From the NCBI GenBank assembly GCA_964016885.1, contig OZ024740.1:371318001-371382000 (forward strand): 64,000 nt of DNA. Reading direction: 5' to 3'. The DNA comes from Eledone cirrhosa. Lineage: Eukaryota. Under the pieces are notes generated by a model that saw nothing but the letters and a program-made list of their open reading frames with translations, did no database searches and had not been told where the DNA came from. How positions within the stretch are numbered: position 1 is the stretch's first letter; the number at the start of each line of letters is the position of its first letter. A program made the position numbers and the translations under genes. Below, piece after piece: positions 1-64,000 of this stretch.

Positions 1-19
1 TCATTTTTGCTGCCTGTAG

Positions 20-55
<36 letters not shown>

Positions 56-58
<3 letters not shown>

Positions 59-471
59 AAAAGCCGACCTTACCCAATTGCACCTCTCAAAGGCGATGAC
101 ACAGGACTGTGACCTCTGGCGTCACACAGTAATACAGAAGACCCTACTTCCCACAGGTACAAGTCGAAGCTGAAGCATATAGACAATATACCCCCACCCC
201 TTCCACTGCAAAGTGGTTGTGTAGGTGTCATGACAAAAAGCACCCAGCCGACACTGTAAAGTCGTCATGTAGGCGCCATGGAAAAAAAGCACCCAGCACT
301 CACTGTAAATGAGGTTGGTGTTAGGAAGGGCATCCAGCTGTATAAATCAAGCCAAAATCATTTTCCGTATGAGCAAGACAAGGTCAGTCGACCGGGCACT
401 GCCCACAACAGGACAACCCATCTAACCCATACTAGTGTGGAAGAATGGATGTAAAACGGTGATGATGATGA
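56..471 (+). mobile_element. 5'-truncated RTE-clade LINE 3' end (ORF tail, 3'UTR and (GAT)n tail)
   Basis: Begins with IKADLTQLHLSKAMTQDCDLWRHTVIQKT, the same C-terminus as the RTE RT fragments at 25.9 and 34.6 kb. Carries the GTTAGGAAGGGCATCCAGCTG motif and ends GATGATGATG. Confidence 0.75.
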
Positions 472-954
472 TATATATATATATGAATGAATAATCAAAT
501 TTAATGTAGAAATGGCTTTTTCAGGATGTATTGAGTACCTTACCTTTATAGTGATTACCCCCTATTGAACCCAGGACTCACACACACATATGTATGGTAA
601 AATTAAAATAAAATAAATAATATAAAAAATATCAAAGTATTAAAAAAATCTGCAAGTACATGCTCATTTATTGTGATCATATAACACAATGCAGTACCAT
701 TAATAAGATATGAACTGGCAACCTTTTTGATTATTACCTCCAACTTTACTAGCAATATGGCTATTTATTGCTGTCTTGAATGGAGCATTTCAATGGATAT
801 TCAAATTTGGGTTGGTCTCAAAGAAGCAATATTGGTTTATATGGACAAAGCCAAAGTGAAATGATGCAGATCAATAGATATTTTTTGTTTTCATCTTTTT
901 TTTTCTTTTTGACTGGCAGTCTAATCCAGCCCAAGATAAAACATCACTCATCTG

Positions 955-1243
955 CTAACCTGTTTGATACTAAACTGCATAAATCCACACCTGGTTCTTT
1001 GATACAAAGCTGTTTATTTAAAAGAATGTATATTTATCTAAAACCCTTCCATTATTTAATGTAAGAACCCTTGGCAAGTTATGTTTCAAACATCAGCTTA
1101 TTGAGAAAGTTATATATATATATATATTTATATATTACTTCTTTTACCATCCCCACTCCACCCCCAATCCTTGATTATTTCCAAAATGGTTTGAAGCACA
1201 TAGGCAATGTCTTTCATTAGAAATATGGTAATGAATGGGTTAA
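955..1243. mobile_element. Degenerate TTAA-type (piggyBac-like) MITE
   Basis: Ends GGGTTAA. Internal sequence resembles the copies at 12119-12375 and 21940-22160. Confidence 0.35.
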
Positions 1244-1544
1244 TATCATGTATACTTAGATATTATGTTCTAGATATGATTTTTATACTAGATATGATTT
1301 TTTCTTTTTAGATAACACATACACTAGACATGCAATGTTTGTCGAAAGTTATAGTACTTAGTTCTATAAAGTTTCTCATTGAATGAAAGACACAGTCAAA
1401 CTCCCCACCAATGTAATTTGAACTCAGAAGCTTTAAGTATTGATTGAAATATAAAATAGAACTTAATGTTCTTTTTTGGCAAGTTGCACATTCACATTCA
1501 AACATAAAAGCAAACATACAAATACACACATGTAATATATGTAC

Positions 1545-1549
1545 ATGTA

Positions 1550-1616
<67 letters not shown>

Positions 1617-1631
1617 ATATATATATATATG

Positions 1632-1680
<49 letters not shown>

Positions 1681-1950
1681 GTCTGTATGTATGTGTGTGT
1701 GTACACATAACATAGAAACATGCACACATACATATATGAATATACATGCAGACATACATTTTGTTAGAAACTACTGATATTTTCCTCTTAAAGTATCTAA
1801 TGTATGTATGTGTTACCATGTGCATATATATATGAGCATATGTATGATGTGTATATATATATATATATATACACATGTATAAATAATATATATATGTATA
1901 AATAAAAAAAATGTATATATATATAAATAAAAAAAAATATATATATATAT
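1545..1950. repeat. Compound (TG)n/(TA)n microsatellite
   Basis: Directly visible. It explains the [12 protein letters not shown] pseudo-ORFs here. Confidence 0.95.
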
Positions 1951-2726
1951 TACGCACATGCCCATACACACCTCTTTATATACATACACTCACAAACATT
2001 ATAGGACTTCAGATGTCTGTGTGTCTTTGCAAAAGTACACATTTACATCCACATTAAAATGTAGGGCATGTTTTTCTTTTCTTTTGCATTTTTTTTCTCT
2101 TCCTCCTACCACCACTACCACTGCAACTGCCACCATCATTGCAACTGCCACCACTACTGGCCACTGCCACCACCACTATCTCTTTGTTAATGGGTGATGA
2201 TTTGAAGAATGATTCTGAATCTGATGCAGTTTTGTGATTACAATGTTTTTTGATCTTTCCCTACACTGCCGGTGCCTGTTGCCCTCATTGTGCTTGTATT
2301 GCTGGTTGCTGGTATTGATTATTATTATTATTATTATTAATTTTATTATTATTTTTTTCTTCTCAAAGTGATTGTATCCAGAATTGAAGATTAGTTTCAC
2401 TTCTCTTGAAATCCTCTCTCTTCATCGTACCTTAAAAAAATTTTTTTTTTTTTACTTCTCACTAACTCTTTTCTTTATCTCTTTCCTTTCTCTATCTATC
2501 TCTCAAAGGAATGTTTAGTAATAATGCGTTGGCATATTATTATCAATTACAGTAACAGCTGTAAGGTGTCTTTGAACTTAATAGCCTTTAAATAGCATCA
2601 GAGGAGTTGGTCTTATTTGCTTCTGTCTGTGTTTCATTTGTCTGTCTTGGCCTGTTCTGCTTTACCACTTCTATTCTGCCATTCCACCGTTCTCAGAAGT
2701 ATGGTTAGATTCACTGTGATTCTCAG

Positions 2727-2770
2727 TTACATTCGCAGTGATTCGCAGCTAAATTGGAGTGGTGTTATGT
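2727..2770 (-). CDS. Tentative last coding exon of a small minus-strand gene (NITPLQFSCESLRM*)
   Basis: Strong acceptor ttttatctcatttcattttatttag at 2771. The phase-1 frame continues the candidate exon 10531-10629. No recognisable homology. Confidence 0.3.
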
Positions 2771-2887
2771 CTAAATAAAATGAAATGAGATAAAATAATC
2801 TAATTGGTTTGAATTAGTCTAGTTTTGTTTGTCTCTTTGACATTTTAAATGATGATTGTGCAATTTATGTACACACACATACTGTAT

Positions 2888-3266
2888 GTCATCATCACCG
2901 TTTTACGTCCGTTCTTCCACACTAGCATGGGTTAGACGGGTTGTCCTGTTGTGGGCAGTGTCTGGTCGGCTGACCATGCCTTGCTCATACAGGAACTGAT
3001 TTGGCTTGATTTCTACAGCTGGATGCCCTTCCTAGCACCAACCTCATTTACAGTGAGTGCTGGGTGCTTTTTCGTGGCGCCTACACGTCCACTTTACAGT
3101 GTGGGCTGGGTGCTTTTTTGCCGTGGCACCTCCACGACTACCTTGCGGTGGGGTGTGTGGGGGCATATTGTCTATATGCTTCAGCTTGTACCCATGGGAG
3201 GTCGGGTACTCTGTATTACTGCGTGACGCCAGAAGTCACGGTCGTGTGTCATCGCCTTTGAGAGGT
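2888..3266 (-). mobile_element. RTE LINE 3' end
   Basis: Reverse-complement match to 56-471, with a (GAT)n tail near 2890. Confidence 0.75.
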
Positions 3267-3271
3267 GTGTA

Positions 3272-3308
<37 letters not shown>

Positions 3309-3621
3309 TACACTTATACATGTATATTACATATGCATATATTTATCACCGTCTTTCTCACCTGACATATGTGTGTATGTATTTATGTCTGTCTGTCTGT
3401 TGGTCTATGTAAGTATGTATGTAAAGAACGAATTAGGAAATACAAAACAAAAACAAAACTCTTTAATAGAAATGATCCAGTCATGTTTTCAATATAACAA
3501 GTTTGAAACAAAGCTGCCCTCTACTTATAGATACATACACACCGCATGCATATATATATATATATACATATATATATTTCTTCCTCTCATGACTCTTTAC
3601 TCTCTACTATTTCGAACTCTA

Positions 3622-3657
3622 TCTTCTGATGAAGGATTAGTGTCTGAAACATTTAGA
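3622..3657 (+). ncRNA. Degenerate minimal hammerhead ribozyme motif (Penelope pLTR type)
   Basis: TCTT-CTGATGA-AGGAT tagt GTCT-GAAAC-ATT-TAGA. P3 is apparently CpG-decayed from ACGT. A sister copy lies at 34484-34519. Confidence 0.4.
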
Positions 3658-4691
3658 CTGCCTTCCTACTATTTCAAGCATTAAACTAATATATTTCTTC
3701 ATGTAGTGTGCCGTTTGTTTTGTTATTTTTGTTATCATCATCATCATCATCACCGTTTTACGTCCGTTCTTCCACGCTAGCATGGGTTATATATATATAT
3801 ATCACTATGACCACAGAAGAAGTATATGCCTGACAATCATGAGAAAGATGCCCAGCTGGGTGTCTCCATGTCTAGAGTTTCCATTTTGGTATCTAGAAAA
3901 TGGTATTTTTGGCTACAAGATTATCTAGAAATATGCTGTTTCTGTTAGTAATGCTGAGAAAAGTCCAGAGCATCTGGACTTGTATGAAAGCATGTTTTCT
4001 GTCAACCAAGTTGAATTGTTGATGTTGTTTAGCCCCAGGTAGAAACTGATTAAGTAAGCCTGTGATCAAAGGCACACCAGATGTGAGTTTCTCATAATTT
4101 TCCTAACATAGTGTAGACATACACTATCTAATATGTTTTTCCTTTTTTAACAATATGATGCAATTTGAGGGAGATTTGGCTACTCTTTCTCACTTTAACT
4201 AATATGAACCAGACTTATATGTTCAAGATTTTAAACTTATGGTCATGTAATCAGATATCTAGTATATCTTACAACATGTACCATATATTAGTATTAGCAA
4301 AATACCTATCACTAACATGTGTTCCATATATTATTACCAATCAATGATATGTGTCATATATCAGTACTAGCATAGTATCTATTAGTAACATATTTACCAT
4401 ATATAATTACTGACATAGTACCCACCAATAACATATCAGTACTAGTATAATACTTAACACAACGTTTTATTAATAAGAATTTTAAAAAATCATAAACAAA
4501 TCTATTTCAAATAATAACAACACTACAGATATTTAAAAATGGAAAATGAAGGGAAGGGCAAGGGCTCTGAGGTCACAGAAGAATGGGAGGGGGAAGAGGG
4601 AGGGTGATGGGCTCTGGGCCTAGAGGGCTGTGGTCTGCCGACAAGACCACCATAGCATTTCCACAATACTCATCGACATGTGTACCATATA

Positions 4692-4770
4692 TTGGGTCGT
4701 CAAGTACGAAATTTGTAGAAATGTGTTTTTTTTCTAGAAATTTCTAGAAATTTCATACTTGACGACCCAA
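4692..4770. mobile_element. 79-bp Tc1/mariner-type MITE
   Basis: TIR TTGGGTCGTCAAGTAYGAAATTTSTAGAAA at both ends, with TA on each flank. Confidence 0.7.
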
Positions 4771-5527
4771 TACATCACTATCAAAAGTCACTGACTTTAT
4801 TCTTGCCGCCTCTCAGTAATTCTTATTGATTATGTTTTAAGCCTTGCTCCATTTTCTTCCTATATTTCAGTCTATCTTCTTTCAGTTATCATTATTCATT
4901 TCACCACCACTTACTCTCCTTCATTAGTCTCACTTCAAACATTACTGGCCTTTTATTCCTCCAGAGATTGAGGAAATTAAATAAGTCCTAGTTATGTATG
5001 TGGGTTGATTAAGTCAACAATGCCCTCCCCACAAAATCTGTGCTTATATCTGCATTTGAAACTATCTATTAAAAGAACAAGATGACAGAAATTGAATTGA
5101 TTTAAATTAAATATGTGGTTTTATCCTGCTGCACTCTGAAATTAAAATTCCACCATGATCATTTTTACCATTCAGTCTCTCCAAGGTTGATAAAGTAGCT
5201 ACTTACTTTATTGAGACAGATTTAGTCAGCTGAATCATCTTTGGTTGTTTCAAAAAAATAAATTCCTCTTTTACAAATTTGTGCTTCTTCCAATCAAAGA
5301 GGTCATTATTTCAACTGTATAACCACTGTACACAGCTTTGTTCATACTTTGTCATGTATGTGTCATCTAAATGAATAATATGTGTATGCTGTAATCTGTA
5401 ATCATTAATACTGTATGCAGTGATTTCTACATTACAAAACAAACAACACAAACATATACAAATGTATACATACTTAGTGTAAGATAACTTTCATGGTATA
5501 AAATACCTTACAGAGTAACAAGATAAC

Positions 5528-6053
5528 ATACATAGTAATTGCTTATTTTCACATCTGTTATCATTAATGCTAGGGTGGATACTCAAAACTTGGCCAAAAT
5601 AATTTATTTAACCGTAAGAAATGCTTTGGGATAATTTTTGAAGTAGAAAATATATTTTCTGGCCACCTACTTACCTCTAATTTCATGTTCACTGTGACTT
5701 GCCATCATGCTGGAAGATAGTGAATTTATGAAAGAGCTAGTGTTGTTGTGGATGATAATTGAAATAATTTCAATATCCCCCATATGCATACCTATTACCA
5801 CCATCTCAACCACCAACATCTCTAATAGCTTGCTCCCTTGTAGATTCAATGTTTTCCAGCATTATAGCCATTCACAGAAAACCTGATATTAGAGGTAAGT
5901 AGATGGCCAAAATATATATTTTCGACAACAGCAATTATCTTAAATCATTCCTTATGGCTGAATCAGATATTTTGGAAAATCATGTGTTTGTTTCTATAAA
6001 TCCATCCCAGAGCATTAATAATAACAGTGGTGAAAAATAAACAATTACTATGT
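5528..6053. repeat. Old, diverged long inverted repeat (arms about 220 bp)
   Basis: acatagtaattg...ggccacctacttacctctaat pairs with attagaggtaagtagatggcc...caattactatgt. Confidence 0.65.
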
Positions 6054-6519
6054 TAAAGTTTGTGATTTTGGATAAGTTTGTATGCTGCAAGGAGAAGAAA
6101 AATCTGATGTTTAGGAACTAACTCTTTGTCTGAGAGAGAAGACAAACAAATTTCTTTCTCAGACAAAAGGCTAGTCCTGAAACATAAGATTACCCCAATT
6201 CTCTCCACAGCATACAACTTATATAAACTCATGAATAATTTTTTAGTTTTTGCCAATGCACCAGCTTCCTCAAATTATGATTATTTAAAAAAAACTTAAT
6301 TATCATATTAGATATCTTAATGTATATGTTTGTATTGTATATTTTGTAATGCTAGTATTTCATGAAACATGTGTACTATATCTAACAATGCATTTTTTAT
6401 TAGTGCATTGCTGTGTAATCTTGAAAGTCCTGTTATTTTGTAAACTAATGCATTTTTGTTTAGTTTTTAAATTTTTCTTCTATCTTCTGTGCAGATAGCC
6501 ATTGCTTTTAGGTTTTCAA

Positions 6520-6790
6520 TCTTTCACTCATTTTGTATATATTTCTTCTTTTTTATATACATTGAACATTTTTCCAGTTTGTTCAAAGAGTTATTTTCAT
6601 CTGCTAGGATTGAAACTTCTATAAGTAGGCACATATTTTCTATATGATCTTTAACAATTATGTCTGAGCATTTGAACTTTATCTTTTTGTCAGTATGTAC
6701 AAGAATATCTCTTGCTCTTTGTAGCTCTTGCATTTTCAAAAACTTTGAGGTGTGTAACTTGCAACATTGTGTGATCTGTTTTCTATAATG
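6520..6790 (-). pseudogene. Decayed restriction-like endonuclease domain of an R4/Dong-type LINE
   Basis: DILVHTDKKIKFKCSDIIVKDHIENMCLLIEVSILADENNSLNKLEK resembles the WD..IHTD..I..NRPDI......C.LIDVS.P...N...KE.EK pattern. Confidence 0.55.
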
Positions 6791-6994
6791 ATATCATAGT
6801 TGTACTATATTTTTCAGTGCACACAGCTTATCAATTTTATTTTGATTTATATTTAGTTTTGGCTGAGATTGCATACACAACATGAGATAAAGTAGTCACT
6901 TGTCATTTTGCTGTCCCTGTATAGTCACTGCAGTCACTGTAGATATCATTTTAAAAAGTTTTTTGTTGAACAATTGGCTTTGTTTTTCTTGTAT

Positions 6995-7625
6995 AACTTC
7001 AGGTCAGCCCTGCCCAAACAGACCTAGGATCAAAGGTCATCATGTTTTCCTTTACATACTGTGTACCCAGACATTATTATCTAATGCCCCCCCCCCCCCG
7101 CTACATTTAAATATGGCAGGTGTGGTTTGAAAGAGATTTAACTGCTATTTATAGCACGTTGAGCAGCCACATAAAGGATTTCTCATTTTCTCATCTTATT
7201 ATTTAGTCATTTTATTATTTGCTCTTATTGTGTAGCCCCAGATGAGCCCTTGTCAAGCAGACATATGATGAAAGGTATTCTAGCCATAGGCATCCTTTCT
7301 TTTTCTTCAGGTATAATGTATTCAGATTATATCATCTAATAACCTTCCTTTTAAAAAAATGGTTGGATGTGCTTTGAAGCAGATTTTGTCATGAAAAGGC
7401 ACTTTCATTAGCTTGTCTTATTAATTGTTATTGTCATTGAACTTTAAGTTTACCCTGATTAAGCAGATCTATGATCAAGAGCATTTCGGTCATGGCCATC
7501 CCAATATTAGGCATAGTATACCTTAGATAACATTACCCAATGTGTCTATTTTTAGTGTGATAGTGTGATGAGGGAATTTAGCTGCTAATTCTAGCAGAAC
7601 AAGTGGCCATGTAGTGGCTTCCTCA
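6995..7625 (+). repeat. Three diverged tandem copies of a roughly 200-230 bp interspersed repeat (another copy at about 4030-4200)
   Basis: Recurring block caggtcagccctg..caagcagacctatgatcaaagg...gagggagatttggctgctatttctagc. Confidence 0.5.
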
Positions 7626-8783
7626 GTGAAGGAAAGTGTTTGGAGACTTGAGAAAAGGGGGAAACAACCAGGGATAATAAAAATAAGAAGGGGCAAAAAT
7701 GAAAGAATAAGCTCAGTTAAAGGTGGATGCTGTAAATCTCCTACAAATTACCACATAACAACTGGTGTTCATGTATTTTATGATTGTCTATGTGGATAAG
7801 AGCTCATGAATCTGCCGATTAACCTAAAAGAGAAATAGAAAGGTACTGTGCTAATTGAAGAGGAGATAGTAGTCAAATAGACCAAGTCCTCTAAAATAGT
7901 AGACTGTTAAGAAAAACTGCAGCAACAGTATATCTAAAGGTAAGGATGCACTCCACAGAAGATGTCTGACTCTTTAGGACTTGGCTGAGGCCAGCGCTGC
8001 TCATAGGCTATTTTGAGAAACCTAGTTTGCAGGATTTGGGTTCGTAAGAGAAAGTGTTCCACATCCACCCAAAAACCTATGGAGTTCTCTCAATGTTAGA
8101 AGTATTTATCATTAAGACTTCTTGTTTATGTATCTATTTATTGTTCATCGTCACATTATCATCATTGTTTAACACCTGTTTTCCTTGTTAGCAAGGATTG
8201 GACATGCTGTCATAGACTGGTCATAACTCAAATGGAGCTTCTGATCTTCAGGTGGGCCCTCGACCCGACATGATCCCATGCTCTTTTGAGTGCATTTTAT
8301 CATGGCACTAATACTAGGGAAGTTGTTTGGCAGGTTTTCTATGACTAGATGCCCTCTTACCAATCACAATCAAGTATAAAAGGGTAAAACAATGTCAACC
8401 ATTTTCAATTTCCTATCCTCACCATTATATATACACATATAAATATTTATACATATATATACATATAAACATAATATGTATACATTTATATGTGCATTGT
8501 GTATGATGAAACATTGAGTCAAACATTACAAAAAGTTGCAACTTAATGTTACTCTATCTCTTCTCAGAGCTTCTCACCACCAAACCAGCACCAGCAGCAT
8601 CACCCCAACCAAAATCACCACTACTACTACCACCGCCATCATTACCACTACTACTTCTAATAAATCCTTTTGCATTATCCCAACAATTATAAAATATACA
8701 AATACATTTGCGCTGAAGTTAAACAATTTTTCATTTAGTAAAAAAGAAAGGCAACAACACAAAGTGCTAATAACATCAACAAT

Positions 8784-8824
<41 letters not shown>

Positions 8825-9039
8825 CAATTATAGTTTTTTAATAATAATAATAATAAATACAACAACAATAATAATGATAATAATTTATAAAGAAACAATA
8901 TAAAAACAAATGAAATTAAGGATTTTTCTCCAGTAAATCAAATTTATTCTGATTAGAAATGAAATGAAATATGAAAAATAAATTATAAAGTTAAAGCGAA
9001 AAAATAAAAGTAACGATATTAAGAAAAGAGTAGGAGAAT

Positions 9040-10460
9040 AAAGTGATGCTTCTGATGATGATAATGGCAGTGGTGGTGGTAGTGGTGGAGATGGTAGTGG
9101 TGGTGGTGGTGGAGATGGTGGTGGTGGTTGTGGAGATGGTAGTGGTGGAGATAGTGGTGGTGGAGATGGTGGTGGTGGTGGTAGTGGTAGTGGTGTATAT
9201 GGTAGTGGTGGTGGTAGTGGTGGTGGTATTAGTGGAGATAGTAGTGGTGGTGGTGGAGACGGTGGTGGTGGTGGTGGTGGTGGTGGTGGAGGTGGTGGTG
9301 GAATTAGTGGAGATGGTAGTGGTGGAAGAGGTAGTGGTGGTGGTGGTGATGGTGGTGGATGTGGTATTAGTGGAGATGGTAGTGGTGGTGGTATTAGTGG
9401 AGATGATGGTGGTGGAAGAGGTAGTGGTGGTAGTATTGGTTGTGGTATTAGTGGGGATGGTTGTTGTGGTGGTATTAGTGGAGATGGTAGTGGTGGTGGT
9501 ATTAGTGGAGATGGTAGTGGAGGTGATAGTGGTGGTGGTATTAGTGGAGATGGTAGTGGTGGGAGAGGTGGTAGTGATGGTGGTATTAGTGGAGGTGTTA
9601 GTGGTGGTGGTATTAGTGGAGATGGTAGTGGTGGTGGTATTAGTGGAGATGGTAGTGGTGGTAGTATTAGTGGCGATAGTAGTAGTGGAAGAGGTGGTAG
9701 TGTTGGTGGTGATGGAAGTAGAGAAAGAGGTGTTGGTGAAGGTGGTAGTGGTGGTAATTGTAGTGTTGATGTTGATATTCATGATGATGGTGATGGTGGT
9801 GATAGAAATGGTGTTGATGGTGGTGATTGTTGTGGTGATGTTGGTATTAGTAACAGTAGTGATGGTGGTGGTGGGGGTAATGATGTTGGTATTGATGATA
9901 ATGGTGATGAAAGTAATAGTAGTGTTGGTGGTGGTGGTATTGATATTGGTGGTTGTGATGTTGGGGTTTGTGGTAATGGTGGTGGTGGTGATGGTTATAG
10001 TGGTGGTTGAAGTAGTTGTAGTAGTAGTAGTGGTGGCGGTGGTGGCGAAGATGTCGGTATTGATGATAGTAATGATAGTGGTGGTGGTATTGGTATTGGT
10101 TGTAGTGATAGTAGTGGTAGTGGTGGTTTAGTTGTGGTGGTGGTGGTTGAAGTAGTAGTGGTGGCGAAGATGTCGGTATTGATGATAGTAATGATAGTGG
10201 TGGTGGTATTGGTATTGGTTGTAGTGGTAGTAGTGGTAGTGGTGGTTTAGTTGTGGTGGTGGTGGTTGAAGTAGTAGTGGTGGCGAAGATGTCGGTATTG
10301 ATGATAGTAATGATAGTGGTGGTGGTATTGGTATTGGTTGTAGTGATACTAAATGATAGTAGTGGTGGCAGTAATGGTATTAGTATTGATGCTGATGCTA
10401 CTGATGATGATGATGATGATGATGATAGTAGTTGTAGTTGTGGAAATGGTAGTGTTATGA
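9040..10460. repeat. (GGT/GTA/GAT)n low-complexity tract with 27-bp and about 120-bp higher-order repeats
   Basis: Unit gtagtggtggtggtattagtggagatg recurs, and there are three copies of ggtggcgaagatgtcggtattgatgatagtaatg at 10.0-10.35 kb. Confidence 0.9.
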
Positions 10461-10530
10461 TGGCGTAAGGGTTACAGGTTATGAATAGCATTTAATGAGG
10501 TAATTTTTATTTCTCATACTGATTAATTAC

Positions 10531-10629
10531 TTGCTGTTGTCGATGACTGCTTGATAGGCTCTCTAATAGCTGCCATGCTAAATAACCTGTTCAGGTTACT
10601 GTAATTCAGAGGTTGTCCTCTCTGATTTG
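10531..10629 (-). CDS. Tentative 99-bp phase-1/1 exon (NQRGQPLNYSNLNRLFSMAAIREPIKQSSTTA)
   Basis: Complex-sequence island between two microsatellite tracts. Acceptor cacag (weak pyrimidine tract), donor GTAATT, open frame. Confidence 0.35.
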
Positions 10630-10631
10630 CT

Positions 10632-11090
10632 GTGATCATCATCATCATCAGCAGCAGCAGCAACAGCATTATCATCATCATCATCCTCATCATCACTACC
10701 ATTATCATCGTCACTATTACCACCACCACTATTACACCCACCCATCACCATCACCATCATCAATATCATCAGCATTATCATCATCAGCAGCACCATCCTC
10801 ATCATCATTACCATCAACATTGTCACTATCACCACCACCACTATTCACCCCCCCACCACTATTAGACCCTCCCACCTTCATCATCATCATCATCAGCAGC
10901 AACAAGTCCATCATTACCATTATCATTGTCACTATCACCACTACAACCATGAACTCCTCCCTACCATCATTATTACCATCATCATTATCATCATCATTGT
11001 CACTATCACCACCATCACTATTACACCCTCCCATCATCATCATGGTAATGGTGGAAGCAGTAATGGCACTGATAATACTTACTATAATTA
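10632..11090. repeat. (CAT/CAC)n low-complexity tract
   Basis: Directly visible. Confidence 0.9.
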
Positions 11091-11601
11091 TCATCTTTAG
11101 AACTATTTCCCCACTGTGAATTTGCTGTGTTGTTAAAGTGTCAGGGAGAATAACTAATTTTGTTTTTCATTCTGTATATATATATATGTGTGTATGTGTG
11201 TGTGGTAATGGTTGAGGTCAGTAAATAAAGGCAGTGGATTTACAGAATTGTTAGGATGCCAGATGATTTACTGCAGCTCTGCATTTTGAGTTTAAATTCT
11301 GCCTAGGGATTCAAATCCCCATGGTTTCTTGGGCGAATCACCCCAATGACGGTACTACAATTGATTATAAAAACTGCATTCAGTTGAGGAGGATTGTGGC
11401 CCTGTGTTGTTGCAGTCAAATGATGATGATGATGATGTCCCACCAAATGCTATTATTAAATATATTACCAGATTTGTGGCTCGGTCTCATCCTGTTGCAG
11501 GTTGAAGTTCCTAAATGTAATAATTGTTTCTACTTTAGGCACAAGGCCAGCAAAAACCTAAATGTAATAATAAATTCTATTCTAATAGTTTCTTCCCTCA
11601 C

Positions 11602-11648
11602 ATATCTGGCCTATGGAAATCTCTTTCAGGTCCTTGTTCTCCTCATAA
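11602..11648 (-). CDS. Tentative 47-bp phase-2/1 exon (YEENKDLKEISIGQI)
   Basis: Acceptor tttttaatttttgcaaattccag and donor GTGAGG. Phases join the candidate exons at 12799 and 10629. Confidence 0.35.
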
Positions 11649-12118
11649 CTGGAATTTGCAAAAATTAAAAAGCAATAATCGTTGTCATCTCTCTCCTTGA
11701 ATTTTCTTCTCTGTCTTTTACTTTTTCCATTTTTGGTAACCTCTTGCATTTTAGTGGCTTTCTTTATTGCCTTGCTTGGTGTTATATAAAATTATCATTA
11801 TTATTATTATTTTTAGTAGATTAGATTGTTTGAGCATTGGGCAAAATATCTTGCAGTATTAACTTACATTCTTTACGTTCTGAGTTCAACTTTGCCTTTC
11901 ATCTTACCTGGGACTGAGAAAAATGAAGTACCAGTCAAATGCTGGGAGTTATTGAATTAAATGTCACCCTGCCTCAAAATAGGGAGGGAGGCAATACATT
12001 AACTCTGGATAAAAGAAAAGGATAAATTTGAACTAGAAGAACAAAACTAAATGATTTAGCAAATTCAATCTAGTAATCTGCTATCTCTGACAACACACCT
12101 GTTCAATCACTCACTTAA

Positions 12119-12375
12119 CTCTTTCATTATCATATTTTTAATGAAAGACTACTTATGTTTATTTAATCTGAAAATAATGAAGAATTTGGAGAGATTTAGT
12201 AATATAGATGTTTTCACTATTAAGCTAGTGTTTCTTACAAAAAATTGCAATGGATGGTTCTTATAAAGGTTCTTACGTAAAATTATGTTTAGAAGGATTT
12301 TTGATAAATATATTAAAGCTAATTGTTTTATATCATAGAACCAGAGGTGGTTTCAGTTGATTTCCTATCAAAGGG
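12119..12375. mobile_element. TTAA-flanked (piggyBac-like) MITE
   Basis: TTAA|CTCTTT ... AAAGGG|TTAA. Related copies at about 955, 21940 and 25612. Confidence 0.5.
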
Positions 12376-12798
12376 TTAAAGCAAAAAGAGAGGAAATGAC
12401 CCTACATGTCTGTCACACCTGTTGGATTTGTTAACTTAAGGAGTCACTATATGACATTAAAGAACACCTCTTCCCATGGGAGTTTGTACGTGAGCTGAAT
12501 GGTTGGGCATTAAAGCTAGCAATCTAACTCTGTAGAGAAAGGAAAAGTAATGGCTCCATGTCCCAACTACATGAATGACAACTATGTGAAATTCAAAGAG
12601 TTGGCATATAGTAGGAACCCACACTTAGATGAAAGTTCTGACATAGGGGTGGGTGGCACTAGGTTAGACAATAAATAATATAACACTTTATGCTAGATTG
12701 GTGTGTGAAACAATAAAACAAAGGTGAAAAATCAAAAACAAGCCAAACAGCAATAAACAAAATAGCTTTTAATACATAATGTTCTTCCGCTTACTCAC

Positions 12799-12893
12799 CG
12801 TTTAGCATTGCTTTCTTCATTTCTATCCTCTTGACCAGTCTTCCATGCTAAAGACTGACTACATTTCTGCATCACAACGCCTTTTCTCTCCAT
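12799..12893 (-). CDS. Tentative first coding exon portion (MERKGVVMQKCSQSLAWKTGQEDRNEESNAK); whole exon 12799-12979
   Basis: Consensus donor CG|GTGAGT at 12798, acceptor ...attccatag at 12980 with a T-rich tract, and in-frame stops upstream of the ATG. Confidence 0.35.
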
Positions 12894-13331
12894 CCCTCTT
12901 CTTGTCTGTCATCATTCTCACTGTCTCTCTTTCTCTTCCACTCCGTTAAGTAAATTTCTCCAGACTAATGTACAGCACTCTATGGAATCATTTTAAACAA
13001 ATAGAAAACACAAAAATACAAAAAAAAAGTAAAAGTAAATAACAGATGCATTAGTTTTTTAATGATCCAAATCATAATAAAAAAAGTTTTTGTTTGCTTG
13101 TTAATGAGATTTTATTATTTGTATCTTTTATTTGTTTGTTTTATGAATTATATTTATTTATTAAAGCATATTAAAAAGTGTGTTTCCTCATATTACTATT
13201 AGTTGGGAGACACTGCTGGTGATGCTGTTCTCTTTAAAAACATGTTGATATCTACAAATGTTAGGAAGTAGGCATATACAAAAAGTAGTTTCAGTCTGAG
13301 AGACATCGTTAAACATATTTTTTGTTGTTTC

Positions 13332-13332
<1 letters not shown>

Positions 13333-13402
<70 letters not shown>

Positions 13403-16400
13403 TTTGAGTCTCAGTCATTGATGTTAGTTAACTGGAAAGTTTGTTGAAATGAATATCAAGCCACTACCTGCAGCCTCAGATATTCAGGACGTATCGGAGG
13501 GTTTTTGCTATTCCCAGCAAGCATGCCTTTTGAAACGTTCCAAAAAGCGTGAAGGGGCCAATTTTCTTTAACCATCCCTGGAAACATTTTGAGATAGTCC
13601 CTAGTGCGCCTATGACAATCGGGACCACTTTGACTTCATGGCAGTTCCAAATCCTTTTTACCTCCCAATTTAAGTCCTGGTATCGGTTAATTTTCTCCCT
13701 CTCCTTCTCTTGCACTCTCGTGTCGAATGGGCAGGCCACATCCACAATCAGGCACGATCTTTTTTCTTTGTCCACAACCACCAGGTCAGGTCTATTGTGT
13801 TCCAGTTTCTTGTCCATCTGTATCCTAAAATCCCACAGCACCTTCACCTGATCGTTTTCTATCACCGACTCTGGCTTATGCTCATACCATTTCTCAGAAT
13901 GTGGTAAATTGTTTACTTTGCATAGGTGCCAGTGGACCACCCTGCCCATCACATCATGTCTCCAGCCCTTATAGTGAGTCTGGGCTAGGTGTTTACACTC
14001 GGATACAATGTGAGCCATAGTCTCCTCTCTCTCTCCACAGATCCTGCACAGTGGGCTAGCCTCCTCCTTGTAAATATGGTGTTTCAACCACTTTGTTTTG
14101 AGGGCCTGCTCTTGCGCAGCCATTAACATTCCTTCTGTAGCCTTTTTAAGGTCTCCTCTTTTCAACCAGTTCCATGTCTGTGGATCTCTGAATTTAGTTT
14201 TCTCAAAGAAGGTACTATGAAGGGATTTTTCATGAAGGTTGCTCTTCCTCCTTGTTGTTATTTCCTCCTTGGACATCCCCTGTTCTATTGTCCTCTCCTT
14301 TAGTACAGTTCTGAGCATTGGCTCCTTACTATCAGTCACGTATTTGTGTAGGTTGTTTTTCTCCATCTGAACACAGTCCTCTATGCTGATAAGACTTCTT
14401 CCACCTTCAGATCTCCTTAAGTAGAGTCTATCGACATCACTCCTCTTGTGGAACATGTTGTAGATAGTCAATAGCTTCCTAGTCTTCCTATCCATTTCTT
14501 TTTGTTCAGCAACATTCCATCTCAGAATTCCCGCACTGTACCTAATAATAGACGCAGCTCGGGAATTTACTGCACTTATGGCATTCCTACTGTTCAGATG
14601 TGACTTTAATACGCTCCTTACTCTCCGAATGTATTCAGTTCTTATCAATTCCTTCATTTTTTTGTTCTCGATGTCATCAGCCTCCAGAACACCCAAATAC
14701 TTGTATCCTTCTTCAGTGTCAATTTCCTTTATCATCTCACCTGTTGGTACCTGGATTCCGTTACTTCTGCTCAATTTACCCCTCTTCATCACAAGGACTC
14801 CACACTTACTAATACCAAATTGCATACATATATCATTGCTGAAAATACGGACAGTGTCAACAAGCACATCCAACTCCTTCTCATTCTTCCCGAAGAGCTT
14901 AAGATCGTCCATGAAGAGGAGGTGATTGATGGTAAGCCCTCCCTTTCCCAACTGTATCCTGCTCTCACTTTTCGCAGTATACTGGTCAGGGGCATCAGGG
15001 CAAGGACAAACAACAGAGGGGACAGACTATCTCCCTGGAAGATACGTCTCTTGATCTTCACGCTTCCCAAGGATTCTCCAGCTGATGTTAACTCTGTTTC
15101 CCAGGACTTCATACTTTTGCCCAACAACTGTCTTTGCCTTTCATCCTTACGGGGTCGATAAAATAAAGTACCAGTAATGTACTGGGTAATTGCTGGCCTT
15201 GTGCCAAAAGTAGAAACAGTTATCTGCCACCTTGAAGATCTCCAAGCTTTTGGTGATCCAAGAATGAGGCACCATGTCAAATGCCTTTTTGTAATCTATC
15301 CATCCCATGGCAAGACCAGGGTGTCTCCTCTTGCAATTCCTCATTACCATCTTATCAATAAGTAACTGGTCTTTTTTACCATGGGACTTCTTTCGGCATC
15401 CTTTCTGTTCGTCCGGTAACAAGTTGTTTATGTGGAGGTGATGGTAGATTTCCTCAGACATAATGCTTGTTAACAGTTTCCACATTACGGACAGACACGT
15501 GATAGGCCTATAGTTGGTAACATCATTACCCTTGATTCGGTCTTTCATTACCAGAACTGAGGTACCTTTTGTCAACCACTCTGGTGCCTCACCCGACATC
15601 AAGCAGTCATTGAACATGGTTGTCAGTTTCGGGTGGAGGATGTTATATTTTTAATCCAATACCCCTGCACACCATCTGGGCCTGGTGATTTCCAGTTGGT
15701 TAGTTTTTTGGCCTGCCCTTCAAGAGTTTCAACTGTGATACTCAAATCAGTTTGTTGGTGTGCCTGTTCACTAATCTCTTTTTGAACTGTCTCAATCCAC
15801 ACTGCCTGACTATTATGTTCAACATCCTGCTCCCATATTCCTCTCCAGAATGTCTTAGTCTGTTTCCCCTCAGGGATCAAGTTGTTGCCTCTTTCTTTCC
15901 CTTCAAGCTGTCCAAATAACATCTTCTGGTTGTTGTCAGACATGCGGTTCTGTCTATACTGACTGACTCTGTTCTCATATCGCCTAATCTTTGCACTTTT
16001 TGCTACAATGTGTTGCTTCAGTTCCTCTATGATAATATTTAGCTTTAATCCCCCTAGTTTTGTACTTTATTTCCAATCTATCTTTAGTGTCTATGTTTTG
16101 TAATGTCCCAGTAAGGACATTAAGCTTTCCAATGTCTTTTTTCATTTCCTTGATTTGACCATTCAGTCGTTTCTTCCACCAAGGTTCTGATCTTTCTTGT
16201 TTGTTGTTTCCTCTCATTTTTATGCCAAGTAATTTCCTCACCGCATTTGCTGTTGCTTTGAGGATATTGTTGTACTGGTGAAGGCTCCTTGCCTCAAGGT
16301 ATGGGATGACTTTGTTTACCTTAGCTGTTGGTTCTTTTAACTTTTTCCTGTCTTCAAATCTTAGGTTCATAGGTTTCCCACTATCATTGTTCATTTCATC

Positions 16401-17045
16401 TACCACTAAGTTTAGGATATCAACCAAATCTTGTTCTAGCCCATCAGCATTCATCTCCTCAATGGCCGTATCTTTGTTCCAGGTATTATTTATTTCAGCA
16501 TTCAGATCATTGTCTGCTTCGGATGCTTCCTCCGTTCTCTCAACCTCTTCACCTTCATCTCCCACTGGCTCGTTTGCCTGGCATACACCACTCTCTATTT
16601 CCAATCTAATCCCTCTGCTCAGTTCCTCCAGTTCCAGCTCGCTTATCCACCCATTAGTTCTTATTACCCGAGCCTGCCTGGCCAATTTTTGTTCATCTAA
16701 TTTAAATAGACCAATCTCGTTCCAGATGTTATACATCCGTTTCCTATAGCCTTTTCCCATGGGGTTACTCTTCAGGTAACATTTCAAGACAATTCTATTC
16801 AATTCTTTCGTCCAGTTGGTTCTGGTCCCTTTCCTTCTTCTTCTTCCTCCAACACCAGCAGTATTTGGATGACAGCCAGGTCCCTGCTGCTGGGTCAGGG
16901 AGAACTTGCTGGGTGAGAGTCTTTCACATGACGTTCCAGTCTCCTTTTCACCGTTATTCGAACTGTTTAGGTTCGACATTTAAACACTCATATCGAGGAT
17001 TGGTGATACATAACCACTGGTGATTTCATCACCCCCGGTGATTTT
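13333..17045 (-). mobile_element. Near full-length R4/Dong-clade non-LTR retrotransposon (RT, CCHC finger, restriction-like endonuclease), disrupted
   Basis: ORF pieces 15984-16979, 15623-15943, 15147-15617, 14789-15130 and 13476-14951. Motifs NYRPITCL, IDYKKAFD, QGDSLSPLLF, LFMDD, YKYLG, CRICGEREETMAHIVSEC, RHD and NRPD...D. (AAT)n tail at 13333-13401. About 3 frameshifts plus a SINE insertion. Confidence 0.92.
15132..15218 (+). mobile_element. 5'-truncated Meta-domain SINE inserted in the Dong RT
   Basis: ctttgcctttcatccttacggggtcgataaaataaagtaccag...gtagaaaca matches the SINE at 17367. It splits the RT peptide FKVADN / RQLLGKSM. Confidence 0.85.
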
Positions 17046-17366
17046 AGCGTGGCACCATCATGCTGTAGACGAACATAAATAAATAAACAAATAAATAAAT
17101 AAAAACATAAAAAAATAAACATAAGTTTCATTGTAATGTTTGAATGTCTGACTTAGTTTTTTTGTTTTTTTTCCTTTTTGTTTTTCAAGGCCAGTAACAT
17201 CGGTTACTAGTGTAGTTGCTGCTGCTGCTGTTTTTGATTTTAGCTATGAGGGAAGTAGGGTTGTTGCGTTCAAAACTTTTGAAATTTGTTTTTTTTTTGT
17301 TGTTGCGTTTGTTTTTGTCTGTGTTCTGTTCTGTAATTTTTTGACTTGTTGCTTATCATTATTATT

Positions 17367-17672
17367 CGGTGGATTGGCAGTATCGGTAGAGGGTCGGACG
17401 CCATGCTTTGTAGCATAGTTACGTCCCTTTACGATCTGAGTTCAAATCCCGCCGAGGTTGACTTTGCCTTTCATCCTTACGGGGTCGATAAAATAAAGTA
17501 CCAGTAATGCACTGGGTAATTGCTGGCCTTGTGCCTAAAGTAGAAACAATTATTATTATCCCGCTGAGGTTAACTTTGCTTTCATCCTTACGGGGTCGAT
17601 AAAATAAAGTACCACTAATGTACTGGGTAATTGCTGGCCTTGTGCCTAAAGTAGAAACAATTATTATTATTA
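17367..17672 (+). mobile_element. tRNA-derived Meta-domain SINE plus a tandem 5'-truncated copy
   Basis: A box TGGCAGTATCGG, B box GAGTTCAAATCC, GCCTTTCATCC..GGGGTCGATAAA..AGTACCAG domain, (ATT)n tails. The second copy starts near 17559. Confidence 0.8.
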
Positions 17673-17954
17673 TTTGACATCGTTTAAACTAAACATTTTG
17701 AGAGAGTTTAGAGATACAACAACAATAATTATTATGGTGTTGTTGTTAGCTGTTTGACCGGGTCACTAAATCAGTCTATTTATATCTTTTGGTGACTTCC
17801 TCGTTTCTAGTCATGTGTAGTGGCACTACTACCTTTCCTCTCTTAACAGGAGGTAGTGAGGGAATAGTGGTGGTAACGATGATGGAGTGGTGACGGTGGT
17901 GATGGGGTAGTAGTACTGTAGTGATGGTGTTGTTGCAGCTGTTGGTTTGTATCT

Positions 17955-18685
17955 ATCTTATCCCTGGCCTGGCAGTGCTACCGAGGAGCTTTGCCAGTTC
18001 GGGATAAACTCTACAGGCATGGAAGTGCCGTCAGCCGGGCATGTCCGAGATGCGTGCAGGGTGATGAAACCGCCCTGCATGCACTCGTCCAATGTCCGAG
18101 CATTGCTGACTTGTGGGTTTATGTCGAACACCTGCTGTCGTGTGTAGAACGGATCCGGCTATCTGTTGAGTCCATCGTGAGGATTGCCCCACCCTCATTC
18201 TGGGAAGGGCAGGCAGTTTTTATCTGTCTGGTGGCCATGGCGAAAGAGATAGTATGGTGGACGTGTCTGAAAGGGCTGAAGACGAGCACCTACCTCTTCG
18301 GTGATGCCCTGATTAACTCTTTCAAATTTCATTTGAAAAGGAAAATCAGAGTAGAGAGGGAAGTGCTCTCTTCCCAGCATTTTGTTGAAAGATGGGTGAG
18401 AGAGGCAAGAATGGCCCGAGTGAATGGGCCTACTCTGAGTATATGCCTGTAAATTGAAGGTGGAAAACTGGGAGAGGGCACTTGCCCTGGTGGTCTGGGT
18501 CACCATGGCTTTTTTAATGGGCTTTCTCCATGATGGCCCTTGAAAGTCTCTCCCCTATTGGGGAATATTTTTATTGTTCTTTTTTGTTACATCCTCTGTT
18601 TTTGTTTTTTTTACATGCATTTGTACCGTCCTGTATTGTCCTTAATGTCTCACTTTGTGTAAACCCTTGTGGTTAATAAAGAAAG

Positions 18686-18686
<1 letters not shown>
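17955..18686 (+). mobile_element. L1/Tx1-clade LINE 3' fragment (RT zinc-binding domain and 3'UTR)
   Basis: ALPVRDKL...CPRCVQGDETALHALVQCP...LW CCHC motif, T-rich 3'UTR, AATAAA near 18675. Confidence 0.75.
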
Positions 18687-18687
<1 letters not shown>

Positions 18688-18734
<47 letters not shown>

Positions 18735-20060
18735 GTTCTTTGGGTCTCAGTCATTGATGTTAGTTAACTGGAAAGTTTGTTGAAATGAATATCAAGCCAC
18801 TACCTGCAGCCTCAGATATTCAGGACGTATCGGAGGGTTCTTGCTGTTCCCAGCAAGCATGCCTTTTGAAGCGTTCCAAAAAGCGTGAAGGGGCCAATTT
18901 TCTTTGGAAATCTGCGTGGAGCCACAGTTGCAGGATCATCGTATTTAGATCGATGCACTGCCATTCAATGGTAATAATCAAAATTCTATGGTCCTCTCAG
19001 CTACGAAAGATGTAAATTGAAAAGCAGGGTTGTATTTTTCAATCCATCCATTGAAGTAACATACATCTGGTATATCATGAAAGAGCAGATTCGTCAGAAA
19101 TTCAGGAGTTCAAGTACTGTAGGAGATTGTTCCTGATAACCATTTCTTGGCACTACAATGTTGAGAGCATTTGTTAATTTTCTCCAAGGATTTGTAGATT
19201 GTTGCTGAAATATTTTATGAGTTACGTAGGAACTACCCATATTGTATGACAAGATTTACCTAGATTTCACAGAAGCCGCTTTGTAAGACATGTCTATGTC
19301 ATCACCCTTGCAGCTCACATCTGTAGATGTGAAATCAGTCGTTAATGTAGATTTCACGGAAGTATCGTTTTTCTTTGAGATAGTCCCTAGTGCGCCTATG
19401 ACAATCGGGATCACTTTGACTTCATGGCAGTTCCAAATCCTTTTTACTTCCCACTTTAAGTCCTGGTATCGGTTAATTTTCTCCCTCTCCTTCTCTTGCA
19501 CTCTCGTGTCGAATGGGCAGGCCACATCCACAATCAGGCACAATCTTTTTTCTTTGTCCAAAACCACCAGGTCAGGTCTATTGTGTTCCAGATTCTTGTC
19601 CGTCTGTATCCTAAAATCCCACAGCACCTTCACCTGATCGTTTTCTATCACCGCCTCTGGCTTATGCTCATACCACTTCTCAGAATGTGGTAAATTGTTT
19701 ACTTTGCATAGGTGCCAGTGGATCACCCTGCCCATCACATCATGTCTCCAGCCCTTATAGTGAGTCTGGGCTAGGTGTTTACACTCGGATACAATGTGAG
19801 CCACAGTCTCCTCTCTCTCTCCACAGATCCTGCACAGTGGGCTAGCCTCCTCCTTGTAAATGTGGTGTTTCAACCACTTCGTTTTGAGGGCCTGCTCTTG
19901 CGCAGCTATTAACATTCATTCTGTAGCCTTTTTAAGGTCTCCTCTTTTCAACCAGTTCCATGTCTGTGGATCTCTAAATTCAGTTTTCTCAAAGAAGGTA
20001 CTATGAAGGGATTTTTCCTGAAGGCTGCTCTTTCTCCTTGATGTTATTTCCTCCTTGGAC
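18688..20060 (-). mobile_element. Second, 5'-truncated Dong copy flanked by (ATT)n on both sides and interrupted at 18907-19368
   Basis: Nearly identical to 13333-14275. ORF 19256-19915 has the CCHC, RHD and RPD motifs. Confidence 0.9.
18907..19368 (-). pseudogene. Decayed Helitron RepHel N-terminal fragment inside the Dong copy
   Basis: Manual translation gives HCSAKKW and PEFLTNLLFHDIPDVCYFNGWIEKYNPAFQFTSFVAE, resembling Helitron C.HC.A.KW and F...IRKYNS.FQMTSFGA. Confidence 0.6.
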
Positions 20061-20515
20061 ATTATTATTATTATTATTATTAGTAATGTTATTACTATAA
20101 ATAGTTTGCACAGTGAATATGATAATTACTCTATCTTCTACTGTTTATTGAATCTCAACAAGAACCTTGGACAGTATACTCCTGAGTATATGGAAAGTGC
20201 TCACCAGGGCAGTCTTTGTAGGAGAGCAATTTGTGATCTATTTGTTTATTAATATTTAGACTGAGGAGGTAGGGGATAGTGCCTCTATCTTTTCAGATTC
20301 TCCACAGATTGGTAAATTTGATTTGGTTATTATTCAGCTTCAGCCTCAGGGTGCTGTAATTTGGTGGGGGTTGAAGGATTGGCTTAAAAAAAAAATTATA
20401 TAGGGTTTGAGAGTTGAAATCTAGCATGGATGATTAGAAGAAGGGGGATGAGTGCATGAAGTGAACTTGAATAGGCTTGATATACAGTTTGCTAGTTTAG
20501 AGTCAGAGGTAGTTA

Positions 20516-21639
20516 TCTATATATATAAAACTGAGGATGTCTGTCTGTGTGTGTGTGAGTTTGAATCCCTAAAACTCGAGAACTGACTTGAATTCTCAAA
20601 TTGTTTGTTGATGTCGAAACCTCTAAACTGACAGTTATAATACTCCCGGAAAAAGCAAGAATTATAAAGTTATCCCCTTCCAATTTTCACGGTCTAGTTT
20701 GCACACATTTAACCTAAGCCATCAATGTAATCTATATATATAAAAGTGAGGATGTCTGTCTGTGTGTGTGAGTTTGAATCCCTAAAACTCGAGAACCACC
20801 CAACCGACTGTTTTCAAACTTTACACATATAATACTTATGTTTCAGGGAGTGTTCTGAGCAAAAAAAAAAATGTTCAATGCCATAGGGACCGCATTAGGC
20901 GATTTAGCGATCTCTCTCTATAATTCTTAGTCTTTCTCTTTTTAGATAGATACATATATATATATATAACGCCGCGCCCTTATAATATCTGTATGTCTGG
21001 CTGTCTGCATTACGTCACTTCCCTGAGGATGTGTGTGTGTGTGTGTCTTAGTTTGAATCCCTAAAACACTCGAAGTACCCAACCGATTTTTTTTAAACTT
21101 TAAATGTGTATTACTTATGTTTCAGGGAGTGTTATGCACATAAAACATTCAACTCTTTGATCCCCTAGGGCCCGCATTAGTTGAAAAACTTTCAGGTTTT
21201 TAGGGTTTTTTTGAGGCGTTACGTCAGACCGATTTCCTTGAAATTGTAACTATGTATTAGTCAGTCTCTTCTTCATACCATGAGCAAAGAAAATCCAACT
21301 TTTTTTATGGCCTAGGGCCCGCATTAGGTGAAAAATTTCATTTTTTCAGCTTTTTAGGGCTTTTTTGAGGCGTTACGTCTACTCGATTTTCCCGAAACTT
21401 CAAGGCATATTATGCACATAAAAAAAAATTCATTTTCTTGATCCCTGAGGGCCCGCATTAGATGAAAACCTGCATTTTTCCTGCTTCATCGAGGAAAATC
21501 TTAGATTATCCAGCCATCAGAGTATTCCGTTTATTTTCTTTACATATTGTTCAGGCATGCAGTTTTTCCACGATTAGGTTTGTTGGTGGCCCGCATTCCA
21601 AAATACCTTATCCCATGCAACGCCGGGTACCATTGCTAG
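20516..21639 (+). mobile_element. Non-autonomous Helitron with nested extra 5' ends
   Basis: A|TCTATATATATAAAA start, subterminal CCCATGCAACGCCGGG, CTAG|T end. Second 5' end at 20731. Internal repeats marked by ctagggcccgcattag. Confidence 0.8.
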
Positions 21640-21939
21640 TATAAGATAAAAAAGCAGTGGCAAAAATGACAAATGCATGATAAAGTTCTGAGGATCAATT
21701 AGTGGTTAGAGCATGAACTGATGATCACAATTTCAAACTTTGCTATGGCTGTTTTGTTAATTCCAAATGAAAGAACCTTATTCCTTATCTTCTATTAATT
21801 GAGAGTGGAGGAAACAGTACCACTTCTGTTTCACAATTAACTGATTTGCAATAGGAAGTAATTACTTGAGTAGATGAGAAAGATAATGATTTCTTGGGGG
21901 ATACAGTCTTAATTTTAAAAGGAAGAGGCTATAAAGAAT

Positions 21940-22160
21940 TTAATCCTATTGATAGCAAACCACCTGAAACTGCCCCTGATTCCATGATACAAGATTGTTT
22001 TAAAGCATATATTTATCTAAAGATATTCCATCATAATTTTTAATAAAAATCCTTTTTGTGATCCTGATATTAGCTGAATTACAAGAAAGTTCATTATATT
22101 ACTAAATCCCTCCAAATTCTTGATTATTTTCATTTAGAAATCTGGCAACAAAAGAGTTAA
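21940..22160. mobile_element. TTAA-type MITE, degenerate
   Basis: TTAA...AAAGAGTTAA, with reverse similarity to 12119-12375. Confidence 0.4.
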
Positions 22161-23554
22161 TCAATTATCTTTATTGCTAGCCCACAATATGCCCCATCCC
22201 ATATAACTTTGCCATTGCTTTTGAGTATTACTTTTGTTTTGTGCTGGTGGGTGTGTGTGGTGCACCAAACTGGCCTAGTGCTTTACCTTGTCTTTGAATT
22301 TCAAAACAAATCAGATACTGCCATACATAGTTGATGGAAACCATATCCTTCCACATATTGGCTAGTGCGCCCTCCAACTGTTTTTTGAGGGCAAGTAAAA
22401 GTTCCCCCTATTTTTAACAATACAGAGGTTTATTCCTCGCTTTCTCATCTGCTCCTGTATGTGTTGTTCAGATGAATAATACTCAAATTCTCTGAGTCAA
22501 TGTCCAAACATTCTTTGTGGCTTGCCAAACTTGAGAAACTTTGAGCCTGCCCAGATGATTTAGGTCTCCATTCAGTAAACTAAGAAGAGAAGAAATAACC
22601 TTTAGGTCATTTGGCATAACCTGGCAAATATCAATTTTTTTGCATTAAACAATAAGTGCTACTCCTTTTCATGGTAGCTATGGAGTTGGTATTGAGTGTT
22701 TGAATGTGCTACTACACATAAGGAATGAAGATTGGAAGATCACTGGTACAGCCACTGCTGCAAGCTTTTATGGATGAAACCACTATCATAGTTGAAAGAA
22801 TGACTGAAGCAAAGTGTCTCCCAGCCTAGTTGAATAAGCATTTCAGCAATGTTGACTGCATATCAATGGTTAAGAAATTTATCTTTGAAATTGGAAGAGG
22901 AATAGATGCCAATTGTCCAGGCAATTATTAGCTTTGTATCTATGCAATACCCTTAAGTGATGTGAAGAGAAGTACTGAGATTGAGGTCAAGTTGAGGGGC
23001 GAACTAACTGCCATTGACAATTGTGGTTTTGCAAGAAAGTTCAATAGGGCCTTTCACTGAGGCTCTTAAAGTGTGTGAAATATTAATAAAAGTGGAAGGT
23101 GCGAAGAAGTGTGCTACCATGAAAACAGCTTAGTATTTTGCTATGCTTCACAATAATTAGGCTGAATGTTGCTACGACAAAATTGTGTTTTGCCAAGACT
23201 TTTACGTCTACTTCAACCAGGTGCATGAGATACCATTAACATGTTTGGAAAGAGTGAAAAAGTGTGCAAGCAAGTTCCTATGAGAATGGTTTAGTATCCT
23301 GCCATGCTTTACATGATTGGGATATATGTTGCTATTACAAAATATCCAGCTGCTAAGGCATAATACATAAATATTATATAATTTACAGTTAATTTAAAAC
23401 TATGCAGGAAGGCCATCCATCTGTAAAAGCATTTAATACAAGAAATAAGACATCTCCTGTTAGTAAACATGAAAGAAATATATGTAAACACACAGACAAC
23501 ACTATCTCTCACTCACACTCTCTCCCATCTCTCTTTCTGTATTCCTCTCAGTAC

Positions 23555-23583
23555 ATTTATGTGTGTATATATATATGTACATT

Positions 23584-23665
<82 letters not shown>

Positions 23666-23870
23666 CATGTGTGTGTGTGTGTGTGTGTCATTGTGTCTAT
23701 ATGCTTATATTTATCTAAATTTAAATAAGTATATGTGTGTGTGTATATATATATATATATATCCAATATGGATGAATGGATGATGATAACGATATATATA
23801 ATACATAATATATATTATTAAAATAATATATACATGTAATAAGCATGTGTGTGTGTGTATATATATATAT
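23555..23870. repeat. (TA)n/(TG)n microsatellite cluster
   Basis: Directly visible. Confidence 0.95.
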
Positions 23871-24572
23871 AAAACACAAAATATAGGTATCGATAAATGT
23901 TTGCATCCACTTTTCCATGCTAACATGAGTTAGATGGTTTCTTTGTTGAAGCAGTTGCTTTTACAGCTGGAAACCCTTTCTACCAATAACTGCTCAACCA
24001 TAAAATAGATGACGAGATGGGACATATTTTTTCTCATATATAAACATAGAGTTATTTACTTTCTGATACTATCTCTCCAATTTCTTCCTATTTCCTCTCA
24101 GTTTTTCTATTAGTTTGTTTTTCATTCTTCCTTTATTTCTCTCATTGCCTCTACTTAACCAGCCACATACACACACACATTGCACTCATCCACACATAAT
24201 ATGCTCACATGCACAAGCATATATTCATGTGCACACACACACACATACACATACATACATGCATTTGTTCATCTTTATATATAACTTAATAAGTTAGATA
24301 CAATGATAGATGATACTCTGTTTGATGCTCATACTTTAGTTGAAATGTAGCTATTATTTTTTGAGTGAGAATTGAATTGAAATATACTGATCATCCCATC
24401 CTCCCCATCCAAATTCTTTGAACTTGTATATCTATTCATTATATTTACATGAAACAAACTTCGACATTATCAAAAATTCTTATAGCAATTATGATTTTAA
24501 AGAAATGAAGGAAATATTGTTTACAAATAGTTAAGAAGATTTTTGGCCAATACTATTATTTATTTACTGAAA

Positions 24573-24760
24573 GGTAGTGGATTGGCAGTATTGGTAGAGC
24601 ATCAGACATGATGCTTTGCAGCATAGAGTTATGACACATTCAAACACTGAGTTCAAATCACGGCAAGGTTAACTTTGCCTTTCATCCTTTCGGGGTCGAT
24701 AAAATAAAGCACCAGTAATGCACTGGTGTAATTGCTGCCCTTGTGCCAAAAGCAGAAACA
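24573..24760 (+). mobile_element. Full-length Meta-domain SINE with 18-bp TSD
   Basis: A/B boxes present. ATTATTTATTTACTGAAA occurs at 24555-24572 and 24761-24778. Confidence 0.85.
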
Positions 24761-24824
24761 ATTATTTATTTACTGAAAATCAAAGTACTCAAATATTTAA
24801 ATAAAAAACGTTATACTTAGAGTA

Positions 24825-25192
24825 CCGTATATACTTGAATATAAGCCGGTCCGAATATGAACTGGGGAGCCCCCTCCATTTTATGCCTGCGAAATGGGAA
24901 AAAATCCAAACCCTGTTTATAAGTCAAAGTAACTGATCAACACATTATGTTTAGATGGCATGGTTTTGAAGTTCTCATGAATGCAAAATGTATTTATGAA
25001 GTTTTAATATTTTGGCGTTTAGAATATTTCACAACTCCATTACGTAATGCGTTTCCATTACATTAAGTTTCAACAAGTTTCTTGAATTTTTGTTTACTTC
25101 TGGCCACTTGAAAGCAAGAGATCAAATAAGAGAACTTTGTATAGTGATTCATAGAATAGAAGGTGGAAGGAGAGACAGCAAGTGTGTGTGAA

Positions 25193-25241
<49 letters not shown>

Positions 25242-25587
25242 AAGAGAAAAAGGAAGGGAGATAGACTGGGAGTAAAAACGTGTGTGTGTGTACATGTGTG
25301 CATGAGTATGTGCATGAGATACTTATGTATTAATAAGTTTAAATTATAAAAGTTTGTTGTAAATATTTCAAGGGACTGCATAAATAACACCAGTGATGAT
25401 GTAGTAAATGTAGAAAGACAGTGTTTCATTGTGAAGCATTCACTCTAGATATTTTAGCACCTTATTTATGTAGAATTTGAAGTTTGTGAAAATCGTCAAA
25501 ATATTGACCCCGAATATAAGCCAACCCATTATTTTACCATTGATTGTTTGGTCACATATTCCTCAGCATATATTCAAGTATATATGG
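24825..25587. mobile_element. Tc2/pogo-like non-autonomous DNA transposon
   Basis: TA|CCGTATATACTTGAATATAAGCCG ... CAGCATATATTCAAGTATATATGG|TA. Confidence 0.75.
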
Positions 25588-25864
25588 TAATTAAAATATG
25601 TGTGAAATATTTAACTCTTTTTAATATCAAACAACATATAACCAATCCTAGATCTATAATACAAAGCGGTTTGCTGGAATCTCGTTGTTAACATGTAGTA
25701 ATGAAAAACACTGTCTATAATATTCAAATAATTTTGAAAATAATCAAGAATTTGGGAAGATTTAGTAATATATCTTTCTCATTATGAAGCTGGTGTTTGG
25801 AACATAGCTTAATAAAGGTTCTTAGAGAGAATTATGATAGATTTTTTTTTAGATAAATATCATA

Positions 25865-26560
25865 TATATGAAGCCTGCATGCTCCGATGGATGTGTACAA
25901 GTACATAAACGGCAAATCATAAATGAACTGAAAGAGAAACTGAGCATAAAAGGGATCAGATGCAGTGTGCAAGAGAAGAGATTGCATTGGTATGGCCATG
26001 TGATCCATATGAAGGATGACAGCTGTATAAAAAGGTGCAGGGTGATCAAAGTTGATAGAAGCTATGGAATATGAAGACCCAGGAAGACCTGGGATGAGGT
26101 GATAAAAGCTGACCTTGCACAATTGCACCTCTCAAAGACAATGGCATAGGATTGAGATCTTTGGCAGTAATACAGAAGTCCTGCCTTACCATGTGCACAG
26201 ACTGAAGCATACATCTAGTAGGCATCTCTTAACCACTATCTTTCCTCTCACTACCATTCACCTCCCTTACCCTAACACCCCACCCACATCTGATCACACC
26301 ACCCTTACGCTGTAAAGTTGTTGTGTTGGTATCACAACAAAAAGCACTCAACCTACACTATAAAGTGGTTGTGTAGGTGTCACGACAAAAAGCACACAGC
26401 ACACACTGTAAATGTGGTTGGTGTTAGGAAGGGAAACCAAAATCAGAAACAGTTCTGTATGAGCAAGACACGGTCACCTAACCCAACTTGCTTCAAAAAG
26501 GACAACCTGGCTAACCCATGCTTGCATGGAAAATAGATGTTAAATGATGATGATGATAAT
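25865..26560 (+). mobile_element. RTE LINE 3' fragment (ORF C-terminus and 3'UTR)
   Basis: ELKEKLSIKGIRCSVQEKRLHWYGHVIHM...RPRKTWDEVIKAD, ending in (GAT)n. Confidence 0.8.
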
Positions 26561-27300
26561 CAGTTAAAATAAACAGCTTTGTATCATAAAAGTTAAGGCA
26601 GTTTCATGCAGCTTGGTATCAAAAGAGATAAAGTATTTATTTTTATTTAAAAATCTTCCATCAAAATATTATTTAAGAAAATTTTGTTATATTTCAAACA
26701 CCAGTTAAATTATATTACTAAATTTAAACAAATTCTTGATTGCTTTCAAAATTTATGGTAACAAAAAAATGAAAAAAGAATGATCCAAGATTAATAAAAA
26801 ATTTTTCACTAAAAAACCCCTCAGATTTTAGATGTTTTCAGGGTTTAGAATTTTTGATAAAGGATTATAAACCATATATGAATTTTGTATATCTTGCATA
26901 TGGTGTAGTATAAGCTTTTTTTTTTTTTTTGAGAACAAGGCATACGATATATCAGAAACCTTTTATATATGCACACTGATGCATCTGCATTAACATTTCA
27001 TTGTCTCTCCAGTAGCTACTTTTGCTCTTTCTTTTACTATATATATGCATATATGTAGGTATGTATGTATATAGGGATATGTTTTTCTTTGGGTATATAT
27101 ATATATATATATATATTGTATAAACATATATATATATACTAGAAAATTCTGGTGCATCACACTAACAATAAATTGCATTAAGATGGATGAGAATGGCATT
27201 TCAGGTATTGGGCATATTCAAAATGTCTGTATAGAGGGAGGGAATAGAACAAACGAGAAGGAAAGAGCTAAAAAAAAGAAACATGCAAAATTGTCCTCAC

Positions 27301-27351
27301 TTGGCAGTGGATTCTGTTATTTCTCAAGACATTTTGGAATGGTTTTAGAAT
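27301..27351 (-). other. Candidate 51-bp exon, followed by a 74-bp intron and another acceptor at 27227
   Basis: ctctttttctatttttcaag acceptor and GTGAGG donor. Next acceptor ttccctccctctatacag. No long open frame. Confidence 0.25.
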
Positions 27352-30300
27352 CTTGAAAAATAGAAAAAAGAGCACAGTATCATGTGTGTGAGAGAAAAGG
27401 ATGGAGAGAGAGAGAGAGGAGAGGTAATTTCCACATTCATACTACAGCTACTTAAACAAGCACATGCACACCATGCATCCAACATGATGCACACAGGCAT
27501 ACAATATATTGATGTTAAAGAAAAAATGAATACCAAAGGAAAAAGAGCAAAACAAGAAAGCAATAAACAAACAAATAAAACAAATATAATAAAAGCATTG
27601 AAGCAAAATACGAAATCTATTTGTAAGAGTAGAATTAGAGATAATAACAAAAAAAAATGTTTTGGAGCATAACTAATAACAAACCAATTTTTGTGTTTCA
27701 ATGGAGAGAGATAGAGGGGGAATGAACAAGAGATAAAGGAAGAAAAAAGGAGAAATTACAATTTCAAAAAGTCCCAAATAAACAAAGAAACCACTTTTTG
27801 CCCTTGAACTATCTCCTAATTAAGCATATCACATATTATTTAAGATAATGTTATTAATGGCATGTTGCTACTGTTGTTGGACTGTGTTGTCTTTTGTTTG
27901 CAGATTTAGATTTACACTGAAAGGAAGGATAATGTTCTACTAATGTCCTGTGTTTTTCTTTTTTGGGGGTTGGGATTGGGGACTGGGGTGGTGGCTTGTA
28001 CTTTGTAGTAAAAAGATGGAAGGATAGAAAAGAATGTTACTTTGCTATTTTTGCTTCATTGAATGAATGAAGGAACGAAAATGAATGAAAGAAAAAAAAA
28101 AGCAAATGAAAGGCAAAACAGGGTGGTGCTGTGGGTGGTGGTATTGGATAAAAAGGGATAAATAGAAAAACAAAGAATACAGTTACTGATCTAAATAAAT
28201 GCACAGCAGTCAGGGAGGGCTGGTCCTTTTCAGGTGTGAAGACAAGAAAGCAATAGATAATAGGTTAGAGTTTAGCAGATATCTCAGAAAGGTAGGTAAG
28301 CCATACAGCTTGACTTCTTCCACTCTAAGGAATCTAATATGTATATGTGTATATATGAAACAAACACATACACACATTAATATAATGATGATAATCATTT
28401 TTATGTCCCTTTTCCATACTTACAAGTGTGTTGGGTTTAGGTGTTTTGAGACAGGTTTCCTGTGACTGATCACCAACAAATATCTTATATTTTAAAGTAT
28501 GTTATATATCGCTAAATATTTATATTGCTACATTATAGGATGTATACATACATTTATGTTTATTATACATAAATATATTGTATATTTGCTTTTATTCTGA
28601 ATCACAGTGTTAGTGCTGTCACCAAGTAATACTGACCAGTTAAGCTTGCACCCTATGTAAACAAGCCTTTAACAACAATAGTTTGTTTACAAAATTTATA
28701 AAACTTTCTTATTATTGCTAATAATACTAAAGAATGGCAAAATCTGTGGAGTACTATAACCTACTTTTTCGTTCTTAGTTCAAGGTTGATCCAAAAAGTA
28801 TCAGTCAAATGCTGGGATCACAAGTTTAATTGACAGTTCTCTTTGTCTATGTAAGAAAGTCATTATTATCGAAGTGATTCTGATGCTTTTCGTCACCTCT
28901 AAGTAGATAGGTTGAAGATTATAATGGAATAGATGATGAGTGGGAGAAACTTAGATCTATTGGAATTCTTTGTTTTGGTATGTTGTTTTTTTTAAAAGGT
29001 CAATCTCCAATATCATTAAACAATTTATGTGATGTATTTTTTTTTTATCACTGTAATGTTCATTTATCATGTGAACCAAGTTTTCTTTTATAGCAATTCA
29101 GTTTATATAATAATGAAGACATGTCTTTTGAATACTTCAATTTTTTTCTCCTGCTTTATTTAATTTGGCTGGCATTATATTGTTTTCTGAAGTTCAGGTG
29201 AAAATAAAAACAGAAACATAAAAAAATCCATAAAAACAAGTAGAAAAACTTCCTTGATTATATATATATTATTTTTTTGATATTGTAAGAAAAAGTTTAT
29301 CTTCTCACATTTACAGTAAAGCAGATTATTATTTTATTCACCTCTAGAAGACATTAGCTTTTTTTGTATGGTAGATCACATATGTCTTTTGTCTATTCAT
29401 TGCAAAATTCTAACTACTTTTCTGTGTGGGTAATTTGGACAGCATTCCCCCATTTACTGTCCAAAGAATGTTATTAGGTATTTTGTCCAACCAAATAACT
29501 GCAGATATTTTACAACAAGATGGATCAAAGAAGTTCTTGAAAGAACTCCTCTAAAATAGCATGTTGGTAAATTCATAGAAAAATCTTTAAATCAAGAACT
29601 GAAATTATAAACCTATTTATGGGCTTATGTGTCTTCAATAAAAATCATCATAAGTCAGAGTTTTAGAAGTCAACAAGCTAACATGAAAGATTTGATATAA
29701 TCTGCTGCTCAAAGGTAAAAAAAGCAACTACCTCAAAATCATTTTCAAATTCAAGTCTGTACTCTGAAATTGCAGAACAGCATATCCCTCCACAATATTA
29801 ATTGGTTGGTCATGGCTAGAAATACTGCTTGAATTATTTGTTAACTTTGCCAGAGTATCTATTTCTACACTACATGTATCTTTAAGCTGAGTTTGAAAAT
29901 TGTGCCGATGTAAAAAATTAATAACCTATAAGCTTTTGTCTCGTAAGACACATTTTATAAAAATATATATTTAGAAACATCTGTGAGTCATCGAGTGAAG
30001 CAAGGTTCCAATAGTGGTCCTTTGAAAGATATGTGCATAACAACACCCCATTTTCACTGTGTATAGTCAGAAAGAAATCCATATTATAGAGAAAAAATGG
30101 TAGGTGATGGATAAGATAGCAAGCTCACAATGAGTGGAGTACTCTACTACCCAATTTAGATATTTATTTGAATTTATTTTGGTTCGATTACATTGCTTAG
30201 GACTTTTGGAAAGTTATGAGCATCACATCTCATTTCTACCCAACAAAATCCTTTCCAAATGTAGGTATGACCATATATTGGTTTTTGTTTGAGGGGTGTA

Positions 30301-30959
30301 GTTAAGGAGAAGAAAAATCATTGTTTTTAAAGTGTTATGAACATTTTTATAAATCATTTGACATAAAATCATCATCATTGCTTTTATGTCAACTTTTCCA
30401 TGTTGGACGGGACTTTTTGAGACAATATTTTACAGCTGGATGCTCCAACCTTTTTAATTACTTCTTACAATATGCAGAGTTATGGTGTACCTATATTTAA
30501 GTGGATACACATGTTGCTATCCTCACTATCACTACACTCCCACCCATTCATGTCCCTCCACCCACAAACCACCACCACACCCCTGCAGTAGTTATTTTCA
30601 GGATTACTATATACCTCTATTTCCACTCTATCCAGGATTACCTCCTTCCTTCCTAAATCTTAACACCCACACTCTATCAAGAGTCAACACCATTCCATCA
30701 TCCCATTCCACTCTAGATCACCACCACCCTGCTAAATCTTGATACACAAATCATAACCCCCTAGGAGCTGTTATCACCATATTACCTACCACACTGTTAG
30801 AGGTCTCCCCTCCCATCTATCACATCTCACCCTGTCAAATCCCTCCACACTTGGCACCGCAGAGTAGAGAGGGCTGATGATAGGAAAGGCATGCCATTGT
30901 AGAAAGCTTGGAAAGGTAAACACACTCTCCCACAATGCTGCTGAAATACCTAATGGCTA

Positions 30960-31737
30960 ATAGCTCTAATTACATCCTGTAAATTTGTCATGTTGGTTAG
31001 ACAACAAAAGCTTCTAGTCCACCCTGTAAGCTGGTCATGTTTGTGACACGACATGAGGCACCCAGCGCACCCTGTAATGTGATCGTGATGGAGTCACAAC
31101 AAAAGCACCCAGTCCAACAGGTAAAAAGGTTGTAATGGACAAATGTAGCCATTTTTGTAAAGTTGTTGCTTTGGTGTTGCAACAAAAAGTGCTCAGTCCA
31201 CACTGTAAAGTGGTCATGTTGGTAAAACGATAAAAAGTGCCCAGTCCACACTGTAAAGTGGTTGTGTAGGTGTCATGACAAAATGTGCCCAGCCCACACT
31301 ATTAACCCTTTAGTATTTAAACCGGCTGAATCTGACCAGAATTCTCTCACCTCTTTCTGTTCAAACCAGCTGTAACCGGAAGTTCATACTTATGATAAGG
31401 TATTGTTCTCAAAATTAATAACAACAACATCTCATAGAATTGATAATTAAGTGAGATAATTATGTGAAGTAAAGCCTTTTCTGTGAAAATACAATAATAT
31501 ATATAGAGTAATATAAATGCTAAAGGGTTAAGGGATTGTTTTGATGCCATGATAAAAGGCATCCAGTCCGTGCTGTAAATGTGGTTGGCATTAAGAAGGG
31601 CACCCAGCCATAGAAACCAAGCCAGAAACAGTTCTGTATGAGCATCACATGGTTATCTGATTCACAATGGGACAACTTATCTAACCCAGGCTAGCATGGA
31701 AAAATGAATGTTAAACAGTGATGATGATGATGATGAT
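30960..31737 (+). mobile_element. RTE-derived 3'UTR with about 50-bp internal tandem units, interrupted by a MITE
   Basis: Repeated cacccagtccacactgtaaagtgg units, ending catggaaaaatgaatgttaaacagtgatgatgat. Confidence 0.65.
31306..31527. mobile_element. piggyBac-like MITE with TTAA TSD
   Basis: TTAA|CCCTTTAGTATTTA ... TAAATGCTAAAGGG|TTAA. Confidence 0.8.
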
Positions 31738-31794
31738 GTATGTATATATATATATAAATATATATATATACATCACCCACATACACACACACAC

Positions 31795-31826
<32 letters not shown>

Positions 31827-32744
31827 CACCCACCCACATATACACACACACACACATATATATATATAAATGCACACACACAAACTTATGCCAACATGGG
31901 AAAAAATGGTTGTTAAATGATGATGATATAAATAACCCTCCCTCAAAAAAGACATCACAAACAAAACATAGTCAATATGCAGACAAAAAAAAAAAAAAAA
32001 ATCCACTAACAAAAACCAATCCGAAAGAAACTAATCCAAGAAATCTTAATCTCTGTGGACTATAGAGAAAAACAGTAACAAAATGTGATTTAAGATTTAC
32101 TTTAAAAACATCTATCTTGAGGCTGTCACATGTCAAAGTGTCAAAGGGGATTATTATTATTAGCAGAATCTACTAGAGAGTTGTTGACATGTTTACTTTA
32201 CTTACTTAAAACAAAGTGAGAATAGGTTCTCTTATGTTCTCTTGTAACTTCTAATTCTTCTTTACTATTTCTTTAAAGTGTTAGTTTTCATTCTGGCCTC
32301 TTGCATTCCAAGTTCAGATCCAACTGAGGTCAGCTTTGCCTTTCATCCTTTTGTCATTGATGAAATAAAGTAGCAGTCTAAGGTGTAGTAGATTGGTGGA
32401 ATTTTTAGAGTGTATTGGTTGGGATAGTTGTATTATTTATTCTGGGTTTTTGGTTTCTGAGTTCAAATCCTTCTGTGTCCTACTTGGGTAGTAGATGTAA
32501 TCAATTATCCAGTTTAACATCACAACATTATCCCTGGGTGTTATATGTCTTTAGCAGAGTCAAATCTGATGCAAACATTTGAGGTCTTTGGTTTGAGGAT
32601 AATTTCCTCCCTCAATGCTGCTCTCTAGTTTCAGGGGACCTGTAAGTGTCATGGGCACTGACCTTCACTGCCTGACCATTCAGTAGATCCTCCTCCCCAC
32701 CAAAGAAATTGCTGTTTATACATAAATTGTAATATATAAGGGGA

Positions 32745-33080
32745 AAAGACCCCCTTCGGTCACAAATGGCCATGAGATTTGCATCTAGAAAATTCCCCTC
32801 TGAGGTACAAGTCCAGGCAAGGTTGTTTGTGGAAGACCAGCGGTCGCCCATGCATATCAGTCTGCCCTCTTCGCAACCACTGATGTTGTCCAAGGGAAAG
32901 GCAATGACTGATACAGCTTGGTACCAGTGACGTTGCAACTCATTTCTACAGCTGAGTGAACTGGAACAACGTGAAATAAAGTGACTTGCTCAAGAACACA
33001 ATGCAATGCCCAGTCCAAGAATCAAACTCACAACCTGGTGATTGTAAACCTGGTGCTCTAACCACTAAGCCATATGCCTT
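32745..33080 (-). mobile_element. Full-length tRNA-derived CORE-SINE
   Basis: Head TGGCTTAGTGGTTAGAGC..GAGTTTGATTC and CORE-like cttgagcaagtcactt..ctcagctgtagaaatgag. Matches 40846-41172. Confidence 0.8.
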
Positions 33081-34483
33081 GTAAGATATATAGCTAGATG
33101 AAACCACACAAGATGACTTGGCTGAGTGGATACTTAGTGGACACTTATCCAGCAAGAAGGTTGGTAGTATGTAGGTCAAACCTTACCAATGAATATTGCA
33201 TATTCCTTTCATGGGTTTCAGCTAATGAACTATGACCATGCTGGAGTAACATCTTCAACAGTTTTTAGTTGATTATAGCAATCAAACTCAGCTCTTTGTC
33301 TGGTACTTATTTTATTGTTCTCATTAGATGAAATTTGCAAAGTAGACATTGACATTAGAGGGTATTTCTGTTCTATCTATCCTTCTGTCTGTCTATATAT
33401 CTCTATGTGTATGTGCCAGTTGCAGGAAACTTCATATCAACATTATAAAAGTAAGAAAGTAGTGATATTGCCACCTCTTGTAACAGAGCAGTTTGATGAA
33501 CACACACACACACATATATATAAAATGTATAGCAATTTTCGATCTCCTTTTCATTTTCATAAAGGGGTTTCAACAAAGTGATATTGTATATTCAACTGCC
33601 ATCCCCCACTGCTTACATCATTGGTACCCCCATGGAAAAGTCAGCAGCTTCATTAAATCTATCATTGCATCTGGCTATATTATCATTCATTTGTGAAATA
33701 ATCACTGGATAACTGTCCCTTGTATCATTTGCACTTCCAGTTCATTTTCCTCAAAGAATAAATGATGAACAGCTAATTGCAACAGCGCAAATTCTTTCAG
33801 CTGATAGCTCAAAAAGATGGATTTTGATTGGTCAGTCTTCAAGTAAATAAAATATACTGCTGGCCTAGATTTTGAATTACCAAAATTAAGCTATAGAGCA
33901 TTATACTACACACACACATATATAAATATACACAAATATTTCATATACATATATATATAAGCAAATGACAGTACAATGAAGAAATATATCTAAACTATAA
34001 TAAAGGGAGGAGCGCGGGACAGCGTACAGTTTATAATTAGTAAAATAAGTTGGATTACTTTGATAATGAATGAATATTACATAATTTATCTACTAAATTT
34101 CGTGGCTGTTGATTAAATATATTTTCTTTATTTAAAGATTCACTTCTTTAAAATTTCTGAACTGTCAACGCTTCCGGTTGGCGATCGCTTGAATAAACAT
34201 ACTAATTTTCTGTCACTAATTTTCTCCTAATGCAGTTTATATATAATATCGTCTTTTTTTAATGTATCATGGATTACTTTACTGATTACATAAGACAGTG
34301 TAACAACGTCTTCGTTCAATTTCTGTTTATATTGTCAATTACGATTTTATTTGATGTATCATATCTACATGTATATATACTTGCGTATAATATCAATATA
34401 CACACTACACATGCTAGCAGAAAACCACCCGAGGAGTGGTTTTTCTGCTAGTTAGTTTAATACTTGAAGTAATAGGAAAAGAG

Positions 34484-34519
34484 TCTTAATGTTTCAAACA
34501 CTAGTCCTTCATCAGAAGA
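34484..34519 (-). ncRNA. Degenerate minimal hammerhead motif
   Basis: Minus strand reads TCTT-CTGATGA-AGGAC tagt GTTT-GAAAC-ATT-AAGA. Confidence 0.4.
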
Positions 34520-34559
34520 TAGAATGAGAAATAAAAGCCGACTTTACCCAATTACACCT

Positions 34560-35237
34560 TTGAGAGGTGTAATTGGGTAAAGTCGGCTTTTATCACCTCA
34601 TCCCAGGTCTTCTTGGGTCTCCCCACGCTGTGGCTTCCATCAACTTCTAGGGCTCTGCACCTTTTTATGCAGCTGTCAATCTTCATACGCATCATATGTC
34701 CATACCAATGCAACCTCCTCTCCTGCACACAGCATTTGATTCCTCTTATGCTCAGTCTCTCTCTCAATTCGTTTATGCTTTGCCGTTCGCGTATATTACT
34801 ATTACACATCCATCGGAGCATGCAGGCTTTGTTTCTTTATAATCTACGCAAGTCTTCTACAGACAGCGCCCAGGTCTCACTACCATGTAACATTGCTGTT
34901 CGTATACACGCATCATGCAGTCTGCCCTTCATTTTGAGGCAAAAGCCTTTTCCAGCTAGCAGTGGCAGTAGCTCCCTGAAGTTCTTCCATCCTGTTCTTA
35001 CCCTAGTTATTGTACTTTCCGAACACCCACTTCTGCTGCTAATTCGGTCACCTAGGTAGCAGATGCTGTCTACTGTTTCTACAGAGCCCTCTCAGAGTTT
35101 GGTGGTGCTTGTCTCCTGTGGCTGTTTGCTGCTTGCTGTCCCAGCGCAGCTGCTACATGTGAAGCCTACATTCTTAGTTAAGCTTCCTGAGATTCCTATA
35201 CATCTCTCGTGTACCCATTGTTTGCATTTGGGGCAGA
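34560..35237 (-). mobile_element. RTE LINE internal fragment (post-RT region), 3'-truncated
   Basis: MLRWMCN...ELRERLSIRGIKCCVQERRLHWYGHMMRM...GRPKKTWDEVIKAD, with upstream CYLGD and GWKNFRELLPLL. Confidence 0.85.
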
Positions 35238-35248
35238 GGATATATATG

Positions 35249-35306
<58 letters not shown>

Positions 35307-35884
35307 TGTATATAAATAACTTAATATATATATATATAACTTAAACAAAAATACAGAAGCCCCTCCAATGATTGAGCCCTTCTGGCAGAATAGACTACTT
35401 TAATATATTGAGATGGTGGGTTCTGTTCTTTTGCTCATGAAACTGCAGGAAGGGAAACTTTTGCTGAGCCCTCTCGCTTAAGGTTGTGACAATCCACCCT
35501 TCCTATGCCAGCATGTGATAATGGTGATGATATATATATATATGCAGGATGTAGAAAATAGTGTTTTGTTTGAAGGCTACAACAGTGGCAATTTGATGGT
35601 AAATGTTAAAACTATAATGAAAAAGATTTTTGGATGTTACATTGCTGTTCTTTATAGATATTTCAGGGTAAAATCCCTTCATCAAAAGATTAATAGAAGA
35701 AGCTAGTTCAAAGCTGTATATTTTTTGCTGCTCATCAACTGTCAACTTTTGAAATTTGAAAGTGGTGTTGTTTTTTCTTTTAATGCTGGAAGTGGTGAAT
35801 GTATCACATGGATCTCAACTATGTTCTGATCGAAAGTATTGTAGTATCATTTTCAATGGAATGAAGTGTGGTAGTGTGTATGTC

Positions 35885-36045
35885 TGTGTTGATTTGGGGT
35901 TTCAATTTGGCTATTAGTAAAGATTCTTTTGTTCTGAGATTGCCAGTATTCCTATCCCTTTATTTATGTTCTTGCATATATCAATGTATTTCTTGAAAGA
36001 GGATGTGTGTGTTGAGGTGTTCTTTAATGTGGATGTATAGAAAGC
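35885..36045 (-). pseudogene. Penelope-like GIY-YIG endonuclease C-terminal relic
   Basis: Manual translation gives TCFLYIHIKEHLN and LRTKESLLIAKLKPQIN, matching the PLE T.R.L..R.KEH and L..KESL.I...KP.LN patterns. Confidence 0.55.
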
Positions 36046-36533
36046 AAGTACAATGCAGTAGAAATATATAAAGAGCAAAGATGATAAATAAAATCATATA
36101 AAGTAATGTTTTTACCCAGTATATTTCAACAGGACATTTCAGGGTTATTACCCTATTTTCAAAGGCAAAAACAAAAATGATGTTCTTTTCCTTAACTGCT
36201 CTGAGTGTGTGGATCGTGCATGTGTGTAGAAGTTACTTTGCTCCATGTAGTTTTGTTCTATTGTATATTTGTCATTTGTTTGTGGCTTCTGACAAATTAA
36301 TAATAGAACAGAACTACATGGAGCAGTGCAGCTTCTATGACTTCTCCACACATGTGCAATCCACACACTTGGATCAGTTAAGGAAAAGTGCATCTTTTTG
36401 TTCTGCATTTGAAAAGAAGGTATTAACCCTGAAATATCATGTTGAAATATTCTGGGTAAAAAACATTACTTTGTTTTGCTTTATTTGTCTGCCTTGGCTC
36501 TTTATATATTTCTATCACATTGTACTGGCTTTC
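36039..36533. repeat. Diverged long inverted repeat (arms about 235 bp)
   Basis: aaagtaatgtttttacccag...gctccatgtagttttgttctatt pairs with aatagaacagaactacatggagc...ctgggtaaaaacattacttt. Confidence 0.75.
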
Positions 36534-36576
36534 TGAAGTCCTCATCAATCAGCAATTACATATCTCACAATGCTTC

Positions 36577-36935
36577 ATATATATATATGAATGTATATAT
36601 AGTGTATTTTGCAATACACTGTATGCTTAATTAAAAGCATTTTGAAGACCATACGCTATTGTTTTAAAGTAGCGACATTGTCGCTTACTTAAATTTTCGG
36701 CAGACAGAGGGAGATAAGTTGACAGCTCTGTTTTGTACTTTTTGGTACTTATCAAAACTCACTACTCTCCCTGTCTGCCGAAAATTATGTGTGTTGGATT
36801 CTTATAGCATTCCAGTAACAATCAGGAAAATCAGTTCCTGATTGTTACTGGAATTCTATAAGAATCCAACAGCAAAATACACTATATATACATTCATATA
36901 TATATCGCTATTTCAGAGCACCAATTCTAATTTTA
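36577..36935. mobile_element. Older relative of the 61.2-61.9 kb palindromic element, with a short hairpin and decayed hammerhead
   Basis: Shares ttaattaaaa.cattttgaagacc..cgcta and cgctatttcagagcaccaat. Hairpin at 36792-36871. Minus strand reads GAGTT-TTGATAA-GTAC..GTAC-AAAAC-AGAGCT-GTC-AACTT. Confidence 0.6.
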
Positions 36936-38134
36936 TATATATATATATATATATAATTTTTGTTTAGTTTTTTTTCGGAATGTTTTGACTGCTGTTTCTT
37001 GTAAACAGACATTCGTCTCATTCTGACGTCACAGCCATGTTCTCCATGTGTGTTTAATTTTCATAATTCCACACGAGGTGAACTAGCCTGCTTTTAAATT
37101 CCCTTTCTGGCAATTTTTAGGAGTGGATTTTGGTTATCGTGTTGAGCTCTAGTGATGAACGACTCCAACCGTGACTAATCCCACTGAAAAGTTTCGTGAA
37201 ATAGTCTTTTTATGACTATATAGAACATTTGTAGTTTTTCCAAATTGAAGGATGAGTATTTAAACTTTTTATTCTAAGTTAAGATTCTATTGGTTTTTTC
37301 CCTGGATTTCACAAAATCTGTGGATAGAATCTGTCTTGATTTTTTTTTAATTGAGTTTGAATTATTTTCCCATATCTTACGTTAAATATTTTCCATTTTG
37401 ATGTTATATTATGAAATACTGTTGGCTTCTTGCTCGCATTAATTTCTCTATTTTCATTTATATATATATATACATACACATATATATATATATATATACA
37501 TATACATACACACACACACACTCTCATACGTATTTGTTTACCTTTGATTTTAAATTGAGTTTCTTGGCTTAGAATAAGTACACCATATACCTATGTATTG
37601 TAAGAAATGATTCAAACAGTCAAACCCATGCCAGCATGGAAAAGTCAATGTAAAAATGATGATTGTGATGATAAGATATGCTATGCACTTAATGCTAACC
37701 AATCAGCTTTTGGTATTGGTATGTATCCATTGTAAATTCAACAGCTTTATTAAATCAAATATTTCATCTGACTAGATCCTCATTAGCTATAAAATGTATC
37801 TCTTTTGCAAAGTTCCTCCAGCAAGATCAGGGTCTGTTATGAAAAAGTGGCTAGTGGTATGCTTGGTATTCTAAAAGCATGTCTAATCACAATAAATCTT
37901 TTTGAGCGTAAAATGCTATCAACCGAGAAAGTCTGCACTCTTGCAATTAGCCTTTCGTTGCATATTGATTGTGGAAACTGAACTATAATTGCTAATTGTA
38001 AAAGAGTGCAGTGTCCAGTGTTAGTATCTTCTGCTTGAGGTTTTGTTCTTCACACATATACACATATATGCTGCATGCTGCAGATAGAAAAATGTATACA
38101 ATACATACATATATGTGTGTATGTGTATATATAT

Positions 38135-38523
38135 CATTTCATCATTTCATTTTACGTTCGCTTTTTCCCTGCTTGCAAGAGTGGGACGGGAACTGATTCT
38201 GGCTTGATTTCTACAGCTGGATGCCCTTCCTAACACCACCCTCATTTACAGTGAGTGCTGGGGGCTTTTTTTCCGTGGCGCCTACACGTCCACTTTACAC
38301 TGTGGGCTGGGATGTTTTTTGCCGTGGCACCTCCACGACCACTTTGCAGTGGAATGATATGGACACCAGTCCCTATCATCTCATTTCTACAGCTGAGTAA
38401 ACTGGAGAAATGTGAAATAAAGTGTCTTGCTCAAAGAAACAACACATCACCCGGTCCGAGAATTGAACTCACAACCTTTCGATTGCAAGACCAATGCTCT
38501 AACCACTAAGCCATGTGCCTCCA
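38135..38523 (-). mobile_element. Chimeric CORE-head / RTE-tail SINE
   Basis: Near-identical to 39554-39904 and 44681-45014, with one extra 50-bp unit. Confidence 0.75.
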
Positions 38524-38715
38524 TATGTATATCTATTTTTCTATATATATATATATATATATAAAAATAGAATTAGAATTTTATTTCTCGCTTCTCGCCC
38601 TAGCACAGCTGATACATAAATGATACACAAACAAAAACGAATCAAATATATGTGTGTGTATGTATATATATATATGTGTGTGTACATATACATATATATG
38701 TATATATATATATAT

Positions 38716-39324
38716 ATAATAATAATGAAATATTGTGTACAGTGCTCAGGTGCACTACAACTCATCAAAAAGTGTATGTATAGTACATAGGGTAATGTAC
38801 AAACATCAGGGAAATGAACAGTGCATGAGTCATGATACACACATGTGTGCATGTGTATGGAAGGGGTACATCAGGTGTAGTTTTGGGTTATTTCGGGAAG
38901 CCTGAGTGTCTTAAAAGATGCAGTGTCTCGGCAGTTAACAACTGACGCAGGCAGTTTGTTCCATGCTTCAGCAACTCTGAGCGTGAAAAAATGTTTACGA
39001 AAGTCATGGGGCTGTGCTGTTTTCTGATTTTGTAGGCATGTCCACGTGTGTTAGACACATGGAGATCAAAAAGGTGCTCACGGTTGTTGTTGGCGAGATG
39101 GTTAATAACTTTGTGGGTATTCACCAAGTCCATTGCCAGACGTCGGAGCTTCAATGAATCCATGCCCAGGGAAGCAAGGCGTTCAGAGTATGGTAGGTGT
39201 CTGATGGAGGGTATGCGCTTGGTTGCACGTCTCTGAACAGTTTCCAGGAGGTCAATGTTCTGAGCAAGATAGGGGTTCCAGACTGATGATGCGAATTCCA
39301 AGTGTGGTCGTACCATAGTTGTAT
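38716..39324 (-). mobile_element. CR1-clade LINE 3' end
   Basis: YTTMVRPHLEFASSVWNPY...LETVQRRATK...YSERLASLG...LRR...NTRGH, then a 3'UTR ending in (ATT)n. Confidence 0.88.
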
Positions 39325-39385
39325 ACATATACATATATATATATATACTATGCATACATTTAGAAATACTACACACACACACATG

Positions 39386-39430
<45 letters not shown>

Positions 39431-39553
39431 GCTGGAGCACATTGTATATTTGAAGATTTTTAAGGTAAACCTAAGGTAAAACTAATTTTTAAATCAGAAG
39501 CTTGTATTAAAAATAAAAAAAAATCACCTAAGAGATTAATGTATGTAAGCACA

Positions 39554-39904
39554 TGGAGGCACATGGCTTAGTGGTTAGAGCATTAGCCTTGCAATCGAAA
39601 GGTTGTGAGTTCAATTCTCAGACCAGGTGATGTGTTGTTTCCTTGAGCAAGACACTTTATTTCACATTGCTCCAGTTTACTCAGCTGTAGAAATGAGATG
39701 ATAGGGACTGGGGTCTCTATCATTCCACTGCAAAGTGGTCATGGAGGTGCCACGGCAAAAAAGCACCCAGCACTCACTGTAAATGAGGTTGGTGTTAGGA
39801 AGGGCATCCAGCTGTAGAAATCAAGCCAGAATCAGTTCCCGTCCCACCCTTGCAAGCAGGGAAAAAGCGGACATAAAATGAAATGATGATGATGATGATG
39901 ATGA
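39554..39904 (+). mobile_element. Chimeric CORE-head / RTE-tail SINE
   Basis: A box TGGCTTAGTGG, B box GAGTTCAATTC, CORE block, then RTE-type GTTAGGAAGGGCATCCAGCTG and (GAT)n. Confidence 0.8.
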
Positions 39905-39946
39905 AGCCAAATTCTCAGAGTTTTAAGCACTGCAAATATATATATA

Positions 39947-39980
<34 letters not shown>

Positions 39981-39981
<1 letters not shown>

Positions 39982-40808
39982 TAGCAGCAGTACCCAACGT
40001 TGCCTGGGTAGGTAAAATAATATCTGCTTTGATGAAAAGGTGTTGACCTTAGTGACTGCTTCTCAATGACTCATCTATGGCCACACACAGGCCTTGCGGG
40101 GGAGGATGGTGATGACCTCTATCACTGAGAAACGCGCGTGACTGATGAAGGGCATGCTGGGTGAGGGAGGTAATGACCTCTAACACTAAGCCAAATTTCC
40201 TCACGCTACTTGATTGGAAACCGATGAATTCTCAAATACGCAACTAAAAGCTCAGACGACGTCAGTGGCCATCATTTTGCCTTTGAATCATCTATAAGAT
40301 GTGCAATGATAGGTTCTATCGTAGTATAAAAGTCGAACCAAATAAATTGATTTATGTGTGAGGTGGAGCCGAAGTTTCTAATTTGAATGAAATCGGTTGA
40401 AAAATGTGGGAGATAGAACCGAAAAGGCGGAAATTTGAGCGAAATGGTGGTATTTTCGAATATTTAAGTGGCTGCCACGCCGTTCCTGAACAAACAATCC
40501 AAAATGTAAAGCCATTACAGGATGTGCAATGATAAATTCTATTTTGCTATAAAATTTGAACAAAATCGGTGGCAAAATGTTGGAGCTAGAGCCAAAAATC
40601 TTATTTTTCGACACCTAAAAAAAGGTGACCCCCCCCCCCCCCCCCCCTATCGATTTTTATCTGCAGAATGAGCCCGGAATAAAAAAACGATATGATATAT
40701 GGAAATCACTCCCCGATGACTAATCTATGAGCTGGTAAAGTTTCATGAAAATCGGTCGTAAGATGTAGGCCCCTATAGGTAATACACAGACACACACATA
40801 CTTAATTT

Positions 40809-40820
<12 letters not shown>
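39981..40820 (-). mobile_element. Non-autonomous Helitron
   Basis: Minus-strand 3' end CCCAGGCAACGTTGGG-tactgctg-CTAG|T. 5' end TTTATATATATAAAA..tgtgtgtgtctgtg with accgattttcatgaaacttt, as in 20516-21639. Confidence 0.75.
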
Positions 40821-40843
<23 letters not shown>

Positions 40844-40845
40844 CG

Positions 40846-41172
40846 AAGGCACATGGCTTAGTGGTTAGAGCATTGGGCTTGCAATTGGGAGGTTGTGAGT
40901 TTGATACTAGGACCAGGTGATGCGTTGTGTCTTTGAGCAAGACACCTTATTTCACGTTGCTCCAGTTTACTCAGCTGTAGAAATGAGTTGCAAACATCAC
41001 TGGTGCCAAGCTTTATTGGCCTTTTCCTTTCCCTTGGATAAGAATGGTGGCATGCAGAGGGGGACACTGGTATGCTGGTATTCCACAAACAGCTATGCCT
41101 GGACTTGTGCTTTGGAGGGAAACTTTCTAAGTGCAAATCCCATAGTCATTTTTGACTTAAGGAGGTCTTTAC
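40846..41172 (+). mobile_element. Full-length CORE-SINE
   Basis: Same family as 32745-33080. Confidence 0.8.
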
Positions 41173-41962
41173 TCTATATATGTGTATGCAAAAGGCAAAC
41201 AGAAATAACAAAGCAAATGACACAGTACAATGAAAAAATATATTATTAGTTTTATGCTTGATATAGATAGCATAGATGCTATAACATAGAGAATAGAATG
41301 AAGACACTTAGAAGCTGGTATCTCAGAGATATGGGGTTCCCTTCCTCAGCCAATGGCAACTTTTTCCCTCTTTTAAGGGTCTTCACCCTATTTTAAAAGC
41401 TATTTTATATTTTATAGCATCTCTGCCCTGTATTTGAGCACATAACCTTTTATACTTACATATACAAGATTAATTGTATGCATTTCTGATGTTATTGCAT
41501 CCTCATCAGATAATAATTATACCAATATTTCTGTGTATGGAGGAAAATTGCTGTAGCAATTGTAAATGTCATGCAGAATATAGAAAATATGTGAAATTGT
41601 CCATTTTAATTTGCATGATATGCAATACTTATACTAGAACACAATGTATATTTCACTATTTTAAGGTAAACATAGTTTTCAAGAGTTTTTAGTTCATCTT
41701 ATCAACCCCAACACTTATTTGAGTCTGGCACATATCTTACCTTGGTATATTTATTGAATGACTAAGTTACCATTTTGACACAATAAACAAACACAGAGAC
41801 CCATCTCTCTATCAATCACAGACACACATGTGTGCACATACGTCTCACCACGTTCTGCTCCACAGTTGCTGTTTACTAAATTTCATGTATCCCAGTATTT
41901 AGAATAGGTACACTGTACCTCTGTATACTGTAAGAGATGTCCAGTTGTAAAACATTGTCTTA

Positions 41963-42820
41963 AAACATCCTGCCAGCATGCAAACATCCTGCCGGCATGC
42001 AAACATCCTGCCAGCATGGAAACATCCTGCCAGCATGGAAACATCCTGCCAGCATGCAAACATCCTGCCAGCATGGAAACATCCTGCCAGCATGGAAACA
42101 TCCTGCCAGCATGCAAACATCCTGCCAGCATGGAAACATCCTGCCAGCATGGAAACATCCTGCCAGCATGGAAACATCCTGCCAGCATGGAAACATCCTG
42201 CCAGCATGCAAACATCCTGCCAGCATGCAAACATCCTGCCAGCATGCAAACATCCTGCCAGCATGGAAACATCCTGCCAGCATGGAAACATCCTGCCAGC
42301 ATGGAAACATCCTGCCAGCATGGAAACATCCTGCCAGCATGGAAACATCCTGCCAGCATGGAAACATCCTGCCAGCATGGAAACATCCTGCCAGCATGCA
42401 AACATCCTGCCAGCATGGAAACATCCTGCCAGCATGGAAACATCCTGCCAGCATGGAAACATCCTGCCAGCATGGAAACATCCTGCCAGCATGGAAACAT
42501 CCTGCCAGCATGCAAACATCCTGCCAGCATGGAAACATCCTGCCAGCATGGAAACATTCTGCCAGCATGCAAACATCCTGCCAGCATGGAAACATCCTGC
42601 CAGCATGGAAACATCCTGCCAGCATGCAAACATCCTGCCAGCATGGAAACATCCTGCCAGCATGGAAACATCCTGCCAGCATGGAAACATCCTGCCAGCA
42701 TGCAAACATCCTGCCAGCATGCAAACATCCTGCCAGCATGGAAACATCCTGCCAGCATGCAAACATCCTGCCAGCATGGAAACATCCTGCCAGCATGGAA
42801 ACAACCTGCCAGCATGGAAA
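41963..42820. repeat. 19-bp minisatellite AAACATCCTGCCAGCATG(G/C), about 45 copies
   Basis: Directly visible and spacer-free. It explains the six long pseudo-ORFs. Confidence 0.97.
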
Positions 42821-44275
42821 AGTAGACCTAAAAAACAATGATGGTGAGAATACTGGTTAACCCAATGCTAAAGTAGAAACATCCTGTCTAATGTGGTGCA
42901 CATGGTTGCAAAGAAAACTACTCAATCATAGTTGCCTGCATGAGAAAGATTGTCTCAAAACAACCTGTCCATGTCAGCATAGAAAAGTGGGTGTAAAAAC
43001 GTTAATGACAATATTTTACAATCATCATCATCATCATTTTAATATTCACTTTTCCATGCTAGCAGTGGTTGGACAAGACATTTAGAGGAGATATTTTACA
43101 GCTAGATGCTCTTCCCGATGCCAACATGATATACTACCATACAGTATACCTATTCTAAAAGCCAGGATACACACAATATCTGTTTATTCTGATAATAATT
43201 TTTTCTTATAATCTAGTATTTGATTAGTAATCAGCACTCTGCAATAACATTTCTAAATGAGACATCAAATACTCATACAATATAAAGTTAACATAAATAA
43301 TTTTATAGCTTTATCAAATAGCAAGAATGAATAAATATTTCTGTAGAGAAGTAATTTATAAAATTTATACACTAATTTTTTTCTTATTAGTGTGGAATAT
43401 TATAATTGTTTTACATATACATACAAATGCATATGTCGTTGTCATCATCATCATCATCATCATCATCATTTTACACCTGCTTTCCATGCTGGTATAGACG
43501 GGATAGATTGTTATTGTCTGAGTCAGTTCCTTTTTGGAGTTACTGCCTTCCCAGATAGGCTGGAAACCCACCTCTGGCTCATATGCTTCATTTTTATCAT
43601 GGTTTCTATGGCTGGATGCCTTTCCTGATACCAAGTACTCTACAGAATATACTAGGTATGTTTTATTATGGCACCTACACCAGAAAAATTGCCTTGACTC
43701 TGGCAAGGATAGAATCCTTTCCACTCTATGTAGTCTTCATTGTTTCAAGGCAAATATGATCAAGTGACTGAATGGAATGGGAGTGATTAACAAGAGGTTG
43801 AAAGAATATAAATGTGGAAGAAGAAACAGTGATAGAATGGTGTGTGTGCCTTGAAATAATGACAAAGATATTTTGGGCCTCAACCCAACTTCATGGAACC
43901 TGTTGACCTGATTGATTTTGACACAATGATAAATAGATGAATTTACATGAACTAATATTACATGAACTAATATTTATTAGATTATTAGCTTTTTTTTTTT
44001 TATATATTTCATAGAATAATAGTTACAATTGCTGTTGGTGGTAAACCATAAACCAAAGTGCCTTGCAGTATTTATCCTGGTTCCTTGAGTTCTGAGTTCA
44101 AATTCTACGAAGGTAAATTTTACCTTTCGTTATTCTGGAGTTGTTAAATAACATATCAGTTTATGGTGGTGGATTAACAGAGTTGATACAGTGTATTTGG
44201 GTTGACTATTTGTTTTTGCAGTTTAAAACCTACCTTGACATACTTGTGTGGAAGACTAAAATGGTTATTTATTTC

Positions 44276-44318
<43 letters not shown>

Positions 44319-44498
44319 TATGTATACTTACATTTATGTATCAGCTGTGCTAGGGCGAGAAATAAAATTCTAATTTTATTTTTAATATTTGGCAAGGCTA
44401 GCCGTAACTCACTTGGTATGCAAATGAGGCTACTCAGCCGATATGTACTTAAGAAAATACTATATATTTTCAACCGTTCAACAGACTGGTAGAGGTGT

Positions 44499-44541
44499 AC
44501 AGTCCTGATGAAGAGTAATGACCCAGAAACATGTTGATTGT
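44499..44541 (+). ncRNA. Type I hammerhead ribozyme motif (P2 partly decayed)
   Basis: P1 ACAGTC/GATTGT, CTGATGA, P2 AGAGT-AATG-ACCCA, GAAA, palindromic P3 ACATGT, GUU site. Confidence 0.65.
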
Positions 44542-44680
44542 TTCTCAAAACCAGTGTGGAACAAAAAGGTGACGATTGGTCACTGGCACAACACAGCTTC
44601 AAATCGGGCCGTTTGTTTATAAATGAATGAGAATATTATATTAGTGTTTGATATAACCCATACATATATATATATATATA

Positions 44681-45014
44681 TTCATTTCATTTTTTACGTC
44701 TGCTTTTCCCTGCTTGCAAGAGTGAGACGGGAACTGATTCTGGCTTGATTTCTACAGCTGGATGCCCTTCCTAACACCAACCTCATTTACAGTGAGTGCT
44801 GGGTGCTTTTTTGCCGTGGCACTTACACGTCCACTTTGCAGTGGAATGATAGGGACCCCAGTCCCTATCATCTCATTTCTACAGCTGAGTAAACTGGAGC
44901 AATGTGAAATAAAGTGTCTTGCTCAAGGAAACAACACATCACCCGGTCTGAGAATTGAACTCACAACCTTTCGATTGCAAGGCCAATGCTCTAACCACTA
45001 AGCCATGTGCCTCC
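44681..45014 (-). mobile_element. Chimeric CORE/RTE SINE inserted in the hammerhead-bearing unit
   Basis: Reverse complement of 39554-39895. Absent from the inverted duplicate at about 47.0 kb. Confidence 0.8.
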
Positions 45015-45016
45015 AT

Positions 45017-45066
<50 letters not shown>

Positions 45067-45741
45067 ATGTATGTACGTGTGCATACTTACATTTATGTAT
45101 CAGCTGTGCTAGGGCGAGAAATAAAATTCTAATTTTATTTTTATTTATATATATTTATTTATTTATTTATTTAATACAGAAGACCCAACTTCCCACGGGA
45201 ACAAGCCAAAGCTGAAACATATAGACAATACGCCCCCCATCCCCTCCCACTGCAAAGTGGTCATGGAGGTGTCAAGAGAAAAAAAAGCATTTCTGCCATC
45301 ATTATTCCCACCACACATATCTAACCATCAAAACGTTAGATATCATCAATTATGGTGCGTTTGTTTGTTTGATTGACTTGGGGATTGACTTTATTGACTG
45401 TGTTACTCTAGCATCTCAGCAACTACTGTAACTAAGAATTCTGAATGTTCTCAGAATGATTGCAATGCAAATTAAAATAATAGAAATTGGTTTTGCTTTT
45501 CAAAATGGTATCTGTTTAGAAAATTATTCTAGTTTTAATTATATAGATACAGTTCAACACTATTCAGCATGTCATATTTGGAGTAAACTACAGACAATAA
45601 ATGAAACAAAATTAGTTGCACTTTGTCAGGGAAAAGGACACTATCCCTCATCTTCACCAGAGGTGTGTGTGTGTGTGTATATATATATTAATAATAATTT
45701 TGAAGACCAAACAAAATTAGAAGAGGGCTCAATAAGGATTG

Positions 45742-45785
<44 letters not shown>

Positions 45786-45945
45786 CAAGATGTATGGTAG
45801 GTCGTATGTGAATCGCGATGATCACGTCTGACCTACCAAATATGTGACGGTAGCTAGTTAAGCTGCTGATGTATACCACAATTTCAAACTGCTAGCCTTG
45901 AGTGATACGTTGATGTAAATAATGATCTTACAATCACATGTTATA

Positions 45946-45992
45946 TGCCTTGAACAGTCCCACCATAAGGTCGGACGAAACGGCTGTCGGCA
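45946..45992 (+). ncRNA. Hammerhead-fold motif with mutated core, in a (TA)n-flanked 260-bp element (45782-46040)
   Basis: P1 TGCC/GGCA, core TTGAACA (vs CTGANGA), P2 GTCC-c-ACC ataa GGT-c-GGAC, GAAAC ggct GTC. Confidence 0.55.
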
Positions 45993-46094
45993 ATAAACTT
46001 GTTATAATGTCATAATAGTTCCTTTGTTCTTTTTCACTAATATATATATATATATATATCTAAACCCGTAGAGCAAATATTATTATTAGTACAG

Positions 46095-46279
46095 TGGTGG
46101 TGGATTGGCAGTATCGGTAGAGAGTCGGACGCCATGCTTTCCAGCATAGTTACGTCCCTTTACGGTCTGAGTTCAAATCCCATCGAGGTTTACTTTGCCT
46201 TTCATCCTTACGGGGTCGATAAAATAAAGTACCAGTAATGCACTGGGTAATTGCTGGCCTTGTGCCTAAAGTAGAAACA
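46095..46279 (+). mobile_element. Full-length Meta-domain SINE with 16-bp TSD
   Basis: ATTATTATTAGTACAG occurs at 46079-46094 and 46280-46295. A/B boxes present. Confidence 0.85.
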
Positions 46280-46436
46280 ATTATTATTAGTACAGATTAA
46301 GTTTAAGCAATAATCACTGCTTTCACCCTATTACAGGATCTTATGAAACTGATTGATTTTTTCAGTTTCAGAAGGTCGTATAATAGGATGAAAGCAATGA
46401 TTCTTTGCTTAAACTTTGTACTAATAAATAAATAAA

Positions 46437-46777
46437 TCATCATCATCACCGTTTTATGTCCATTCTTCCATGCTAGCATGGGCTAGACGGGTTGTCCTGT
46501 TGTGAGCAATATTAGGTCGAGTGACCTTGTCTTGCTCATACGGGAACTGATTTTGGCTTGATTTCTACAGTTGGATGCCCTTCCTAACATCAACCTCATT
46601 TACAGTGAGTGCTGGATGCTTTTTTTCCGTGGTGCTTACAGACCACTTTACAGTGTGGGCTGGGTGCTTTTTTGTCTTGACACCTCCATGAACACTTTGC
46701 AGTGGGAGGGGATGGGGGCATATTGTCTATATGCTTCAGCTTCAGCTTGTTCCCGTGGGAAGTCGGGTCTTCTGTAT
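46437..46777 (-). mobile_element. RTE LINE 3' end
   Basis: Same family as 56-471 and 2888-3266. Confidence 0.75.
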
Positions 46778-46875
46778 TAAATAAATAAATAAATAAATAT
46801 ATATAAATAAAAATAAAATTAGAATTTTATTTCTCGCCCTAGCACATAGATACATAAATGTAAGTATGCACACGT

Positions 46876-46934
<59 letters not shown>

Positions 46935-49900
46935 CACACACACGCATATATATATATATATATACACACACACATATATATATATTTATACACACACATA
47001 TACATATATACTTGTGGGTTATACATATACATATATACGTATGGGTTATATCAAACACTAATATAATGTTCGATTCATTTCTCGCCCTAGCACAGCTGAT
47101 ACATAAATGTAAGTATGCACACATACACACACACAAACAAACACACACACACACATATATATATGAAATAAATAACCATTTTAGTCTTCCACACAAGTAT
47201 GTCAAGGTAGGTTTTAAACTGCAAAAACAAATAGTCAACCCAAATACACTGTATCAACTCTGTTAATCCACCACCATAAACTGATATGTTATTTAACAAC
47301 TCCAGAATAACGAAAGGTAAAATTTACCTTGGTGGAATTTGAACTCAGAACTCAAGGAACCAGAATAAATACTGCAAGGCACTTTGGTTTATGGTTTACT
47401 ACCAACAGCAATTGTAACTATTATTCTACTATTGTAACTATTATTAAACAATGATTATGATGATTCTATGAAATATATAAAAAAAGCTAATAATCTAATA
47501 AATATTTTTCTCTTACCAGTTCATGTAATTCAGCTATTTATCATTGTGTCAAAATCAATCAGGTCAACAGGCTCCATGAGGCTGGGTTGAGGCCCAAAAT
47601 ATCTTTGTCATTATTTCAAGGCAATTAAATTCTATTATTTCTCATTTTTTAGAAACTATTTCCAGTTTCTTTATTCTTTTTTTTTATCAATAGAGGTATT
47701 TTTTTATTCACAGAAACTAGTTCTTGATTTTTGATATTTATTTTTATGTATTATCCAGTAATTTATTTTAGATGAGAATGTTTTAAATTGGCTTCCTCTA
47801 TATCAGAGATGGCAAAACATTTAAACCTATGTTTAAATTTAGATTTTTTAAATAATCCTGTTATTAAAATTTCACTTATATGTATGTATCTATTTTAGTT
47901 TTAAGTAAATGTTTAAAGATGAACAACATATATTTCTAATATATTTATATAACTATGAATTTCAATAGAATATAACTTGAGATTTCAAAATATACTTATG
48001 AAAGCAGGATAATGAAGTGAAATTAAAAAGGTTACTGTAATCTTAATGATCTTTTTGAAAATCTATCACATGTCATCTAAATGTATCGTTTGTGATGCAC
48101 ATGTCATAGTTACACCCACTATCATTACTTATCCTCACCAGCCCTTCTGTTTCTACAGGGATCAATCTCAATCTATAGAAAAACACTTGTGTCTTATTCT
48201 TAAGAGGCAACCGCTGTAACATTGTCAGCTATCAATCTGTTTGCTTCCTCACTTCTCCAAATCTCTAAGGTGATAGACATAGTCATAAAGAACTCTGCTA
48301 CTTTCGTCCCATTAAATTTCTCTTTGCCTCATTCACTGCTATTTCTGAATAACTTCTACTGTTATTACACTGACTTCTGCTTCTCTGAACTAGTACTCTG
48401 CATACCCCTTCCATCGAAGACTACCTGATGCATCTGTCACTTCTCTCATCATCCTTAAGTTTTCTTTTTTCTCACACAAAATGCTTTGCTCAATCATTCT
48501 TTCCAAAAACTGTAATTCTAGAAATCTCAACCCACCCCAACCAGCTTCTTTCCAGCAGATATTGACCTGCAGATGTTCAAAATGGACATTAATTGCATCA
48601 ATATTATATGTCTGGGCTGATCTGCAAAGGTGATCGATGATTAAGAAAAAAGAAAATACAGATTAAAAAAAAATCCCGGTGAACAAATTTAATGCTACAT
48701 TTCATTTCTAAATTCATTATTGAGAAGTTATAATTAACCTGTTTTACTAATCTTTATTCCTAATAGGAATGTTTAAATCATGCTGAAGGATGTTATTAAG
48801 CATTCAAAACAAGGTTATAATTAGTAAACATTAACTTGTTTCAATGTCAGTTTGGAATAAAGTTTAGCTATTTTGAAACAGAAGTTTGAACTACCTTATA
48901 TATTACTAATACAATTGTATATCTACACAAACCTTATCACTTTTTCTTAAGCACTCTTTTTCATTATCTCTCTCTCATATTATCATCATCATTTTATATT
49001 TGCTTTTCCATGTTGGCATAGATTGGAGGGGTTGTTATCTGACAAAGTTGGAGTGACTGTCTTTTGAGATGGGTTGGAGGTCCATCTTTCACTAAATACA
49101 TTCTTTATTTTTGGTTTAGTTACTATGTTTTTTCTAATGCCAACCATTTTATTGTAACACTGGGGACTAAAGAGGTTTTTATACTAGTGAGATATAGGCC
49201 TTGAATGAAGAAGATTTGTGATGTCTAAAAAGAAATAAAGTGAGCATACTTCAATGGATGAGTAATGTTAGTATGCATTAATGATGGTGCACAATTGAGC
49301 TGAGTGATAAGCTGGATATAAGAGAAATCAGGTATAGTTTGCAAGAATGAAGATGTCATTGACACTGGCATGTGATATGTATGGAGAAAGACAGTTGTAT
49401 AAAGAATTACTAGTTACTTAAAATGGTTGGAGCTTGTGGTAGAGGGAGATCAAACAAGTACTTCTTTTTACATCTGCAAGATATTCCATCATACAAGGTT
49501 GGAAGTCTAATCTGTAATTGAAAAGTAATTCATAAGAAGTTGCTAAGATATTCAAGATTGAGTGGTTGTTTCTTTGTCTTATGATTATTCAGAAATTTCT
49601 ACATATGAAACTTCATGACATGATATATAACCACTTAAAGGGGTATTTGCTGGCTGTGGTGATGCCTTCCAAACATCTTTTGTAATGTATCATCTTATTG
49701 GCTAATTTCATCGTCTTATTGGCTAATCAACCAACGAGAGTAATTGTTGCTCAAAAGCATCCGCCACTTTGTTTCCACGTTTATTTATCGTTTCGCTTTC
49801 AAATCTTCCTCCAGTATTTCGTTGTTTTATCATCAAAATATTTTTCTCGTTTTGGTAAGTTATATTGTTAATTTATATGATTTTTTTAATTTATATTAAC

Positions 49901-50064
49901 TATTAAAAGTCTGAAAATATTTTTATACATCTTACAATAATATTTATAAGATTATTTATAAAATAACAATTATTTAATCTAATTACATTACAATGATAAT
50001 TTATTATTAATATATATCATGTTTAACTAGAGTTATTATAAGCGTTGCCTTAAAAAAATATTAA

Positions 50065-50511
50065 ACTAAACCTGAAAAATGCGCAAGCTCAAAAGAGCCA
50101 CAGAATGTTATAATAAACCTTCAAAAGTGTGGGACTAGAGTTGTTGCTCAAAAATATTGTAATCATTATCTATCGTACACTCTGTGGCATCCTTTTATAA
50201 AAAAGAGACTCATAACAAACTCTAGACAACACAATAATTATTTAAGTGAATTTATAATATAGAATTCAGTTTAAGTGCATTTCGTATTAATCATTACTAA
50301 ACATCTAATATGAGATATTGAACATTAGCTTAAATAATTATCGTGTCGTCTTGAGTTCGTTATGAGTCTCATTTTTTATAAAAGGATGCCACAGAGTGTA
50401 CGATAGATAATGATTACAATATTTTTGAGCAACAACTCTAGTACCACACTTTTGAAGGTTTATTATAACATTCTGTGGCTCTTTTGAGCTTGCGCATTTT
50501 TCAGGTCTAGT
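50065..50511. repeat. Long inverted repeat (arms about 180 bp, spacer about 85 bp)
   Basis: acctgaaaaatgcgcaagctc...aattatttaag pairs with cttaaataatt...gagcttgcgcatttttcaggt, with few mismatches. Confidence 0.9.
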
Positions 50512-51356
50512 ATATATATATATAGTCCTGCCCATGCTAGCATGGAAGATGGACATTAAATGATGATGATGATGATGATATATATATATATATATATATC
50601 ACATACATTATTATACTGTTCATGATATACAATAAACTGCAGAGTTACCATATGATGATCTTGGAGATAGAGAGGAAATATTTTTACTTCCTGAACACTG
50701 TTTTCCCTTTTTTCGCCTTGTTTTTGAAAAAAGACCACTGTCCTAAACATTGAATTCTTCTCCATTCCTTTCTTCACAGTGTAGTTCTATTATTATTGTG
50801 CTGTTTTTTATTTACTTTGCAACTCTACTTGCATATTCCACTACCATGCTGCTGCAGACTAGTCAGATTATCACTGAATTAACAAAACACACACACACAC
50901 CAATGACTCACTTTACACACACACACGACTCACTTTCTCTGCTCCTTCCACCTCCCTCTCTGGAATATCATCACTATCCATGATTTAACTTTTCTTTCTT
51001 GTTATTTCAGACATTTTGAAGCTGCTGAACCACGTCTGCTGCGAGTCAGTATGAATTCATTTATAGACCATTTAATCCTTGTACAACAAACCATAAACAA
51101 GTTTGGCCCACCATTAAATTGATAAAGGAGAAAGAAAGAGAGTAAGAAAGAGAAGTTCTCACTGTGATCTTAGCCATCTTTTAACAAAGAACACAGATGG
51201 CTGCATTTAAACTACTACCACTGTCACCAACATGATTACCAGACGCACACTCATTACTTGCAAGCTCTACCACTGCCACTATTACTACAATTAATCAAAT
51301 TCCTGCAACTCTGTGTGTATGATAATGTTATATATATATATATATATATATATACT

Positions 51357-51420
51357 CTCTCGGGTCCCAAATAACAGGGGGTGTTGGAATAAACAAGGGG
51401 ATTATTCAAGACCCGAGAGT
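51357..51420. mobile_element. Tiny MITE-like inverted repeat
   Basis: CTCTCGGGTC...AATAA at the left end and TTATT...GACCCGAGAG at the right end, next to (TA)n. Confidence 0.4.
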
Positions 51421-52280
51421 TAGTATATTTATATATATATATATATGCTTAGAATATGATAAGCATGTCTTAAGTTGTTTAAACCAAGACTTTTTTTTAT
51501 AGAAATATACACAGTATTGCACATAATTGAAGAATTATTTGCAAAGAAATATTTTTTCTCTGTTGTTATCCTAAGAATAATATAATTAAAGTCCTTCACT
51601 AAGGATACCATTTACAGTTAAAGTAGTAGTTTATTGTGTCTGAAGGATGATTGAGCTTTTGAATAAAATTATTTGCCAATATATGTTTATATTGAGTTCT
51701 AATTTGCTTAAAATTATTTTAACATGCACCCCCACATGTTCATAAAATGACGAATATTTATGCAGACCACAGCATATATTAGAACATTTCTGATAAATTT
51801 AATGTAGATATAACTACAATTTTTAAATTAGAAGATTTTCTGTGAGAAGAAAGTGTAAAATATACTTTCTACTATGCTCTCTGTACACACATAAGAGGTT
51901 TTCATTTCAGAGATTATTGTTTCTTTATCACAAGATGACTACACTTATGATTCTGCTTGTTATCTAATCTTTATAACATTGCTCTGTGTCAAGTAACATA
52001 ATTAAATAGTAAATATTCATGCAGAACAAAGATGTATTAGAAGATTTAAGATGAATTTAATGTAGATTTGTATTAGAAATGCACTTCTTGGGAAGAAATG
52101 CAGGAGGCAGTGAGACAGATGAGAATTGATAAGGTCCCTGGCATTGATGGATTCGCTTTAGAAATTTTTTTTCTGGAGGTGAAAAGTTGACTGGCATGAT
52201 TCATCACCTAAATGTGATATTTGGCAGGGATTGCCCATCCACCAAATTTGGAAACTCGCTATTATTTTGTCATTGTATAG

Positions 52281-52482
52281 GATGGTGGATTAGCAGTATT
52301 GGTAGAGCGTTGGACATTATGCATTGCGGCATATAGTTACAACTCTTTCCTTTCTGAGTTCAAATCCCACCGAGGTTAGTTTGCCTTTCATCCTTATAGG
52401 ATCAATAAAATAAAACACGAGTAACGTACTGGGGTCAATTTAATCCTTAAAAAATGTTGGCCTTATGCCTAAATCAGAAACC
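52281..52482 (+). mobile_element. Meta-domain SINE within a decayed RTE relic (about 52110-52850)
   Basis: B box GAGTTCAAATCC and flanking ATTATTTTGTCAT direct repeat. The flank reads KVPGIDGF..EIF. Confidence 0.6.
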
Positions 52483-53737
52483 ATTATTTTGTCATATATA
52501 TGGATAATGGTAAGAAAAAAGAATGTGTGAGCAGTCCAAAAGTCTGAGTTTCAAGGCACATCTCATAAAATGTAGATGGAGATGGACTGGACATGCTTCT
52601 CGGTTAAATGATGGACAGCTCTGTGGAGAGCTGATGGACAACAAGAGACACAACTATTAAGAGAGTTTAAAATTGTTTGAAGTCTCACCTCAGAAAAATA
52701 GTAATTGGAATTGACAATTGGGAAGGATTAGTTACAAATTGTGCAGCATACAGAAAGCAGATTTACGAGTGACAGAGAAGGAAAATGGAGGCTGAAAGCA
52801 TCTTCTGCACAAAGTTCCTTTGTGCAGCTTGTAAGATAGAAAACATAGAACTCCCACTAGTGTGAGTAACAAAAGAAGAGTTAACTTGCACCTACTTCTG
52901 TTGTATTCTGTTATATAGAATTGGATTGGTTAACTAACTGGTCATATGTAGAGTCTCCAATGATAATAAGGTAAGAGGAACGGAGTGCAAAATAGAGTCA
53001 TACTTAGCAGTGTGTTGACAGTCACCGTGTGTATGTGTGTATGTGTGTGTACATATGTACACATTTTCTCATACATTCACAGAAAATATGTCACAGACGT
53101 GTGTGAGTGAGAATGAGTGTGTGTGTGCATGTGATACATGATTTCAATACATATATTATACACATGCTGTTGAGCAAAGCTAGGTTAAATAAATAAACAA
53201 ACACACTCATGCATACACATATATAGTTATTGCATACTAACAAACCGAAACGATATAACATCACACTAATCACATAAACATCACACACATTTTCACACAA
53301 ACTGACACTCCCCACAAATATATACAATGTCTATATAATGCACATGTATATGTACACACATATACATAATTTAAGTTGGATAGTCTTGTCTTGTTAATGT
53401 GCTATGATTCTGTTGATTACACCTAAAATAAAACAACATCACACATAGACAGTCTGATAAGCTGAGGATTTGCTATTCAAATTAACTTTTCACAAACAAT
53501 ATATCTGACTTCGTCATCACCAGAAAAGTCTGTTAAGTTATTGATGTGAATTTCGGTGAGGTGATATTATGATTGACAAACATCTAGCTAAATTCTAAAT
53601 TTCCATTTCAGCTTTATTTTATTTTTATTTAAATTTTAATATTTATTTTTAAAATTGTGTTTATATATTCTTTAAAAAATTTATTTGCATTTTTATTTTT
53701 GTTATTTTGTTTCAGTATTTTGTTGGCTGGTCTATAT

Positions 53738-54370
<633 letters not shown>

Positions 54371-54889
54371 TAATTATCTTTAACTTTCACCAGAGTTAAA
54401 AGCATATTTTAAACAAACACAAACACACATACAAACCTTTTTTCCTATGATGGCTTGAAATATCCATTTAATCTTATAAATGCTATGAATTAAATATGTG
54501 TTCTCTCCTCCCTATCCCCTCCTCTTCTCATACAGCTTCTCCTCTCCCTCCCTCCTTACAAAAAGCAGAAAACTTTTTTTCTAACAGTTTGCAATAACCA
54601 TTTAATCTTATATATATGTTCTCATCTTTGTTTTCTTCTTATTATTGAATTTGGTGGAGCAGCAGAACCAATAGAGCAATGAATTTAATGTTTTGCAATA
54701 TCTAGTTACCACAAATTCTGTCTGGGTTTCGAATTCCAGTCAGGTCAGCTTTACTCTTCATCATTCTGGAGTTGATAAAACAAGTACTACTCAAGTAGTA
54801 GGAGCAATTTAGTTGCCTATATATCTCCCTTAAATTATGCAGCCTAGTACCAATGTTATAGAAATTAACACCAGATCCTTTCTCTGCTT

Positions 54890-55740
54890 GTTGACATTAC
54901 GAGACACTGCTAAATGAGGAGAATACATAAAAGGTTTACTCAAGTGGACCTAACAGAGGGATAGGCCAGCCAAGTTACTAGCTGTATGGTAGACAAGGTA
55001 ATTAATTATATGAAGACATGCAAAGCAGCTGGACCATCAGGGATAGTTGCTGAGATGCTGAAAGTATCTGGTATTGTGTGTCACATGCTAACCTCTTGTA
55101 TAGTAAGTTGGGTAATACCCGATGGCATCATACCCAGTGATTAGGATATCAAAACCATTGTTAACGGTTGCAAGGGTAAAGGAGATGCATTAGACGAAGG
55201 ACACTGTAGAGGTATCAAGTTGATAGATGTCACTGAAAGAGTTGTAGCACAACTAATTATGGGGTAGAATTAACTTAAACAAGATGCAGTTCAGATTTGT
55301 TTTAGGTAAAAGTACCACTGATGCCTTCTTCCTTATGAGACAGCCACAGTATCTGGCTAAGAGTAAGCCTCCCTACCTAGCATCTGTTGACCTGGGAAAA
55401 GTATTTTACAGGGTACTTCAGGGCATAATTTGGTGGGCTTTTAGGAAACTAAGGGCAGAGGATTGGCATATAAGGGTAGTAAAAGCCATGTACAGAGGTG
55501 CAGTGAGCAAGGTTAGACTTATAATGAGAATTTATGCATACAAGTGGAATCCACCAGGGCTTTGTCCTCAGCCCCTCCTGTTTCTTACTGTCCTTCAGAC
55601 TATAATAGAAGAGTTTAAGACTGGCTTCCCACTGGAGCTCCTATATGCCGATGACCTAGTTCCCAATGCTGAATCTGTGGCAGAATAAATTCCACACATT
55701 ATAGCAAAACCTGGGATCTAAAGGCCTCAAAGACAAAATC
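54890..55740 (+). pseudogene. Decayed RTE reverse transcriptase fragment
   Basis: KAAGPSGIVAEMLK, MQFRFVLGKSTTDAFF, DLGKVFYRV, PLLF and ELLYADDLV. Confidence 0.8.
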
Positions 55741-56823
55741 CTAATAATTTTATATTTTAGGGATTTGTTTTATGAAAGCTTACGTATGAGGAAGTTGGTT
55801 TTACTTTTACGTCTGGTATAACAAACATTTTTTCATTTATGATAATTTCACACTGTTAATTTTCTCAAAATTATTTTTATAGTAATCTGAAACCATGATA
55901 CAATTCCTAGAGTAAATGTCACCTTTGCCCTGGAGAGAACGCTACACTATCACAGTTGTATTTTGAACCTTGTAAATGTTATCTTTACATGGTACTTATT
56001 TTACAGTCGTTTAACCTGAGCTATTTAGAATTAAGTGTCTTTGATAGAAACATAGTGCACTGATAGCGATGGGGTCAGATTTGATGATTTATATTCCGAC
56101 CACAAAAGCTAGCATTCTAACAATTCGGCCGGCAATGTCTCGGTAGGGTTAATAAGAAAGATAAATTTCTCACCGACTAACTAATTTGAAAAGAAAGAGA
56201 AAACGAAGTAGAAGGCGGTCGACTGAAAAGACATAATTTGCGTTACATGATTACCCTCATACTTGTAATTCATTAAGTTGGGTGATTAAATTAATTTACA
56301 GTGTCATTAAGAATACGACCTCGAAATTTGACAGACTTAAAGGAAGTAATACTTATTGAGTGATGTCCAAACAAGCGTGTAATTGTTCCGGATTAACAGA
56401 ATCAAATCAAATCGAGCATATATCATAGCATAACACAAACGAGTAGATCATTTCAACTTCCATCGATAATCAGCACAAATGAAATCGTATATGACAATTG
56501 TAGCTGTGGAACGATTACATTTCGAATTGCCCTGAATATAATATAACGGTAGGTAAAACTCATGATTGAAATATGTATTCGTAAAATTTATAGATGAAAG
56601 AGGGGAAAGAGAGAGAGGAAGCGAAGCAAAACAAAATCGAGGTATAAATGAAGAATGTGATTATAGAGTAAAGATTACTCCTTCTTTCTATCTCCCCCCT
56701 CTCTCTTTCTCTCTCTCGCTCTCTCTCTTTCATATATATATATATATATATATAAAGGACGTAAAATAAAAAAATATTTTTTTAAAAAAATTTAAAAAAA
56801 ATTTTTTTCTTACTTAAATTTTC

Positions 56824-56905
56824 ACTCCAACTAATTAGTTTCTGCAATGGGATAAAGACAGTTACGTAATCCAACTGTCGAGAATTCATTGCGTCATCAG
56901 GAAGT
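56824..56905 (-). ncRNA. Hammerhead ribozyme with extended P2 (mirror copy)
   Basis: Exact reverse complement of 57283-57364. Confidence 0.6.
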
Positions 56906-57282
56906 CTATTCTCAGTTAAGTCTCCAGGCAATGCGCGGACACTGGCGGCTCATATAAAAATAATAATAATTCGGTAGATCGAACAGCTTGCGAGGACTGG
57001 ATTCTATGTACCGAAATTCTCACTGCTTCAAGTCAAATGGCCGATTCTAAAGAATCAATCACGTGACACAGAGGCTAGTTAGAAGGAATGTGATGGTAAG
57101 ATGACTGACGCCTACTAACACCCATGTGATTGATTCTTTAGAATCGGCCATTTGACTTGAAGCAGTGAGAATTTCGGTACATAGAATCCAGTCCTCGCAA
57201 GCTGTTCGATCTACCGAATTATTATTATTTTTATATGAGCCGCCAGTGTCCGCGCATTGCCTGGAGACTTAACTGAGAATAG

Positions 57283-57364
57283 ACTTCCTGATGACGCAAT
57301 GAATTCTCGACAGTTGGATTACGTAACTGTCTTTATCCCATTGCAGAAACTAATTAGTTGGAGT
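57283..57364 (+). ncRNA. Type I hammerhead ribozyme with extended P2
   Basis: P1 ACTTC/GGAGT, CTGATGA, P2 GCAATG/CATTGC plus GACAGTT/AACTGTC, GAAA, palindromic P3 ACTAATTAGT, GUU site. Confidence 0.65.
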
Positions 57365-57635
57365 GAAAATTTAAGTAAGAAAAAAATTTTTTTTAAATTT
57401 TTTAAAAAAAATATTTTTTTATTTTACGTCCTTTATATTATTGTTCTGCATTCTCCTGCATTGAACCACCTAGGTACTATGACATAACCTGTGTATTTGC
57501 TGGCATGGGCGTGCATCTGTGCGCTTATGTTAGTTGATATATTAAATTATCTATATATATATATATATATATTATAAAGAGTCAGGACCACGACGGATCA
57601 GCTCTTGTCCTTTCAACAGCCAGTTCCAGACTATA

Positions 57636-57706
<71 letters not shown>

Positions 57707-58187
57707 ACAGTGGGTGGACTGGGTCTAAAAATATTAGTTGCCAGGAGATAAAGGGGGCCCACCTACATATAGAATGCTATCATTTAATTTTTATAATGAA
57801 TAAATAACATTTTCGAAAAATACATAAGTGGAAACAAAACAGTGCAATCACATTTTTGCGGAAAAATATCTTACCTTCCCCAATAAAAAATATTACGTAT
57901 TTTGCGAAATCCAGAAACTTTCAATAATGACCAGAAATCGACCCTAAATGTTATTAATAGCTCTAGGAAAGCCATGAACGACATCACATCTTTTAAACTT
58001 TGATTTTGAAAGTAGGTTTATAATTATCAATTTTCACTATTCTTTTGTTCAAAAGATTGGGATACAGCGGATTAGAGGTTGTTTTGAACTGAGGCAGTCC
58101 GCAGTTCGATATTCCTTTGAGTTTGCTGACAGAAATCTTTGCAAAGAAAACAAAAATGCCAAGTATATTACATACATTACATAAATG

Positions 58188-58300
58188 AAGGCAGCGAACT
58201 GACAGAGTCGTTAGAAGATCTAATAGAACGCTTTACGGTATTTGTTCCGGCACCCTGCGCTTTGAGTTCAAAACCCGCCGGGGTCAACTTTGCCTTTCAA
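58188..58300 (+). mobile_element. Meta-domain SINE 5' half
   Basis: GAGTTCAAAACC B box followed by gtcaactttgcctttca. Confidence 0.55.
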
Positions 58301-58893
58301 GTCCTCTTTATTGAAAATGATTATTCATTATTTTTTTTTCATTTATTAAAACTGATTTCAAATCGTCTCATTTGCGCTCAGACACTAAGGAAGTATTTAA
58401 GTGTATTCACTGATCAGTAAACATTGGTTTGCTTTTTCTTTTGAAATCATTGCCTGAAGTTACATTGAATTCAGGTAGCTGCTAATTGAGTTAGACTAAT
58501 TAATCGTCCTTGTCTTGATTACTTTAACGAAATATTTTTGTGTGAGAGAAAATGAACATTCAATGCATATTATAGGGTTAATTAATTTATTTAAAGCTAA
58601 CGTTTATCTTCGTTGCTAATCCGAGTTTCTCTTTTCGCAGAAGTTCAACAAGATAATTAAAGGACAAGGCATGGAAGTTGTGTATTTGCCTGCTTCAATG
58701 GTGTTAATAAGCTTGAGGATTAGAACTCGACTGCTTGACGAAAGTAACAACATACCTGATACTATGATTAGTGGAACAATGTGAACATTTTTTTTACAGC
58801 GGTCACATGTGCTATACATGTGCTCAAATATACAGGCACCGTTGTTCATATATAAACATATATAACTACAAAATATTCGGAGAGTGTAGTCAG

Positions 58894-58896
<3 letters not shown>

Positions 58897-58932
<36 letters not shown>

Positions 58933-58986
58933 AGTATGTATGTATACGTACATACATACATATATGTATACAGACGTACAGTAGCA

Positions 58987-59038
<52 letters not shown>

Positions 59039-59665
59039 CAGGTACACATACATATATGCACGCATCAATTTAGCGGATGCTTATTATAACGCCGCTTTGT
59101 TCGTTTGTCAACAAACTGAAAGCTGTTCAGTTTGTTGACAAACGAACAAAGCGGCGTTATAATAAGCGTCCGCTAAACTGATGCGTGCATATATGTATGT
59201 GTACCTGTATATATATATATATATATATATATATGCATGCTACTGTACGTCTGTATACATATATGTATGTACGTATACATACATACTTACATTTAAGTAA
59301 GTGCCATACTAAGAGTGAGAAATGAAATTTCGTTTTCATTTTTTTCAACTTATCGTTTTCGGTATGCCTGACCGATTTAACTCACTCAATATGCAAATTA
59401 GGCTGCTCAGCCGTTAATTTTCATAAGGAAAGTATATACTTTCGAACGTTCAACTATCTGGCAGATGGGTAAACGGTGCTGATGATAGCTAACAAGCTTG
59501 AAACTAGTACATCGTTCCTGTGTCAGTGTTGAACAAAAAGGTGACGTGGTTGCCTTAACACCGTATGGCATAAATTCAGGCTGTTCAGTTTGTTTACAAA
59601 CGAACAAAGCGGCGTTATAATAAGCGTCCGCTAAACTGATGCGTGCATATATGTATGTGTACCTG

Positions 59666-59731
<66 letters not shown>

Positions 59732-59851
59732 TGCTACTGTATACATATATGTATGTACGTATACATACATACTTACATTTAAGTAAGTGCCATACTAAGA
59801 GTGAGAAATGAAATTTCGTTTTCATTTTTTTCAACTTATATATATATATAT
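58897..59851 (+). mobile_element. Non-coding Penelope-pLTR/retrozyme-like element: inverted arm plus 1.5 tandem units, with TSD
   Basis: Inverted arms 58928-59119 and 59125-59292. Direct repeat of 59123-59351 at 59581-59838 (458-bp period). GTGTAGTCAGTAA occurs at 58884-58896 and 59852-59864. Confidence 0.75.
59472..59516 (+). ncRNA. Type I hammerhead ribozyme
   Basis: P1 AACGGTG/CATCGTT, CTGATGA, P2 tAGCT-AACA-AGCTt, GAAA, P3 ACTAGT, GUA site. Confidence 0.75.
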
Positions 59852-60387
59852 GTGTAGTCAGTAATATATATATATATATATATACGCCGTTATGGCATGA
59901 CACCCACAATTTCGATTAAATTCATTTAATTTATCTTAATTTTGGATATAGATATATAAATACGGCTCCTTAATTGTAGAGCTAACTCTGTTGAAAGGAA
60001 TCGACTGCTGTTTCTAGTTGTCGAATACCTATTCACGCCACTGAGACGAAGCCGCTGTGATGTGTAAAAACAACACGTGGTAACGGCCAGTTGAGATTTG
60101 AACTCGCTGTGTAAGCATGGATTGCTGGAATATTGTTATTCCTTGTTGATAATCCAATAATATCCACTTTCTGTGACTTACCATCTGATTAATTGGTGAA
60201 ATATATTTCTTTAATGGAATATATACAGGGAAGATTAATCATATTAAAAGGTATCTATTTTTGAAGTTCTAGTCAACTTTATTTATTTGTTACCTACTAG
60301 CTATGCGTGGTTACACGCTTGAAAACATTATCTCCTGTGATTATTCATGTTTATATTTATTTATATATATGTTAATCAATTTCTAGT

Positions 60388-60420
<33 letters not shown>

Positions 60421-60421
<1 letters not shown>

Positions 60422-61117
60422 ACTAGTTCAATGTCTGGCTTTCTGGAGAATAGAGGAAAGGTGTTTCCTCAAAAACCAGTATGACTCTAAAAACCGGTTT
60501 GTCTGTGTGTTTACATACAGAATAGCTGGACACTCACAGTAAAGTGATCAGTGAAAAACTCGGTACATCTACATATGTATACGTGTGTGTATTCATATGC
60601 ATACTAGTATTTCAGTATACATATGTGGATGTACATTTTTAACTTAATTGTTTAAGCGTCAGTCATACAAAAGTGAGTTACAAACGAAACGAAATTTAAT
60701 TTCGTTTCGTTATTTGTTTTTATCCTCTCCGTTGAACCGGTACGTACTCACGCTCTATGCAAATTAGTCTGCCCACTACTAATTTTCATAGAAAAAGCAT
60801 ATAACGATATGTGCTTTTACGATTCTCTAGAAAGGCCGGAAGATAGGTAAATATTGCTGATGAGATGTAACAACATCGAAACTAGTTCAATATTCCTTGT
60901 CTGGCTTTCTGGAGAATAGAGGAAAGGTGTTTCCTCAAAAACCAGTATGACTCTAAAAACCGGTTTGTCTGTGTGTTTACATACAGAATAGCTGGACACT
61001 CACAGTAAAGTGATCAGTGAAAAACTCGGTACATCTACATATGTATACGTGTGTGTATTCATATGCATACTAGTATTTCAGTATACATATGTGGATGTAC
61101 ATTTTTAACTTAATTGT
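60421..61117 (+). mobile_element. Retrozyme-like partial tandem (1.5 units, about 460-bp period)
   Basis: 60421-60651 is repeated at 60880-61117, and the first copy begins at the 3' half of the hammerhead. Flanked by (TA)n. Confidence 0.75.
60850..60894 (+). ncRNA. Intact type I hammerhead ribozyme
   Basis: P1 AATATTG/CAATATT, CTGATGA, P2 GATGT-AACA-ACATC, GAAA, P3 ACTAGT, GUU cleavage site at 60885-60887. Confidence 0.88.
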
Positions 61118-61364
61118 ATATATACATTCATATATATATATATGAATGTATAGTATATATATGAATGTATAGTATATATATATATAAATATATAGTATAT
61201 ATATATGAATGTATAGTATATATATATATGTATATATATGAATGTATAGTATATTTGGTAATATACTGTATGTTTAATTAAAAACATTTTGAAGACCTTG
61301 CGCTATTATTTTAAGGTAGTGACTATGTCACTTACTTCTTTTTTCAGCAAAGGAAGGGAGAGAA

Positions 61365-61404
61365 TCTGACAGATCTGTTTCACACTGTTGGTGTTCCTCA
61401 GAGC
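61365..61404 (-). ncRNA. Hammerhead ribozyme (core intact, one P1 mismatch)
   Basis: GCT-CTGAGGA-ACAC caaca GTGT-GAAAC AGATCT GTC-AGA. Confidence 0.6.
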
Positions 61405-61722
61405 AACGTACTCGCCGACCTCTGCCGAAAATTATAGAGGCTGGATTCTTAAAGAATTCCAGTAATAACCAGGAACTGATTATACAGAGCGATTGCCGGT
61501 CCAACAAAAATAAAAAAATTAGGATTGGTGCTCATCGCTATTTCAGAGCACCAACAAAAATTAAAAATTAGGATTGGTGCTCTGAAATAGCGATGAACAC
61601 CAATCCTAATTTTTAATTTTTGTTGGACCGGCAATCGCTCTGTATAATCAGTTCCTGATTATTACTGAAATTCTATAAGAATCCAGCCTCTATAATTTTC
61701 GGCAGAGGTCGGCGAGTACGTT

Positions 61723-61762
61723 GCTCTGAGGGACACCAACAGTGTGAAACAGATCTGTCAGC
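61723..61762 (+). ncRNA. Hammerhead ribozyme (P1 intact, A9G core change)
   Basis: GCT-CTGAGGG-ACAC caaca GTGT-GAAAC AGATCT GTC-AGC. Confidence 0.6.
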
Positions 61763-61925
61763 TTCTCTCCCTTCCTTTGCTGAAAAAAGAAGTAAGTGAC
61801 ATAGTCACTACTTTAAAATAATAGCGCAAGGTCTTCAAAATGTTTTTAATTAAACATACAGTATATTACCAAATATACTATACATACATTCATGTATACA
61901 CCGCTATTTCAGAGCACCAATCCTA

Positions 61926-61992
<67 letters not shown>

Positions 61993-63249
61993 AAATAGGG
62001 GTGCACAGGAAAAAGACAACGGAAAGACAGACAGTCCCATCTCCTCTGTCAACCTCTGGAAATTACTACGGTTCGGTATATTAAGGTTGATACCGTTCCT
62101 TCCAGTACACATTGGGACATAAAATAGGTAGAGACAAAGACAGGACAAGTTATGCCTTTAGGCGAATTACACAAATATAGATGAAAAAGTATCCCTAGTA
62201 CGTCAACTGAAGTAAACTATGCTAGATTGTGCGAGATGAACCCAATGTTTGGAAAACATATATACATTTAGTATTATTGTGAAGCAGTTTGAATCATTTC
62301 GGTAGTCATACGGCTAAGTAAGCAGGCACTATAGTCTAACTTCGACAGAATCCTAAAGTCGAAACAAAGCATAACGTTAGTTGCGTTGTTGATCTCATGG
62401 GTATATAAGAAATACTTTTAACCATAAAGATTCCTACACATAGCAAGACTAGAATATTTGTTAAGTTTATCAAACTAAGAATGGTTTTCTTAATATTCCT
62501 CAAATCCCTCACTTTAAAATTAATGATAAAAAATCTCTATCACAAACGTGAATATGATGTGCATACGCGCGCGCACACACATACACACGCACACGCACAC
62601 ACAAATTGAATACTTGTTAGGTTTTTAAAATTTTCTGAAAACTGTTCAATTTTATTATATTGAAATCAAATCATTCTATAAATTCAAATTCCAAAGCATA
62701 AAACAAAAACAAAAAACAAAACAAAAAAAAAAAGAACAAACAAATCAAAAACAAATTAATTTATATTTATTCATAACCCAAATTAAATAACAAATGCTTC
62801 GAGCGTAATTATAAACTTTTTATCTTACTGTTAAAATTTTTTTTTATTTCAGAAATACTGTTACTAGCTTGTACCATTTTTTTTTCTGAAGTTTTACAAA
62901 TAAATATATCTAGTTTTTAAAAGATTTCATACTCTCATTTTCATTCAATGATTTACCAGAACATTTCTCAACAACGTTCACTTGACAAGATTATCGTGGC
63001 CAAAATAAAGACCCAGGATACATTTGGCAGAATGAACCAAGGTGTTTTATAACATCTGCATATCAATATATTGCTATCAGAGTAAAATCTGCATCTGAGG
63101 TTTACATCAGCAACAATGAGTCAGGTGTATAGATTCTAACGTTTCGAGATTTGCCTTTCATTTAAGGAGAATGCTCTTCTTCACTATCATAGAAAGGGCA
63201 TGACCCAACACATTAGATTCTCGATTATTATTGTTGTTGTTATTGTTAG

Positions 63250-63465
63250 AGGGCAGTGCATTCTGAGAATTGTTAGTGTCGGATAAAATCACTTTCGGTA
63301 TTTAATTAAGCCCCTTTAGATTCTGAGTTCACATTTCGTCGAGATTAACTTTGCTTCCGAGGGACGATGAAATAAAGTAACAGCGAATTACTGAGGTCTG
63401 TATAATTGACTGTTTCCTCCTCCAATTTTTTGTCTTTGTGCGTATGCAAGAAATCCATATTATTA
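63250..63465 (+). mobile_element. Diverged Meta-domain SINE
   Basis: tctgagttcacatt...aactttgcttcc..gatgaaataaagta...gaaatccatattatta. Confidence 0.5.
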
Positions 63466-64000
63466 TAATCAATTTAGGTTCTTCTTGCGTATGAGACTGT
63501 TTCTTTCTCATGTTATTGTCGTTCGCCTGATCTAAATCAGAGATCACTGATCAGTTTCCAGGGCTTACCGCTAGGGGGTCGACAACCAGAACCCCACTTT
63601 GAGTTGAGAAGACAGGTCTATAAGTGAACATACTCTTCTGAAGATCTTTTGCACAACTACCGAATAAAAACCCACATGGGAAAGAAATTAGTTATTAGCA
63701 TAAAAACTCACGCTCTACAGGGAAAGTCTCGTGAATCTCTTAAATAACAATGGATGTTGCATTCAATGTACCAGATCGACTGACAGTTGTAAGGACAACA
63801 CTCATGTCTAAGCACCAGGAAACCCATCTTACCCTTAGCATGTTTAAATGTTATGTATAAACTGTACACATCTTTGAATGTATTTCTCTAAGATCACCGT
63901 CAAAGAAACATCGTGCGGCCAACGAATAAGCTGTGAAAAAAAGAAGACGAAAAAGACTTTTGAGGTTGTGCTGAACAGTTTCTCATCCTACTAACTGTGT

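What the first reader, a model, noticed from the sequence alone, without database searches (positions are those of the whole stretch)
58884..59864. Complete insertion event: TSD, fold-back arm, 1.5 tandem units, TSD
Seen: GTGTAGTCAGTAA(TA)n is duplicated on both sides. Inside is an inverted arm of about 190 bp with a 5-nt loop at 59120-59124, then a 458-bp-period direct repeat with the hammerhead at 59472. Known: an inverted 5' copy plus partial tandem is the signature of Penelope-type reverse transcription. Inference: the whole 955-bp non-coding cassette was mobilised in trans at a TA-repeat boundary.
Basis: partly seen in the sequence, partly recalled or inferred. Interest (0 to 1): 0.72.

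Follow-up and report, generated by a model that had tools for sequence, protein, structure and literature searches.

The report
Hammerhead retrozyme with Penelope-type insertion scars
This is one of over ten thousand copies of a protein-free repeat that carries a self-cutting-RNA motif; its two back-to-back arms with unequal fixed ends suggest it was pasted in by the enzyme of a Penelope-type jumping gene, and the short flanking duplication seen here is real but rare in the family.

Summary
The anatomy is real: a 13-bp word at 58884 and 59852, an inverted arm of about 194 bp with a 5-nt loop (59121-59125), 1.5 units of a 458-bp repeat and one minimal type I hammerhead. It belongs to a young family with 10,122 exact hammerhead copies in this genome. 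92 of 138 complete insertions are two-armed, and none of the 92 has the 61-nt tail on both arms. That is the Penelope 'tail' mark, and a coding Penelope-like family here shows it too. So the element is likely an animal non-LTR retrozyme copied in trans by a Penelope-like enzyme; the partner was not found. The 'TSD' is not a family trait: 1 of 137 other insertions has one, no more than element-free TA tracts show. That one case, however, has ten empty paralogues with a single 21-bp word and no TA run, so such duplications can be real and TA runs can arrive with the insertion. The empty site of this locus could not be tested. Each unit carries a U6/MRP-like upstream motif. Earlier notes of this scan described the family, its ends and this motif on other DNA.

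The parts
58884..58896 (+). Left copy of the duplicated 13-bp target word
   Evidence: flank unique in genome
58897..58927 (.). TA run between the left word and the short end of the inverted arm
58928..59120 (-). Inverted arm; outer end at the family's short end (unit position 170)
59121..59125 (.). 5-nt loop at a symmetric junction; both arms stop at the same unit position, overlapping by GC with one base missing from the inverted arm
   Evidence: read from the sequence
59122..59579 (+). First full 458-bp unit of the forward arm
59390..59401 (+). 12-bp motif matching the element at -77 to -79 of the host's U6, U6atac and RNase MRP genes
   Evidence: kept in two diverged relatives
59432..59439 (+). 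TATA-like box matching the one at -31 of the host's Pol III genes; 42 nt from the upstream motif against 46-48 in host genes
59472..59516 (+). Minimal type I hammerhead motif: 7-bp stem I, palindromic stem III, predicted cut after 59509, U-U in place of the usual G10.1-C11.1 pair
   Evidence: 10,122 exact 40-nt copies
59580..59778 (+). Partial second unit up to the short end
59779..59839 (+). 61-nt one-sided tail, ending at the family's long end (unit position 231); holds a T7 run at 59825-59831
59840..59851 (.). (AT)6 between the element and the right word; not present upstream of the left word and not in the unit at this place
59852..59884 (+). Right copy of the 13-bp word plus (TA)10

Best explanation
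This is a young insertion of a high-copy, non-coding hammerhead repeat, likely copied from RNA by the reverse transcriptase and GIY-YIG nickase of a Penelope-like element acting in trans. Inferred steps: both target strands were nicked at a TA run; one 3' end primed copying from the long start site and ran 1.5 units along a multimeric or circular RNA; the other end gave the inverted arm bounded by the short start site; the two met at a 2-nt microhomology. The 13-bp word, with up to ten TA pairs, was likely duplicated during this event, and the (AT)6 beside it was likely added then. Shown: anatomy, copy number, end rule, TA context. Not shown: self-cleavage, transcription, partner enzyme, empty site of this locus.
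For: 10,122 exact hammerhead copies in tandem and back-to-back layouts; median 99.6% identity over 497 unit copies. Of 181 tail-anchored loci, 138 were complete and 92 two-armed; 76 inverted arms stop at the short end, none carries the tail. 54 of 60 resolved short ends fall at unit position 170 or 173. In loci chosen by the hammerhead alone, 19 of 31 two-armed copies resolve as one long and one short end and none as two long. Junction positions scatter over the unit. A coding family with RT plus C-terminal GIY-YIG and a hammerhead shows one long and one short arm (L149). The tail is described as unique to PLEs and due to two RT start sites (PMC11167929). L231 has the same word-TA-element-TA-word layout, and 10 of 10 paralogues hold a single word and no TA run.
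Against: No sequence shared with a coding Penelope-like element in the 47 GIY-YIG loci examined; the hits there were separate nearby copies of the repeat. Visible duplication is as rare as background (1 of 137 against 2 of 291). The right word is separated from the element by (AT)6, which a plain staggered cut does not explain. The tail is 61 nt against 30-40 in the papers read. The hammerhead lacks G10.1-C11.1 and this copy has only one. The symmetric junction (6 of 92) could come from snap-back copying of one cDNA rather than two primings.
Confidence: 0.72

Rival explanations
1. The insertion is Penelope-type but the duplicated word is no target-site duplication: it was a pre-existing word-(TA)n-word doublet, or a snippet copied by repair synthesis at the TA run.
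For: Element-free doublets exist (2 real of 291 boundaries). The right word is flanked by TA on both sides. Inverted copies of flank lie across L213, L230 and L132, and a same-side doublet beside L134.
Against: L231 shows that the same layout can arise from a single-word site. The element sits exactly in the TA run between the two words.
Confidence: 0.35
2. The unit is copied by a LINE-type enzyme or captured by host break repair, not by a Penelope-like enzyme.
For: No partner found. Duplications of 13-33 and 21 bp are in the range of LINE insertions (own knowledge). L231 holds only the tail.
Against: Two fixed internal ends, one on each arm, overlapping arms and no poly(A) do not fit LINE twin priming (own knowledge); the pattern matches the coding Penelope-like family.
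Confidence: 0.1
3. The family spreads as DNA (rolling-circle or satellite-type amplification) and the hammerhead is a passenger.
For: Tandem arrays of many units exist (L131); no RNA was seen.
Against: Dispersed short copies with fixed 3' ends, random 5' ends and back-to-back arms; conserved hammerhead and promoter-like motif in relatives at 66-68% identity.
Confidence: 0.06
4. The structure is an assembly artefact at a TA-rich palindrome.
For: No contig spans the locus in three contig runs.
Against: The arms and units differ by substitutions and indels; the layout recurs at 91 other loci. One left-flank contig ends 28 letters past 58885, where a branch is expected if the word has two different left neighbours (weak, and the sample may be the assembled one).
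Confidence: 0.04

Closest known systems
Animal non-LTR retrozymes (coral, mussel, axolotl: PMC7229834, passages; vertebrate survey: 10.64898/2026.07.22.740005, parts 1-3 of 5)
   Same: Non-coding, AT-rich tandem unit of a few hundred bases with one type I hammerhead; thousands of copies; proposed to be mobilised by PLEs; TSDs larger than 4 bp 'when present'.
   Different: The passages read do not report two-armed insertions with one long and one short end, TA targeting or a U6-like motif. Self-cleavage and circles are untested here.
EN+ Penelope-like elements and their pLTR, inverted copy and tail (PMC8557442, sections 6 and 15 and passages; PMC11167929, parts 1-2 of 4)
   Same: 5' truncation, partial tandem, inverted 5'-truncated copy, tail at one end only, microsatellite targets that hide TSDs, minimal hammerhead.
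   Different: No ORF; tail 61 nt against 30-40; no sequence link to a coding family found; both start sites end in AT-like letters that abut the TA run, whereas the Anolis enzyme starts without homology to the target.
Newt satellite 2 and schistosome hammerhead satellite (as cited in PMC2220036, passage; the original papers were not read)
   Same: Hammerhead repeat with a small-RNA-gene promoter inside each unit.
   Different: Newt: Pol II snRNA promoter; schistosome: Pol III promoter. Here the motif matches the host's U6, U6atac and MRP upstream element and is absent from U1 and U2 genes.
Non-autonomous Chlamys PLEs such as MRC1 (PMC8557442, passage; PMC9977147, passages)
   Same: Non-coding, head-to-tail, microsatellite-targeting elements moved by a PLE.
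   Different: They share 3' sequence with their partners, and most Chlamys lack a canonical hammerhead.

Membership tests
Animal non-LTR retrozyme | Type I hammerhead in each unit | tested here: met
   Core, stem I and palindromic stem III present; below Rfam cut-off; G10.1-C11.1 replaced by U-U
Animal non-LTR retrozyme | Short AT-rich non-coding unit in tandem, high copy | tested here: met
   Period 458; GC 0.32 over 58001-60000; 10,122 copies; no stop-free frame of 150 aa inside the forward arm
Animal non-LTR retrozyme | Two consecutive hammerhead units ('active' in 10.64898/2026.07.22.740005) | tested here: inconclusive
   Not met by this copy (one hammerhead); met by many family loci
Animal non-LTR retrozyme | Self-cleavage and circular RNA | not testable with these tools
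   Needs a bench assay and RNA data
Penelope-type insertion | 5' truncation with partial tandem and inverted copy | tested here: met
   92 of 138 complete insertions two-armed; scattered junctions
Penelope-type insertion | Tail at one end only | tested here: met
   0 of 92 with the tail on the inverted arm; 61 nt long
Penelope-type insertion | Microsatellite target | tested here: met
   70 of 76 short ends in TA; two empty paralogues hold (TA)5-8 at the site, one set holds none
Autonomous Penelope-like element | RT plus GIY-YIG ORF | tested here: not met
   No such ORF in the insertion
Non-autonomous partner of a named PLE | Shared terminal sequence with a coding PLE | tested here: inconclusive
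   None in 47 GIY-YIG loci, out of 10,597 candidates of which 150 were scored
Target-site duplication | Single copy of the word at the empty site | not testable with these tools
   Flank unique; no relatives held; no contig spans the site. Met for the look-alike L231
Target-site duplication | Regular feature of the family's insertions | tested here: not met
   1 of 137 other insertions; duplications made only of TA would be invisible
U6-type (type 3 Pol III) promoter | Host upstream motif and TATA box | tested here: met
   Motif at -77 to -79 in 12 of 20 U6 loci, the best U6atac locus and MRP; 0 of 12 U1 and 0 of 14 U2 loci
U6-type (type 3 Pol III) promoter | Host spacing between the two motifs | tested here: not met
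   42 nt (41 and 43 in relatives) against 46-48
U6-type (type 3 Pol III) promoter | Transcription from the predicted start near 59463-59468 | not testable with these tools
   Needs 5' RNA ends

The most novel reading that the evidence does not exclude
Penelope-type insertion of this self-promoted ribozyme RNA uses both nicked strands, one start site each, makes a 13-33 bp target duplication, and writes new (TA)n at both ends inside it. The telomerase-related reverse transcriptase would then be seeding and lengthening the genome's TA microsatellites rather than only landing in them.
Probability: 0.2. Interest if true: 0.72.

Novelty: new variant of a known kind. Interest (0 to 1): 0.45.

Why it matters
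The papers read propose, without showing, that Penelope-like elements move animal retrozymes, and they say target duplications of these elements are usually hidden in microsatellites. This family gives genomic scars that fit Penelope copying, two named start sites on a 458-nt RNA for an in vitro test, and rare loci where a duplication reaches unique DNA. One such locus suggests that TA runs can be made during insertion. As a single locus it is one copy among thousands.

Tried and rejected
Rfam: no family at gathering; microRNA-like hits are TA hairpins below cut-off. A DNA search of the own genome with the unit returned nothing because common words are skipped; a pattern search replaced it. 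Search for a coding partner by similarity: none in 47 loci. Sequencing runs: no RNA holder listed. Laying runs: no joint that skips the insertion in three contig runs, none of which spans the site; the raw-read run laid no reads. Contig support for the right junction alone stays untested. Short TSDs of 4 nt or more: 8 of 72 against 4.8% control; five of the seven besides this locus lie in impure TA repeats and the others are 4-7 nt. A 12-nt likeness between the left flank and paralogues of the right-flank repeat did not extend (scores within or at the edge of shuffles). A simple Pol III model fails as the only source of template: a T7 run lies 8 nt before the long end, and the promoter motif itself is copied. 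The 1994 newt promoter paper is not held.

Full report
Observation. The 13-bp word lies at 58884 and 59852 and nowhere else in the window. The inverted arm is 58928-59120, the loop 59121-59125, and the forward arm 59122-59839 with period 458. The hammerhead has a 7-bp stem I, the CUGAUGA and GAAA core, a 4-bp stem II closed by U-U and a palindromic stem III. By the passages read in PMC4209133, this type needs a dimer to cleave. Arms and units are not identical: two substitutions and microsatellite indels separate the arm from unit 1, and one substitution and an 8-bp deletion separate the units. The genome is a 3.0-Gb animal assembly; earlier scan notes call it an octopus, which I did not test.

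Family. The 40-nt hammerhead has 10,122 exact copies. Copies of the unique part have a median identity of 99.6% (497 hits). I examined 181 loci anchored on the tail followed by TA. 138 were complete; the other 43 ran off the fetched DNA and were dropped. 92 of the 138 are two-armed. In 76 the inverted arm stops at the short end, 7 stop in the unit's internal microsatellite, 9 are truncated or nested, and none carries the tail. 54 of 60 resolved short ends lie at unit position 170 or 173; 16 were not resolved by the pattern. The long end was fixed by the choice of loci, so I also used loci chosen by the hammerhead alone: 19 of 31 two-armed copies resolve as long plus short, none as long plus long (some overlap with the later set). 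The arms meet at scattered positions, and only 6 of 92 are symmetric fold-backs like this one.

Link to Penelope. PMC8557442 describes partial tandems, an inverted 5'-truncated copy, a tail at one end and TA targets. PMC11167929 traces the tail to two internal RT start sites and shows both strands nicked and extended. This genome holds RT plus GIY-YIG frames. One family has a hammerhead about 380 nt after its stop codon, and its two-armed locus L149 has one long and one short end about 50 nt apart. No sequence is shared with our unit in 47 loci, so the partner is unknown.

The duplication. A test for shared unique words across the insertion flagged 3 of 138 direct cases (this locus, L231 and one microsatellite chance match) against 0.8% in mismatched pairs. 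It flagged 5 inverted cases, two of them long, against 1.7%. At 291 element-free TA boundaries there were 3 direct hits, 2 of them real on inspection. The rates do not differ. L231, however, landed in a repeat: 10 of 10 paralogues carry its 21-bp word once and have no TA run there, while the filled site has the word twice with (TA)8 and about (TA)21 inside. Two further pairs had a short run before and longer runs after: (TA)8 against 28 plus 15, and (TA)5 against 12 plus 13. Later slippage could also explain those two. The flank of this locus is unique and contigs stop in the TA run, so its empty site is untested.

Promoter-like motif. A 12-mer at 59390 and a TATA-like box at 59432 match what lies at -77 to -79 and -31 of host Pol III genes: 12 of 20 U6 loci (6 more displaced by an insertion), the best U6atac locus and MRP. 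The 12-mer is absent upstream of 12 U1 and 14 U2 loci. It is kept in two relatives at 66-68% identity and in 439 of 510 hammerhead hits of the main type, which include truncated copies and overlapping loci. The spacing is about 5 nt shorter than in host genes, and a T7 run precedes the long end, so read-through RNA is needed. A TCAG 25 nt before the TATA box mirrors U1 and U2 promoters, but this is a 4-letter match noticed afterwards.

Literature. Eight searches found the retrozyme and PLE papers above. In what I read of them, none reports the one-long-one-short rule for a retrozyme or TA synthesis inside a duplication. An octopus repeat annotation (PMC13282606, passages) has no mention of hammerheads or retrozymes. 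Earlier notes of this scan report the family, the end rule and the motif on other DNA; I had seen these in my own calls before looking them up.

Verdict. A real, young insertion of a known kind of element with clear Penelope-type scars. The duplication is real but atypical, and its origin is unproven.

Noticed in passing
window 44324-44574 and 60563-61117: Two diverged hammerhead elements (66-68% identity to the unit) with the same upstream motif; the second is about 1.4 units and ends in TA.
   Followed up: partly
window 59886-60392: The right flank is a permuted, just over one-unit copy of another repeat family ending in TA, with paralogues in L116 and L338.
   Followed up: partly
window 61240-61900: A long inverted repeat of a few hundred bases per arm between TA runs, probably another two-armed insertion (seen by eye).
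   Followed up: no
window 41963-42820 and 9064-10348: A 19-bp minisatellite of 45 copies at 97% match, and a long GTG-rich array with open frames on both strands.
   Followed up: no
L132, L213, L230: Flank sequence of 28 to over 89 nt appears inverted on the other side of the insertion; element-free palindromes centred on TA runs also occur (L071, L128).
   Followed up: partly
L231 (G000:C2, 64.04 Mb): Tail-only insertion with a 21-bp duplication; ten empty paralogues lack any TA run. An element-free word-(TA)7-word-(TA)8 doublet lies about 300 bp away.
   Followed up: yes
L037, L038, L040-L043: Six U6 genes in a tandem array have a repeat of about 190 bp inserted in the TATA box, which moves the upstream motif to -271.
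   Followed up: no
L135, L136, L137: Penelope-like frames of 938, 844 and 1096 codons without stops; candidates for active autonomous elements.
   Followed up: partly

Follow-up and report, generated by a model that had tools for sequence, protein, structure and literature searches.

A single-armed hammerhead retrozyme copy flanked by (TA)n, from a family whose insertions carry a Penelope-like footprint

The window, the whole stretch of 64,000 nucleotides that was analysed, contains at 60421-61117 a copy of a repeat with a type I hammerhead ribozyme motif on the plus strand. In brief, the copy is 1.5 units long, single-armed and 5'-truncated, with one complete core. Its features are given below, and unit positions are counted from the first base 3' of the cut, which is position 1.

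60391..60420, no strand assigned: (TA)n target run in the left (5') flank; family ends run into (TA)n
60421..60432, plus strand: 5'-truncation junction, a half ribozyme with the palindromic helix III loop; the upstream cut site lies after 60428, and a 7-nt deletion relative to the family unit follows
60421..60887, plus strand: first retrozyme unit, from -8 to the cut (466-nt family unit)
60650..60723, plus strand: tail, bounded by the fixed 3' termini at unit 228-230 and at unit 302, internal in this copy, with a long hairpin at 60683-60711
60757..60764, plus strand: octamer motif in a 12-nt block that matches the sister family exactly; possible (putative) internal promoter element
60839..60910, plus strand: extended helix I around the ribozyme, a bulged extension, from an Rfam HH9 match and fold z score
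60850..60894, plus strand: type I hammerhead; helix III of 1 bp plus palindromic tetraloop; cut predicted after 60887 (GUU)
60850-60856 with 60888-60894: P1, 7 Watson-Crick pairs
60857-60863: CUGAUGA core
60864-60868 with 60873-60877: P2, 5 bp, G-C closing pair
60878-60881: GAAA
60885-60887: GUU triplet
60888..61117, plus strand: second unit, incomplete; its end at 61115-61117 is the short one of the fixed 3' termini of the family; TA-rich sequence comes next

The motif has the conserved core, three helices in type I order and an NUH triplet. The first-pass annotation of an intact hammerhead, with the 7-bp P1, the G-C-closed 5-bp P2, the core and GUU, was confirmed at 60850-60894. A strict hammerhead descriptor gave one match in the window and none in 19.2 Mb of shuffles, and the match is therefore not a chance one. 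An Rfam scan of the window at the gathering score reported no family. Hammerhead_HH9, a specific vertebrate-type model, resembles 60839-60910 at E=6.8e-7 and 36.5 bits, below its gathering score of 52. In the energy model the 45-nt core alone did not reach the active form (z=-1.5), and 60835-60910, which includes the extended helix I, folded at z=-3.1. Helices I and II covary: both sides are changed in 7 of 16 ribozyme pairs among eight related sequences of the retrozyme and a sister family, a count inflated by their relatedness.

Helix III of the window hammerhead is a single A-U pair closed by a palindromic CUAG loop. Slow cutting is expected from a GUU triplet combined with a 1-bp helix III. 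Such palindromic helix III types are described as impeding cleavage of the monomer and functioning as dimers (PMC4209133). The helix III found here is of the newt and axolotl type (axolotl HHR_Amex1), reported as efficient only as a dimer; an axolotl monomer of similar hammerhead type was cleaved to 6% in 1 h, and dimers far more (PMC7229834).

The left end of the copy does not coincide with the cut but precedes it by 8 nt. It is indeed the P3 and cleavage-site half of the same ribozyme, as had been noted, and one 12-mer is present at both 60421 and 60880. The period had been put at about 460 nt. This holds for the window copy, where it is 459 nt, and not for the family, where it is 466 nt, because the first unit in the window lacks 7 nt just after 60432, within the 3' strand of P1 and its extension. 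Over unit positions 13-466 this first unit shows 3 differences from the nearest sampled unit. Earlier interest had centred on the left boundary; the conserved boundary is actually the right end at 61115-61117.

Three such hammerhead families lie within 3 kb of each other, nested in TA runs. The region 58928-59840 is a two-armed copy of the sister hammerhead family, with a core at 59479 and a GUA triplet. The sister unit is about 474 nt in locus L007, and the 3' ends of the sister family likewise fall at two sites, separated by about 57-60 nt. A 13-nt word occurs on both flanks of this copy (58884 and 59852) and may be a target-site duplication. The octamer at 60757-60764 recurs at 59391, inside a 12-nt block identical in both families and 120-130 nt upstream of the cut. 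We presume a likeness between the octamer in the retrozyme and that of the newt satellite 2 promoter. Newt satellite 2 is described as having an snRNA-type internal promoter (PMC2220036).

The third back-to-back element, at 61231-61896, has 287-nt arms that are 96% complementary and a hammerhead-like core at 61401 on the minus strand, with a longer palindromic helix III; at least 55 matches to it were found, from 40 scored of 3,071 candidates. Further relaxed hammerhead-like cores lie at 3626 (plus), 34515 (minus) and 44505 (plus), the first two being 85% alike over 82 nt and recurring in other loci. The window also encodes a 516-aa open frame at 13479-15026 on the minus strand with a weak zf-RVT match (E=2.6e-4, below the cut-off), probably a LINE fragment. 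Positions 41963-42820 hold a 19-bp repeat in 45 tandem copies with 97% matches, and a dispersed 48-49-bp tandem repeat family occurs at 204-309, 26306-26420, 31171-31300 and 38245-38345.

The family is a 466-nt non-coding repeat unit (length taken from locus L005) that carries a hammerhead and has the features of a non-LTR retrozyme. A DNA search of the surrounding 3.0-Gb genome gave at least 219 matches, from 40 scored of 306 candidates, many of them in tandem and back-to-back arrays. The core pattern common to the retrozyme and the sister family occurs 23,560 times genome-wide, and the control pattern 0 times. In the retrozyme family the core is intact with GUU or GUC in 170 of 185 variant-by-locus rows, in which overlapping loci are counted repeatedly. 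With 23,560 intact cores in the genome, those of the sister family included, the window copy is an ordinary young family member and not a special one.

No frame of at least 250 aa was found in the arrays in an ORF scan of the window and loci L001-L210, and the 466-nt unit has no ORF for a reverse transcriptase (RT) with a GIY-YIG domain. Since the unit is 466 nt long and lacks such a frame, the family does not qualify as an autonomous Penelope-like element (PLE). Tandem units of a few hundred nt with one type I ribozyme per unit are found at many loci. The circularized L005 unit is predicted to fold at -155 kcal/mol, compared to -94 +/- 6 for 60 shuffles (z=-10.6), none of which was as stable. 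By these sequence features the family fits the non-LTR retrozymes as described in PMC7229834 and 10.64898/2026.07.22.740005.

Array sizes and ages vary. Locus L297 holds 18 identical units spanning both arms, and one retrozyme array (L046-L048, G000:C5:87625000-87686400, ends fetched) seemingly exceeds 60 kb. Older retrozyme arrays (L146, L291-L294) show higher-order patterns of 3 to 7 units, that is, satellite growth from a retroelement.

The 3' ends are fixed at two sites about 73 nt apart, a short one at unit 228-230 and a long one at 302, and both run into (TA)n. The window copy ends at the short site. Exact junctions into (TA)n number 396 (short) and 2,056 (long) genome-wide, the two patterns not being equally strict. 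End types were scored at the first listed junctions on contig C1, comprising 70 short-seeded and 87 long-seeded loci with 3 wider re-fetches; a sample almost wholly from C1 and selected for exact end motifs favours young copies. Among 145 resolved seeded ends, the opposite arm lies at a fixed site in 97, and is then always of the other type. The remainder comprises 30 without a second arm, 8 ending elsewhere and 10 that ran off the locus. Counted as distinct insertions, 4 of which were seeded from both sides, 93 of 93 have one short and one long end.

Resident RT plus GIY-YIG elements with open frames are present (10,597 first-look candidates, of which 150 were scored; confirmed by Pfam), and they show the same rule. 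In a 900-aa family, eight of nine inverted pairs have one short and one long end and one pair is ambiguous; the tail is 44-48 nt and ends into (TA)n. Two other families have tails of about 54 and 63 nt, each from a single pair counted by eye. In PMC11167929 a Penelope protein is described as nicking both strands and extending them, with two internal RNA start sites as the limits of the tail; PMC8557442 and PMC3846280 name the tail and the inverted copy as hallmarks of PLEs. The retrozyme family has this architecture: two 3' termini bounding a tail, an inverted 5'-truncated arm and an AT-rich target. It should be noted that PLE tails are reported as 30-40 bp (PMC8557442) and that the retrozyme tail of 72-74 nt is about double that length, which counts against a PLE model.

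In 20 of 58 arm pairs neither arm fits inside the other, and so neither can derive from the other; RNA was likely the template on which each of them was primed. These pairs rule out fold-back copying as a general source of the second arm. It may occur occasionally, since 7 pairs have arms that stop within 10 nt of each other against 2.6 expected (p=0.024). In 64 two-armed copies, four shared flank words were found, none of them convincing as target-site duplications.

Among the GIY-YIG and RT loci that were sampled, none had a terminal repeat or tail homologous to that of the retrozyme, and no coding partner emerged. BLAST and descriptor searches of 50 GIY-YIG loci gave no partner, the clear matches listed being retrozyme or sister insertions. 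The 3' flanks of GIY-YIG/RT loci grouped by family, plus two further families found by protein search, likewise gave none. Alignment of tail against tail with three PLE families gave scores that 23, 157 and 944 shuffles out of 1000 also attained. A young Penelope-like family at L335-L336 (G000:C2:200824500-200841000) has many open 900-905-aa RT plus GIY-YIG frames, a 3,127-nt tandem period and inverted pairs, and is a candidate enzyme source. Frames of resident PLE proteins are also present in L241 and L243.

Based on these observations, we consider it probable that the window holds a single-armed, 5'-truncated non-LTR retrozyme copy, likely put into (TA)n by a borrowed Penelope-type reverse transcriptase/endonuclease from a likely circular RNA. 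In brief, tandem arrays would be transcribed, and neighbouring ribozymes would pair via the palindromic helix III and excise monomers, to be closed by a host ligase. A Penelope protein would nick both strands of (TA)n, each nick would prime at one of the two internal RNA sites, and both enzymes would keep circling the template until they dissociate, after which the cDNAs would be joined back to back (twin target-primed reverse transcription). A minority of templates would likely be linear with their 5' end at the cut. The window copy would have kept the short-site arm only, after 1.5 turns.

The nature of the template was examined in 54 insertions with at least two complete units (315 units), leaving out a microsatellite-like stretch at unit 140-165. 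Units differ by 2.2 within arms, 2.7 between the arms of an insertion and a median of 17 between insertions, and 45 of the 54 insertions have distinct haplotypes. In young arrays the units are homogeneous throughout, in one arm as in the other. In 9 of 34 insertions with at least three units, 17 variants are fixed in all units and yet private, where private means private among the 54 sampled insertions, so that homogeneous multimer transcripts from unsampled arrays are possible. Among 18 two-armed insertions 99 sites are polymorphic, and just 2 of these, both at one A-run, are common to the two arms. The homogeneous units, the private variants and the strong predicted circular fold favour a single-unit circle as template. 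Older arrays contain private multi-unit mosaics, i.e. later duplication at the DNA level. Multimeric circles were considered for the period-4 and period-6 patterns in old arrays and rejected, because the variants are private and mosaic and, in two-armed insertions, lie in a single arm. A wrap-round contig in sequencing run X6 was set aside as a sign of circles, since the runs are contigs of unrecorded kind.

The same Penelope-driven insertion could also have used an uncut or partly cut linear multimer transcript, in which case circles would play no part and the ribozyme would trim 5' ends or be idle. Homogeneous young arrays exist as possible sources of such transcripts, ribozyme mutants of a PLE are reported to insert normally in vitro (PMC11167929), and the slow cleavage of the similar axolotl monomer (PMC7229834) points the same way. 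Among 58 clean arm pairs, the long arm stops near the cut in 5; the short arm stops there as well in 4 of the 5 (permutation p=0.010). Such joint stops resemble what two enzymes running off a single cut end would leave, and they fit linear templates. On the other hand, heterogeneous arrays are frequent, but their mosaics are private, and no daughter was seen to carry one in both of its arms; L033, L112 and L188 have private variants fixed across their two arms; and the predicted circular fold is strong. We regard a linear multimer as unlikely and a circular template as the better account of most insertions.

The 5' breakpoints of the copies, whose tabulation had been put forward earlier as a check, are scattered except for a modest excess. 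After duplicate removal there were 217 arms, and leaving out 11 hairpin-ambiguous ends and 3 cut-off duplicates gave 203 arms, from which 194 stops were scored. No arm stops at +1. The zone +1 to +26 holds 23 stops against 10.3 expected, with a rate ratio of 2.7 when arm length is modelled (p=1e-4) and 2.1 when each locus contributes a single arm (median p=0.006); this zone was picked after inspection of the data, and p over a scan of all windows is 0.18. At -12 to 0, the zone of the window copy, there is no excess: 5 of the 194 stops against an expectation of 5.3 (ratio 1.06, p=0.89). Of the 203 arms, 152 cross one cut site or more and 67 of them at least two. The zone -12 to +26 is read through in 297 of 325 passes.

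These counts bear on the first-pass suggestion of a circular or ribozyme-cut template read 1.5 times, with the insertion boundary near the self-cleavage site. The arms that cross the cut agree with repeated reading of a circular or multimeric template, and the 2- to 2.7-fold excess of stops just 3' of the site agrees with a boundary near it. What the counts do not support is the cut end for this copy and the generality of the boundary. In its strong form, with a ribozyme-cut RNA as template, the left boundary of the window copy at the cut and the copy as an active source, we find the proposal very unlikely. It draws on the excess at +1 to +26, on five other arms that start at -12 to -2, and on single-armed copies, which stop in -12 to +26 more often than others (8/30 vs 20/164, Fisher p=0.049, post hoc). 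However, the window copy starts upstream of the cut in a zone without excess, most passes read on, and the copy has only one full core and a 7-nt deletion in its upstream half. A start at -8 cannot be run-off from a cut 5' end because the cut has already been crossed. As a general rule the proposal is largely refuted; a cut-associated boundary applies to a minority of insertions and not to the window copy. Alternatively, the extended helix I could have stalled the enzyme and so produced the excess 3' of the cut.

A satellite or foldback element at the DNA level, spreading by recombination or DNA rolling circles with the ribozyme as a relic, is extremely unlikely. Local multi-unit duplications in older arrays (L146, L293/L294, L031) do show growth at the DNA level after insertion. 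Against such an element, the polarity of the ends follows the ribozyme strand, 3' ends being fixed and 5' ends ragged; RT-coding elements obey the one-long-one-short rule as well; and compensatory changes keep helices I and II.

If the retrozyme reading with a circular template is followed, the window copy is probably a poor candidate for circle production, and probably cannot release a monomer alone, because it has only one full core. In a double hammerhead each core would cut the site of its partner. The full core could pair with the upstream half, where the remnant P1 duplex is predicted at -2.6 vs -2.8 kcal/mol, and cut after 60428, but the site at 60887 has no partner core in cis. A monomer released from this copy would also carry the 7-nt deletion. 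The copy had been named the best candidate for activity, a ranking that is not supported: its single core is of a type reported to act chiefly as a dimer, the motif is one of many thousands, and homogeneous arrays such as the one of 18 identical units would be the better candidates.

It is possible, and just short of probable, that the genomic fossil record of this family reflects a Penelope dimer priming both nicked strands on one RNA circle, strictly one enzyme at each site, the sites 73 nt apart, and both rolling for up to tens of turns, with few insertions ending at a ribozyme-opened template. If true, retrozyme circles would be tied to Penelope machinery by mechanism, with a trace of hammerhead cleavage in the germ line. 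The family is young, with thousands of copies. It combines the two-start-site footprint of PLEs with a one-long-one-short rule that is strict and with an excess of ends at the cut that can be counted, and it provides the exact positions of the starts as well as candidate enzymes resident in the genome.

Metazoan non-LTR retrozymes (Cervera and de la Pena 2020, PMC7229834) are described as non-coding tandem repeats with one type I hammerhead per unit, low GC, a strong predicted circular fold and coexistence with PLEs, in all of which the present family is alike. Its 466-nt unit is above the 170-400 nt of the expressed circles given there, and expression is reported for those elements whereas the 466-nt family is known from its genomic sequence. 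That paper is not known to describe back-to-back arms, two fixed ends or a tail, and it offers PLE mobilisation as a suggestion.

PLEs with a tail and an inverted 5' copy (PMC11167929; PMC8557442; PMC3846280) share with the retrozyme the tandem plus inverted 5'-truncated arm, AT-rich targets and a hammerhead in the repeat, and as described in PMC11167929 they have an optional 3' tail bounded by two start sites, as in the retrozyme. Unlike them, the retrozyme has no ORF, the whole element is the repeat, its ribozyme is canonical rather than minimal, and its tail is 72-74 nt rather than 30-40. For the anole element, cleavage by the ribozyme is reported to be dispensable in vitro (PMC11167929).

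Vertebrate retrozymes, presented as non-autonomous PLE derivatives (10.64898/2026.07.22.740005), belong to the same class and have the same proposed partner. There, PLE mobilisation is proposed from co-occurrence and homology of the terminal repeats, local tandem growth is discussed, and only 1 of 9 frog retrozyme dimers is reported to cut. In the 466-nt family, by contrast, no homologous PLE repeat was found among the sampled loci, and the link is drawn from insertion architecture. Our literature search gave no description of two-armed, tailed retrozyme insertions, a statement on which the supplements of PMC7229834 and of the 2026 preprint may bear. The kind of element is thus already known, and the new part is the family-level footprint of two start sites, one per arm.
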